Source: Burkholderiales bacterium
GTDB lineage: Bacteria; Pseudomonadota; Gammaproteobacteria; Burkholderiales; Burkholderiaceae_E
Assembly: GCA_046304115.1 (NCBI GenBank)
Contig: JBKCEY010000429.1
Span: forward strand, 1-40,222
DNA: 40,222 bases
Direction: 5' to 3'
Shown here: positions 1 through 40,222 of the stretch, piece by piece
How positions within the stretch are numbered: the stretch's first letter is position 1
How the letters are laid out: every line of letters starts with the position of its first letter
Translations under genes and position numbers: made by a program
Notes under the pieces: model-generated
What the model saw: the letters and a program-made list of their open reading frames with translations, nothing else
The model's database searches: none
Told to the model about the DNA's origin: nothing

Positions 1-100
1 GAACCAGAGGGCCGCGTTGACCGCAGCCCGGCAAGGCCAGGAGGGCAACAAGGGCGATGGCTGGGGCCGCTACAATGCGCGCCGCGCGCACTTTCATCAT
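1..100 (-). CDS. Small lipoprotein, LptM/YifL-like (N-terminal part only, runs off the window)
   Basis: The reverse strand reads MMKVRAARIVAAPAIALVALLALPGCGQRGPL, a signal peptide with lipobox LPGC followed by GxxGPL as in LptM. It is divergent from cyaY, as in the enterobacterial cyaY-lptM arrangement. Confidence 0.45.
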   Translation of the reverse strand, partial: MMKVRAARIVAAPAIALVALLALPGCGQRGPLV

Positions 101-114
101 CAGGCCAGCATAGC

Positions 115-456
115 ATGAGCACTAACGCCTTTCTTGCCGCAGCACAGGCCACTCTGGATGTCATCGAGTCGGCGCTGGGGGCACTGGCCGACCAGACCGA
201 CATCGATATCGACATCGATCGTCAGGGCAACGTCCTGAAGGTCGTGTTCGACAGCGGCGCCACCCTGGTCATCAACAGTCACGAGGCAGCCCAGGAGATC
301 TGGGTGGCTGCGCGCACTGGTGGATTTCATTATCGGCTGCAGGACAATCAACGCTGGATTGACGGGCGTTCGGGCGATGAGCTCTTTGCGGTCCTGTCGA
401 GGCTGGTGAGCGAACTCTCGGGCCAGCACGTGTTGCTGTCGTCGCGCGGCGACTGA
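115..456 (+). CDS. cyaY: Frataxin homologue CyaY (iron-sulfur cluster assembly)
   Basis: 113 aa. The pattern DIDIDRQGNVLKVVF...LVINSHEAAQEIWVAARTGGFHY...W.D.RSG matches the CyaY/frataxin fold signature. Confidence 0.88.
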   Translation: MSTNAFLAAAQATLDVIESALGALADQTDIDIDIDRQGNVLKVVFDSGATLVINSHEAAQEIWVAARTGGFHYRLQDNQRWIDGRSGDELFAVLSRLVSELSGQHVLLSSRGD

Positions 457-480
457 CCCCAAGGCCCCTTGCAGCCGACG

Positions 481-702
481 TCACACGGGTTTTGAGAGCG
501 TGCTGCGTGCAAGTTCGATGGCCTCGAGCAACCGGTCGGTGCTGCCGACCTGATTGGCCAGAATCAGAATGAGACGGCTGTTGAGCCTCAGGCTGTCGGC
601 CTCCGACAGATCCCGATGCGCATCGATGAGCGCCTGATAGAAGTCATCAGGCCGATCGATGTTGGGGTCGGTGATCAATGCTGCTGCTGGATGGTCGGCC
701 AT
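481..702 (-). CDS. DUF2783-family small protein
   Basis: 73 aa with PDDFYQALIDAH..LS...S..LNSRLILILANQVG. The size and its position just downstream of an FAD monooxygenase are typical of DUF2783. Confidence 0.6.
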   Translation of the reverse strand: MADHPAAALITDPNIDRPDDFYQALIDAHRDLSEADSLRLNSRLILILANQVGSTDRLLEAIELARSTLSKPV

Positions 703-725
703 GGCGATCCGGATCTTCGATGCTG

Positions 726-821
726 GGCTAAGAGGCTAAGAGGCTAAGAGGCTAAGGGACTACGGGGCTACGGAGCTACGGAGCAACCGGGCTGATCGGC
801 TGATCGGCTGATCGGCTGATC
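726..821. repeat. Three abutting 8-bp tandem arrays: (GGCTAAGA)x4 at 726-757, (CTACGGRG)x3 at 760-783, (GGCTGATC)x4 at 790-821
   Basis: Read directly from the sequence. The arrays cover the last ~20 codons and stop codon of the monooxygenase ORF and most of the spacer before the DUF2783 gene. Confidence 0.9.
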
Positions 822-2571
822 GGTCGAGACGTCCGAGCGCGCGCTCGAGCGCACGCGCAATGGCCTCGGGATCGAGGCTGCGCCAGCGGGCGCAGACATG
901 CTGGTCGGGTCGCAGCAGCACGACGGTGCCGGATCGGGCCGCGCAACGCTCGCGCAGCAGACCCCGGGTGTCTTGCCAGAGGCCCGCGAGGAGCCCCCCA
1001 GGCAGGGCCTGGCCGTGTGCTTCGTTCAGTGGCTGATCTGCGCTCACGATGCGATGCACCCGCAGTTCGGGCAGACCCAGGTCGCTCAGGCGGCGGGCCA
1101 TCGCCTGCAGGGCCGCAGCGCCGGGCTGTGTGCCGTCCTCATCGAACACCAGCAGGGCGAATCCCTCACCTGAAAGGGCTCGCAGCCACCAGGTGGGCTG
1201 ACCCCGCGCATCAGTCAGGGGGGCATCGACACTGGGCGCGCCCGGACGCATGCCCGGGGCGGCGCAAGGTCCTGCGGCAGGCGGATCGGGCGTATTGGCA
1301 GGGCTGGTCTCCAGTACCGTCGGCACCGAGAGCCGGCCGCTGTTGACCAGTCGGCGGGCAAAGGGCTGTGTTGCGGCCAGTTCAAGCGTGGCGTCGCGCA
1401 GGGCTTTTGCTGCGGCGGACTTCGGGGTGATGAAGTCGGTGCTGCGGGTGGAGTTGAGAATGTTCTCGTCGGCTGCCACTTCGCGCTCAAGGGCCCAGTG
1501 ATCGAGTACGGCCTGCGAGGCCTGCCGATTGACCACCGCCGCCAGCCGCCAGGCCAGCGCGTCGGCGTCCTGGATGCCCGAGTTGGCGCCGCGCGCGCCA
1601 AAGGGCGAGACCTGATGGGCGCTGTCACCGGCAAACAGCACATGCCCGTGACGAAAGCGCTCCATGCGACGGCACTGGAAGGTGTAGACGCTGGTCCAGA
1701 CCAGTTCGAAGTCGCGATCGCCCATCATGGCGCGCAATCGAGGCAGTACGCGCTCTGGCTGACGCTCGAGCTCCGGGTCGGCATCCCAGCCCAACTGAAA
1801 ATCCACCCGCCAGACATTGTCGGCCTGCCGGTGCAGCAACACAGACTGCCCCGGATGAAAGGGCGGATCAAACCAGAACCACCGCTCGGTCGGATAGTCG
1901 GCCTTCATCAGGACATCGGCGATCAGGAATCGGTCATGAAAGACCTGACCGCGGCTCTCCAGTCCCATCATGCGGCGGGTTGGGCTGCGGGCACCATCAC
2001 AGGCGACGAGCCAGTCGCATTCGAGCCGATAGCTTCCCTCGGGTGTATCGATCCCGATCATGACCGATTCAGGACCCTGCTGAACTTCTGTGACCCGATG
2101 GGCCCAGCGCAGATCAAGCGCTGGCAGGGCCCGGGCCCGTTGCACCAGGATGTCCTCGAGGTGGTACTGCTGCAGGTTCACAAAGGCCGGCCGCTCATGA
2201 CCCGCCTCGGGCAGCAGATCGAAGTGATAGATCTCGCCTTCGCGAAGGAATACCCGCCCGCGGTTCCAGCTCACGCCGCGCGCCACCACCGGATCGGCGC
2301 ATCCCAGGCGATCCAGGATCTCGAGACTGCGCTTGGCGTAGCACACGGCGCGCGAGCCGGTGCTCACGGTGGTGTCATCATCAAGCACCACCACAGGCGT
2401 GCCGCGCTGGGCCAGGTCGATCGCCGTGCACAGCCCAACCGGGCCCGCCCCGATCACAACGACCGGATGGCGCACCGGCTGCAATGCATCCTGATCAGCA
2501 CTGCGCTGATACGGAAACGGTATCGGGTTCTGCATGAGGGTGTTTGTACAAAAAGGGACTCGACCAGCCAT
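760..2571 (-). CDS. FAD-dependent aromatic-ring monooxygenase (MhpA/PheA-TfdB-like hydroxylase)
   Basis: Has the Rossmann motif VVVIGAGPVGLCTAIDLAQRG and the FAD-binding motif FAGDSAH, with a ~590-aa two-domain architecture. A more likely start is the ATG at 2535 (MQNPIPF...). The C-terminal ~20 aa are repeat-derived. Confidence 0.85.
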   Translation of the reverse strand: MAGRVPFCTNTLMQNPIPFPYQRSADQDALQPVRHPVVVIGAGPVGLCTAIDLAQRGTPVVVLDDDTTVSTGSRAVCYAKRSLEILDRLGCADPVVARGVSWNRGRVFLREGEIYHFDLLPEAGHERPAFVNLQQYHLEDILVQRARALPALDLRWAHRVTEVQQGPESVMIGIDTPEGSYRLECDWLVACDGARSPTRRMMGLESRGQVFHDRFLIADVLMKADYPTERWFWFDPPFHPGQSVLLHRQADNVWRVDFQLGWDADPELERQPERVLPRLRAMMGDRDFELVWTSVYTFQCRRMERFRHGHVLFAGDSAHQVSPFGARGANSGIQDADALAWRLAAVVNRQASQAVLDHWALEREVAADENILNSTRSTDFITPKSAAAKALRDATLELAATQPFARRLVNSGRLSVPTVLETSPANTPDPPAAGPCAAPGMRPGAPSVDAPLTDARGQPTWWLRALSGEGFALLVFDEDGTQPGAAALQAMARRLSDLGLPELRVHRIVSADQPLNEAHGQALPGGLLAGLWQDTRGLLRERCAARSGTVVLLRPDQHVCARWRSLDPEAIARALERALGRLDRSADQPISRSARLLRSSVAP

Positions 2572-2636
2572 TATCGATGACCAGGGTTTGAATCTTGCCT
2601 GCAGCAGGGGGTGTCCCCGGCTTGGGATCCCTCCGG

Positions 2637-2720
2637 GGTCCTGTTCAATCGGAGTTCCCGTTCAATCCGCGGTCCCGTTGAATCCGTGGTCCCGTTCAAT
2701 CCGTGGTCCCGTTCAAGCGG
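2637..2720. repeat. Five tandem copies of a 17-bp unit (GGTCCCGTTCAATCCGT)
   Basis: Copies lie at 2637, 2654, 2671, 2688 and 2705 with 0-4 mismatches each. The array is intergenic, between the monooxygenase and the kinase-like gene. Confidence 0.9.
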
Positions 2721-2962
2721 AGGTCTCGCATGATGTTCTCGAACCTGCGACCCGACCATCCGGGTCAACCGCCCCGACCGAATCCCGATCGGCCAGGACC
2801 CTGGCCCTGGCCGTTTGAGCATCCTCAGTTCGATTGAATGGCCGAAGAATTAACCCTTAGGAGTTAATTTTGAGCGGATCAGACATGGATTACAGAGCAA
2901 TTTCTGACAAATGTTACAGAGTTGTGTTGAGATTATTGCCATCTCGTAGGAAGTCCATCTGA

Positions 2963-3679
2963 ATGAAGCCGAACAGGGGCCTGCAAGCCCCCGACCTCGC
3001 GTCCTCCGTACGCCATGACCTGCGCAATCCGCTCGGGGCCATTGCCCATTGGGTGCAACTGCTCGAGACGCCCGACCTCGATGCCGAACTGCGACAGCGG
3101 GCCCTGCAAGGCATCCGCACGGCAATCACTGAACAGCTCAACCAGATCGAGCAGCTGTCCGAACTGCTCGAGCAATCGAGCGAAGCCGACCCGGACGGCC
3201 CTCAGGTGTCGGTCTTGCCCCCAGCCCATCCGCGGGTCGACCTGTTCGACGTTCTGAATCAGATGGCTGAATCCATCCCTCCTGCCCTGCGCACGCGCCT
3301 TCAACGGCGAGACCAGCGGCCCGTTCGCTCCGCCCTCATTCATGCCGATGAATCCGCGCTCGTGCAGGCGCTGACCACGCTGGCCACGCTGGGGCTCAAG
3401 CAGTTGCTGGATCATGAGCAGCTTCTGCTTGGCCTTCAAACACCCGCGCCACTGGGCGCCTGCCGCATGGTCTTGCAAGTGCAGGTCGTGGGAGAGCCCA
3501 TCGAGCGGCCCTGGCGGATTCTGTCCGACACCGGCTCCGTGCGGGGCCTGGCCGTCATGCATGCGCGTTCTGTGCTGAGCCTGCATCGGGCGGATGTGCG
3601 CATCGTCACAACCGATCATGCCGACGACACGGTGATCCTTGACTTTCCGCTGATTGAACTGGCCTTTGATGAAACCTGA
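2963..3679 (+). CDS. Sensor-less histidine-kinase-like protein (HisKA H-box intact, HATPase boxes degenerate)
   Basis: The H-box SVRHDLRNPLGAI lies at residues ~15-27, and an AGGAAG SD sits 9 nt upstream of the ATG. The C-terminal half aligns by eye to the HATPase_c fold but lacks the N-box Asn and the DxGxG motif. No TM or sensor domain. The stop lies 1 nt before the activator ATG. Confidence 0.7.
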   Translation: MKPNRGLQAPDLASSVRHDLRNPLGAIAHWVQLLETPDLDAELRQRALQGIRTAITEQLNQIEQLSELLEQSSEADPDGPQVSVLPPAHPRVDLFDVLNQMAESIPPALRTRLQRRDQRPVRSALIHADESALVQALTTLATLGLKQLLDHEQLLLGLQTPAPLGACRMVLQVQVVGEPIERPWRILSDTGSVRGLAVMHARSVLSLHRADVRIVTTDHADDTVILDFPLIELAFDET

Positions 3680-3680
3680 T

Positions 3681-5033
3681 ATGCGCCATGTGCTGATCGT
3701 TGACGACGAAACCAATTCCGCTCAGGCCCTCAGTGCACTGGTCCAGGAGCAGGGCTATTCCACGGCGGTGGCCTCCTCACTGCGTGAAGCCCGCCAGCAG
3801 CTCATGCTGATGCCGGCGCAGGCAGTCATTCTTGATCTGCATCTGCCCGACGGCAACGGATTTTCCCTGCTCGAAGATGCTGCGCTGGTTGCAGGCGCCG
3901 AGATCATTCTGGTGACCGGTCATGCCAGCATCGAGTCTTCGGTACGCGCGCTGCGCCTGGGTGCGGTGGACTATCTCGTCAAGCCCGTGCAACCGGCGCA
4001 ACTCAAGCAGGTGCTGCAGCGCCTGGGTCAGGGTCGTGAGGTGAGGGCAGATATCCAGAAGCGAGCGGCTGAAGTGCCGCAATCAGGACAGTTTGGACGT
4101 CTGATCGGCGAATCTGCCGCCATGCAGCGGGTCTATGCGCAGATCGCCCGGGTGGCGCCCACCGCGGTCAATGTCTTCATCGTGGGGGAGTCCGGAACGG
4201 GTAAGGAACTGGTCGCCCAGACCCTTCATGAACTGTCGCGCCGGCGGCGCGCCCCCTTGCTGTCGGTCAATTGCGGCGCGATTTCGGCGCAGTTGATCGA
4301 AAGCGAACTCTTTGGTCACGAAAAGGGCAGCTTCACCGGGGCCAGCCGTCAGCATCGGGGATATTTCGAAAGGGCTGATGGCGGCACGCTCTTCCTGGAT
4401 GAGATCACCGAGATGCCCATGGATCTGCAGGTCAAGCTGCTGCGGGTGCTCGAGACCGGTGCATTCACCCGGGTAGGTTCTGAGGATCCGATCCAGACCG
4501 ATGTGCGAATCCTGGCCGCCACCAACCGCAATCCTCACGAAGCCGTCAGTGCCGGTCGCTTGCGCGAGGATCTGTTCTATCGGCTCGATGTCTTCGAGAT
4601 CGCACTGCCTGCGCTGCGCGCGCGTGCGGGTGATGCGACCCTGCTGGCCAAGACCTTCCTGCGCGAAGTCAATGAACTCGAAGGGCTCGAGTTGTCGTTC
4701 AGCGAGGGTGCCCTGAAGGCGCTTGAGACCTATAGCTGGCCGGGCAATGTCAGGGAGCTGCGCAATGTGGTGTGCCGATCGGCCCTGATGGCTGATGGCA
4801 AACGGATCGAAGAGTTGGCCTTGCCCGAAGTGCCGAACACTGCAGCACATGCGGTGGGCAACGGGACATTGAAGTCATCGGTTGGATCGACGATTGCTCA
4901 AGCCGAGCGTGACCTGATCCTGGCTACGCTCGAGCATTGTCATGGCCTGCGTGAACCCACTGCCGAGATGCTGGGCATCAGCCTCAAGACCCTCTACAAC
5001 CGCCTGCGGGACTACGGTCAGAGCCCGGCCTGA
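3681..5033 (+). CDS. Sigma-54-dependent response regulator (NtrC family enhancer-binding protein)
   Basis: REC domain (LIVDDE...DLHLPDG), AAA+ Walker A GESGTGKE, sigma-54 contact loop present as GSFTGA, and a C-terminal Fis-type HTH ([20 protein letters not shown]). Alternative starts are the ATG at 3669 and the TTG at 3654. Confidence 0.9.
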
Positions 5034-5110
5034 TTGGCCTGCAGGGCTGAGCTCAGCCCCCCTCCTGATCGGCCGGCAGGGCTGAGCTCAGAGCCCCACC
5101 TGATTAGCCC
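5018..5110. repeat. About 2.7 tandem copies of a 35-bp unit spanning the 3' ends of the two convergent genes
   Basis: Copies at 5018-5052 and 5053-5087 share 29/35 identity, and a partial copy starts at 5088. Each unit contains the palindrome GGCTGAGCTCAGCC or a near-copy. Copy 1 carries the activator stop codon and copy 3 carries the rpoN stop codon. Confidence 0.8.
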
Positions 5111-6695
5111 CAGCCATGCGACGCATCTCGACCGGAGGAATCCGTAACGCGTCGCGATACTTCGATACCGTGCGACGAGCCACCTGGATGCCGCGCTGCT
5201 CGAGCATTCGCGCCAGCCGGATATCGGACAGCGGAGATTGCGGATCTTCGGCCTGGACCAGCTCCTGGATGACTGCACGAACTGCGGTGGCGGAGCAGGG
5301 CGTGCCGGCTGCGGTGCTCACATGACTGCCAAAAAACCGCTTGAATTCCAGTAGCCCGCGCGGCGTAGCCATGTACTTGCGGCTGGTCACGCGCGAAACG
5401 GTTGATTCATGCATGCCGGTGCGGGCGGCGATTTCGGCCAGCGTAAGCGGACGCATGGCCATCTCGCCATAGTCGAAATAGCGACTCTGGTGGTCGATGA
5501 TCGCCTGAGCCACCTGCTGAATCGTCTGAAAACGCTGGTGCACGTTGCGTACGAGCCAGCGCGCTTCCTTCATGCATTGCGCAATCTGGCCGTCAGGTTC
5601 GCGCGTACCCCGCATGAGGGCGATGTTGCGACGGTGGATGCGCACCTTCGGGACGACTTCCGGGTTGATGAAGGCCGTCCAGCGACCCGCCTGGCGTCGC
5701 ACGATGACATCGGCAACCACGAATTGCGGTGATTCGCTGTCGAAGGCACTGCCGGGTCGGGGAACAAGACTGCGCAGCAGCTGTACCGCCGCCTGCAGCT
5801 CAGCGGCGGTGCAGCCCAGAGCCCTCTGGATCGCGTTGAAATCATGCTGCGCAAGTTCGCGCAGGTGAAGCCGCACAATGGTCATTGCCAGCGCCGTCAT
5901 GTTCTGGCTCTGTGTCTGTGTCTGTGTCTGTGTCGGGCGGCCTGCCCGTTCCTGCAACTGCAGCAGCAGACATTCAGCGACATCGCGTGCGCCCACGCCC
6001 AGAGGATCCATGGATTGCACATGACGCAGCGCGATCCGAAGCTCGTCTTCAGCAGGCGCGGGATCCGTTGGACAGAAGGCTGCGATGTCCTCAAGCGATG
6101 TGCGCAGGTAGCCCGCCTCATCGATGGCCTCGATCACGGTTTCGACCAGCAGCCGATCGCGCGCCGAGAGTCTGAGCACACCGGCCTGTTCGCGCAGATG
6201 CTCGCGAAGCGATGGGGCCCGTCCCACCTGACTCCAGGCCTCAGAGGCATCCTCATCCGGCCTGGAGCCGGCATTGCCTGAGTCACCGGTGTCGGCCCAC
6301 AGCAGGTCGTCCTGCCGGCCTGAGTCAGATCCTTCGTCGTTGAACGCGGTGTCGGCCTCGGCTCGGCTGGCTGCTTCATCGTTGGCGGGCCCGGAAAACG
6401 CATCGCCGGACCCCTCGCTTTCTGCGCCGGAATCAGACCCGTCATGAAGCTCGGACGCATGCTGCGACGACAGTGATGACAGCGAGCCCGCCTCGGCCTG
6501 AGAGCCCTCCTCGGACACCCGAGTCTGGCCATCCTGCGGGGTATCGAGTCGCTCGAGGAAAGGGTTGTCTCCAACCACCTCATCCACCTGTTGTGCAAAT
6601 TCAAGATTCGACAGCTGCAGCAACTGGATCGCACGCTGCAGCAAAGGGGTCATGGTCAGGTGGGTCGACTGACGCAGGGACAGGCTCATGCTCAT
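5088..6695 (-). CDS. rpoN: RNA polymerase sigma-54 factor RpoN
   Basis: 535 aa with region I LRQSTHLTMTPLLQRAIQLLQLSNLEF, a long acidic region II, and a C-terminal RpoN box ARRTVSKYR. An AAGGTGA SD precedes the ATG. It is not in the usual lptB-rpoN-hpf context within this window. Confidence 0.93.
   Translation of the reverse strand: MSMSLSLRQSTHLTMTPLLQRAIQLLQLSNLEFAQQVDEVVGDNPFLERLDTPQDGQTRVSEEGSQAEAGSLSSLSSQHASELHDGSDSGAESEGSGDAFSGPANDEAASRAEADTAFNDEGSDSGRQDDLLWADTGDSGNAGSRPDEDASEAWSQVGRAPSLREHLREQAGVLRLSARDRLLVETVIEAIDEAGYLRTSLEDIAAFCPTDPAPAEDELRIALRHVQSMDPLGVGARDVAECLLLQLQERAGRPTQTQTQTQSQNMTALAMTIVRLHLRELAQHDFNAIQRALGCTAAELQAAVQLLRSLVPRPGSAFDSESPQFVVADVIVRRQAGRWTAFINPEVVPKVRIHRRNIALMRGTREPDGQIAQCMKEARWLVRNVHQRFQTIQQVAQAIIDHQSRYFDYGEMAMRPLTLAEIAARTGMHESTVSRVTSRKYMATPRGLLEFKRFFGSHVSTAAGTPCSATAVRAVIQELVQAEDPQSPLSDIRLARMLEQRGIQVARRTVSKYRDALRIPPVEMRRMAGANQVGL
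5909..5934. repeat. In-frame hexanucleotide repeat (TCTGTG)x4+ inside rpoN, encoding (TQ)n
   Basis: Read directly. On the minus strand it encodes TQTQTQTQSQ in the linker before region III. Confidence 0.85.
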
Positions 6696-6753
6696 GGGTT
6701 CACCTTGGGAGTCCGTAGTGGCATCGCTTCACTGCGAGCGTCTGCACTGAGCC

Positions 6754-6768
6754 GCAAGCTTCGTGCCA
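6754..6768 (-). promoter_or_regulatory. Sigma-54 (-24/-12) promoter upstream of rpoN
   Basis: The minus strand reads TGGCACG-AAGC-TTGC-G, a full match to TGGCACG-N4-TTGC with exact GG-N10-GC spacing. The predicted start is near 6742, about 47 nt upstream of the rpoN ATG at 6695. Confidence 0.7.
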
Positions 6769-6856
6769 TGGGCCTGGATGGACTGAAAAGCGAGGAAACA
6801 TCCCGTGGCCTCGGTCGCTTGCTCAGTGACGGCTTCGGTAATTCGGGTGTGCCGAT

Positions 6857-6871
6857 CGGTCAGACTGACCG
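6857..6871. promoter_or_regulatory. Perfect dyad CGGTCAG-A-CTGACCG, candidate activator UAS
   Basis: A 7+1+7 palindrome centred about 97 bp upstream of the -24 GG of the rpoN promoter, the usual distance for EBP sites. A 1-nt centre makes an RNA hairpin role unlikely. Confidence 0.3.
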
Positions 6872-6881
6872 GCCTGCGGTT

Positions 6882-7550
6882 TCAGTGTCGGGTCGGTGCC
6901 TGGATCGACGCTGTGATTCGGGTGCCGGTTTGTGGCTGCGACTTGATCCGAAGATGGCCCTGCACCGCGCGCAGCCTGGCTCGCATGCCCCGGATGCCTT
7001 CATGTCCGGCGCCTACCCGATCCGTCCGGAATCCGTGACCGTCATCCGTGATGACCAGCCGGATGCGGCCTTTCACGCACTCGAGTTTCAGTGAGGCCTT
7101 GCGGGCACCGGAGTGTCGGTGCAGATTGGTCAGACACTCCTGGGCGCACCGATAAAGCGCCAGAGCCGCCATGCCATCGAGCTGGGCCTGCGGACTGACC
7201 GAGAGGGTCATTTCGCCCGAAAAGCGCGAGGCGAAATCGCGCGCCACGGCCTCGATGGCGATGGGCAGGCCAAACTGCTCGAGCGCGCTGGGATGCAGGC
7301 CCTGAACGACCCGGCGCAGCTCGACCTGACCGTCCTTGAGCAGGGTCTCCAGCCGCTGCAGCCGACCGGTCCAATCGGTTCGTGAGTGACTGCGGTGGGT
7401 TCGCAGCCAGGCCACATCCAGACGGGCGGCCGTGAGGACACTGCCGAGTTCGTCATGCAGCTCCTGTGCGAGCTGGCTGCGTAAGGCGTCGCTCGACTCG
7501 GGTGCCGATGCTGCGGTCGGCATCGTGCTGTGTCGGATTGCAGAGGGCAT
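6882..7550 (-). CDS. Sensor-less histidine kinase, HisKA_3/NarX-type core (DHp + HATPase_c)
   Basis: H-box LAQELHDELGSVL, N-box ECLTNLHRHS, G-box ITDDGHGF, no TM segments. The ORF track starts at a TTG at 7682, but the first in-frame ATG is at 7550. The 44 aa in between are low-complexity and overlap two sigma-54 promoter motifs. Confidence 0.8.
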   Translation of the reverse strand: MPSAIRHSTMPTAASAPESSDALRSQLAQELHDELGSVLTAARLDVAWLRTHRSHSRTDWTGRLQRLETLLKDGQVELRRVVQGLHPSALEQFGLPIAIEAVARDFASRFSGEMTLSVSPQAQLDGMAALALYRCAQECLTNLHRHSGARKASLKLECVKGRIRLVITDDGHGFRTDRVGAGHEGIRGMRARLRAVQGHLRIKSQPQTGTRITASIQAPTRH

Positions 7551-7604
7551 GTGTGCGACCGGCCGGTCGACACTGCGTGAGTGTGTGGGAGTGGGACGCT
7601 GACT

Positions 7605-7619
7605 GGGCACGGCATTTGC
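7605..7619 (+). promoter_or_regulatory. Sigma-54 (-24/-12) promoter facing the NarL-type regulator gene
   Basis: The plus strand reads gGGCACG-GCAT-TTGC-C with exact spacing. The predicted start is near 7631, about 115 nt upstream of the ATG at 7745. Confidence 0.55.
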
Positions 7620-7663
7620 CTCCTGATCGCTGGAACACGCCTGTTGGCGGCCTGTGGGCTCAG

Positions 7664-7678
7664 GCAAACGCCATGCCT
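7664..7678 (-). promoter_or_regulatory. Sigma-54 (-24/-12) promoter facing the HisKA_3 kinase gene
   Basis: The minus strand reads aGGCATG-GCGT-TTGC-C with exact spacing. The predicted start is near 7652, about 100 nt upstream of the ATG at 7550. Confidence 0.5.
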
Positions 7679-7744
7679 GCAACGCCTCAACCTGCGTGTT
7701 GACCTGAGATCTCGCAGTCCCCTTTCATCGCCAGGAGAGCTTCC

Positions 7745-8401
7745 ATGATGACCAGTCCATCGAGCAGAAAGATCCGTGTCGCCATCTGCGACGACCATCC
7801 CATCGTACGCGCGGGTTTCCGCCAGTTTCTTGACGGACAATCCGACATGGATGGTGTGCGTGAAGTCGAAAACGGGCGCGAGGCGCTCGAGCTTGTGCGC
7901 AACGATCTGTGCGATGTCCTGTTGCTCGATATCTCCATGCCGGGGCAGAACGGGGTGGACGTCCTGCGGGCCGTCAAGCTGCGCCGGCCTGACCTGCCGG
8001 TGCTGATGCTCTCGGGCTTTCCTGAGCAGCACTACGCCTTGCAGATGCTCAAGCTCGGGGCCAGCGGTTATCTGCCCAAGGACTGTGAGCCGACCGATCT
8101 GCTCAGGGCGGTACGCTCGGTGGCTCAGGGCCGTCGGTTCGTGACGGAGGCTGTCGGCGATCTGCTCGCCAATGGTCTGGGCGGCAACAATGACGAACCC
8201 CCCCACGCCCAGCTGTCCGATCGGGAGTTGCAGGTCTTTCTGCGCCTGGCCAAGGGCGAATCGGTCACTGCGATCGCCAATGTGCTCAATCTGAGCTTCA
8301 AGACCATCAGCACCTATCGATCGCGGGTCCTCGAGAAGCTCAATCTTCGGTCCAACAGCGATGTGACCTACTACGCCATGAAGAACGGGCTGATCGAGTA
8401 A
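7745..8401 (+). CDS. NarL/FixJ-family response regulator (REC + LuxR-type HTH)
   Basis: REC domain (VAICDDHPIVRAG...LLLDISMPG...K) plus HTH LSDRELQVFLRLAKGESVTAIANVLNLSFKTISTYRSRVLEKL. An AGGAGA SD lies 8 nt upstream. Confidence 0.9.
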   Translation: MMTSPSSRKIRVAICDDHPIVRAGFRQFLDGQSDMDGVREVENGREALELVRNDLCDVLLLDISMPGQNGVDVLRAVKLRRPDLPVLMLSGFPEQHYALQMLKLGASGYLPKDCEPTDLLRAVRSVAQGRRFVTEAVGDLLANGLGGNNDEPPHAQLSDRELQVFLRLAKGESVTAIANVLNLSFKTISTYRSRVLEKLNLRSNSDVTYYAMKNGLIE

Positions 8402-8408
8402 CCGTCGC

Positions 8409-10769
8409 TCAGAACATCTGGTCGCGCACGCGATCGCCCGTGGCGCCGCTGCCCAGGCCTTCCTCGGTCAGCCCGAGGGAGGCGACGCCTTTGCCTGGCA
8501 CCGATTCTGCGAAGTACCACTCGCCGTTGACCTGAACCACCCCGGGTGGTGGGTCCGGTGTGCGGTCGGGCACGCCCTTGAGCGCGACTTCCATGGCGTC
8601 GATCCAGATGGGCAGTGCAAGACCGCCCCCGGTCTCGCGATCGCCGAGCTTGCGGGGTTTGTCATGACCGACCCAGGCCACGCCGGCCAGACCGGGCTGG
8701 TAGCCCGCAAACCACGCGTCATGCGAATCGTTGGTGGTGCCGGTCTTGCCCGCCAGATCCTGGCGTTTCAGGCGAAGGGCCGCGGCTGCGGTGCCCTTGC
8801 GAACGACATCGCGCAGCAGGCTGTCCATGATGAAGGCATTACGGGCATCGATCACGCGGTTGGCCTCGTCGCCTGAGCGCACCGGCTGGGCCTGCGCAAT
8901 GACCTTGCCACTGGAATCCGTGATCCGCGCAATGAGGTAGGGCTGCACCCGATAGCCCCCATTGGCGAAGACCGACATTGCGCCCACCATCTGCCATGGC
9001 GTGACCGAGCCTGCGCCCAGGGCCATCGTGAGGTAGGGGGGGTGGCGGGCTGCATCAAAACCAAAGCGCGTGATGTAGTCCTGGGTGTACTGCGTTCCGA
9101 TCGCCTGCAGCAGGCGGATCGAGATCATGTTCTTGGACCGGGCCAGGCCCGCACGCAGGGTCATCGGACCGTCAAACTTGCCGTCGTAGTTCTTGGGCTC
9201 CCAGACCTGGCCGCCGGTGACCGAGGCACTCACGATCACAGGCGCGTCGTTGACCAGGGTTGAGGGCGTGAACCCGCGCTCGAGTGCCGCCGAGTACACA
9301 AAGGGCTTGAAGCTCGAGCCGGGCTGGCGCCAGGCCTGCGTGACCCGATTGAACTTGTTGCGATTGAAGTCAAAGCCACCCACCATCGACCGCACGGACC
9401 CATCGTCGGTACTCGCCGAAACATAGGCAGCCTGCACTTCTGGAAGCTGAGTGATCTCCCATCCCTTGGCGCTCTGGCTGATGCGCACCACGGCCCCGGG
9501 CGATAGACGCTTTGCTGGCTGAGCCTTGTCGGACAGCCAGCCGGCAACGAATTTCAGTCCATCGCCTTCGATATCAACGATCTGGCCGCGACTGCGGCTC
9601 ACAGTGACCTTGCGTGGGCTGGCCTCCAGCACCACGGCCGGGTTGAACTCGTCGATGTCACCCGCTTCGAGCAGCGCTTCCTCGATCTTTTCTTCGCGCC
9701 GGGCCCGGTTGGCGGGCAGTTCGATGCGAGCCTCCGGGCCCCGATAGCCATAGCGCCGGTCATAGCCGATCACGGCCCGGTTGAGGGCCTGGGTGGCGGC
9801 GCGCTGATCGGCCGCGCGCAGGGTGGTGTAGACATTGAGCCCGGCAACATAAGCCTCTTCCCGGAACTGCTCGATGGTCAGTTGTCGCGCGAGTTCTGCG
9901 GCGTAGGGCGCACGCACGGCAAACTCGCTGCGTTCGGGCTGCAGCCGCAGGGGCTCGACCAGTGCGGCCTGGTAGAGCCGGTCATTGAGGTAGCCCAGAG
10001 CATTCATGCGACCCAGGATGTATTCCTGGCGGATGCGGGCCCGTTTGGGATTGACCACCGGGTTGTAGGCCGAGGGCGCCTTGGGCAGGCCCGCGAGCAT
10101 GGCGGCTTCGGCTGCGCTGATCTGGGCGAGGGGCTTGCCGAAATAGATCTGCGCCGCAGAGGCAAAACCATAGGCACGCTGGCCCAGGAAGATCTGGTTG
10201 ATGTAGATCTCGAGTATCTGCTCCTTGGTCAGGGCCTGCTCGATGCGGATCGACAGCAGGATCTCGTAGATCTTGCGGCTGTAGCTGCGTTCGTTCGACA
10301 AAAAGAAATTGCGAGCGAGCTGCATGGTGATGGTGCTTGCGCCCTGGGCCTTGCCTCCCGCCGCGACATTGGCGAGGGCAGCACGCACGATGCCCAGGAT
10401 GTCAACACCGTGGTGCTCGAAGAACCGGTCGTCCTCGGCGGCGAGGATGGCCTGCTTCATGACGTCAGGCACCTCCTGGATGCGCACCACGCTGCGGCGT
10501 TCTTCGCCGAATTCTCCAATCAGGACGCCATCGGACGTGAAGATGCGAAGTGGCATCTTGGGCCGGTAGTCGGTAATGACATCGAGCGAGGGCAGTTTGT
10601 CCCAGGCCAGCACGGCTGTCAGGGCCAGCGCCAGACCGACGGTGCTGACCAGCACGGCCGGAATCAGCACCAGCCAGCCGATCAGGCCCAGACCCCGCTG
10701 GCGCCTTCGCCCCTGCTCAACGCCGCGGGGCCGGCTCGAAGGCCGCAGCCAATCGGACAGGGCAGACAT
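8409..10769 (-). CDS. mrcA: Penicillin-binding protein 1A (bifunctional transglycosylase/transpeptidase)
   Basis: N-terminal TM anchor, GT51 motifs EDDRFFEHHG and GASTITMQ, and transpeptidase motifs SSFKP, SKN and KTGTT. Confidence 0.93.
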   Translation of the reverse strand: MSALSDWLRPSSRPRGVEQGRRRQRGLGLIGWLVLIPAVLVSTVGLALALTAVLAWDKLPSLDVITDYRPKMPLRIFTSDGVLIGEFGEERRSVVRIQEVPDVMKQAILAAEDDRFFEHHGVDILGIVRAALANVAAGGKAQGASTITMQLARNFFLSNERSYSRKIYEILLSIRIEQALTKEQILEIYINQIFLGQRAYGFASAAQIYFGKPLAQISAAEAAMLAGLPKAPSAYNPVVNPKRARIRQEYILGRMNALGYLNDRLYQAALVEPLRLQPERSEFAVRAPYAAELARQLTIEQFREEAYVAGLNVYTTLRAADQRAATQALNRAVIGYDRRYGYRGPEARIELPANRARREEKIEEALLEAGDIDEFNPAVVLEASPRKVTVSRSRGQIVDIEGDGLKFVAGWLSDKAQPAKRLSPGAVVRISQSAKGWEITQLPEVQAAYVSASTDDGSVRSMVGGFDFNRNKFNRVTQAWRQPGSSFKPFVYSAALERGFTPSTLVNDAPVIVSASVTGGQVWEPKNYDGKFDGPMTLRAGLARSKNMISIRLLQAIGTQYTQDYITRFGFDAARHPPYLTMALGAGSVTPWQMVGAMSVFANGGYRVQPYLIARITDSSGKVIAQAQPVRSGDEANRVIDARNAFIMDSLLRDVVRKGTAAAALRLKRQDLAGKTGTTNDSHDAWFAGYQPGLAGVAWVGHDKPRKLGDRETGGGLALPIWIDAMEVALKGVPDRTPDPPPGVVQVNGEWYFAESVPGKGVASLGLTEEGLGSGATGDRVRDQMF

Positions 10770-10980
10770 GATCAGACGCCAGGAGCATTCAGGGGGAGCC
10801 GAGTATACCGGCCGATGTCATGGGCGGTGTCGGCACGTGCCCCCAGTCGACCATCGGCGAAGCGGCGCGACGAACGGGCATCGACAGGGGGATCGGCGGG
10901 ACGCGCACGGGTTCGGCGGATTCCCGGAAAGCGTTACAGTGTCGTCAAGATTGATTGAATCCACCCTTGAAGCCGATGCC

Positions 10981-12063
10981 ATGGGCCTGAGTCTGCCCGG
11001 ATTGTCCCGTTCGCCTGCGCCCGCGCTGCTGGGTGTCGACCTCAGCACCCATCGGGTCAAGGTGGTCGAGCTCGCGCCCGAGGGCCGCGATCGGCTGCGG
11101 CTGGAGCGTTATGCGATCGAGCCGATCGAGCCGGGTGCCATCGTGGACGGGCAGATCGAAAAACCCGAGGCGGTCGCCGCAGCGTTGTCGCGGGCCATTG
11201 TTCGCAGTGGCAGCAAGGCCCGAAATGCGGCGCTCGCCCTGCCTTCATCGGCCGTGATCGCCAAGCGCATCCTGCTTCCGGCGGGCCTGAGCGACGAGGA
11301 TTACGAAGTTCAGGTCGAGTCCGAAGCCAGTCAGTACATTCCCTTTGCGATGGATGAGGTCAACCTGGATTTCCAGGTGCTCGGACCCGCCGAGGGGTCG
11401 AGCGAGGATGTCGAGGTGCTGCTTGCGGCCTCGCGGCGCGAGCGCGTCGAGGACCGGGTGGCACTGGCTGAAATGGCTGGCCTCAAACCCATGGTGATCG
11501 ATGTCGAGCCCTTTGCGGCCCGCCGCGTGATTGACCGGATCTGTACCTTTTTGCCCGACCAGGGCGCCGGTCAGGTGCTGGCTGTTTTCGACATGGGGCA
11601 TGCCAACACCAGCCTGATGGTCCTGCTCGATGGCAAGACCGTCTTCGAGCGAGAGCAGCCCTTCGGGGGTGAGTTGCTCACCCAGGAGATTGCCCGTCAC
11701 TTCGGTCTCAGCCTGGAGGAGGCCGAAGCGCGCAAGCGTGCAGCCGATCTGCCGGAGTCCTATGGTGATGATGTTCTGGCACCGTTTCTCGAGCAAGCGG
11801 CCTCCGAGGTTGCGCGCGCCATTCAGTTGCTCACCACCTCCACGCCCCACAACCATGTCGACCGCATCTTCCTGGCGGGCGGGGTGGCCGTGACTGCGGG
11901 GCTGGCCGAGGCCGTGGCCGACCGTACCCAGGTGGCTACCGAGATTCTCAGCCCCTTCCAGGGCATGGCCCTGTCCGATGCTTCGCGCCGCAAGAACCTC
12001 GAGCAGGATGCGCCTGCCCTGATGGTGGCCTGCGGTCTGGCCATGCGCCGGTTCAATCCCTGA
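10981..12063 (+). CDS. pilM: Type IV pilus assembly protein PilM
   Basis: Actin-like ATPase fold protein of 360 aa starting MGLSLPGLSR...LGVDLSTHRVKVVEL, first gene of pilMNOPQ. The track ORF from 10576 is an upstream over-extension. Confidence 0.9.
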   Translation: MGLSLPGLSRSPAPALLGVDLSTHRVKVVELAPEGRDRLRLERYAIEPIEPGAIVDGQIEKPEAVAAALSRAIVRSGSKARNAALALPSSAVIAKRILLPAGLSDEDYEVQVESEASQYIPFAMDEVNLDFQVLGPAEGSSEDVEVLLAASRRERVEDRVALAEMAGLKPMVIDVEPFAARRVIDRICTFLPDQGAGQVLAVFDMGHANTSLMVLLDGKTVFEREQPFGGELLTQEIARHFGLSLEEAEARKRAADLPESYGDDVLAPFLEQAASEVARAIQLLTTSTPHNHVDRIFLAGGVAVTAGLAEAVADRTQVATEILSPFQGMALSDASRRKNLEQDAPALMVACGLAMRRFNP

Positions 12064-12686
12064 TGCCGCCGCCGATGCAAGCGCCCATCTACATCAACCT
12101 GCTGCCTCATCGCGAGGCTCGCCGCGAACAGCGCAAGCGCGAGTTCCTGGTCGTGATGGCGGGTGTGGCCGTGGCTGGCCTGGCGGCCGTCTTTGCGGGA
12201 GGTGTGGTCATTGACCAGGCCATCGAACAGCAGGCCCGCCGCAATCAGTTCATCAAGGGCGAGAACACCAAGCTCGATGCCCAGATCGCCGAAATCCGTG
12301 CGCTTCGCGAGGAGATCGCGGCCCTGCGGGCGCGCCAGCAGGCGGTCGAAAACCTGCAATCCGATCGCACCCTGCCGGTTCGTCTGTTCGATGAACTCTC
12401 CCGTCTGACGCCCGAAGGCGTGTTGCTGCGCCAGTTGCGCCAGGATGAGCGCAAGGTGAGCCTGTCCGGTCATGCGCAGTCCAATGAACGTGTGGCCGAG
12501 TTCCTGCGCATCCTTTCCGAAAAAAGCCCCTGGCTCGAGCGCCCCGAGCTTGGAGAGATCAAGGAGGTGACCCTGCCCCCGCCAGCGGGTACGCGCGAGA
12601 AGGATCGCGACCGGGACAGCCGCAAGGTCTATGAGTTCTCGCTCAACCTCATGATCCGGCGCTCTGACGCTGCCCAGGCCCGCTGA
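12063..12686 (+). CDS. pilN: Type IV pilus assembly protein PilN
   Basis: Conserved N-terminus INLLPHRE, a single TM segment and a coiled coil. The start overlaps the pilM stop (TGATG). Confidence 0.85.
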   Translation: MPPPMQAPIYINLLPHREARREQRKREFLVVMAGVAVAGLAAVFAGGVVIDQAIEQQARRNQFIKGENTKLDAQIAEIRALREEIAALRARQQAVENLQSDRTLPVRLFDELSRLTPEGVLLRQLRQDERKVSLSGHAQSNERVAEFLRILSEKSPWLERPELGEIKEVTLPPPAGTREKDRDRDSRKVYEFSLNLMIRRSDAAQAR

Positions 12687-12687
12687 C

Positions 12688-13449
12688 ATGGCCCGCCAGA
12701 CTTTGCCCTTGCTCAATGCGGATCGCCTGCGAGCCCAGTTCCAGGGGCTGAGCGGTCGCCATCCGGGACTTTGGCCCCTGCTGCCGCGGGCGCTGTTGCT
12801 GCTGGGCCTTTTTGCAGCCATCGTGGCGGTGGGCTACAGCCTGTACTGGCGCGACCTGTTCGATCGCCTCGAGGCCGGAGAGACCGAAGAGGTTCGTCTC
12901 AAGGCGGCCTATACCGAAAAGATCCGTCTGGCCGTGAATCTGCCCGCGCTGCGCAAGCAAAAGGAGCAGGTTGACCAGTACGTCAGTCAGCTTGAAAAGC
13001 AGCTGCCCAGCAAGGCCGAAATGGATGCGCTGCTGTCCGATATCAATACGGCCGGCGGCATCCGGGGTGCCACCTTGCAATTGTTCAAGCCCGGGCAGGT
13101 CACGGCGCGCGAGCACTATGCCGAGTTGCCGATCACGGTCCGGGTGGCCGGGCAATTCCATGATCTGGCTTCATTTGCCAGCGATCTGGCTAACCTGCCC
13201 CGCATCGTGACCCTCAACAACATGACCATCACCCTGGCCGACAAGACCGGGGTACTCACCCTGGATGCGGTGGCCAAGACCTTCCGGTATCTCGACAGCG
13301 AAGAGATTGCTCAGCAGCGCCAGGAGGCTGCACGGCGCAAACCCGGCCAGCCCGGAGCGCGCCCTGGAGCCCCTGCGGGCAACCGACCGCCGGCCGCAGC
13401 GCCGGCTCCCGCATCGAGTGCAGCACCAGCCAAGTCGGGCAAGCCATGA
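12688..13449 (+). CDS. pilO: Type IV pilus assembly protein PilO (with a Pro/Ala-rich C-terminal tail)
   Basis: Called from its position in the operon, a single TM segment and a PilO-like core (LPSKAEMDALLSDI...). The ~45-aa APAG-rich tail is unusual. Confidence 0.82.
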   Translation: MARQTLPLLNADRLRAQFQGLSGRHPGLWPLLPRALLLLGLFAAIVAVGYSLYWRDLFDRLEAGETEEVRLKAAYTEKIRLAVNLPALRKQKEQVDQYVSQLEKQLPSKAEMDALLSDINTAGGIRGATLQLFKPGQVTAREHYAELPITVRVAGQFHDLASFASDLANLPRIVTLNNMTITLADKTGVLTLDAVAKTFRYLDSEEIAQQRQEAARRKPGQPGARPGAPAGNRPPAAAPAPASSAAPAKSGKP

Positions 13450-14048
13450 TCCTGAGCCCGTTCTCGTTCCTCCCGATTCGCCAGAATGCAACCGGCCGGC
13501 TGCGCCGCCCGTTTTCGCTTGGGCTGGTCGCCGTGGTGGCGGCCTGCCTGCAGGGTTGCGACAGCGGCCATGCCGACCTGCAGTCCTGGATGGACGAAAC
13601 ACGCCGCAACACCCCCATCCGGATCGACACGGTGGAAGAGCCCAAACGCTTCGAGCCCTTTCGCTATCAGGCCGACAAGGCTGCCGATCCGTTTGCGATG
13701 ACCCGGCTGAGGGCCATGGCCAGTGCAGCGGCTTCGGCAGGCTCGCCAGCGTCTGCCAACGCGGGCGTGCGGCCCAACGACAAGCGCGTGCGCGAGCCGC
13801 TGGAAGCCTTTCCGCTTGATCTGTTTCGCATGGTGGGCAGCCTTCGTCGCGGACGTGAGCAGATCGGCTTGCTGCGTGCCGAAAATCAGCTCCACCAGAT
13901 CCGGGTGGGTCAGTACATCGGCCAGAATCATGGCCGCGTCGTGCAGATCAGTGATGAACGCATCCTGATCCGCGAAATCGTCGAAGATGCCGCGGGCGAG
14001 TGGACGCAGCGCGACACCGAAATGCGCCTCCAGGAGAGCGCCTCATGA
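13446..14048 (+). CDS. pilP: Type IV pilus assembly lipoprotein PilP
   Basis: Lipobox LQGCDS, operon position, and ATGA start/stop overlaps on both sides. Confidence 0.8.
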   Translation: MILSPFSFLPIRQNATGRLRRPFSLGLVAVVAACLQGCDSGHADLQSWMDETRRNTPIRIDTVEEPKRFEPFRYQADKAADPFAMTRLRAMASAAASAGSPASANAGVRPNDKRVREPLEAFPLDLFRMVGSLRRGREQIGLLRAENQLHQIRVGQYIGQNHGRVVQISDERILIREIVEDAAGEWTQRDTEMRLQESAS

Positions 14049-16261
14049 GACAGATTGTTCGCCTGTTCTGCGCGTTTGCGCTGTCGTTCACGGCTGGCAT
14101 CAGCCCCGCCCTTGCCCAGGCTGCGGCGTCGGGCAACGCCATCGAGAGAATCGAGAGCGCCGCCCAGGGTGGCAATACGGTCGTCACGCTGACCCTCAAG
14201 GACGCGCCCGCAGCCGCGCCCGGGCTCTTCGTGATCAGCAATCCGGCGCGGCTTGTCCTGGATTTCGTGGGCACCGCCAACGGGATCGGCCAGAACTCCG
14301 TGAGCCTGGCCACGGGCGAGGCGCGTTCGGCGCAGGTGGTGCAAGCGGCTGAGCGCACCCGTGTGGTGTTCAGCCTGCGCCGTGCGGTCGCGCACACCCT
14401 GCGTCTGGAAGGTCGCACCGTGCAGCTCACGCTGGCGCCCGTGACCTCGGCCGACCCGTCCTCCTCGGCCTATCGGCTCGGCGCTGCCGAATCGGGGGCC
14501 ATCCATACCTTGCGCGAAGTCGACTTCCGTCGCGGGCCTTCGGGTGAAGGCCGCATCGTGGTCGAGATGTCCGACGCCTCGGCCGGCGTCGACATCCGGC
14601 AGCAGGGCCAGCAGCTGCTGGTTGATTTCCAGCGCACGCGCCTGCCCGAGGCCCTGCGCCGTCGCCTCGATGTGGCGGATTTCGGCACGCCGGTGCGCAC
14701 CGTGAGCAGCTTCGAGCAGGGCGATGCCACGCGACTCGTGATCGAGCCCTCGGGTCAGTGGGAACACAACGCCTATCAGAGCGACACCCGGCTGGTGATC
14801 GAGGTCAGGCCCGTACGGGCTGACGCGTCACGGCCCGCAGGTGCCGCACGTCCGGGTTACAGCGGCGAGAAGCTCTCGCTCAATTTCCAGAATGTCGATG
14901 TCCGTGCGCTCCTGCAGGTGATTGCCGATTTCACGAACCTCAACATCGTGGTGCGCGAGACCGTGACGGGCGCGCTGACCCTGCGACTGAAGGATGTGCC
15001 CTGGGATCAGGCCCTCGACATCATCCTGCAGGCCAAGGACCTGGGCATGCGCCGCAATGGCAACGTGATCGTGGTCGCTCCGTCCAAGGAGATGTCGGAC
15101 CAGCTCAAGGCCGAGCATGAATCGCGCAAGGAAATCGCCGCAGTCGAGCCCACACGGGTCGAGACCTTCAAGCTCAATTACCAGAAGGCTGAGACCGTGC
15201 AGAAGCTGCTCTCTGACGAGAAGCAGCGTGTGCTCTCCAAATCGGGCAGTGCGGTGTTCGATGAGCGCACCAACACGGTCTTTGTGCGCGACACGGGCTC
15301 GCAGCTCGAAGAAGTGCGTCGCATCATCGCCCAGCTCGATGTACCGGTTCGCCAGGTGCTGATCGAGGCCCGTATCGTCGAGGCCGACGACGGCTTTTCT
15401 CGCAACCTCGGCATCAAGTGGGGTCTGAACGACATTCGCAGTACCGTCGCGGGCGCGGGTTCGCGCATCGACCCGGTCACGGGTGCGGCCACCGCCGTCA
15501 ATGTCCCGGTCTACGGGCCGGGCTCTGCGCTCGTGGGCAGCAATGTCTACTCCACGGTGTCGGGCAATCTGCAGGGCGCGGCCGACCTGTCCTCGCAGCT
15601 GGGCAGCAACCTCAGTGGCACCAACCTCATCGGCCTGGGCCGGCCGACGGCCGTGGGCAATACCAATTTCGTCAATCTTCCGGCGGCTGCCATCAATGGC
15701 GTGAATCCCGCCAGCGTGGCGATCAGCCTGTTTGGCTCGTCGCTCACCCGCTTCATCAATCTCGAACTCTCCGCGCTCGAGGCCGATCAGCGTGGCAAGG
15801 TGGTCTCGAGCCCCCGAGTGCTCACCGGCGACAAATCCAAGGCCATCATCGAGCAGGGCACCGAGCTGCCCTATCAGGCAGCCACCTCCAGCGGCGCCAC
15901 CCAGATCCAGTTCAAGAAGGCCTCGCTCAAACTCGAAGTCACGCCGCAGATCACGCCCGAAGGCACGGTGATCATGAAGGTGGCCGTCAACCGTGATGCC
16001 GTGGGTCAGCTCACCCCGGCCGGCTTTGCCATCAACACCCGTGCGGTGCAGACCGAGGTCCTGGTCGAAAACGGCGGCACGGTGGTCATCGGCGGCATCT
16101 ACGAGCAGACCGAGATCAACCGGGTCAACAAGGTTCCGCTGCTCGGTGACGTGCCGTATGTGGGTGGGCTCTTTCGCAGCACCTCACGGACCAGCAACAA
16201 GACCGAACTGCTGGTCTTTCTGACCCCCAGGGTTGTGACCGACACGGCGATGGCGCGCTAG
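14045..16261 (+). CDS. pilQ: Type IV pilus secretin PilQ
   Basis: Signal peptide MRQIVRLFCAFALSFTAGISPALA, AMIN-like N-terminal repeats, and a secretin C-domain with VPLLGDVPYVGGLFR. The ATG at 14045 overlaps the pilP stop. Confidence 0.93.
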   Translation: MRQIVRLFCAFALSFTAGISPALAQAAASGNAIERIESAAQGGNTVVTLTLKDAPAAAPGLFVISNPARLVLDFVGTANGIGQNSVSLATGEARSAQVVQAAERTRVVFSLRRAVAHTLRLEGRTVQLTLAPVTSADPSSSAYRLGAAESGAIHTLREVDFRRGPSGEGRIVVEMSDASAGVDIRQQGQQLLVDFQRTRLPEALRRRLDVADFGTPVRTVSSFEQGDATRLVIEPSGQWEHNAYQSDTRLVIEVRPVRADASRPAGAARPGYSGEKLSLNFQNVDVRALLQVIADFTNLNIVVRETVTGALTLRLKDVPWDQALDIILQAKDLGMRRNGNVIVVAPSKEMSDQLKAEHESRKEIAAVEPTRVETFKLNYQKAETVQKLLSDEKQRVLSKSGSAVFDERTNTVFVRDTGSQLEEVRRIIAQLDVPVRQVLIEARIVEADDGFSRNLGIKWGLNDIRSTVAGAGSRIDPVTGAATAVNVPVYGPGSALVGSNVYSTVSGNLQGAADLSSQLGSNLSGTNLIGLGRPTAVGNTNFVNLPAAAINGVNPASVAISLFGSSLTRFINLELSALEADQRGKVVSSPRVLTGDKSKAIIEQGTELPYQAATSSGATQIQFKKASLKLEVTPQITPEGTVIMKVAVNRDAVGQLTPAGFAINTRAVQTEVLVENGGTVVIGGIYEQTEINRVNKVPLLGDVPYVGGLFRSTSRTSNKTELLVFLTPRVVTDTAMAR

Positions 16262-16313
16262 CTCCGGGGGCAGGCTGCAGCAGGGCCCCGGCGCCCTCCA
16301 GTATCCTAGGCGG

Positions 16314-17057
16314 ATGTCCAGTTCATCCGTCCCGTCCCTGCGCGACGCGGCCACCCTACCGAGCCACGGTGCGGCGGCGGCGCATCCTGAGGCGCCCGCA
16401 GGGGTCGCTCCATCGGGGTCGGCCGAACCCGCAGGTCTGATCTGCCTGGTGGGCATGATGGGGGCCGGCAAGACCACGGTCGGCAAGCGTCTGGCCCGTC
16501 GGCTTGGATGGGCGTTTGTCGATTCCGATCGCGAGCTTGAGGCGCGCCTGGGCGTGTCCATTCCAACCATCTTCGATCTGGAGGGTGAGGTCGGGTTTCG
16601 TCGTCGTGAATCCGAACTCATCCAGGAACTCGCCTTGCGGCGCGGCACGGTCCTGGCGACCGGGGGTGGTGCAGTGCTCGACCCCGAGAACCGGCGCGCT
16701 CTGCATGAGCAGGGGCATGTGGTTTATCTGCGCGCGACCGTGCAGGATCTCTGGCATCGGTTGCGCCGGGATACCACCCGCCCCCTGTTACGTGCGCCCG
16801 ATCCCCGTGCCCGCATCGAGGCCCTGGTCCGGGATCGTGAGCCCCTCTATCAGTCCGTAGCCCATCAGGTGGTGGAGACCGGACGCCAGCCCGTCGAGCG
16901 GGTCGTGGATGCCCTGCTGGCCGACTGGCCCGGTCGCGTTCATCACGCCCCGGCGAATTCGGTCGATCCTTCCCAGCTGCCCGATCCGGTCGATCCGGTC
17001 GATCAGGCCAGTCAGGCCGATCCAGTCAATCCTGTCGATTCCGAAGGACGCTCATGA
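16314..17057 (+). CDS. aroK: Shikimate kinase AroK (with N- and C-terminal extensions)
   Basis: Walker [12 protein letters not shown] and the shikimate-binding motif DSD...GGG, with a core of about 170 aa. The C-terminal tail is built from degenerate 9-bp repeats. Confidence 0.9.
16983..17036. repeat. Degenerate in-frame 9-bp repeat (GATCCGGTC-like, ~6 units) in the aroK tail
   Basis: Read directly. It encodes [20 protein letters not shown]. Confidence 0.7.
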
Positions 17058-18136
17058 TTCAGGTTGAGGTGGCGCTTGCCGAGCGCTCCTATCCCATCCT
17101 CATCGGCCAGGGCCTGCTGGGCGCCTGTGAGCCGTTGCTCAGGCTCGCCAGCGGGCGCATGGTGGCGATCGTCACCGATGACCAGGTCGGCCCGCTCTAT
17201 GCCGCTGGCCTTGAAGCCGCCTTGCAGGGCGTTGCCGCCTCGCGGGTGACCGTGACCCTGCCTCACGGTGAGGCTCACAAGGGGTGGGGCACGCTCGAGC
17301 GCATCTTCGATGCCTTGCTCGAGGCCCGCTTTGATCGGGGTGCCCTGATCGTGGCGCTGGGTGGTGGCGTGGTCGGCGATATGGCGGGTTTTGCAGCGGC
17401 GGTCTATCAACGCGGTATCGACTTCGTTCAGGTGCCGACCACCCTGCTGGCCCAGGTCGATTCATCGGTCGGCGGCAAGACCGGCATCAACCACCCACTG
17501 GGCAAGAACATGATCGGGGCCTTTCATCAGCCTCGTCTCGTGCTCATCGACACCGACACGCTCTCGACCCTGCCTGCGCGCGAGGTCTCGGCTGGACTGG
17601 CCGAGATCATCAAGCACGGTGCGATTGCCGACTCGGGTTATTTCGATCAGGTGGTGGCTGATCTGCCCGCCCTGCGTGCGGGCAATGCCGTGGCCCTTGC
17701 GCGCGCCATTGCCCGATCCTGCGAGATCAAGGCCTCCGTGGTGTCTCGCGACGAACGGGAGGGCGGGCTGCGGGCCATCCTCAATTTCGGACATACCTTC
17801 GGTCATGCCATCGAGGCGGGGCTCGGCTATGGCGAGTGGCTGCACGGCGAGGCCGTGGGTGCCGGCATGGTCATGGCCGCCGATCTGTCCCACCGACTGG
17901 GCCTGATCGAAGGTTCAGTGCGAGCGCGGATCTTGCAGGCTGTCGCCGATGCCGGGTTGCCGGTTGAAGGTCCGCGCTGGCCGGTCGAGCGGTATGTGGA
18001 GCTGATGTCGGTCGACAAGAAGGCCGAACAGGGCACGCCCAAGTTTGTGCTGCTCAATGCGCTGGGCTCTGCGGTTGTGCAACGCGCGCCGCAGGCTCAG
18101 GTCGAAGCAACGCTGCGGGCCTGCACGGGTGCCTGA
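17054..18136 (+). CDS. aroB: 3-dehydroquinate synthase AroB
   Basis: Motifs [26 protein letters not shown] and [13 protein letters not shown] overlap with aroK. Confidence 0.93.
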
Positions 18137-18178
18137 ACCGCGAACACCAGGCCCGAACAGGACCGACCGGAGACTCTC

Positions 18179-19324
18179 ATGACGGCATTTGATTCCCTGA
18201 TGTCGATCACGCTGGCGCCCTATGCAGCCCATCCTTCAGCCAGCCGCGGGCGGGTGCATGACGAGCCTGCACCCGAAGGGCGCGATGCCTTTCAGCGCGA
18301 TCGCGATCGCATCGTGCACTGCACCGCCTTTCGTCGCCTCGAATACAAGACGCAGGTCTTCGTCAATCATGAGGGTGATCTCTTTCGCACGCGCCTCACG
18401 CATTCCATCGAGGTCGCCCAGATCGCGCGTTCGGTGGCAAGGCGCCTGAGGCTCAACGAGGATCTCGCCGAAGCCATCTCGCTGGCCCATGATCTGGGTC
18501 ACACGCCCTTTGGCCATGCCGGTCAGGATGCGCTCAATCGCTGCATGCAGCCCTGGGGCGGCTTCGAGCACAACCTGCAGTCGCTGCGGGTGGTCGACGA
18601 GCTCGAGGAGCGCTATGGCGCTCACGACGGCCTGAACCTGTGCTTCGAGACCCGCGAGGGCATCCTCAAGCACTGCTCGGCCAGCCATGCGGCGCAGCTG
18701 GGCGAACTCGGCCGCCGCTTCATCGAGCGGACCCAGCCCTCGCTCGAGGCGCAGCTGGCCAACCTGGCCGATGAGATCGCCTACGTCAATCACGATGTCG
18801 ATGACGGCTTGCGTTCAGGACTGCTGCGCGTGGCCCAGCTGCAGCAGGTCGCGCTCTTTGGCCATCACCATCGGGAGGTTCTGGGCCTTTTTCCGCAGGT
18901 GAGCGAGCGGCGCCAGATCCACGAGACCGTGCGCCGAATGATCAATGAGCTTGTGACCGACCTCACGACTCACAGTGGCTGGCGGATTGCCGAGCGCGCG
19001 CCTGCTGACATCGCGGCGGTTCGCGCGAGCGTGCCGCTGGTGGGGTTTTCGGATGCTGTGGCCCAGCGTGCGCGCGACCTCAAGCGGTTTCTCTTCGAGC
19101 ATCTGTACCGGCACTTTCAGGTGGTCCGCATGACCAACAAGGCGGCCCGCATCATCACCGAACTCTTCGAAGCCTTCGTGGCCGACCCCCGCCTTCTGCC
19201 CGACGATCATCGCCGCCGCGCCGAGCGCGATCTGCATCGCGCGATTGCCGATTACGTGGCGGGCATGACCGATCGCTATGCCATCCGGGAGCATCGGCGC
19301 ATCTTCTCCTTCGACGAGGCCTGA
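18179..19324 (+). CDS. dgt: dGTP triphosphohydrolase-like HD-domain protein
   Basis: Motifs [15 protein letters not shown] and [12 protein letters not shown], with the typical ~380-aa Dgt-like subfamily length. Confidence 0.88.
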
Positions 19325-19325
19325 G

Positions 19326-20021
19326 ATGGCCAGGGCTGCCCGGCCTGTGGTGACCGGTTTGCCGCTGCATGTCATTCAGCGCGGCAACAACCGGCAGGCT
19401 GTTTTTCTGGATGACCAGGATCGCCGCGATTACCTGCGCTGCCTGGCTGATGCCTGCATCGAGCATGGCCTGAGCATTCACGCCTATGTCCTGATGGATA
19501 ACCATGTCCATCTCCTGTGCACGCCCGAACGCGAAGGCGCCCTTTCGGGGGCGATGCAGGCCCTGGGGCGTCGGTATGTGCGCCACTTCAATCGGCGCCA
19601 CGCCCGCACCGGCACCCTGTGGGAGGGGCGGTTTCGATCCTCGCTGGTTGAGGCGGACCGCTACCTGCTGGCCTGTCACCGCTATATCGAACTCAACCCG
19701 GTGCGAGCCGGTCGGGTCGAGCAGCCCGAGGCCTGGGTCTGGTCGAGCCATCGTCATCATGTGGGCCTTGCGGTCGACCCACTGGTGCGCCTGCACCCGG
19801 TGCTCTATACCCTGGGCAATACGCCCTTCGAGCGGGAGTCGGCCTATCGTCGTCTCTTTGAAGAAGGCCCGATCCCGGCCGAAGGCGAGTGGCTCACCCA
19901 ATGCCTTATCTCGGGTAAACCAACAGCAAGTACTGACTTTCAGAGGGCGATGGAGGCCGGGCATGGCCTGAAGCTCACCGCCCGTCCGGTCGGGCGGCCC
20001 AAACGCCTCGTGACGGACTGA
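19326..20021 (+). CDS. REP-associated tyrosine transposase-like protein (RAYT; IS200-like Y1/HUH family, COG1943 type)
   Basis: HUH motif DNHVHLL and catalytic Tyr region CHRYIELNPVRAG, plus N-terminal LHVIQRGNNRQAVF. The ATG lies 1 nt after the dgt stop. No IS ends or second transposase ORF are visible. Confidence 0.8.
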   Translation: MARAARPVVTGLPLHVIQRGNNRQAVFLDDQDRRDYLRCLADACIEHGLSIHAYVLMDNHVHLLCTPEREGALSGAMQALGRRYVRHFNRRHARTGTLWEGRFRSSLVEADRYLLACHRYIELNPVRAGRVEQPEAWVWSSHRHHVGLAVDPLVRLHPVLYTLGNTPFERESAYRRLFEEGPIPAEGEWLTQCLISGKPTASTDFQRAMEAGHGLKLTARPVGRPKRLVTD

Positions 20022-20083
20022 AGGGCCGGTTGGGCATCGGGAATCCCGATCGCCGTGTCATGCCCATGCTGTCGCCCCCTTCG

Positions 20084-20155
20084 AAATTGTCATCTGACCC
20101 CAATTGTTTTTGGCTGGGCCTCGGTGGCGAAATAAATTGTCATCTGACCCCAATT
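20084..20155 (+). repeat. Two identical 22-bp elements AAATTGTCATCTGACCCCAATT spaced 50 bp start to start
   Basis: Copies lie at 20084-20105 and 20134-20155, each followed by a T-run. They sit between the RAYT stop and the gltB ATG (20222). Confidence 0.85.
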
Positions 20156-20221
20156 TATTTTTCTTGAGGACTTTGCTGCGTCGCACTATGCTCGCGGTCC
20201 GCTTTTCCGGAGGATCTCGCG

Positions 20222-24952
<4,731 letters not shown>

Positions 24953-25025
24953 CCAGGGCAGTGGCTACGCCCTGATCATCAGTGGCGTAGCCCGAGCCTG
25001 GCACTTCCCCGGGATCGCTGTAGCC

Positions 25026-25062
25026 AATCACGCTTTCACCGAATCACGCTTTTACCGAATCC
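25026..25062. repeat. About 2.3 tandem copies of a 16-bp unit (AATCACGCTTTYACCG) in the gltB-gltD spacer
   Basis: Read directly: 25026-25041, 25042-25057, and a partial copy from 25058. Confidence 0.8.
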
Positions 25063-25090
25063 AGTCAGAACATTCAGCAGGACACACACC

Positions 25091-26578
25091 ATGGGCAAGG
25101 TCACCGGATTTCTCGAGTACCAACGTCTGGCCGAAGCCAGCGAACCCGCCGATCAGCGTCTTCGCCACTACCGCGAATTCGTGCTGCATCTCGATGATGC
25201 GCAGGCCGCCCAGCAGGGCGCCCGCTGCATGGACTGTGGCATTCCGTTCTGCCAGAACGGCTGCCCGGTCAACAACATCATCCCCGACTGGAACGATCTG
25301 GTCTTTCGCCAGGACTGGCAGCGCGCACTCGATGTGCTGCACTCGACCAACAACTTCCCGGAGTTCACGGGTCGCATTTGCCCGGCACCCTGCGAGGCCG
25401 CCTGCACGCTGAACATCAACAGCGAGGCCGTGGGCATCAAGTCGATCGAGCACGCCATCATCGACAAGGGCTGGGAGCAGGGTTGGGTGGTGTCACAGCC
25501 GGCCGCCGTGCGCACGGGCAAGTCGGTTGCGGTCGTGGGCTCCGGTCCCGCCGGCATGGCCGCCGCCCAGCAACTGGCCCGTGCGGGTCACGATGTCACG
25601 GTCTTCGAGAAGAACGATCGCATCGGCGGACTGCTGCGCTATGGCATTCCCGACTTCAAGATGGAGAAGACCCACATCGACCGCCGCGTGGAGCAGATGC
25701 AGGCTGAAGGCGTGACCTTCCGTACCGGCGTGTTTGTGGGCCGTGGCAGTGCAGGTACCGGGGTGACCAACCTCGCCCGCGAGACGGTGGATCCCGACAC
25801 CCTGCTGGCTCAGTTCGATGCGGTGCTGCTCACCGGTGGCGCGGAGCAGCCGCGCGATCTGCCGGTGCCCGGGCGCGAGCTCAAGGGCGTGCATTTCGCG
25901 ATGGACTTTCTGCCCCAGCAGAACCGCACGGTGGCCGGTGACCAGGTCGATGCCCAGATCCTGGCCGAAGGCAAGCATGTGATCGTCATTGGCGGTGGCG
26001 ATACCGGCAGTGACTGCGTGGGCACCAGCAACCGCCAGGGTGCAGCGAGCGTGACGCAGTACGAGCTCATGCCCCAGCCGCCCGAGCAGGAATACAAGCC
26101 CCTGTCCTGGCCTTACTGGCCCACCAAGCTGCGCACCTCGTCGTCGCACGAAGAGGGCTGTGAGCGGGATTGGGCCATCACCACCAAGGAATTCCGTGGC
26201 GATGGCAAGGGCCAGGTCCGCGCGCTCGTGACCGCGCGGGTCGAGTGGATCAAGGATGAAGCCACCGGCCAGTTGCGCATGAGCGAAGTGCCGGGCAGCG
26301 AGCAGGAAGTGCCGGCTGATCTGGTCTTCTTTGCCATGGGGTTTGTCTCGCCGGTGAGCGGCGTGCTCGAGGCCTTTGGTGTGGAGCGTGATGCGCGTGG
26401 CAATGCGCGTGCGGCCACCGAAGGCGCCTCGAGCTATCGCACGAGCCGTGACAAGGTCTTTGCCGCCGGCGATATGCGCCGCGGTCAGTCACTGGTGGTG
26501 TGGGCGATCCGTGAAGGCCGCCAGGCCGCTCAGGCGGTGGATGCCTGGCTGATGGGCGCAAGCGACCTGCCTCGCTGA
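25091..26578 (+). CDS. gltD: Glutamate synthase (NADPH) small subunit
   Basis: Fe-S Cys clusters CMDCGIPFC and CPAPCEAAC, plus dinucleotide folds [14 protein letters not shown] and [13 protein letters not shown]. Confidence 0.96.
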
Positions 26579-26674
26579 TCGGCAGGCAGCCTACCTGACC
26601 GCGGTCTGTCCAACAGCCCGCAGTCAGTGATATCCGGCTAAGGGCCGCCCGCTTTCTTGAGGTTCAGTGAGGCC

Positions 26675-26702
26675 CCCCGGTGTCGGATCACCGACACCGG
26701 GG
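26675..26702. other. Perfect 12-bp-stem hairpin CCCCGGTGTCGG-ATCA-CCGACACCGGGG (REP-like element or atypical terminator)
   Basis: Read directly. It lies ~100 bp downstream of the gltD stop and has no U-tract on either strand. Confidence 0.5.
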
Positions 26703-27024
26703 TCCTGGCACACGCTCGATTCACCAGAGTCCGGCACGTCGGTCATCCCTCCGCCGTACCGGGTTGGTGCGCGCAGGCAGCGATGCTGCGCGGGTCAATC
26801 CCCCCTGACCTGATGCCATCCAGGCGGCCTCTTCGGGCCACGCAGGCGCAGCGCTCCATACCGACAGGCACTCCCCAGTGCCACACCAGATGAATCGCTA
26901 CTGGTGAGTATAAGACCGAACGCATGCGTCGGACAACCGATACACCGGTCTGGGTTGCGGGTTCTCGATGGCTGCAACCGGCCTGCCTGCGGTGCGGGTA
27001 TTCGTCCATTTTCAGCGCATACAT

Positions 27025-27040
27025 GCTGCATTGATGCAGC
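27025..27040. promoter_or_regulatory. Inverted repeat GCTGCAT-TG-ATGCAGC, candidate operator for the operon-encoded TetR
   Basis: A 7-bp-arm dyad about 50 bp upstream of the ligase ATG (27086). The TetR gene is translationally coupled to that ligase. Confidence 0.25.
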
Positions 27041-27085
27041 CGCTGGGTGCACAATCCGCCCAAACGATATCGAGGAGACCGGTCC

Positions 27086-28858
27086 ATGGACTGGGCAGAC
27101 ATCACCATCGGGCACGCCCTGCGCCAGACCGCGCAGCGTTGCCCTGATCGCATCGCGGTCACTGGCATGGGCGAGCGCTGGACCTTTGCCGAGCTCGATC
27201 GGCGTGCCGATGCCCTGGCGCACGGATGGGCTGCGCTCGGCGTGGGCCGGGGGGATCCGGTGGCGGTGTGGCTGACCAACAGCCCGCAATGGGTGGCCTG
27301 CTGGATGGCCTGTGCGCGCCTGGGTGCGATCCTGGTGCCCGTCAACACGCGCTTCAAGCCCGACGAGGTGGCCTACATCCTGCGCCAGAGCGAGGCACGG
27401 CTCCTGGTGGCCATGGATCAGTACTGGGATTTCGATTATCTCGGCATGATCCGTGCGCTGGTGCCCGAACTCGACAGCAGCCGCCCCGGGTTTCTGCACT
27501 GTGAAAACCTGCCCGCCCTGCGTGCCGTGGTGCTCTGGAATTCGGTTGAGGCGCCTGGCACGACCCATCTCGAGGCCGTGCGCGAGGCGGGCGAGCGCCG
27601 CCTCGCAGCGGGCGAGGTGCTGCCCGCTGCACAGGCCGCTGATCCGGTGATCATCGTCTACACCTCGGGCACGACCGGTCACCCCAAAGGCGCGGTACAT
27701 GGCCATGCAATTCTGCGCAATGTGGCCAATGTGGCCCGGGTCATGCGGATGGGCTCAGAGGACGTGATCCTCGGCCACATGCCCTTCTATCATGTGGCTG
27801 GCGCCTTCACCCAGGTGATCCCGTGCGTGATGCTGGGCTGCACCCTGGTCACCCTGGCTCAGTGGGTGCCCGATGAGGCTCTGGCCACCATCGAGCGCGA
27901 GCGGGTCACCATTTTTGGCGGCATTCCGACGCACTTCATCGATTGCCTCGATGCCATCCGCCGTCAGCCCCGCGATGTTTCATGCCTGCGCTCGGCCTGG
28001 ATTGGCGGCGCTCCCGTCACGCCCGATGTGGCCATGGCCGCGCGCACCGAGCTCGGGCTGAAGTCCCTGCAGGCCGTCTATGGCATGACCGAAACAACAG
28101 CGGCCACGGTTTTCAGCGAACACGATGCCCCGCTGGAGATCCTGTGTGAGAACAAGGGCCGCCCGATCGGTGAGTTCGAGGTGGCGGTCGTCGACCCCGC
28201 CACGGGCCAGGCGCTGCCCACCGGACACACGGGCGAGGTGAGGGTGCGCGGGCATCTGGTGATGCAGGGCTACTACCGCAATGCGCAGGCCACCGCCGAG
28301 GCGATCACGCCCGAGGGCTGGTTTCGCACGGGTGACCTGGGTGAGTTCGATTCACAGGGTTACCTGAAGATCACCGGACGGCTCAAGGAGATGTTCATCG
28401 TGGGCGGCTCCAATGCCTATCCGGCCGAGATCGAGCGCATGCTGCAGTCGCGCCCCGAGATCAAGCAGGCGGTGGTGGTGGGTGTGCCGCATGCCCGTCT
28501 GGGCGAGGTCGGGTTTGCCTGGGTGCAGCTGCATGACGGGCACAGCCTGAGCGCCGATGCACTGATCGCAGACTGCCGCTCGGCCATGGCCGACTACAAG
28601 GTGCCCCGGCATGTGCGGTTCGTGCCTGACTTTCCCCGGACCTCCACCGGCAAGATCCAGCGTTTTGTGCTGGCTCAGCATGCGCGTGAGATGCTGGACT
28701 CAACCGAACCGCGCGAGGTGCCGACCCCAACCGTGCTGACCGCAACCGTGCTGACCGCAACCGAACAGGCGCATGAAGTGCCGGCCCCAACCGCAGGATC
28801 CGATCCGGGGGTTCAGCCCGCTGCTGGTGTTCTCAATCCCGAAGGAGCGGCATCATGA
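27086..28858 (+). CDS. AMP-dependent acyl-CoA synthetase/ligase (with a repeat-containing C-terminal tail)
   Basis: A GAGGAG SD precedes the ATG at 27086. Motifs YTSGTTGHPKG, GWFRTGD and GKIQR. The last ~55 aa are low-complexity and include an in-frame 15-bp repeat at 28729-28758 (TVLTA x2). Confidence 0.88.
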   Translation: MDWADITIGHALRQTAQRCPDRIAVTGMGERWTFAELDRRADALAHGWAALGVGRGDPVAVWLTNSPQWVACWMACARLGAILVPVNTRFKPDEVAYILRQSEARLLVAMDQYWDFDYLGMIRALVPELDSSRPGFLHCENLPALRAVVLWNSVEAPGTTHLEAVREAGERRLAAGEVLPAAQAADPVIIVYTSGTTGHPKGAVHGHAILRNVANVARVMRMGSEDVILGHMPFYHVAGAFTQVIPCVMLGCTLVTLAQWVPDEALATIERERVTIFGGIPTHFIDCLDAIRRQPRDVSCLRSAWIGGAPVTPDVAMAARTELGLKSLQAVYGMTETTAATVFSEHDAPLEILCENKGRPIGEFEVAVVDPATGQALPTGHTGEVRVRGHLVMQGYYRNAQATAEAITPEGWFRTGDLGEFDSQGYLKITGRLKEMFIVGGSNAYPAEIERMLQSRPEIKQAVVVGVPHARLGEVGFAWVQLHDGHSLSADALIADCRSAMADYKVPRHVRFVPDFPRTSTGKIQRFVLAQHAREMLDSTEPREVPTPTVLTATVLTATEQAHEVPAPTAGSDPGVQPAAGVLNPEGAAS

Positions 28859-29640
28859 CCTTGCGAGACGAACTGCGCAGCTTCAAGCGCGAGCGCATCA
28901 TCGAGGAGGCGCAGCGCCTGTTCTATGAGCGCGGCTATCGCGGCACCAGCCTCGATGCGGTTGCCGAGGCGCTCGACATGACCAAGCCTTTCGTCTATGC
29001 GGTGTACGCCCGCAAGGTCGACATCCTGGTCGAAATCTCGATGCGCACGCTGCAACGCTCGCTCGATACCTTGCGTCAGGCCCGTGCCGATGGCGGGTCA
29101 CCCACCGCGCAGCTTCAGCGCTTTGCCATGCGCTTTACCGAGGTCGTGATTCGTCATCAGGCGGGCAGCGCGGTGTTCTTTCGAGAAGAGGCCTCGATTC
29201 CGGCCGATGCCACCCGGCGCATCAACCGGCTCAAGGGCGAGTTCGACGACGAACTGGCTGCCCTGCTCGAGGCCGGCCGTGCGAGCGGGGAGTTCCGCAT
29301 TGACGATGTACGAACGGCCACGCTCGCCATCGGCGGCATGATCAGTTGGGTTTATGTGTGGTTTCGCAGCGGCGGGCGGTTGTCGCCGGCTGTGATCGGC
29401 GAACACATGGCCCAGTACACCCTGCGGATCGCAGGCGCCGAAGCCCTGGCCTTGCCCGCGGCGGGTGTTCCTGTTGCGCCGGGCCCGTCAGTTGCGGCAG
29501 ACACCCCTGGCGCGACCCGTAAGAAGCCCTCGGCACGGGCGTCGGCTGCAGAGCCCGACGCCCCCAGGCTCAGCCGTTCACGCCCCAGTCGCGCAGCACC
29601 TCCTGCTGGTGCGCGCCGCTCGCGGGCTGCGAAGACCTGA
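28855..29640 (+). CDS. TetR-family transcriptional regulator (with a ~65-aa Ala/Pro/Arg-rich tail)
   Basis: N-terminal HTH GYRGTSLDAVAEALDMTKPFVYAVYARK. ATGA overlap with the ligase stop. The tail overlaps the convergent CoA-transferase gene by 71 bp. Confidence 0.87.
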   Translation: MTLRDELRSFKRERIIEEAQRLFYERGYRGTSLDAVAEALDMTKPFVYAVYARKVDILVEISMRTLQRSLDTLRQARADGGSPTAQLQRFAMRFTEVVIRHQAGSAVFFREEASIPADATRRINRLKGEFDDELAALLEAGRASGEFRIDDVRTATLAIGGMISWVYVWFRSGGRLSPAVIGEHMAQYTLRIAGAEALALPAAGVPVAPGPSVAADTPGATRKKPSARASAAEPDAPRLSRSRPSRAAPPAGARRSRAAKT

Positions 29641-30670
29641 TCTGCGACGGCGTGCGTGAAAAGCGCGGCGCCGGTCCAGGCTGGGTCACGCCATCGACCT
29701 CGACAAAGGTGCCGCGCGCTGCCATATGCGGATGCGCGGGCGCTTCGCCCATGGTGAGCACCGGAGCGAAGCAGCAGTCCGAGCCTTCCATGACCGCGCA
29801 CCACTCGGCCTGCGTCTTGCTGGCAAAGACCGCGGTGAAGCGCTGACGCAACACCGGCCAGCCAGAACGGTCGTTCTGTTTGGGCAGAGTCTCCTGATCC
29901 AGACCGGTGCGCTGCAGGAATTCCTCATAGAACTTGGCTTCGATCGCGGCGATCGAGACATGTTTGCCGTCTTTGGTGAGGTAGACCCCATACCAGGGGG
30001 CGCCGCCATCGAGCACATTGTCTGCCCGCTGATCGGTCCAGCGACCGGCTGCCCGCAACCCATAGATGCTGGCCATCAGCAGGGCTGCGCCATCGACCAT
30101 GGCTGCATCGACCACCTGGCCCCGGCCCGAGCGCGCTGTCTCCCAGACCGCCGCCAGCACGCCCATCGCGAGCATCATGCCGCCGCCGCCAAAGTCGCCC
30201 ACCAGATTGAGCGGTGGCACAGGCGCTTCTTTCGTGCCGATGGCCGAGAGCGCACCGGTCAGCGCGATGTAGTTGAGGTCATGACCCGCGGCCTTGGCGA
30301 TCGGACCGTCCTGGCCCCAGCCTGTCATGCGGCCATAGACCAGCTTGGCGTTGGTTTTCCAGCAGTCCTGAGGACCGAGCCCCAGGCGCTCCATCACACC
30401 GGGCCGGAAGCCTTCGATCAGCACATCGGCCTTGTCGATCAGCGCCTTGACCGTGACGAGGTCGGATGCCGACTTGAGGTCGAGGCTGATCGAGCGACGA
30501 CCACGGCCAAGCACGCCGAATTGGGTCTTGACTGGAATGCCGAGGTCTGCGCTTTCCTTGCGGTCGATGCGGACGACGTCCGCACCCATGTCTGACAACA
30601 ACATGCCGCAAAACGGACCCGGGCCGATGCCTGCGATCTCGATAACCCGCAGACCGTTGAGCGGACCCAT
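29570..30670 (-). CDS. Family III CoA-transferase (CaiB/BaiF; alpha-methylacyl-CoA racemase-like)
   Basis: Starts MGPLNGLRVIEIAGIGPGPFCGMLLSDMGADVVRIDR with a GGAGGAG SD. 366 aa. The 974-aa track ORF is an upstream over-extension through the antisense of the neighbouring ligase. Confidence 0.9.
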   Translation of the reverse strand: MGPLNGLRVIEIAGIGPGPFCGMLLSDMGADVVRIDRKESADLGIPVKTQFGVLGRGRRSISLDLKSASDLVTVKALIDKADVLIEGFRPGVMERLGLGPQDCWKTNAKLVYGRMTGWGQDGPIAKAAGHDLNYIALTGALSAIGTKEAPVPPLNLVGDFGGGGMMLAMGVLAAVWETARSGRGQVVDAAMVDGAALLMASIYGLRAAGRWTDQRADNVLDGGAPWYGVYLTKDGKHVSIAAIEAKFYEEFLQRTGLDQETLPKQNDRSGWPVLRQRFTAVFASKTQAEWCAVMEGSDCCFAPVLTMGEAPAHPHMAARGTFVEVDGVTQPGPAPRFSRTPSQIRSSQPASGAHQQEVLRDWGVNG

Positions 30671-30814
30671 GAGGTGTCTCCTCCGCCCTCCCTTCGGGCG
30701 ATTTCTTTCTGTGTTGGCAGATACTAAGCCGATCGCTATCCTACTGGCAAGTACGCTCGGGTCACGCATCGGTCGCCGCAGAGTGACACGCCCGCAGCCA
30801 GGAGACCTCATCGC

Positions 30815-32488
30815 ATGAGCATGACCCCCCGATTCACGGTGCAGCCGATGCCGGTTGCAACGCCCTGCAGCGACCCTCGCATTCCGCCGCGTGAGCAGGT
30901 GGTCGCGCGCGATCTGCTCGATCGCTGGCTGCAGGAGCAGCCCGAGAAGATCTTCATCACCTATGCCGATACCGGCGAATCCTGGACCTACCGTGATCTG
31001 CACGCACGGGTACTGCAATGCGCAGTCGGCCTGCAGCAGCTCGGCGTGCAGCAGGGCCAGACCGTGCTGGTGTGGCTGCCCAACAGCCGCGAGCATGTGG
31101 TGGTGTTCCTGGCCATCAACTACCTCGGCGCCATCTTTGTGCCGATCAATACCGCCTACAAGGGCAAGCTGCTGGCGCATGTGGTCGAGAACTCCGATGC
31201 CCGGCTTGCGGTCGTGCATGCCGATCTCGCAGCCCGACTGGCAGAGGTCGATACAGCGCGTCTGGAGCAGGTGGTGGTCGTGGGGGCTGCTGCGCCCGCA
31301 TCGATCGGCAGTCTGCGGGTGCTCGACCATCGCGAGGTGCTTCACCCCATGTCGGGCACGCTGGCCGCGCCCGGGCGGGCGATCGAGCCCTGGGATCCAC
31401 AGTCCATCATCTACACCTCGGGCACCACCGGGCCCTCCAAAGGCGTGTTGTCGTCCTACCTGCACATCTACACGATGGCGGGTCCCGAGACCTGGCCCTT
31501 TGTGACCTCCGACGATCGCTTCATGGTGAACATGCCGCTCTTTCATGTGGGCGGCATGGGCGTGCTCTACACCATGTTTGTGCGAGGCGGCTCGGTGAGC
31601 TTCATCGAGCGCTTCGATACCGCCAGCTTCCTCGATACGGTGCGACAGACCGGCACCACGGCGGTCTTTCTGCTGGGCGTGATGGCGGGCTTTCTGGAGA
31701 AGCTCCCGGCGCGGCCCGATGATGCCGATTCGCCGTTGCGGCTGGCCTTCATGGTGCCGCTGGCCGGCGACATTGCTGCGTTCTCCAAGCGCTTTGGCTG
31801 CACGATCTACACCATCTTCAACATGACCGAGGTGTCCACGCCCATTCTTTCGGAGCCCAATCCGCTGGTGCGGGGCACCTGCGGAAAAATGCGTGAGGGT
31901 GTCGAGGTGAGGCTGGTCGATGAGAACGACTGCGAGGTGCCGCTGGGTACTGTGGGCGAGATGATCATCCGCACCGATCGGCCATGGGCCATGAACAGTG
32001 GCTATTTCCGTAACCCCGAGGCCACGGCGCGGGCCTGGCGCAACGGCTGGTTTCATACCGGCGATGCCTTTCGCAAGGACGAGGCCGGCTTTTACTTCTT
32101 TGTCGATCGCATGAAGGATGCAATCCGTCGTCGTGGCGAGAACATCTCTTCCTTTGAGGTCGAGGCCGAGGTGATGAGCCATCCGGCGGTCCGTGAGGTG
32201 GCAGCCCTTGGTGTGCCCAACGAGGTCAGCGAGGAAGATGTTCTGGTGGTGATCGCCCCGGTGGAGGGCGCGACACTCGATCCGGCTGAGCTGCTTGAAT
32301 TCCTGCGCCCGCGCATGGCGCACTTCATGATGCCGCGCTATGTGCGGCTGTTGCCCGAACTGCCCAAGACACCCACCAGCAAGGTGCTCAAGCATGAGCT
32401 TCGCCAGCAGGGCGTCACGGCTGACACCTGGGATCGCGAGCGAGCGGGCGTGCAGGTCAAGGCCGATCGCTTTGGTGCGGCACGCTGA
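30815..32488 (+). CDS. AMP-dependent acyl-CoA synthetase/ligase
   Basis: An AGGAGA SD, and motifs IYTSGTTGPSKGV, GWFHTGD and PTSKVLK. Confidence 0.9.
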   Translation: MSMTPRFTVQPMPVATPCSDPRIPPREQVVARDLLDRWLQEQPEKIFITYADTGESWTYRDLHARVLQCAVGLQQLGVQQGQTVLVWLPNSREHVVVFLAINYLGAIFVPINTAYKGKLLAHVVENSDARLAVVHADLAARLAEVDTARLEQVVVVGAAAPASIGSLRVLDHREVLHPMSGTLAAPGRAIEPWDPQSIIYTSGTTGPSKGVLSSYLHIYTMAGPETWPFVTSDDRFMVNMPLFHVGGMGVLYTMFVRGGSVSFIERFDTASFLDTVRQTGTTAVFLLGVMAGFLEKLPARPDDADSPLRLAFMVPLAGDIAAFSKRFGCTIYTIFNMTEVSTPILSEPNPLVRGTCGKMREGVEVRLVDENDCEVPLGTVGEMIIRTDRPWAMNSGYFRNPEATARAWRNGWFHTGDAFRKDEAGFYFFVDRMKDAIRRRGENISSFEVEAEVMSHPAVREVAALGVPNEVSEEDVLVVIAPVEGATLDPAELLEFLRPRMAHFMMPRYVRLLPELPKTPTSKVLKHELRQQGVTADTWDRERAGVQVKADRFGAAR

Positions 32489-32562
32489 TTTCACGAACCG
32501 CTGCGCGCTGATTGAACCGACTGCTGCGCGGCCTCAAGACTGAACCCTCCAACGGAAATTCC

Positions 32563-34464
32563 ATGACCGACATCAACCGCCAGACCGCCCTGCAGCAGGC
32601 CTCGATTCCGACTTTGCTGATGTGCCTGGCCCAGATCACCCGCGACCCCAAGTGGCTGCAGGAACCCTTTCTGCCCAAGCGCGACATCTCCATCTTCGCC
32701 GAACCCTCGGGCGGCCTGTCACCCGAGGTGCAGCACACGGTGCGTGAGAGCCTCTCGGCGGTGCTTGATGAATTGCAGGCCGGCACGCGCGAGTTGCCCC
32801 CCCTGCCCACCGAGGCCGAGATGGTCGAGATGATGAGCGTGTGCCTGGGCGAGCGTGTGCCGCCGGAATACGCACCCATGGCGATGGAAGAGATGGGTTA
32901 CCAGGACCGGCGTCTGCAATGGCGCAAGCCGCCTGCACAGGATCGACTCCAGGCCTTTCGGGTGCTGGTGATCGGCGCCGGCTTCACGGGGCTGTGCGCG
33001 GCTTATCGGCTGCGCGAGATGGGTTTTGCCTTCGATGTGGTCGACAAGAACGCTGAAATCGGCGGCACCTGGTGGGAGAACACCTACCCGGAAGCAGGCG
33101 TCGATACGCCCAACCATTTCTATTCCTACTCGTTTGCTCCCAACACCACCTGGAGCAGCAACTACTCCAAGCGTGACGAGATGTTGGCCTATCAGCAGCG
33201 TGTGGCCAATCAGCTTGCCCTGCGCCCGTTCATCGAGCTCGGCACCGAGGTGCTGAGCATGCACTGGCACGAGGCGAAGTCGCTCTGGGCCGTGACGGTT
33301 CGAAAGGCCGATGGTCGCGAGCAGACACGCGAATACAGCGCGGTCATCACCTGCATGGGCTTTTTGAACAAGCCCAAGCTCAGTTCGATTCCAGGCATGG
33401 ACACTTTTGCGGGCCCGCACTGGCACTCGGCCCGCTGGCGTCATGAGGTCTCGCTTGAAGGCAAGCGGGTGGGCGTGATCGGCACAGGGGCCAGCGCCAT
33501 GCAGTTTCTGCGCACGGTGGCCGCGCAGGCCGCGCATGTGACCATCTTCCAGCGCTCACCCCAGTGGGCCCGCCCGCCTCAGGACTATCACGGCACGGTC
33601 AGTACGGAATCCAAATGGCTGCTCGAGCACATTCCCTACTACTACGCCTGGTATCGATTCGGCCTGATGTGGCGCTTTGGCGATGGCCTGCTGCCCACGG
33701 TGCGGCGTGACCCGGCCTGGCCCACGCCCGAGCGGTCGATGAACTACCGCAATGACCGGCAGCGCCAGCAGCTCACCGATCATCTGCTCAAGGAACTCGA
33801 TGGCCGTCCCGATCTGATCGAGAAGTGTCTGCCCGACTACCCGCCCTATGGCAAGCGCATCCTGATCGACAACGGCTGGTATCAGGCCCTTCGTCGCGAC
33901 AATGTCTCGTTGATCACCGAGGCGGTCGCGCGGGTCGAGCCCGATGCCCTGATCGATGCGAGCGGGGCGCGGCATGAGGTCGACGTGATCCTCGAGGCCA
34001 CGGGTTTTGAGCCAGGCAAGCTGCTCGCACCGATCGAGGTCCGCGGGAGCACGGGCGAGTTGCTGTCCGAGGTCATGGGCGAGGATGATCCGCGGGCGCA
34101 TCTGGGCATCACGGTACCCGGGTTCCCGAATCTGTTCATCACCACCGGCCCCAACACCGGCCTGGCGCATGGCGGCAGCGCGATCTTCGTGTCCGAGGTA
34201 CAGGTGCGTTATGTCACTGCGGTCCTGCGCGACATGCTGGAGCAGGGCCTCAATGCGATTGAAGTGCGCGAGCCTGTTTACGAGGACTACAACCAGCGGG
34301 TCGATGCCGAGCATGCCGAACTGGTCTGGGCGCACAGTGGCATGCGCAACTGGTATCGCAACGCCAAGGGCCGTGTCTTTGCGGTGATGCCCTGGCGACT
34401 TGTCGATTACTGGCAGATGACCCGCGAACCCCGGCTCGAGGAATTCAAGACCCGAACGGCCTGA
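32563..34464 (+). CDS. Type I Baeyer-Villiger (flavin-containing) monooxygenase, HAPMO-like with an N-terminal extension
   Basis: FAD fold VLVIGAGFTGL, BVMO fingerprint FAGPHWHSARW (FxGxxxHxxxW), and second Rossmann fold VGVIGTGASAMQ. The ~140-aa N-terminal extension resembles 4-hydroxyacetophenone monooxygenase. The track start at 32512 is a TTG. Confidence 0.87.
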   Translation: MTDINRQTALQQASIPTLLMCLAQITRDPKWLQEPFLPKRDISIFAEPSGGLSPEVQHTVRESLSAVLDELQAGTRELPPLPTEAEMVEMMSVCLGERVPPEYAPMAMEEMGYQDRRLQWRKPPAQDRLQAFRVLVIGAGFTGLCAAYRLREMGFAFDVVDKNAEIGGTWWENTYPEAGVDTPNHFYSYSFAPNTTWSSNYSKRDEMLAYQQRVANQLALRPFIELGTEVLSMHWHEAKSLWAVTVRKADGREQTREYSAVITCMGFLNKPKLSSIPGMDTFAGPHWHSARWRHEVSLEGKRVGVIGTGASAMQFLRTVAAQAAHVTIFQRSPQWARPPQDYHGTVSTESKWLLEHIPYYYAWYRFGLMWRFGDGLLPTVRRDPAWPTPERSMNYRNDRQRQQLTDHLLKELDGRPDLIEKCLPDYPPYGKRILIDNGWYQALRRDNVSLITEAVARVEPDALIDASGARHEVDVILEATGFEPGKLLAPIEVRGSTGELLSEVMGEDDPRAHLGITVPGFPNLFITTGPNTGLAHGGSAIFVSEVQVRYVTAVLRDMLEQGLNAIEVREPVYEDYNQRVDAEHAELVWAHSGMRNWYRNAKGRVFAVMPWRLVDYWQMTREPRLEEFKTRTA

Positions 34465-34502
34465 GGCGTCCGCGACGCGTGCAGGCGCGGCGCAGCGCTC
34501 GA

Positions 34503-34562
34503 TCAGGGCCGTCCGGTCAGGGCCAATCAGTCAGGGCCAATCAGTCAGGGCCGTTCGATCAG
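34503..34562. repeat. About 4 tandem copies of a 14-bp unit (TCAGGGCCNNTCNN), the last containing the CoA-transferase stop codon
   Basis: Units lie at 34503, 34517, 34531 and 34545, with a partial unit at 34559. Units 2 and 3 are identical. Confidence 0.85.
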
Positions 34563-35747
34563 AACGCCTTCCTGCCGCAGGCCGCTGATCTCGGTTTCGC
34601 TCAGACCGAGCGCGGCCAGCGCGGTGCCGCCATCCTCACCGATGCCGGCAAAGTGCGCCCGCGAGTCGTCTGCATCGGGCGCGGCCACCCCGGGAATGCG
34701 CGGCCACATGAAGCTGCCCACTCCAGGAAGGTCCACCCGGGGTGCGGCCTGCACCGCCTGCACATGCGGATCTGCCGACCACCGATCCAGTGAATTGACC
34801 GGATTGGCCAGCGCGCCGGCCTGAGTGATGCGTTGCACCCAGTCGGCGGTATCGCGCTGCAGCAGGCAAGCCGCCACCTCGGCTTGCAGTACCACCTGAT
34901 GATCGGCGCGGGTCTCAAAACTCGCATAACGGGGATCGGCACGCAGATCGGGGCGTTCGAGCGCTGTACAGACCGCCGTAAAGTGATCCTCATTGCTCAA
35001 TGCAATCGCAACCCAGCCATCGCGGCTGCGATAGATGCCTGCCGGTGCATTGATGGCTTTGGTCGGGCCGGTGGCCAGTGAGGCCTCTATCAGCTTCTGG
35101 CCCAGGAAGGCCGCGGCCGATTGCATCAGCGAGATGTCCAAACGCTGTCCCGGACCCCCTGCAAGACGGGCATACAGTGCAGCCGATACCGCCTGAAAGG
35201 CGTACAGGCCGGTGAGGGTGTCGACCACCAGAAAGCCGATCCGATTCGGCTGGCCCTGGGCATCAGGGTTCAGCGACATCATTCCCGAGAAGGCCTGGAT
35301 CACGGTATCGGTACCCGGGTCTTCACTGCGTGGCCCGCTCTGGCCGTAGCCGCTCACCGACGCGTAGATCAGGCCGGGCCGAACCGACGACAAGGCCTCG
35401 TAGCCCAGGCCAATGCGCGTGGCCACGCCCGGCCGGAAGCTCTCGAGCACCACATCACAGTGCCGCGCAATGCTTTGCAGGGCAGCGGGCGCGGTGGGCT
35501 TGCGCAGATCGAGCACCACACTGCGCTTGCCGCGGTTGCAGGCCAACGACAGACCGGTGTGCTCGCCGTAACGCTTGCCGATGCCCCGGCTCCAGTCGCC
35601 CTGAGCGGGCTCCACTTTCACCACCGTGGCGCCGTGCTGCGCGAGCAGCATCGCGCAGTAAGGGCCGGCCAGTCCCTGGCTGGCATCGAGCACGCGCAGG
35701 CCCTGGAAGGCCAGCACAGGCTGAGAAGGACTGGAATCGTTGATCAT
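34545..35747 (-). CDS. Family III CoA-transferase (CaiB/BaiF; formyl-CoA-transferase-like)
   Basis: N-terminal FQGLRVLDASQGLAGPYCAMLLAQHGATVVKVEP and the mid-protein motif SGYGQSGP. 400 aa. Confidence 0.9.
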   Translation of the reverse strand: MINDSSPSQPVLAFQGLRVLDASQGLAGPYCAMLLAQHGATVVKVEPAQGDWSRGIGKRYGEHTGLSLACNRGKRSVVLDLRKPTAPAALQSIARHCDVVLESFRPGVATRIGLGYEALSSVRPGLIYASVSGYGQSGPRSEDPGTDTVIQAFSGMMSLNPDAQGQPNRIGFLVVDTLTGLYAFQAVSAALYARLAGGPGQRLDISLMQSAAAFLGQKLIEASLATGPTKAINAPAGIYRSRDGWVAIALSNEDHFTAVCTALERPDLRADPRYASFETRADHQVVLQAEVAACLLQRDTADWVQRITQAGALANPVNSLDRWSADPHVQAVQAAPRVDLPGVGSFMWPRIPGVAAPDADDSRAHFAGIGEDGGTALAALGLSETEISGLRQEGVLIERP

Positions 35748-35890
35748 GATCGGGCCTTGGGGCTGTGTGAGAATGAAGCAGGACGGTTCAACACGACGAT
35801 GCGAGGCGGTTCGATGACGCGAAACGCCCGGAGCAGGCCGGCATCTTTGGAACAGACCGGCATCTTAAAAGACCGTTCAGGAGACCTCAC

Positions 35891-36667
35891 ATGAATACCC
35901 GCGCCGCACCCACCACCGAGATCTGCACGGCTGACGAGACCAGCATCACCATCCGGGGCAAGAGCCTGGTCGATGACCTGATGGGTCATTTCAGCTTTAC
36001 CGAGATGATGCTGTTCCAACTCACCGGGCAGCGGCCGACCCGCACCCAGACCGTGCTGCTCGATGCGGTGCTGGTCACGCTCATGGAGCATGGCTTCACA
36101 CCCAGCGCGATCGTCACCCGCCTGATCTACGACTCGGCGCCTGAAGCGCTTCAATCGGCAGTGGCTGCGGGTCTGCTCGGCGTAGGCAGCACCTTCATCG
36201 GCACCATGGAAGGTTGCGCCGTGCTCATCGACGAGATGCTGCAGGCTCCTGAAGGCCTGCAGGCCCGTGCGGCGCAGATCGCCACCCGCTTTCGCGAGCA
36301 GCGCAAGCCGCTGCATGGCTTCGGTCATCCCTACCACCGGCCCGACGATCCCCGCCCGGCCCGGCTGTTCGAGATTGCGGCCCGCGAGGGCGTGCCTGGA
36401 CGCCACATCGCAGCCCTGCAGGCCTTGTCGGTGGAGGTGGATCGGGTCTACGGCCGGCACATCACCATCAATGCCACGGGTGCGATCGCCGCGGTGCTTG
36501 GCGAGATCGGCATTCCTCAGCCGGTGATGCGCGGCATTGCCGTGGTCAGTCGTGCGGCCGGCCTGGTCGGGCACATCCTGGAAGAGCGCGAGCGGCCTGC
36601 AGCCCGATTCATCTGGGATGCGGTGGAAGACGGCATCCCGTACACCGGGGGCAAGCCCGGCCTCTGA
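35891..36667 (+). CDS. Short citrate-synthase-fold protein (citryl-CoA lyase-like)
   Basis: 258 aa with HGFGHPYHRPDDPRPARL, which resembles the citrate synthase GFGHxVYxxxDPR catalytic-His motif. The size matches stand-alone citryl-CoA lyases. Confidence 0.7.
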   Translation: MNTRAAPTTEICTADETSITIRGKSLVDDLMGHFSFTEMMLFQLTGQRPTRTQTVLLDAVLVTLMEHGFTPSAIVTRLIYDSAPEALQSAVAAGLLGVGSTFIGTMEGCAVLIDEMLQAPEGLQARAAQIATRFREQRKPLHGFGHPYHRPDDPRPARLFEIAAREGVPGRHIAALQALSVEVDRVYGRHITINATGAIAAVLGEIGIPQPVMRGIAVVSRAAGLVGHILEERERPAARFIWDAVEDGIPYTGGKPGL

Positions 36668-36686
36668 GCAGAAACAGCCGTTGTTC

Positions 36687-36730
36687 GCCCGACCTCGACA
36701 GGCCCGACCTCGACAGGCCCGGCATCGATG
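36687..36730. repeat. About 2.9 tandem copies of a 15-bp unit (GCCCGACCTCGACAG)
   Basis: Two perfect copies at 36687-36701 and 36702-36716, and a degenerate copy at 36717-36730. It lies in the convergent spacer between the lyase-like gene and tauD. Confidence 0.75.
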
Positions 36731-36735
36731 TTGTT

Positions 36736-37581
36736 TCAGACCGGCACGTCACCTTGCAACGTGATGCGCAACATCAGTCGGCGATGGCCGTGATAGTCGT
36801 TCACGGGGTTGTGCTGGGTGCAGCGGTTGTCCCACAGGGCGATTGAGCCCGGAGCCCAGTTGAAACGGCAGGTGAACTCGGGCCGGGTGAGGTGGGCATA
36901 GAGCATCGAGAGCAGCGGCGCCGACTCCTCCACCGACCAGCCGACGAAACGCTCGGTATGGGCCACATTCACATACAGCGACCTGCGACCGGTTTCGGGA
37001 TGGGTGCGCACCACAGGGTGTTCGGCGAGATACACCTTGCGGGCATCGTCACGTCCGTCGGAGCGAATGCGGTCTTCACGGGTCTTGGAGACATCGGCCT
37101 TGGCCGATGAGCTCACGGCATGCAGGCCGTCGAGCACGCTGCGCAAGCCAGGCGACAAGGCCTCGTAGGCTGCCTGCATGTCGGCAAAGAGCGTGTCGCC
37201 GCCATAGGGAGGCACTTCCCGGGCCAGCAGCATCGAGGCCATTGGCGGGCGTTCGAGGTAGGTGGTGTCGGAATGCCAGATACCGCCGAAATTGACCGTC
37301 TCGTGTTCGAGTTTCTTGACCTCGATGATCTGCGGAAAATCGGCGAGCCCCTTGACGAACGGATACTCCACCGGGGTGCCGATACTCTGGGCAAAGACCA
37401 TGTACTGGGCGGGATCGAGCCTCTGCTCACGAAAGAACAGCACTTTGTGTTCGAGCCAGAGCCGGCGCAGTCGGCTGCGCGCGTCATCGGCCATGGGCTG
37501 GCTCAGATCGATGCCCAGAACCTCGGCGCCCAGCGCACCGGCGATCCGTTTGATGGTCCAGCCGTCAGGAGCTGCAGTCAT
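36736..37581 (-). CDS. TauD/TfdA-family Fe(II)/2-oxoglutarate-dependent dioxygenase
   Basis: WHSDTTYLERPPMASML (HxD of the facial triad), GGDTLFADM and HPVVRTHPETG. 281 aa. The substrate cannot be assigned from sequence. Confidence 0.88.
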   Translation of the reverse strand: MTAAPDGWTIKRIAGALGAEVLGIDLSQPMADDARSRLRRLWLEHKVLFFREQRLDPAQYMVFAQSIGTPVEYPFVKGLADFPQIIEVKKLEHETVNFGGIWHSDTTYLERPPMASMLLAREVPPYGGDTLFADMQAAYEALSPGLRSVLDGLHAVSSSAKADVSKTREDRIRSDGRDDARKVYLAEHPVVRTHPETGRRSLYVNVAHTERFVGWSVEESAPLLSMLYAHLTRPEFTCRFNWAPGSIALWDNRCTQHNPVNDYHGHRRLMLRITLQGDVPV

Positions 37582-37587
37582 GCGTGT

Positions 37588-37656
37588 CTCAGGGGTTATG
37601 GTCGAAACGACTCAGGGGTTATGGTCGGAACGACTCAGGGGCGATTGTCGAAACGA
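37588..37656. repeat. Three tandem copies of a 23-bp unit (CTCAGGGGTTATGGTCGAAACGA)
   Basis: Copies at 37588, 37611 and 37634 with 0-4 mismatches. They fill most of the 106-bp divergent spacer between tauD (ATG 37581) and the MFS gene (ATG 37688). Confidence 0.9.
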
Positions 37657-37687
37657 GTATAGCCAGCCCCATGAGATCATCCGAGCC

Positions 37688-38920
37688 ATGAAACGAAAGG
37701 TGCACGAACTCACCCGGGCCCAGTCACTCACCATTCTGGGCGGCGCAGCCGTCATGCTGAGTCTGGCCATGGGCATGCGCCAGAGCATGGGCCTGCTGCA
37801 GCCCCACGTGGTGCGCGATCTGGCCATCACGGCAGCCGACTATTCGATGGCGATTGCCCTCCAGAACATCGTCTGGGGCGTCACCCAGCCCTTTACGGGT
37901 GCGCTGGTCGACCGCTTTGGTGCCAGGCCGGTCGCGCTCTTTGGCGTGCTGGTCTATCTGGCTGGCCTGATCATCACCGCACAGGCCACATCGGCCTGGA
38001 TGATCACCTTGGGCATTGGCGTGTGCGTGGGCCTGGCACTGTCATGCACGGCCTCCAACCTGGCCATGAACGTCACAGCCCGAGCCGTGACACCGGCGCG
38101 CCGCAGTGTGGCCATGGGGGCGGTCTCGGCGGCAGGGTCCCTGGGACTGGTACTGGCTTCTCCGCTGGCCCAGGCCATGATTCAGCGTGGCGGCTGGACG
38201 CTTGCGCTCACAGCCTTCTGCGCGCTCGCGGTGGTCATGATTCCCGCCGCATTCATGGCCGGTGGCGCCGACCAGGTCGAGGCCGAGCGCGATGACAATC
38301 GCCAGACCCTGAGCGATGCCCTGCGCGAGGCCTTTGGTCATTCCGGCTATGTCACGCTGGCGATGGCGTTCTTCGTGTGCGGTCTGCAGCTGGTGTTTCT
38401 CACCACTCACCTGCCCAGCTATCTGGATCTGTGCGGCATCGATCCTTCAGTCACGGCCAGTGCCCTGGCCCTGATCGGGCTGTTCAATGTCTTTGGCTCC
38501 TACCTGTGCGGCTGGCTCGGTGGGCGCTATCCCCGCCATCTGCTGCTGGGCGGGATCTACATCCTGCGCTCGGCCATCATCACGGTGTACTTCCTGGTGC
38601 CGCCCACGCCGCTCAGCACGCTGATCTTTGCCGCCGCCATGGGCACGTTGTGGCTTGGCGTCGTGCCGCTCGTCAATGGGCTGGTGGTGCAACTCTTCGG
38701 TCTGAAGTTCATGGCCACGCTGACCGGCGTGGCGTTTTTCAGCCACCAGCTGGGGTCTTTCCTGGGGGCCTGGGGCGGCGGGGTCATTTTTCAGGCGGTT
38801 GGTTCCTACGATCGGGCCTGGCAGGCCGCCGTGGTCATCGGCCTGGTTGCAGGGGCCTTTCAGCTGAGCATGAACACCCGGCCCTCTGCCCGGTGGCAGG
38901 CGGCACAGGCGGCCTCCTGA
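37688..38920 (+). CDS. MFS transporter
   Basis: 410 aa starting MKRKVHELTRAQSLTILGGAAVMLSLAMG, with about 12 hydrophobic segments. The track ORF from 37262 is an over-extension antisense to tauD. Confidence 0.85.
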   Translation: MKRKVHELTRAQSLTILGGAAVMLSLAMGMRQSMGLLQPHVVRDLAITAADYSMAIALQNIVWGVTQPFTGALVDRFGARPVALFGVLVYLAGLIITAQATSAWMITLGIGVCVGLALSCTASNLAMNVTARAVTPARRSVAMGAVSAAGSLGLVLASPLAQAMIQRGGWTLALTAFCALAVVMIPAAFMAGGADQVEAERDDNRQTLSDALREAFGHSGYVTLAMAFFVCGLQLVFLTTHLPSYLDLCGIDPSVTASALALIGLFNVFGSYLCGWLGGRYPRHLLLGGIYILRSAIITVYFLVPPTPLSTLIFAAAMGTLWLGVVPLVNGLVVQLFGLKFMATLTGVAFFSHQLGSFLGAWGGGVIFQAVGSYDRAWQAAVVIGLVAGAFQLSMNTRPSARWQAAQAAS

Positions 38921-39131
38921 GGCCAGCTCAGCCCCCAATCTGTCGTATCAAAGCGTCAGAGTGGGCCCTGTGTTGACACGGGTTGCAAGACCCCTGACCG
39001 AAGTGGGGTACACTGCGCGCGCTCGTACATCAAGTCATCGGTCACAGCGATAGGGTCAGACGGGCAGGCGCAAGCCCTGCTCACTGCATTCGGTTCCATA
39101 GTGTCTTTTCCTTGATTCAGGGCGTCACCCC

Positions 39132-39153
39132 GGGTGCCTGCACCCATTTTTTT
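39132..39153 (+). terminator. Rho-independent-terminator-like hairpin (GGGTG-CCTG-CACCC) followed by A-T7
   Basis: Read directly. It ends ~20 nt upstream of the cspA ATG and ~210 bp downstream of the MFS stop. Confidence 0.45.
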
Positions 39154-39173
39154 CATCAAGGAACAGCATCAAC

Positions 39174-39383
39174 ATGGCAACTCAGACCGGTATCGTGAAG
39201 TGGTTCAACGAATCCAAAGGCTTCGGCTTCATCAAACCCGACAATGGTGGTGAAGACCTCTTCGCGCATTTCAGCCAGATCGACGCCAAGGGTTTCCGTA
39301 CCCTGGCCGAGAATCAGCGCGTCGAGTTCGAAGTCACCCAAGGTCAGAAAGGCCCGCAGGCCAGCCGCATCAAGCCCATCTGA
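39174..39383 (+). CDS. cspA: Cold-shock protein, CspA family
   Basis: 69 aa with RNP1 KGFGFI and RNP2 LFAHF, and an AAGGAA SD. Confidence 0.95.
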
Positions 39384-39406
39384 TCGGTTCATGACCCGCT
39401 AGCATC

Positions 39407-40222
39407 GTGCTGCGCACCTTCGCGCAGGTCGATGTTTTCACGGCGACCGCCTATCGGGGCAACCCGGTGGCGGTCGTTTTGCATGGGCAGGGCCTGTCCG
39501 ATGCCGCCATGCAGGCTTTCACCGACTGGACGAACCTGTCGGAGGCCACCTTTGTAGTGCCGGCCACCGACCCACGGGCCGATTATCGCCTGCGCATCTT
39601 TTGCCCCGGCCGAGAACTGCCGTTTGCCGGGCATCCCACCCTGGGCAGCGCTCATGCCTGGCTGGAAGCGGGCGGACAGCCCCGCGATCCGGGCTGCATC
39701 GTGCAGCAGTGTGCTGCCGGACTGATCGAGATTCGCCGGGGCATCGATCGCCTTGCATTTGCCGCGCCCGCACTGGCACGATCCGGACCGCTGCCCCCCG
39801 AACGGCTGGAGAGTCTGGTGCTCGGGCTTGGGCTGCAGCCCGATGACATTCTCGATCATGCATGGTGCGACAACGGCCCACCCTGGGAGGCGCTGCTGCT
39901 GCGCTCCCCGGCGATGTTACGGACCGTGCGACCGGATCCCGCAGGGTTGTCTGGCCGGTTTATTGGCCTGGCCGCGCTCTGCGAGCCCGCATCAGCAGCC
40001 CCCTCGGCCGCCGATGTTGTGGACAGTCCCGCCCTGGCCGTGCGCGCCTTCTTTCCGGGCGCTGACGGGCGTGTGACCGAAGATCCCGTAACGGGCAGCC
40101 TCAATGCAGGCCTGGCTCAATGGCTGATCGCCTCGGGCCGGCTGCCTGAGCGCTATGGTGCTGCGCAGGGCATGGCCCTGGGCCGCCAGGGCCGGGTGCT
40201 GCTCGAGCGTGATGCCCAGGGC
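39407..40222 (+). CDS. PhzF-family isomerase-like protein (3' end outside the window)
   Basis: My own translation from the GTG at 39407 is open to the window edge: VLRTFAQVDVFTATAYRGNPVAVVL...NLSEATFVV...YRLRIFCPGRELPFAGHPTLGSAHAW. This ORF is absent from the track, probably because it is unterminated. Confidence 0.82.
   Translation, partial: MLRTFAQVDVFTATAYRGNPVAVVLHGQGLSDAAMQAFTDWTNLSEATFVVPATDPRADYRLRIFCPGRELPFAGHPTLGSAHAWLEAGGQPRDPGCIVQQCAAGLIEIRRGIDRLAFAAPALARSGPLPPERLESLVLGLGLQPDDILDHAWCDNGPPWEALLLRSPAMLRTVRPDPAGLSGRFIGLAALCEPASAAPSAADVVDSPALAVRAFFPGADGRVTEDPVTGSLNAGLAQWLIASGRLPERYGAAQGMALGRQGRVLLERDAQG

Follow-up and report, generated by a model that had tools for sequence, protein, structure and literature searches.

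A compact island of five regulatory genes lies within the 40,222-nucleotide stretch of Burkholderiales DNA analysed here, referred to below as the window. It encodes a HisKA-only protein, an NtrC-class activator, a sigma-54 factor, a HisKA_3 kinase and a NarL-type response regulator, and all five reading frames are intact (Table 1). The same gene list had been given in an initial annotation, and the Pfam and NCBIfam domains as well as the reading frames agree with it. The stop codon of the HisKA-only gene overlaps the start of the activator gene. The 35-bp tandem repeat is, from its sequence, a possible bidirectional terminator; no canonical T-tract terminator was found.

Table 1. Genes and sequence features of the sigma-54 island, in window coordinates
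Feature	Position	Strand	Remarks
Degenerate remnant of a -24/-12 promoter, GGGTTTGAATCTTGC	2584..2598	+	~365 bp upstream of HisKA-only gene
HisKA-only protein, 238 aa, DHp + CA-like domain	2963..3679	+	Pfam: HisKA only
NtrC-class enhancer-binding protein, GSFTGA loop	3669..5033	+	REC, sigma-54 AAA+, HTH_8 (Pfam, NCBIfam)
35-bp tandem repeat, 2.6 copies, with perfect 13-bp inverted repeat (5047-5059 / 5079-5091)	5018..5109		Between convergent 3' ends of activator gene and rpoN
rpoN2-type sigma-54 paralog, 535 aa, long acidic Ser-rich region II	5088..6695	-	AID, CBD, DBD domains
Perfect -24/-12 promoter motif, TGGCACGAAGCTTGC, 0 mismatches	6754..6768	-	59 bp upstream of rpoN; TGGCAC-N5-TTGC
Perfect 13-bp palindrome, GGTCAGACTGACC	6858..6870		~90 bp upstream of rpoN promoter
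Soluble sensor-less HisKA_3 + HATPase_c kinase, 242 aa, GTG start	6882..7610	-	PF07730, PF02518
-24/-12 promoter motif, GGGCACGGCATTTGC, 1 mismatch	7605..7619	+	Points at NarL-type regulator
-24/-12 promoter motif, AGGCATGGCGTTTGC, 2 mismatches	7664..7678	-	54 bp before HisKA_3 kinase; face to face with regulator promoter
NarL/FixJ-type response regulator, 218 aa	7745..8401	+	REC + GerE (PF00072, PF00196)

The sigma-54 protein is full-length, with PF00309, PF04963 and PF04552 all present, and scores 414 bits against TIGR02395 (cut-off 277). Its RpoN box, ARRTVSKYR, is near-standard, and in region I, positions 15, 18 and 21 are M, L and R instead of the L, Q and Q of housekeeping proteins. The activator contains PF00072, PF00158, PF25601 and PF02954, and the Asp, Thr and Lys of its receiver are readable in the translation. 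Its GSFTGA loop, encoded at ~4308, is found in all 12 activators located beside sigma-54 paralogs in the fetched loci. Named identities were rejected for the activator based on its scores relative to the NCBIfam equivalog cut-offs (AtoC 394/714, NtrC 371/559, PEP_resp_reg 365/503, ZraR 335/760 and LuxO 335/800).

In the HisKA_3 kinase, which is of the NarX/DesK/LiaS type, the H, N, G1 and G2 motifs are all readable, and its gene has an AGGAGG Shine-Dalgarno sequence 9 nt before the GTG start codon. No transmembrane or sensor region is present; the H box is preceded by ~65 low-complexity residues without a Pfam match, and the orthologues are equally short (242-270 aa). Together with the single Pfam domain of the HisKA-only protein, this bears out the earlier remark that neither kinase has an input domain. 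For this second pair, named equivalogs were likewise rejected (MctS for the kinase, 114/700 of the NCBIfam cut-off; the GacA family for the regulator, 163/280).

The arrangement is conserved in related genomes. The five genes keep their order at the same position between cyaY and mrcA in loci L001-L010, and the sigma-54 proteins of the relatives are 52-71% identical to that of the window. The activator is 63-85% identical in L005, L006, L008 and L010, and the NarL-type regulator, at 87-94% identity in relatives, is more conserved than any other gene in the module.

A motif scan of the window recovered the three -24/-12 promoters that had been described as pointing at rpoN, the kinase and the regulator. 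By count alone, such motifs are not significant (6 observed with at most one mismatch versus 4.5 expected), with one perfect match found versus 0.14 expected. Their significance lies instead in position, orientation and conservation in five diverged loci. More specifically, a perfect motif occupies the equivalent site before rpoN in L005, L006, L008, L010 and L093, and the regulator promoter, whose complement supplies the GTG start codon of the HisKA_3 kinase, is conserved in L005, L006, L008 and L010. The kinase promoter reads AGGCAC-N5-TTGC in L005 and GGGCAC-N5-TTGC in L006, L008 and L010. All three motifs, whose conservation the initial annotation had raised as a question, thus keep both position and orientation. 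In 12 of the 13 other paralog loci, the exception being L089, a -24/-12 motif lies 36-97 bp from the rpoN start codon, while most housekeeping rpoN loci have none near theirs.

Two further sites lie outside this conserved set. The degenerate sequence upstream of the HisKA-only gene aligns with -24/-12 motifs before the orthologous operon, which read GGGCGC-N5-TTGC in L005 and GGGCAC-N5-TTGC in L006 and L008. In the window, only GG is left of the -24 element, a tandem repeat of 17 bp has been inserted downstream of the site, and a scan for a sigma-70 consensus promoter found none. The palindrome GGTCAGACTGACC is a speculative candidate for an activator or regulator binding site, because it is shared with L005 as GGTCAGTCTGACC and is absent from more distant loci.

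By its sequence, the window sigma-54 is a paralog and not the housekeeping copy. An lptB-hpf-ptsN-type context surrounds rpoN in 67 of the 80 loci of a GTDB scan; none of lptB, hpf, ptsN and hprK occurs in the 40-kb window, as had been observed for the first three. The protein is 43-48% identical to lptB-linked sigma-54 factors (mean 0.48), which share a mean of 0.60 among themselves. In a neighbour-joining tree with long branches, the module clade and other non-lptB paralogs, which share derived residues, split from lptB-linked rpoN in 57 of 60 bootstraps, and the window protein groups with rpoN2-type genes of Ralstonia and Paraburkholderia. Furthermore, the MAG GCA_035628395.1 encodes both kinds, one in lptC-lptA-lptB-rpoN-hpf-ptsN-hprK and a module-type rpoN beside cyaY. 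The window protein is 43% identical to the former and 52% to the latter. The same pair recurs in two other datasets; MAGs can be chimeric. Housekeeping and paralogous rpoN also coexist in Ralstonia chuxiongensis, Paraburkholderia sp. BCC1886 and MAG JBAYRO01, and the sister locus L077 shares one genome with the housekeeping locus L066. From these relatives, we infer a second, housekeeping rpoN in the window's own genome.

The gene could instead be the sole sigma-54 of the organism, a housekeeping copy moved out of the lptB-hpf context and flanked by unrelated passengers. The 40-kb window shows no second rpoN, and the protein passes the TIGR02395 cut-off with all three domains, both of which fit such a displaced copy. 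This reading is nevertheless highly improbable given the low identity to lptB-linked proteins, the grouping with known second copies and the co-occurrence of both kinds in the related MAG. In addition, the same set of neighbours recurs in all module loci, and a lone sigma-54 gene whose only recognisable promoter is sigma-54-dependent could not start itself. Conserved order, conserved promoters, a separate paralog clade and a related MAG with both rpoN kinds support the earlier proposal of a dedicated paralogous sigma-54 module.

Several relatives carry a larger version of the locus. A hybrid kinase (HisKA-HATPase-REC) lies just upstream of rpoN in L008 and L010, and a receiver gene is inserted between the HisKA-only and activator genes in L006, L008, L010 and L093. 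Relative to L006, L008 and L010, both the window and L005 are without the hybrid kinase, the single receiver, and the BON, DUF883 and Transgly_assoc genes. These losses, along with the degenerate promoter of the HisKA-only operon and the repeat inserted downstream of it, are what one would see if the window held a decaying remnant of the fuller cassette without a working circuit. We consider this improbable, as all five reading frames are intact, the same sigma-54 protein is present on four independent metagenome contigs, the regulator is highly conserved and the three promoters are kept. The window and L005 share the five-gene form, and the 71% identity of their sigma-54 proteins indicates that this form has been retained through substantial divergence. 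We favour, with a probability of roughly 0.65, the reading that the five genes are a pared-down form of a conserved regulatory cassette whose core is an rpoN2-type sigma-54 paralog, working as in the circuit proposed below.

The HisKA-only protein had been called a pseudo-kinase. This description holds in that the ATP-binding boxes are gone and a sensor domain is missing, but the phospho-accepting His is kept, and a more fitting description is a phosphotransfer or phosphatase protein of the ChpT type. Pfam finds no HATPase_c domain, and alignment with the hybrid kinases of L008 and L010 shows that it has lost the N, G1, F and G2 boxes and that its ATP lid is shorter than theirs. His18 shows no variation across 10 orthologues. 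The AF2 model consists of a DHp and an alpha/beta domain, with Foldseek matches to HK853, DivL and RetS; the best PDB matches by sequence are 6nb0 and 7ltq, both named just 'Histidine kinase', followed by RetS. ChpT and Spo0B are built from a dimeric DHp-type helical domain with a phospho-accepting His and a CA-like alpha/beta domain no longer able to bind ATP, and link a hybrid kinase or receiver to a response regulator. The HisKA-only protein shares with ChpT of Caulobacter and Brucella and with Spo0B of Bacillus the two-domain layout, the conserved His and the lost ATP boxes, and the genes of its relatives lie together with those for a hybrid kinase and a receiver protein. It differs in sequence membership, Pfam giving HisKA alone, and no ChpT or Spo0B chain appears among its PDB sequence matches or top 50 fold matches. 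Its DHp domain resembles that of the hybrid kinase in the alignment, and the family seems to have an independent origin in the hybrid kinase encoded at this locus.

As the fuller relatives also encode a hybrid kinase and a receiver protein, the HisKA-only protein most likely, by analogy, serves the activator in ChpT-like phosphotransfer or as a phosphatase, and is better read as what is left of the longer relay encoded in those relatives. A somewhat unlikely alternative for this one step is that it relays no phosphate and acts solely as a dedicated phosphatase or stoichiometric inhibitor that keeps the activator off. Neither a hybrid kinase nor an extra receiver lies nearby in the window or L005, an H-D-x-x-N motif, associated with phosphatase activity in HisKA kinases, is present at the His, and the non-canonical kinases DivL and RetS are among the structural matches. 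The relay parts encoded together in the fuller relatives (a hybrid kinase with a C-terminal receiver, the HisKA-only protein and a receiver protein) and the likeness of the two DHp domains argue against it. Phosphatase and relay activities are not mutually exclusive in such a protein.

The island had not been recognised as a characterised module. Precedents do exist in Ralstonia and Burkholderia (PMC4371752, PMC4676750), and the island belongs with the poorly understood rpoN2 loci of Burkholderiales. In R. solanacearum, rpoN2 lies behind a sigma-54 promoter and is not expressed in an rpoN1 mutant (PMC4371752), the activators flanking it (RSp1667/RSp1668) carry GSFTGA instead of GAFTGA (PMC4676750), and its deletion gives no phenotype (PMC4371752, PMC4676750); published work calls the role of Ralstonia rpoN2 "enigmatic". 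The GMI1000 locus (RSp1667, RSp1668, RSp1671) is likewise a second sigma-54 outside lptB-hpf with a -24/-12 promoter in front, and both this motif and the GSFTGA activators were confirmed in locus L019 of Ralstonia chuxiongensis, whose hybrid kinase is 46% identical to that of L008. The tree groups Ralstonia-type paralogs on the side of the window sigma-54, which is ~43% identical to Ralstonia RpoN2 (P0101). However, the Ralstonia gene has two activators beside it and no HisKA-only gene, HisKA_3 kinase or NarL-type regulator, and its locus is on the megaplasmid, whereas the window module lies between cyaY and mrcA.

In B. pseudomallei, Paraburkholderia and Caballeronia too, rpoN2 is a second sigma-54 gene preceded by a -24/-12 promoter. 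As in L006 and L008, its neighbours in these loci include a small BON-domain gene, and sigma-54 motifs precede the stress-type genes BON, DJ-1/PfpI and OtsA. The window differs from these in having no BON or other stress gene, in its two-component parts and in its chromosomal position. An rpoN2 mutant of B. pseudomallei shows lower katE expression (PMC4745423).

More distant systems offer parallels for parts of the arrangement. In Cereibacter sphaeroides, sigma-54 paralogs coexist, each with a cognate activator: RpoN1 with NifA, RpoN2 with FleQ/FleT and RpoN3 with AprX (PMC11999139, citing Poggio et al. 2006). This alphaproteobacterium (also Rhodobacter) provides a precedent for the idea that the GSFTGA activator and the sigma-54 of the window, with its altered region I, may be a matched pair, though its system is unrelated by descent to the window module. 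The second sigma-54 gene of Rhizobium etli, rpoN2, is reportedly transcribed via the first sigma-54 and NifA; it is said to be dedicated to symbiotic nitrogen fixation and to lack kinase and regulator genes of the window's kinds.

Output genes had not been evident in the window, and the stress genes of the relatives, including BON, DUF883 and Transgly_assoc, are indeed all absent from its 40 kb. In the relatives, sigma-54 motifs precede BON, a DUF883-BON operon, Transgly_assoc, a transglutaminase-like gene, DJ-1/PfpI and OtsA. By association, this suggests that the cassette probably serves a general-stress-like regulon (osmotic, desiccation or stationary-phase). The cassette might alternatively be a local regulator of the neighbouring cell-wall synthase gene mrcA and the type IV pilus genes pilMNOPQ, which directly adjoin the module in every module locus. 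In many proteobacteria, pilin genes are under the control of sigma-54 and PilR-type activators. We regard such local control as quite unlikely, since none of the module loci has a -24/-12 motif directed at mrcA or pilM; the only matches in that region lie inside mrcA or are wrongly oriented. Moreover, the sister locus L077 and other rpoN2 loci are located elsewhere, beside different genes, and the activator was rejected as a PilR equivalog by NCBIfam.

For the five-gene cassette, we propose the following circuit. The housekeeping sigma-54, from an lptB-rpoN-hpf locus elsewhere, and the phosphorylated GSFTGA activator would open the perfect -24/-12 promoter of the paralog. The conservation of the promoters suggests that the paralog would then feed back on its own promoter and drive the face-to-face promoters of the HisKA_3 kinase and the NarL-type regulator. 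The kinase would phosphorylate the regulator, with output at genes outside the window, and given that it has no input domain, its abundance may itself be the signal. The HisKA-only protein, unable to bind ATP, would set activator phosphorylation as a ChpT-like phosphotransferase or phosphatase. The missing phosphate donor would correspond to the hybrid HisKA-HATPase-REC kinase of fuller relatives, whose locus also encodes an extra receiver protein. The RpoN box of the module sigma-54 is near-standard, and either it or the housekeeping sigma-54 may use these promoters.

In E. coli, the counterparts of such stress genes belong to the RpoS regulon. A broader and tentative reading, rather unlikely to hold in full, is that the rpoN2-type sigma-54 is matched to its GSFTGA activator, the two forming a partly insulated pair that is ignited by the housekeeping sigma-54 and then keeps itself on via its own -24/-12 promoter, as a self-amplifying and possibly bistable switch. 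Across Burkholderiales, this pair might run a general-stress regulon (BON/OsmY-like, ElaB-like, YeaQ-like, DJ-1/PfpI, trehalose synthase and catalase), and the lineage of the window would pass its output through a sensor-less kinase and a NarL-type regulator whose amounts, determined by the face-to-face sigma-54 promoters, serve as the signal.

The sigma-54 island comprises five genes within 5.4 kb, all present as the initial annotation had described them. The start codon of the gene for the NtrC-class activator, an enhancer-binding protein with a GSFTGA loop, overlaps the stop codon of the HisKA-only gene. The module is flanked by cyaY and an FAD oxidoreductase gene on one side and by mrcA, pilMNOPQ, aroK and aroB on the other, and the remaining genes of the window belong to ordinary metabolism. 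The neighbors of housekeeping rpoN, lptB, hpf and ptsN, had been reported missing from this stretch, and neither they nor hprK are present within the 40-kb window. An Rfam run across the whole window returned zero matches. Metagenome contigs from four datasets match the window, each encoding an identical sigma-54, and its close relatives are all uncultured Burkholderiales MAGs or metagenome contigs.

Genes, sigma-54 promoter motifs and repeats in the window (window coordinates)
Feature	Position	Strand	Description
Degenerate -24/-12 remnant	2584-2598		Aligns with the HisKA-only operon motif of the relatives' loci L005, L006 and L008
17-bp tandem repeat TCCGAGGTCCCGTTCAA	2632-2725		5.5 copies, 83% matches
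HisKA-only gene	2963-3679	+	238 aa; HisKA is the sole domain match
NtrC-class activator gene	3669-5033	+	REC, sigma-54 AAA+ and HTH_8 domains
35-bp tandem repeat	5018-5109		2.6 copies
Sigma-54 gene (rpoN)	5088-6695	-	Full-length; convergent with activator gene
(TCTGTG) hexanucleotide microsatellite	5909-5934		Perfect; 4.3 copies; inside rpoN
-24/-12 motif TGGCAC-N5-TTGC	6754-6768	-	Perfect; 59 bp before rpoN
Palindrome GGTCAGACTGACC	6858-6870		Perfect
HisKA_3 kinase gene	6882-7610	-	HisKA_3 and HATPase_c domains; 242 aa
-24/-12 motif GGGCAC-N5-TTGC	7605-7619	+	Faces NarL-type regulator gene
-24/-12 motif AGGCAT-N5-TTGC	7664-7678	-	Faces HisKA_3 kinase gene
NarL-type regulator gene	7745-8401	+	REC and GerE domains; divergent from kinase gene
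Reading frame with IS200-like Y1 transposase domain (PF01797)	19278-20021		247 aa; between genes for a dGTPase-like HD protein and gltB

The proposal of a dedicated paralog module is supported by the position of its sigma-54 in a clade apart from lptB-linked genes, by conserved gene order and promoters, and by the co-occurrence of both kinds of rpoN in a relative's MAG. Among the GTDB scan matches listed, most rpoN loci show the context lptB-rpoN-hpf-ptsN-hprK. The window sigma-54 is 43-48% identical to lptB-linked proteins, compared with an average of 60% among the latter. In a neighbor-joining tree, the module sigma-54 proteins form a clade in 60/60 bootstraps and are joined by that of the sister locus L077 in 57/60. 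Together they group with non-lptB copies, including those of Ralstonia, Paraburkholderia, Caballeronia and Pigmentiphaga, and this grouping separates from all lptB-linked genes in 57/60 bootstraps. Both paralog groups also have derived residues in common at sites nearly invariant in housekeeping proteins, for example the loss of Gln18 in region I.

The MAG GCA_035628395.1 encodes both HYF57321.1 and HYF57483.1, linked by consecutive GenBank accessions and the shared assembly. The former lies in the order lptC-lptA-lptB-rpoN-hpf-ptsN-hprK-rapZ. The latter (locus L093), a sigma-54 of the module type, lies convergent with the gene for a REC-AAA+ activator and is followed by a receiver, the HisKA-only gene, Transgly_assoc, cyaY and lysA. 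A perfect -24/-12 motif is found at the module-type copy and none at the housekeeping locus, and the two contigs recur as a pair in two further datasets. Both kinds of rpoN likewise coexist in the MAG JBAYRO01 (L066, lptB-linked, and L077), in Ralstonia chuxiongensis and in Paraburkholderia sp. BCC1886. The suggested search for a second copy in the lptB-rpoN-hpf context was thus successful in a relative's MAG; for the window's own population, a search with a profile built from the closest housekeeping clade produced no match tied to it by contig or name. Presumably, such a copy lies elsewhere in the window's own genome.

One clade of lptB-linked loci (L011, L023, L032, L046, L063 and L066) has the sequence TGGTAC-TGTTC-TTGC (TGGTACCGTTCTTGC in L023) in common. 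It falls within the 3'-terminal part of lptB, 109-204 bp ahead of the housekeeping rpoN gene, and may be either conserved coding sequence or a sigma-54 site for housekeeping autoregulation.

The five-gene arrangement, whose conservation the initial annotation had proposed to check, recurs between cyaY and mrcA, with the order of its genes retained, in the relatives' loci L005, L006/L007, L008/L009 (NCBI MAG GCA_046046245.1) and L010 (Lake Pavin MAG), where sigma-54 is 71%, 53%, 55% and 52% identical to that of the window, respectively. L010 is the single module-type locus among the GTDB scan matches listed. The more distant module loci are fuller, with a single-domain receiver gene added between the HisKA-only and activator genes, a hybrid HisKA-HATPase-REC kinase gene directly upstream of rpoN, and small BON, DUF883 and Transgly_assoc genes as well as a transglutaminase-like gene. 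The window and L005 carry the reduced five-gene form. Conservation within the module is highest for the NarL-type regulator (87-94% identity in L005, L006, L008 and L010); mrcA reaches 73-93%, the HisKA_3 kinase 37-74% and the HisKA-only protein 29-57%. The regulator is strongly constrained, and its presumed partner kinase evolves fast.

In L077 (11527-15633), a single 376-aa protein combines a HisKA domain with degenerate CA and a receiver; the next genes encode a receiver protein, a GSFTGA activator and a Zn-ribbon protein (PF10005). Both the fusion gene and the Zn-ribbon gene are preceded by -24/-12 motifs. This arrangement is a third architecture of the same putative relay. Further -24/-12 motifs are found in L093 (6089-6103 and 643-657): one stands ahead of a group of AI-2E-transporter, isochorismatase and hemerythrin genes, and another is located 162 bp before a 99-aa gene that lacks Pfam matches and is divergent from rpoN.

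All three -24/-12 motifs that had been assigned to rpoN, the kinase and the regulator were found. With at most one mismatch allowed, 6 matches lie in the window where 4.5 would be expected; the perfect motif occurs once, its expected number being 0.14. Such counts prove nothing by themselves, and the weight of the putative promoters lies in the comparison across loci. A perfect motif precedes the orthologous rpoN in L005, L006, L008, L010 and L093, and the face-to-face promoter pair of kinase and regulator is retained in L005, L006, L008 and L010. Furthermore, the HisKA-only operon is preceded by a motif in L005, L006 and L008, and every intergenic match within the modules faces a module gene. 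A scan of the island (window 2500-8500) revealed no sigma-70 consensus promoter.

The kinase and regulator promoters face each other 44 nt apart. At their predicted 5' ends, the kinase and regulator mRNAs would have an antisense overlap of ~22 nt. The kinase Shine-Dalgarno sequence and GTG start sit on the complement of the regulator promoter, the start codon being the complement of its -24 element (GTGCCC). Between the facing promoters lies a small palindrome, CGCC-TGTT-GGCG in the window and CCCGAG-CGT-CTCGGG in L008, whose sequence differs among lineages while its symmetry is kept. Facing promoters and a persistent palindrome hint at transcriptional interference or a shared operator. An enhancer site common to all module promoters was sought, and no shared motif could be defined. 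Apart from GGTCAGACTGACC, common to the window and L005, the search yielded only another conserved block, seen in L006, L008 and L010. GGTCAGACTGACC lies just past the kinase stop codon, ~90 bp upstream of the rpoN promoter, and occurs once in the window amid weaker background matches.

Several repeats accompany the module. The TCCGAGGTCCCGTTCAA repeat occupies the intergenic region between the FAD oxidoreductase and HisKA-only genes, between the promoter remnant and the gene, and has no counterpart in the aligned regions of L005, L006 and L008. The 35-bp repeat covers both stop codons where the activator and rpoN genes converge and holds a perfect 13-bp inverted repeat (CTGAGCTCAGCCC / GGGCTGAGCTCAG); no T-tract terminator was detected there, and no intrinsic terminators were found in window 2500-8500. 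The microsatellite encodes a TQTQTQTQ run confined, in the alignment, to the window variant of sigma-54, and could permit in-frame length variation. Outside the module, the 247-aa frame could be a REP-associated tyrosine transposase.

The activator's partner had been called a pseudo-kinase. Its ATP-binding boxes, noted there as degenerate, are missing, and the reading can be refined. Alignment with the hybrid kinases of L008 and L010 shows a closely similar DHp helix, a shortened ATP lid and loss of the N-box asparagine, the G1 DxGxG, the F box and the G2 box, while His18 (motif VRHDLRNPL) is invariant in ten orthologues. The AlphaFold model (pLDDT 69) consists of a DHp hairpin and an alpha/beta domain, and Foldseek matches it with kinase cores, HK853 among them, as well as with DivL and RetS, which are non-canonical. 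The combination of a histidine-bearing DHp domain, an ATP-blind CA-like domain and accompanying hybrid kinase and receiver genes corresponds to the design of ChpT and Spo0B. Based on this design, the HisKA-only protein is best seen as a putative ATP-blind relay or phosphatase protein acting on the activator, alike in working to ChpT yet not a sequence member of its family. The family is tiny and fast-evolving: an exhaustive profile search of 1.84 billion proteins gave 8 representatives at E < 1e-10, and a word-index homolog search gave 7 relatives. The best PDB sequence matches, 6nb0 (E = 6e-15) and 7ltq (E = 5e-14), are titled only 'Histidine kinase' and share the signature HDLRSPLNA...QRAL.GIR, so that relatives of the family may already have solved structures that lack a functional assignment.

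In the HisKA_3 kinase, the H, N, G1 and G2 motifs are recognizable, and ~65 low-complexity residues precede the H box. As previously noted, this kinase carries no sensor, and its orthologues in the module loci are equally short. The simplest reading is that the signal is the level of kinase and regulator, set by the sigma-54 promoters. As identities, AtoC, NtrC and the PEP-CTERM regulator (for the activator) and GacA (for the regulator) scored below cut-offs. Regulation of pilMNOPQ or mrcA by the module was rejected, as no correctly placed -24/-12 motif was found.

The module belongs to the known yet uncharacterised rpoN2 kind; the initial view that it matched no characterised module holds for its function, and the kind itself had already been described. 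The rpoN2 gene of R. solanacearum GMI1000 has a sigma-54 motif; minimal medium induces it, and an rpoN1 mutant does not express it (PMC4371752). Its role 'remains enigmatic', since deletion gave no phenotype (PMC4371752). The adjoining RSp1667 and RSp1668 are GSFTGA activators listed as likely rpoN2 regulators (PMC4676750). GSFTGA occurs in every paralog-adjacent activator, namely those of the window, L005, L006, L008, L010, L077, L019 (R. chuxiongensis; two), L065 (two), L067 and L089, and a -24/-12 motif lies 36-97 bp before the start codon in 12/13 other paralog loci.

A small BON gene adjoins rpoN2 in eight further loci (L030, L051, L058, L060, L065, L068, L080 and L085), as it does in L006 and L008. 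In BON-rpoN2 loci, sigma-54 motifs stand before BON, DJ-1/PfpI and OtsA genes; in L008, they precede Transgly_assoc, the transglutaminase-like gene and a kinase-DUF883-BON operon. E. coli places such kinds of genes, katE among them, under RpoS. In many lineages, the paralog has neighbors of the osmotic, desiccation and stationary-phase protection type that are preceded by sigma-54 motifs. Expression of katE is lower in a B. pseudomallei rpoN2 mutant (PMC4745423). We found no paper linking rpoN2 to RpoS-type stress genes. None of the relatives' stress-type genes (BON, DUF883, Transgly_assoc, DJ-1/PfpI, OtsA and others) is present within the window, which holds a reduced version of the module whose outputs lie elsewhere.

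Taken together, housekeeping sigma-54 and the phosphorylated GSFTGA activator would start transcription of the paralog, as suggested by the Ralstonia precedent and the conserved promoter. The paralog would then reinforce its own promoter and drive those of the kinase and regulator. As the RpoN box of the paralog is near-standard, either sigma-54 may use the module promoters. The sensor-less kinase would phosphorylate the NarL-type regulator, which would act on genes outside the window, and the HisKA-only protein, given its domain loss and gene context, may set the phosphorylation state of the activator. Judging from the relatives, the biological theme may be stress protection.

Second sigma-54 genes are common in Burkholderiales, and three traits recur in their loci: a GSFTGA-type activator alongside the paralog, a sigma-54 promoter and stress-type neighbors. 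These traits together lead to the concrete hypothesis of a stress-triggered, self-reinforcing sigma-54 cascade, which is open to testing in culturable relatives. The locus further offers two independent signaling proteins stripped to their cores, a putative ATP-blind relay or phosphatase protein and a sensor-less kinase whose level is probably the signal. Cereibacter sphaeroides offers a precedent for the selectivity of sigma-54 paralogs toward their cognate activators (PMC11999139). If the sigma-54/activator pair of the module is similarly selective, it would constitute a natural orthogonal sigma-54 system, of interest to regulation research and synthetic biology.

Follow-up and report, generated by a model that had tools for sequence, protein, structure and literature searches.

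In this study, we analysed a 40,222-nucleotide stretch of DNA (the window, by which we mean this whole stretch) from an uncultured freshwater Burkholderiales bacterium and propose, with a probability of about 75%, that a specialised second sigma-54 gene in it, of the RpoN2 type, is expressed from a functional sigma-54-dependent promoter, which would be gated by an activator and started by a housekeeping sigma-54. The gene lies in what we read as an accessory regulatory cassette, where it is accompanied by genes for a LuxR-type regulator, a HisKA_3 kinase, an NtrC-type activator and a HisKA protein. The features of the region are the following.

760..2511, minus strand: FAD monooxygenase
2963..3679, plus strand: HisKA-only protein, with an H-box but no ATPase domain detected; its gene runs into the beginning of that for the activator
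3669..5033, plus strand: NtrC-family enhancer-binding response regulator (receiver, AAA+ sigma-54 interaction and Fis-type HTH domains), convergent with rpoN
5034..5087, no strand assigned: DNA separating the stops of the convergent activator and rpoN genes; its repeated GGGCTGAGCTCAGCCC palindromes are predicted to form a hairpin
5088..6695, minus strand: paralog of rpoN (535 aa); the three sigma-54 domains are all present (Pfam, TIGR02395), and the RpoN box is ARRTVSKYRD
6696..6742, minus strand: predicted 47-nt leader with the ribosome-binding site AAGGTGA, its start taken from the usual -24/-12 spacing
6754..6768, minus strand: -24/-12 sigma-54-type promoter element TGGCACGAAGCTTGC before rpoN, from sequence and conservation in related loci
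6857..6871, no strand assigned: perfect palindrome CGGTCAGTCTGACCG, ~90-105 nt upstream of the -24 element and unique in the window; candidate activator (enhancer) site
6882..7610, minus strand: short histidine kinase of the HisKA_3 type, 242 aa; its gene is the next one upstream of rpoN
7605..7620, plus strand: sigma-54-type site GGGCACGGCATTTGCC directed toward the LuxR-type regulator gene and overlapping the kinase start codon, conserved in 11/11 loci
7664..7679, minus strand: sigma-54-type site AGGCATGGCGTTTGCC directed toward the kinase gene and possibly on into rpoN, from conservation
7745..8401, plus strand: LuxR/NarL-type response regulator, divergent from the kinase
8409..10769, minus strand: PBP1A
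from ~10.6 kb, plus strand: pilMNOPQ, aroK and aroB

The minus strand in front of rpoN reads cccaTGGCACGAAGCTTGCGgctc, within which TGGCACGAAGCTTGC occupies 6768..6754 (-). Its GG and GC dinucleotides are exactly 10 nt apart, the spacing of the consensus TGGCACG-N4-TTGCW, and read one base further (TGGCACGAAGCTTGCG, 6768..6753 (-)) the site matches seven of the eight further consensus positions, the last base being G rather than A or T. The original prediction had described a full-consensus match with exact spacing, and this stands, the base after TTGC being its only departure from TTGCW. It had also placed the motif between genes, correctly oriented, with a start about 47 nt before the rpoN ATG. 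The motif does lie on the rpoN strand in the 186-nt gap between the stop of the HisKA_3 kinase gene at 6882 and the rpoN ATG at 6695, and if G6766 is taken as -24, transcription is predicted to begin at ~6742, which leaves a leader of 47 nt. The GAGGTGAAcccATG region of this leader is kept in the related loci L005, L006 and L007. An exact TGGCAC-N5-TTGC occurs a single time in the 40-kb window, at the rpoN promoter site; shuffled sequences held a mean of 0.14 such matches per 40 kb, with at least one in 11 of 100 shuffles. From the shuffle mean, our own arithmetic puts the chance of an exact match in the 186-nt gap on the right strand at ~3e-4. Looser matches (two mismatches or fewer) number 56 in the window against 59 expected, which is no enrichment over chance, and the case therefore rests on the position of the motif and on its conservation.

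A -24/-12 site was found upstream of rpoN in 22/22 distinct related loci in which RpoN is 42-100% identical, at 55-112 nt upstream, a count that overstates the number of independent observations since the loci share descent. Every one of these loci (RpoN at least 42% identical) has GG-N10-GC together with 5-8 of the eight further consensus positions. The set includes the rpoN2 locus of the Ralstonia solanacearum megaplasmid, which was fetched separately; a metagenome scan contributed 80 loci to the comparison. Absence from orthologous loci had been named beforehand as grounds for abandoning the promoter, and the site proved to be present throughout. Two loci from GTDB metagenome-assembled genomes (MAGs), with RpoN 67-68% identical, retain TGGCATGAAGATTGC and TGGCACAGACCTTGC, and loci reached through protein homologs (RpoN 71%, 55% and 53% identical) retain the site as well. 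A three-way alignment leaves an invariant block, TGGCA..A..TTGCG, inside a gap that is 65% identical, and the invariant bases are essentially the consensus positions. What precedes rpoN varies between loci (a kinase gene, one for a BON protein or one for a hybrid kinase), and the site is retained in each case. For comparison, the background density predicts ~0.02 such sites per 60-nt stretch, and of ~60 other rpoN loci, in which RpoN is 41% identical or less, only about five show a site with a score of 6 or more within 300 nt upstream of the gene; lptB stands directly upstream of rpoN, the housekeeping arrangement, in 30 of these ~60. That the positions contacted by sigma-54 are kept across spacers that can no longer be aligned is strong evidence of function, and the motif before rpoN is very probably a working sigma-54-type promoter. 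Separately, a good -24/-12-like site also occurs in a minority of housekeeping, lptB-linked loci: in L035 (~1568) and L056 (~4931) it lies close to the end of lptB, 70-88 nt before rpoN (TGGCACAGTATTTGCG and TGGCACAGAAAATGCA). The window contig is found in metagenomes (ENA ERZ27247987, JGI 3300032092 and others), and every named relative is a MAG assigned to Burkholderiaceae or Burkholderiales; no cultured isolate with the cassette of the close clade was found among them.

The gene behind this promoter is a non-housekeeping paralog of the RpoN2 type that is not linked to lptB. Its product has the Pfam domains PF00309 (AID), PF04963 (CBD) and PF04552 (DBD), and scores 414 bits against TIGR02395 (cut-off 277) and 490 against NF009118 (cut-off 396). 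The gene upstream of rpoN is never lptB, either in the window, where the HisKA_3 kinase takes that place, or throughout the clade. In a neighbour-joining tree of 84 sequences, built without support values, the window clade and Ralstonia RpoN2 stand apart from all lptB-linked RpoN, in one group that also holds the more distant metagenomic L025, L026, L028 and L029 as well as L030; over its full length, the window RpoN is 44% identical to Ralstonia RpoN2. A housekeeping rpoN, with the order lptB-rpoN-hpf-ptsN, was considered and rejected, the context having no lptB, hpf or ptsN. The coding sequence contains a hexanucleotide repeat (TCTGTG, 4.3 copies, 5909..5934) encoding TQTQTQTQ, and residues ~50-160 form a long acidic, low-complexity region II; together these make the protein ~55 residues longer than its 50-55% identical relatives.

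A sigma-54 promoter requires an enhancer-binding protein, and, as originally predicted, one is encoded next door: the NtrC-family response regulator at 3669..5033 (+). In every clade locus long enough to include it, this gene is convergent with rpoN, and its product is 62-85% identical across the clade. It is also 55% identical, over 448 residues that include the receiver and the HTH, to the activator beside Ralstonia rpoN2; the protein compared is the annotated activator beside rpoN_2 of strain MAFF 301560, and the label RSp1667 follows the table in PMC4676750. Upstream of the promoter, the palindrome CGGTCAGTCTGACCG is identical in L007, half retained in L005 and replaced by the related CTGACCGGTCAG in L006. 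In relatives with RpoN 50-55% identical, the distance between a conserved GGCAGAAAtTTCCGT and the promoter downstream of it is constant at 88-90 nt, as expected of an enhancer site, and GGAAAAGCTGCC lies closer in. When GGCAGAAAtTTCCGT was searched for elsewhere in the loci of these relatives, it was essentially confined to the region upstream of rpoN. The elements are not alike between sub-clades, and we regard the palindrome at 6857..6871 as a candidate activator site.

The remaining genes of the cassette are largely two-component genes. The HisKA-only protein, presumed to be a phosphotransfer partner, has no detectable ATPase domain in the window or in relatives (for example L008 9527..10297), which suggests that it acts in a relay as a phosphotransfer protein or a phosphatase. 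An extra single-domain receiver and a hybrid kinase are encoded in some relatives. The LuxR-type regulator, compared between the window (7745..8401 (+)) and L005-L041, is 86-94% identical, with RpoN at 50-71% and the partner kinase at 37-74%, and is under unusually strong constraint for a single component of the cassette. The cassette appears to have been inserted between the FAD monooxygenase/cyaY/lysA side and the PBP1A-pilM side. More distant cassettes and the Ralstonia rpoN2 locus contain small stress-type genes (BON, DUF883, Transgly_assoc and DUF1328) that are missing in the window, for instance at L008 5385..5735 and 10729..10998, L010 3194..3930 and 11239..11508, and L092 3989..4479. 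Some of these genes in relatives are preceded by sigma-54-type sites, which hints that the paralog may control an envelope or stationary-phase-like stress set.

Several non-coding features of the region were also noted. A 35-bp repeat (5018..5109, 2.6 copies) with GGGCTGAGCTCAGCCC palindromes extends over the ends of both the activator gene and rpoN. Its predicted fold is a long hairpin (-50 kcal/mol, z -2.1) that lacks a T-run, and the gap at 5034..5087 is probably a two-way terminator, judging from this structure. In the gap between the divergent FAD monooxygenase and HisKA/activator genes, a 17-bp tandem repeat (TCCGAGGTCCCGTTCAA, 5.5 copies, 2632..2725) is followed by an AT-rich stretch at 2840..2960; the repeat was considered as a possible array for a regulator and set aside, as it is not conserved in L007. 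Simple scans, which are weak as negative evidence, gave no sigma-70-like promoters or terminator-like sites in 4900..8500, and no sigma-70-type promoters or intrinsic terminators at 2400..3100, upstream of the activator operon. With no terminator-like site between the kinase gene and rpoN, read-through into rpoN is possible. Rfam and tRNA scans of the window returned no matches.

The promoter before rpoN is accompanied by other sigma-54-type sites. Two that stand face to face occupy the 134 bp separating the kinase gene from that of the LuxR-type regulator, as they do this gap in 11/11 loci with both genes, with an outer span of 75-79 bp (for example L005 2907..2980, L006 37..110 and L010 2282..2360). 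Within these sites, GGCA(C/T) and TTGC are fixed and the spacer bases vary, which is the pattern of sigma-54 sites and not that of a simple palindromic operator. The regulator-directed GGGCAC overlaps the start codon of the kinase gene (GTGCCC), and the ribosome-binding site of the kinase gene overlaps the -12 element of the same site. Neither the window nor L007 showed a sigma-54 site before the HisKA/activator operon; in more distant relatives, such sites precede this operon as well as a Transgly_assoc gene. The -24 element has G or A as its first base in 26/26 of the module promoters (T in 0/26) versus T in 20/22 of the rpoN promoters, counts again drawn from loci that share descent. This difference, TGGCAC before rpoN and GGGCAC or AGGCAC in the module, hints that the rpoN promoter may have a different reader. 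The RpoN box differs too: at residues ~506-515 (window ~5150..5180, -), the clade has ARRTVSKYRD and all 61 other sequences have ARRTVAKYRE. One clade member, L024, has Ala in the box, and its neighbours carry TGGCAC.

One possible explanation for these observations is an orthogonal sigma-54, in which the change of the box from ARRTVAKYRE to ARRTVSKYRD would make a purine, instead of T, the preferred first base of the -24 element. In that case, the paralog would read its own GGGCAC/AGGCAC module, and the housekeeping sigma-54 would launch the system through TGGCAC. The targets in the module would be the face-to-face pair, the activator operon and the stress-protein genes of relatives. The correlation is real, but it is drawn from observations that share descent, and we consider this proposal speculative, with a modest chance of being correct. 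If true, uncultured freshwater Burkholderiales would have a sigma-54 cascade of two tiers whose promoter codes are partly separate.

The closest known system is the second rpoN of Ralstonia solanacearum GMI1000, rpoN2 (RSp1671), which belongs to the same bacterial order and, like the window gene, is not linked to lptB. In a scan of the GMI1000 genome with the same consensus, Ray et al. (2015) reported TGGCACAGCCTTTGCA 63 nt upstream of rpoN2 (PMC4371752), and we read TGGCACAGCCTTTGCA at the same place in strain MAFF 301560. Both genes have a full-consensus -24/-12 site ~60 nt upstream of the start, and both have an NtrC-type response-regulator activator nearby, the two proteins being 55% identical. 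DUF883 genes for small stress-type membrane proteins occur in the vicinity of Ralstonia rpoN2 as they do in the more distant relatives of the window. Expression of rpoN2 is abolished in an rpoN1 mutant, and the function of rpoN2 is still called enigmatic (PMC4371752). Lundgren et al. (2015) listed rpoN2 as a predicted target of the neighbouring activators RSp1667 and RSp1668, and reported that RpoN2 expressed from a plasmid is able to work with at least one canonical sigma-54 promoter system, that for growth on C4-dicarboxylates (PMC4676750). The two loci also differ. Ralstonia rpoN2 is on the megaplasmid and its activator gene is divergent and 2.7 kb upstream, whereas that of the window is convergent and adjacent; the Ralstonia locus has a second, receiver-less activator and lacks the pair of LuxR-type regulator and HisKA_3 kinase; and the box of Ralstonia RpoN2 is the canonical ARRTVAKYR, in contrast to ARRTVSKYRD in the window. 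Dependence on rpoN1 is an observation from Ralstonia only. It had been stated that the gene context here differs from that of the precedents named, which were only the symbiotic or nif-linked copies of alpha-Proteobacteria, a view that does not survive the comparison with Ralstonia rpoN2, where the promoter has the same position and the activator is orthologous. The kind of circuit is already known, and known in Burkholderiales; the window adds a well-conserved member.

Our model of this circuit is as follows. RNA polymerase with a sigma-54 would sit on TGGCAC-N5-TTGC as a closed complex and would fire only upon ATP hydrolysis by a phosphorylated enhancer-binding protein, for which the likeliest candidate is the NtrC-family response regulator of the convergent gene, when bound at upstream repeats. 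Since a sigma-54 promoter cannot fire without sigma-54, some must already be present when the first transcripts are made. With a kinase promoter that is itself of the sigma-54 type and no sigma-70-like promoter detected, the simplest and most probable source would be a putative lptB-linked housekeeping RpoN encoded elsewhere in the genome, as in Ralstonia. Once made, the paralog may read its own promoter, in a positive feedback, as well as the GGGCAC-type promoters of the neighbouring two-component genes. Given that Ralstonia RpoN2 can use a canonical promoter system, feedback is mechanistically possible. The acting sigma-54, the acting activator, the enhancer site and any feedback are what we infer from sequence and from these comparisons.

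This model has to be weighed against other readings of the same element. That the motif is a functionless chance match is hardly credible: at least one exact match does turn up in 11% of shuffled 40-kb windows, but position, orientation and conservation in 22 loci, down to 42% protein identity and across spacers that are otherwise unalignable, speak against coincidence, and on the strength of that conservation we rejected it. Another reading is pure positive autoregulation, the circuit of the original prediction, in which the paralog would be the only sigma-54, or the only reader of this promoter, and would amplify itself in a switch-like manner from a leaky or read-through basal level. A promoter and an activator are indeed present and conserved, no sigma-70-like promoter was found nearby, the lack of a detected terminator between the kinase gene and rpoN offers a source of basal read-through, and Ralstonia RpoN2 is able to use a canonical promoter system. 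The gene, however, lacks the housekeeping lptB context and groups with a known second copy, and expression of that copy in Ralstonia requires rpoN1. Moreover, the upstream kinase promoter is itself of the sigma-54 type, so that read-through would not solve the bootstrap problem, and the rpoN promoter has TGGCAC, whereas the presumed targets of the paralog have GGGCAC or AGGCAC. We therefore keep from the original prediction the sigma-54-type promoter and the adjacent activator, and consider autoregulation as it was stated unlikely; feedback of the paralog on its own promoter is possible as an addition to a start by the housekeeping sigma-54.

A further reading is that the site serves negative autoregulation or mere occupancy, with a stable closed complex hindering transcription that arrives from upstream and no initiation at the site itself. 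Negative autoregulation has reportedly been described for housekeeping copies of rpoN, in Klebsiella, Pseudomonas putida and Bradyrhizobium (rpoN2). Read-through from the kinase gene could supply the transcription to be hindered, no terminator having been found, and a few canonical lptB-linked loci (L035 and L056) also have a -24/-12-like site. Against this, the window site is a full-consensus match at a typical promoter distance from the ATG, downstream of conserved elements at a fixed distance; it is retained where the upstream gene changes; and loss of rpoN1 in Ralstonia abolishes rather than raises rpoN2 expression. We consider this reading very doubtful, and favour an activator-gated promoter started by the housekeeping sigma-54.

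Sigma-54-dependent expression of additional rpoN copies is also found outside Burkholderiales. Rhizobium etli rpoN2 and the nifU2-rpoN genes of Rhodobacter capsulatus are NifA-dependent copies in the alpha-Proteobacteria. A passage of PMC3538637 describes Mesorhizobium loti rpoN2 as a further symbiotic or nif-linked copy that depends on NifA. Like the window gene, these copies are second rpoN genes with a sigma-54 promoter and a dedicated enhancer-binding protein; unlike it, they belong to another bacterial class and another RpoN lineage, and their activator is NifA rather than of the NtrC type. The idea that the window gene is itself a NifA-linked or symbiotic copy was rejected, as its neighbours (two-component genes, FAD monooxygenase, PBP1A and pilMNOPQ) include no nif or fix genes. 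The window activator has a receiver domain and scores below the NifA cut-off. Older work by Poggio is said to have shown that RpoN paralogs of Cereibacter (Rhodobacter) sphaeroides discriminate between promoters. Such discrimination would parallel the split between TGGCAC and GGGCAC, which in the window is a correlation between sequences. C. sphaeroides encodes RpoN1-4, and RpoN3, paired with AprX, illustrates a sigma-54 paralog that has an activator to itself and controls a small dedicated regulon (PMC11999139). A 2025 survey found predicted sigma-54 promoters enriched upstream of rpoN in several classes, including beta-Proteobacteria, and read this as autoregulation (PMC12316311). That survey is statistical and based on position-specific matrices; it does not include the window clade or conservation followed ortholog by ortholog, and it does not separate paralogs from housekeeping copies. 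In the review PMC8657755, the phrases searched gave no match on rpoN2 promoters.

Altogether, this analysis indicates that a sigma-54 promoter before a second rpoN gene, together with a dedicated activator, is no quirk of Ralstonia. The cassette is ancient and conserved, and has spread through Burkholderiales, including abundant uncultured freshwater lineages. Its conserved partners offer candidates for the regulon and the signals of Ralstonia rpoN2, namely the LuxR-type regulator, the HisKA_3 kinase, the HisKA phosphotransfer protein and the BON, DUF883 and Transgly_assoc genes of relatives. For the design of circuits, a sigma cascade under the control of an ATP-dependent activator is a tight switch, and feedback or a shifted promoter code would matter to how such a switch behaves, if either is true.

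Follow-up and report, generated by a model that had tools for sequence, protein, structure and literature searches.

We propose, with a probability of about 0.6 and from comparative sequence analysis, that the 134-bp spacer between a HisKA_3 histidine kinase gene (GTG start at 7610) and the divergent gene of a NarL-type response regulator (ATG at 7745) carries two genuine sigma-54 promoters placed face-to-face, whose starts would overlap and whose firing would be mutually exclusive, and that the whole forms a self-contained cassette. The two motifs, named here P_RR (aimed at the regulator) and P_HK (aimed at the kinase), were studied in a window of 40,222 nucleotides, which is the whole stretch of DNA that was analysed, and in the corresponding loci of relatives. 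Their more-than-chance status comes from clustering and, above all, from conservation in these relatives.

Genomic context of the kinase/regulator pair

The kinase gene (6882-7610, minus strand), as delimited by Pfam and by the starts of its homologues, encodes a protein of 242 aa with HisKA_3 and HATPase_c domains, in which Pfam finds neither a transmembrane nor a sensor domain and whose ~65 N-terminal aa are variable. The adjacent gene (7745-8401, plus strand) encodes a NarL/UvrY-like response regulator of 218 aa (REC and GerE domains, Pfam), so that the two proteins make up a HisKA_3/NarL-type two-component system. No NCBIfam equivalog cut-off was reached, and no named orthologue (UvrY, NarL, MctR or UhpA) is assignable. 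Among relatives, identity is 85-98% for the regulator but only 40-81% for the kinase. Next to the regulator gene, mrcA (8409-10769, minus strand) is followed by pilMNOPQ.

Both sigma-54 and an enhancer-binding protein are encoded within 4 kb of the pair, and both genes are syntenic in relatives. The rpoN gene (5088-6695, minus strand) encodes a sigma-54 of 535 aa (Pfam AID, CBD and DBD domains; TIGR02395 above cut-off), while the gene at 3654-5033 (plus strand) encodes an NtrC/AtoC-type enhancer-binding response regulator with REC, AAA+ Sigma54_activat and HTH_8 domains. The start of the latter gene is overlapped by that of a small HisKA-type kinase of 238 aa (2963-3679, plus strand), also syntenic in relatives, which is the presumed partner of the enhancer-binding protein. 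No conserved sigma-54 promoter was found before this small-kinase/enhancer-binding-protein operon.

A third sigma-54-type motif, TGGCACGAAGCTTGCG (6768-6753, minus strand; predicted start ~6742), lies 58 nt before the rpoN ATG at 6695. It has the canonical T at -26 and is the window's top match (15.5 bits) to the matrix of E. coli sites described below. In the eight relatives examined (L161, L164, L165, L166, L170, L172, L175 and L001), the TGGCAC-N5-CTTGCG form of this site is kept, with the variant CGGTAC in L175. About 100 nt upstream of its -24 box lies a perfect palindrome, GGTCAGACTGACC (6858-6870), whose only exact match in the window is this one and which is a plausible candidate for an enhancer-binding-protein site (UAS). 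The palindrome is conserved in close relatives but not in L175 or L001; for this reason, and because it has no counterpart near P_HK or P_RR, we discarded it as a UAS shared by the three promoters. The NtrC/AtoC-type enhancer-binding protein is the likely activator of all three sigma-54-type promoters.

Positions and scores of the two spacer motifs

P_RR (GGGCACGGCATTTGCC, 7605-7620, plus strand) has its GG at 7606-7607 and its GC at 7618-7619, with a gap of exactly 10 nt. P_HK (AGGCATGGCGTTTGCC, 7678-7663, minus strand) shows the same GG-N10-GC spacing, with GG at 7677-7676 and GC at 7665-7664, and both motifs contain a full TTGC. Their positions, strands, exact spacing and full TTGC had been given in a preliminary description of this DNA and are borne out by the sequence. 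The pattern GGCAYGNNNNTTGC, which was picked after the sites had been seen, has exactly three matches on both strands of the 40,222 bases (0.50 expected; three matches in 1 of 100 shuffles), all of them inside 6754-7677 and the third being the rpoN site. From this count against shuffles, the clustering of three full matches near rpoN that had been remarked earlier is real, and the two weaker matches (TGGCAC plus xTGC) reported elsewhere in the window are indeed present, at 8496-8511 (plus strand) and 13072-13057 (minus strand).

As an independent scale, we derived a matrix from 42 E. coli intergenic-sense sigma-54 sites verified by ChIP (PMC4591121 Table 1), with the spacer columns neutralised. 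On this scale P_RR and P_HK reach only 9.8 and 11.0 bits, ranking 15th and 7th in the window; these values lie within the range of the training sites (8.9-20.0 bits, median 16.4) and are also reached by first-order Markov shuffles, whose mean maximum is 15.2 bits. The main penalty comes from G or A instead of T at -26 and from C at -11. Compared with the consensus TGGCACG-N4-TTGCW, P_RR matches 10 and P_HK 9 of the 12 positions. Within a single genome the two motifs exceed chance only weakly and are not statistically exceptional. No UAS was identified for P_RR or P_HK, nothing like the palindrome upstream of rpoN being present near either, and neither a sigma-70-like promoter nor a terminator is predicted in 6600-7900.

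Conservation in syntenic relatives

Syntenic loci (L161-L173, L175/L176, L001 and L002) were found through exact-protein look-ups and in two MAG contigs, and their hosts are uncultured Burkholderiales MAGs. Gene order is the same in all of them: pilMNOPQ - mrcA - regulator, divergent from kinase - rpoN, with the enhancer-binding protein gene convergent on rpoN. Ten distinct sequences were retained (the window, L161, L164, L165, L166, L170, L172, L175, L001 and L002), in which kinase identity goes from 81% down to 40%; these are not independent sequences, the number of lineages being perhaps four or five. The locus of P0018 is not syntenic. Scans of genome and metagenome contigs with the kinase alignment gave, among the matches listed, nearly only paralogues of ~40% identity, L001 and L002 being the only syntenic loci; two strong upstream sites were found at none of the 158 paralogous kinase loci among these matches.

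The preliminary description had made its reading depend on conservation of the motifs in relatives, and the pair is conserved in all 10 distinct sequences. None of the 16 core columns, which are the GGCA and TTGC of P_RR and P_HK, shows any variation, whereas 6 of the 85 remaining non-coding columns are invariant (Fisher p ~5e-14, with no correction for phylogeny); for P_RR, this signal is partly confounded with constraint on the first two codons of the kinase and on the region where its translation begins. Apart from the two cores, hardly any intergenic column is invariant, and spacers and flanks vary freely: GCAT, GCGT, GCAA, GCGG, GTGA and ATGG occur as spacers of P_RR, and GCGT, GCTA, GCAA, GCGA, ACTC, GGGC, GGAA, TAAT and GTAA as spacers of P_HK. 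The GG-N10-GC spacing is found at both sites in each of the 10 sequences and, when the intergenic regions are scored with the E. coli matrix, the homologous site comes out on top for its strand at every locus. The geometry is equally constant. P_RR always begins at +6 relative to the kinase start, the 3' end of P_HK lies 53-57 nt before this start across relatives, and in all loci the two -12 elements are separated by 45-49 bp, with an orientation that is always face-to-face.

Orientation of the motifs

Each site of the window is nearly palindromic (GGCA-N7-TGCC), and a reverse, back-to-back reading is formally possible there. The ambiguity is settled by relatives in which this symmetry is broken: the final letters are TTGCT for P_HK in L175, L001 and L002, and TTGCA for P_RR in L002, and the reverse complements of TTGCT and TTGCA lack the GG. 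The inward orientation that had been described for the window therefore holds, the reverse reading being excluded in these three loci. In these loci the ribosome-binding site of the regulator is, moreover, close to P_HK, with 4-8 nt (within ~10 nt) separating it from the -24 box; any mRNA for the regulator would therefore have to start on the far side of P_HK, and the one conserved element resembling a promoter there is P_RR.

Start codon of the kinase gene

From the alignment of homologues, the start of the kinase is the GTG at 7610, 24 codons into the long open reading frame. Most close homologues are called at the equivalent GTG (P0007, P0008, P0014 and P0015 are called from a later ATG or TTG), and homologues down to 40% identity start there as well. 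A perfect Shine-Dalgarno sequence, AGGAGG (7625-7620, minus strand), precedes this codon by 8 nt. The N-terminus that follows reads MP(T/S)QRP(A/T)PT in close relatives, before a variable stretch, and VP-x5-PT overall; distant relatives retain GTG-CCC and the VP-x5-PT pattern. The Arg5 codon varies synonymously (CGT, CGC, CGA and AGA), and these varied Arg codons indicate that selection acts on the kinase protein. Upstream of 7610, no start codon is conserved and in-frame stops occur in L002 and L170. Homologue alignment and N-terminal conservation led us to discard both other candidate starts, TTG 7682 and ATG 7550. The preliminary description had rightly considered TTG 7682 as spurious, no start being conserved there and the frame being interrupted in the two relatives just cited; its preference for ATG 7550 has to be replaced by GTG 7610, in view of the homologue starts, the AGGAGG and the conserved N-terminus. 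It had also placed both motifs inside the false N-terminal extension, which is correct for P_HK but not for P_RR, which straddles the true start codon.

P_RR extends over the first two codons of the kinase, GTG and Pro2, and over the nucleotides that separate the GTG from the Shine-Dalgarno sequence. The CAC at 7608-7610 reads as the kinase GTG on the minus strand, where the GG at 7606-7607 likewise becomes CC in the Pro2 codon; the TTGC at 7616-7619 corresponds to the GCAA that follows the Shine-Dalgarno sequence. GTG is the start codon in 9 of the 10 sequences. L161 has ATG, which turns the -24 box into GGCAT, still a permitted form; the GCAA is retained even where the position of the Shine-Dalgarno sequence shifts. 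GTG would be kept as the kinase start because this codon doubles as the -24 box of P_RR.

Predicted transcripts and proposed mechanism

Transcription starts were placed 19 nt downstream of the centre of the 17-mer motif (Bonocora et al., PMC4591121). The predicted starts are 7631 for P_RR (plus strand) and 7652 for P_HK (minus strand), and the predicted 5' ends overlap over 22 nt (7631-7652, both strands), in agreement with the starts (~7631 and ~7652) and the overlap of ~20 nt estimated previously. The predicted P_HK transcript would have a 5' UTR of 42 nt before GTG 7610, and that of P_RR a leader of 114 nt before ATG 7745. The overlap zone coincides with the block GGCCGCcAACAGGCGyGTTCC (minus strand), conserved in the six closest distinct sequences, which holds a small palindrome, CGCC-AACA-GGCG. 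Most lineages have a palindrome between the promoters, with a sequence that differs among lineages. As an RNA structure this central hairpin was discarded, its folding z against shuffles being -1.1 to +1.0, with the exception of L001 (-3.3). Rfam gave no relevant match; the regulator gene contains a PrrB/RsmZ hit below threshold (E = 0.46), which we regard as chance.

In the mechanism that we propose, transcription from P_HK, starting near 7652, would produce the sensor-less HisKA_3 kinase and probably continue into rpoN, since no terminator is predicted, and transcription from P_RR, starting near 7631, would produce the NarL-type regulator through a leader crossing P_HK. Closed complexes of the sigma-54 holoenzyme typically have footprints from about -34 to -5. 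With -12 elements separated by 45-49 bp, two closed complexes could sit side by side, whereas open complexes, which reach ~+20, would need the same ~22 bp, and only one promoter could be open at a time. Because of these shared ~22 bp, firing would be mutually exclusive, either by promoter competition or by 'sitting-duck' interference. In addition, a polymerase elongating from one promoter would collide with a complex parked on the other, and the two mRNAs would share complementary 5' ends over their first 22 nt. The arrangement suggests that the kinase and regulator genes probably compete for firing, and the face-to-face geometry would set or limit the kinase:regulator ratio. As the HisKA_3 kinase has no sensor domain, we further propose a cascade in which the small kinase and the enhancer-binding protein would sense the signal and, via sigma-54, turn on the kinase, the regulator and rpoN.

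A stronger version of this mechanism, which we hold as doubtful, is a cis-encoded exclusive switch, in which holoenzyme would be parked in stable closed complexes on both promoters and each activator-driven opening would take place at only one of them. If true, such a switch would set the ratio of kinase to regulator output at a fixed value, or give it two stable states, with the downstream rpoN promoter linking it to the sigma-54 level. The property thus exploited would be unique to sigma-54, and the GTG would be held as the -24 box of the opposing promoter.

Alternative explanations

Several other readings of the two motifs were weighed against two facing and productive promoters. It is unlikely, in our view, that only P_HK is productive, the P_RR site being occupied by a silent parked holoenzyme and the regulator being transcribed from another, unrecognised promoter. 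A closed complex would then cover ~+32 to +47 of the kinase transcript and could act as a roadblock or by titration, or in negative autoregulation, making expression of the kinase and of downstream rpoN respond to the sigma-54 level. This would fit the overlap of the site with the kinase start, the lack of an identified UAS for P_RR and P_HK, and the many E. coli sigma-54 sites that are bound yet transcriptionally silent, 27 of them intragenic and antisense (PMC4591121). It leaves the regulator without a recognised promoter, however: in L175, L001 and L002 the stretch from P_HK to the regulator gene is too short for a further one and nothing else is conserved, and no sigma-70-like promoter was found in 6600-7900. 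Moreover, intragenic sigma-54 sites of E. coli have no measurable roadblock effect (PMC4591121), which bears on our own reading as well, since interference at the window pair is therefore not guaranteed. The two motifs can also be seen as the arms of an inverted repeat (16 nt, 88% complementary, 40 nt apart). An operator for another protein, for instance for the NarL-type regulator controlling its own gene and the kinase gene, with a coincidental likeness to sigma-54 sites, would account for these arms, for the non-consensus G at -26 and C at -11 that close relatives share in both sites, and for the very high conservation of the regulator. We consider it quite improbable: invariance is confined to GGCA and TTGC, placed at exactly the distance typical of sigma-54 sites, distant relatives do not keep the non-consensus letters common to both sites (TTGCT, TTGCA), and a third such site, with the canonical T at -26, stands before rpoN. 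To our knowledge, the motif of the pair is also unlike NarL/GacA-type sites.

Back-to-back divergence, with 7621-7606 serving the kinase and 7662-7677 the regulator, would keep GG-N10-GC in the window, where these reverse readings score 16.5 each against 19.5 and 18.5 for the inward ones on a simple scale. It is nevertheless very improbable, as the reverse GG is lost for P_HK in L175, L001 and L002 (AGCAAT...) and for P_RR in L002 (TGCAAC...), the reverse -12 regions are GTGC or ATGC and not TTGC, and the reverse kinase promoter would, given GTG 7610, start inside the coding region. Selection on an RNA stem-loop, in which the two complementary arms would pair within a leader coming from farther upstream, hardly deserves credit: no covariation between the arms is seen at the five positions of the spacer (a mean of 2.1 identical positions out of 5, and 0-1 in distant relatives), which made us discard a stem between the arms, neither promoter's predicted transcript contains both arms, and Rfam offers no match. 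Scarcely any weight goes either to functionless chance matches in GC-rich DNA, which would explain E. coli-matrix scores within the shuffle range but not a core, orientation and spacing strictly conserved in 10 distinct sequences while the surrounding DNA has diverged, nor the absence of the pair from the 158 paralogous loci among the matches listed. We therefore retain two facing sigma-54 promoters as the best explanation.

Novelty and significance

The separate elements are each familiar: sigma-54 promoters are known, as are their divergent pairs, antisense sigma-54 sites inside genes and interference between convergent promoters. In the full-text literature searched, no description of face-to-face sigma-54 promoters at ~45 bp was found. 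Since sigma-54 closed complexes are long-lived and their opening needs an ATPase, such a pair would be a clean natural test of the sitting-duck and competition models of interference, and would show a kinase/regulator stoichiometry that is set in cis. It would also be a case of overlapping codes, in which a start codon, a Pro2 codon and the spacer after a Shine-Dalgarno sequence double as the predicted -24/-12 promoter of the opposite strand. On the practical side, the gene model of the kinase is corrected to GTG 7610, and a conserved cassette composed of a kinase, an enhancer-binding protein, rpoN and a kinase/regulator pair is defined in an uncultured freshwater Burkholderiales lineage.

Comparison with known systems

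The nearest known arrangements of two sigma-54 promoters are the zraP/zraSR and hycA/hypA pairs of E. coli, which are bound in ChIP-seq with centres 154 and 128 bp apart, in back-to-back orientation (PMC4591121). As in the window, two sigma-54 promoters share one intergenic region between divergent genes and, for zraP/zraSR, one side is a two-component system, which there includes the activator. In both E. coli pairs, activator sites lie between the promoters, whereas no activator site was found between those of the window. Their promoters point apart and their transcripts do not overlap; the window pair faces inward, with predicted 5' ends that overlap. Among the 135 E. coli sites of the same study, the closest face-to-face pair is IS56/IS57, 1.38 kb apart (PMC4591121).

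P_RR may also be compared with the 27 intragenic antisense sigma-54 sites mapped in E. coli (PMC4591121), for which two roles were proposed, as promoters that give long leaders or in regulating the gene that they overlap (PMC4591121; PMC3844500). Here too, a sigma-54 site lies in or over a gene of the opposite strand and is oriented to the neighbouring divergent gene. P_RR differs in that it falls exactly on the start codon and the ribosome-binding spacer of the overlapped kinase gene, and in that it is paired with the facing P_HK, this pair being kept across kinases that are only 40% identical.

Face-to-face promoters with a short 5' overlap are known for sigma-70, as in IS10 pIN/pOUT (~36 nt overlap) and coliphage 186 pR/pL. 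In these pairs one promoter is usually strong and the other weak, and the product is a regulatory RNA or a choice between lysis and lysogeny. The likeness with the window lies in promoters that fire inward over a few tens of bp, a geometry that would bring promoter competition, sitting-duck interference and 5' RNA ends complementary to each other; interference between convergent promoters has been modelled (PMC4519249, PMC6593788). The window promoters differ by being both of the sigma-54 type, with a predicted dependence on an activator and long-lived closed complexes, and by serving both protein-coding partners of one two-component system.

Finally, in R. solanacearum a sigma-54 promoter, TGGCACAGCCTTTGCA, precedes rpoN2, a gene whose expression is lost when rpoN1 is mutated (Ray et al. 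2015, PMC4371752). Like the rpoN of the window, rpoN2 is a Burkholderiales rpoN located outside the lptB-rpoN-hpf context, beside enhancer-binding protein genes and with a sigma-54 promoter upstream; the two proteins are 42% identical. The R. solanacearum locus has two enhancer-binding proteins and neither a HisKA_3/NarL pair nor face-to-face sites, and homology of the whole cassette was discarded since no kinase/regulator pair is found there. This locus is an analogue of the rpoN part only and, rpoN2 being sigma-54-dependent, it provides a precedent for the sigma-54 promoter predicted before the rpoN of the window.

Conservation between the facing putative promoters

The two facing sigma-54-type motifs, at 7605-7620 (+) ahead of the NarL-type regulator gene and at 7678-7663 (-) ahead of the HisKA_3 kinase gene, enclose a block, GGCCGCcAACAGGCGyGTTCC (7631-7652, - strand). 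This block shows conservation among the six closest distinct sequences, and its extent matches exactly the stretch in which the two 5' ends are predicted to overlap. In more distant lineages the same position is occupied by GC-rich palindromes that are unrelated in sequence, namely GACCCGA-ATCGC-TCGGGTC in L175 and AGCCCGA-ACCC-TCGGGCT in L001 (both syntenic loci from uncultured Burkholderiales). The folding energy of the region between the motifs was significant in L001 only.

Across the syntenic relatives (L001, L002 and L161-L175), kinase identity (6882-7610, -) falls to 40-81%, whereas the NarL-type regulator (7745-8401, +) retains 85-98%, a large difference in evolutionary rate between the two partners. 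The kinase N-terminus consists of a conserved VP-x5-PT followed by a variable region of about 65 aa, and neither a sensor domain nor a membrane domain was found in the protein.

Candidate regulatory elements and additional matches

A perfect palindrome, GGTCAGACTGACC, lies at 6858-6870. It begins 12 nt past the stop codon of the kinase gene (6882-6884), and the sigma-54 promoter of rpoN (6768-6753, -) follows about 100 nt downstream of it. GGTCANNNTGACC has a single exact match across the window, which is this palindrome. It is kept in close relatives and other palindromes take its place in L175 and L001; we consider it a candidate enhancer. These two distant loci also carry an additional small gene between the kinase gene and rpoN (6859-7281 in L175, about 6900-7330 in L001), which is absent from the window and its close relatives; a Pfam search with the 140-aa product of L175 returned no match.

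In the 390-nt spacer separating the FAD-monooxygenase-like gene (760-2571, -) from the small-kinase/enhancer-binding-protein operon (2963 onward, +), a 17-nt unit is repeated 5.5 times in tandem (2632-2725, +; consensus TCCGAGGTCCCGTTCAA, 83% matches), followed by an AT-rich run. These repeats could be a regulator-binding array for the operon, which encodes the presumed activator.

With the matrix trained on E. coli sites, two other fairly good sigma-54 matches were obtained within coding regions: GTGGCAAGGTCATTGCG (8895-8911, -; 12.7 bits), in sense orientation within mrcA, and ATGGCGCACCGGCTGCA (2467-2483, +; 13.1 bits), which lies in the monooxygenase-like gene on the antisense strand. Both are probably due to chance. 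No equivalent of the latter reaching at least 8.5 bits was present in the scanned regions of most relatives (L161, L163, L164 and L166), and different matches were present in L172 and L175.

Relationship to known rpoN genes

Region II of the rpoN product (5088-6695, -) is long and acidic, with a TQTQTQTQSQ repeat. Because the gene is flanked by two-component genes, outside the usual lptB-rpoN-hpf-ptsN context, its placement suggests a second, specialised rpoN resembling rpoN2 of R. solanacearum, with which it shares 42% identity.
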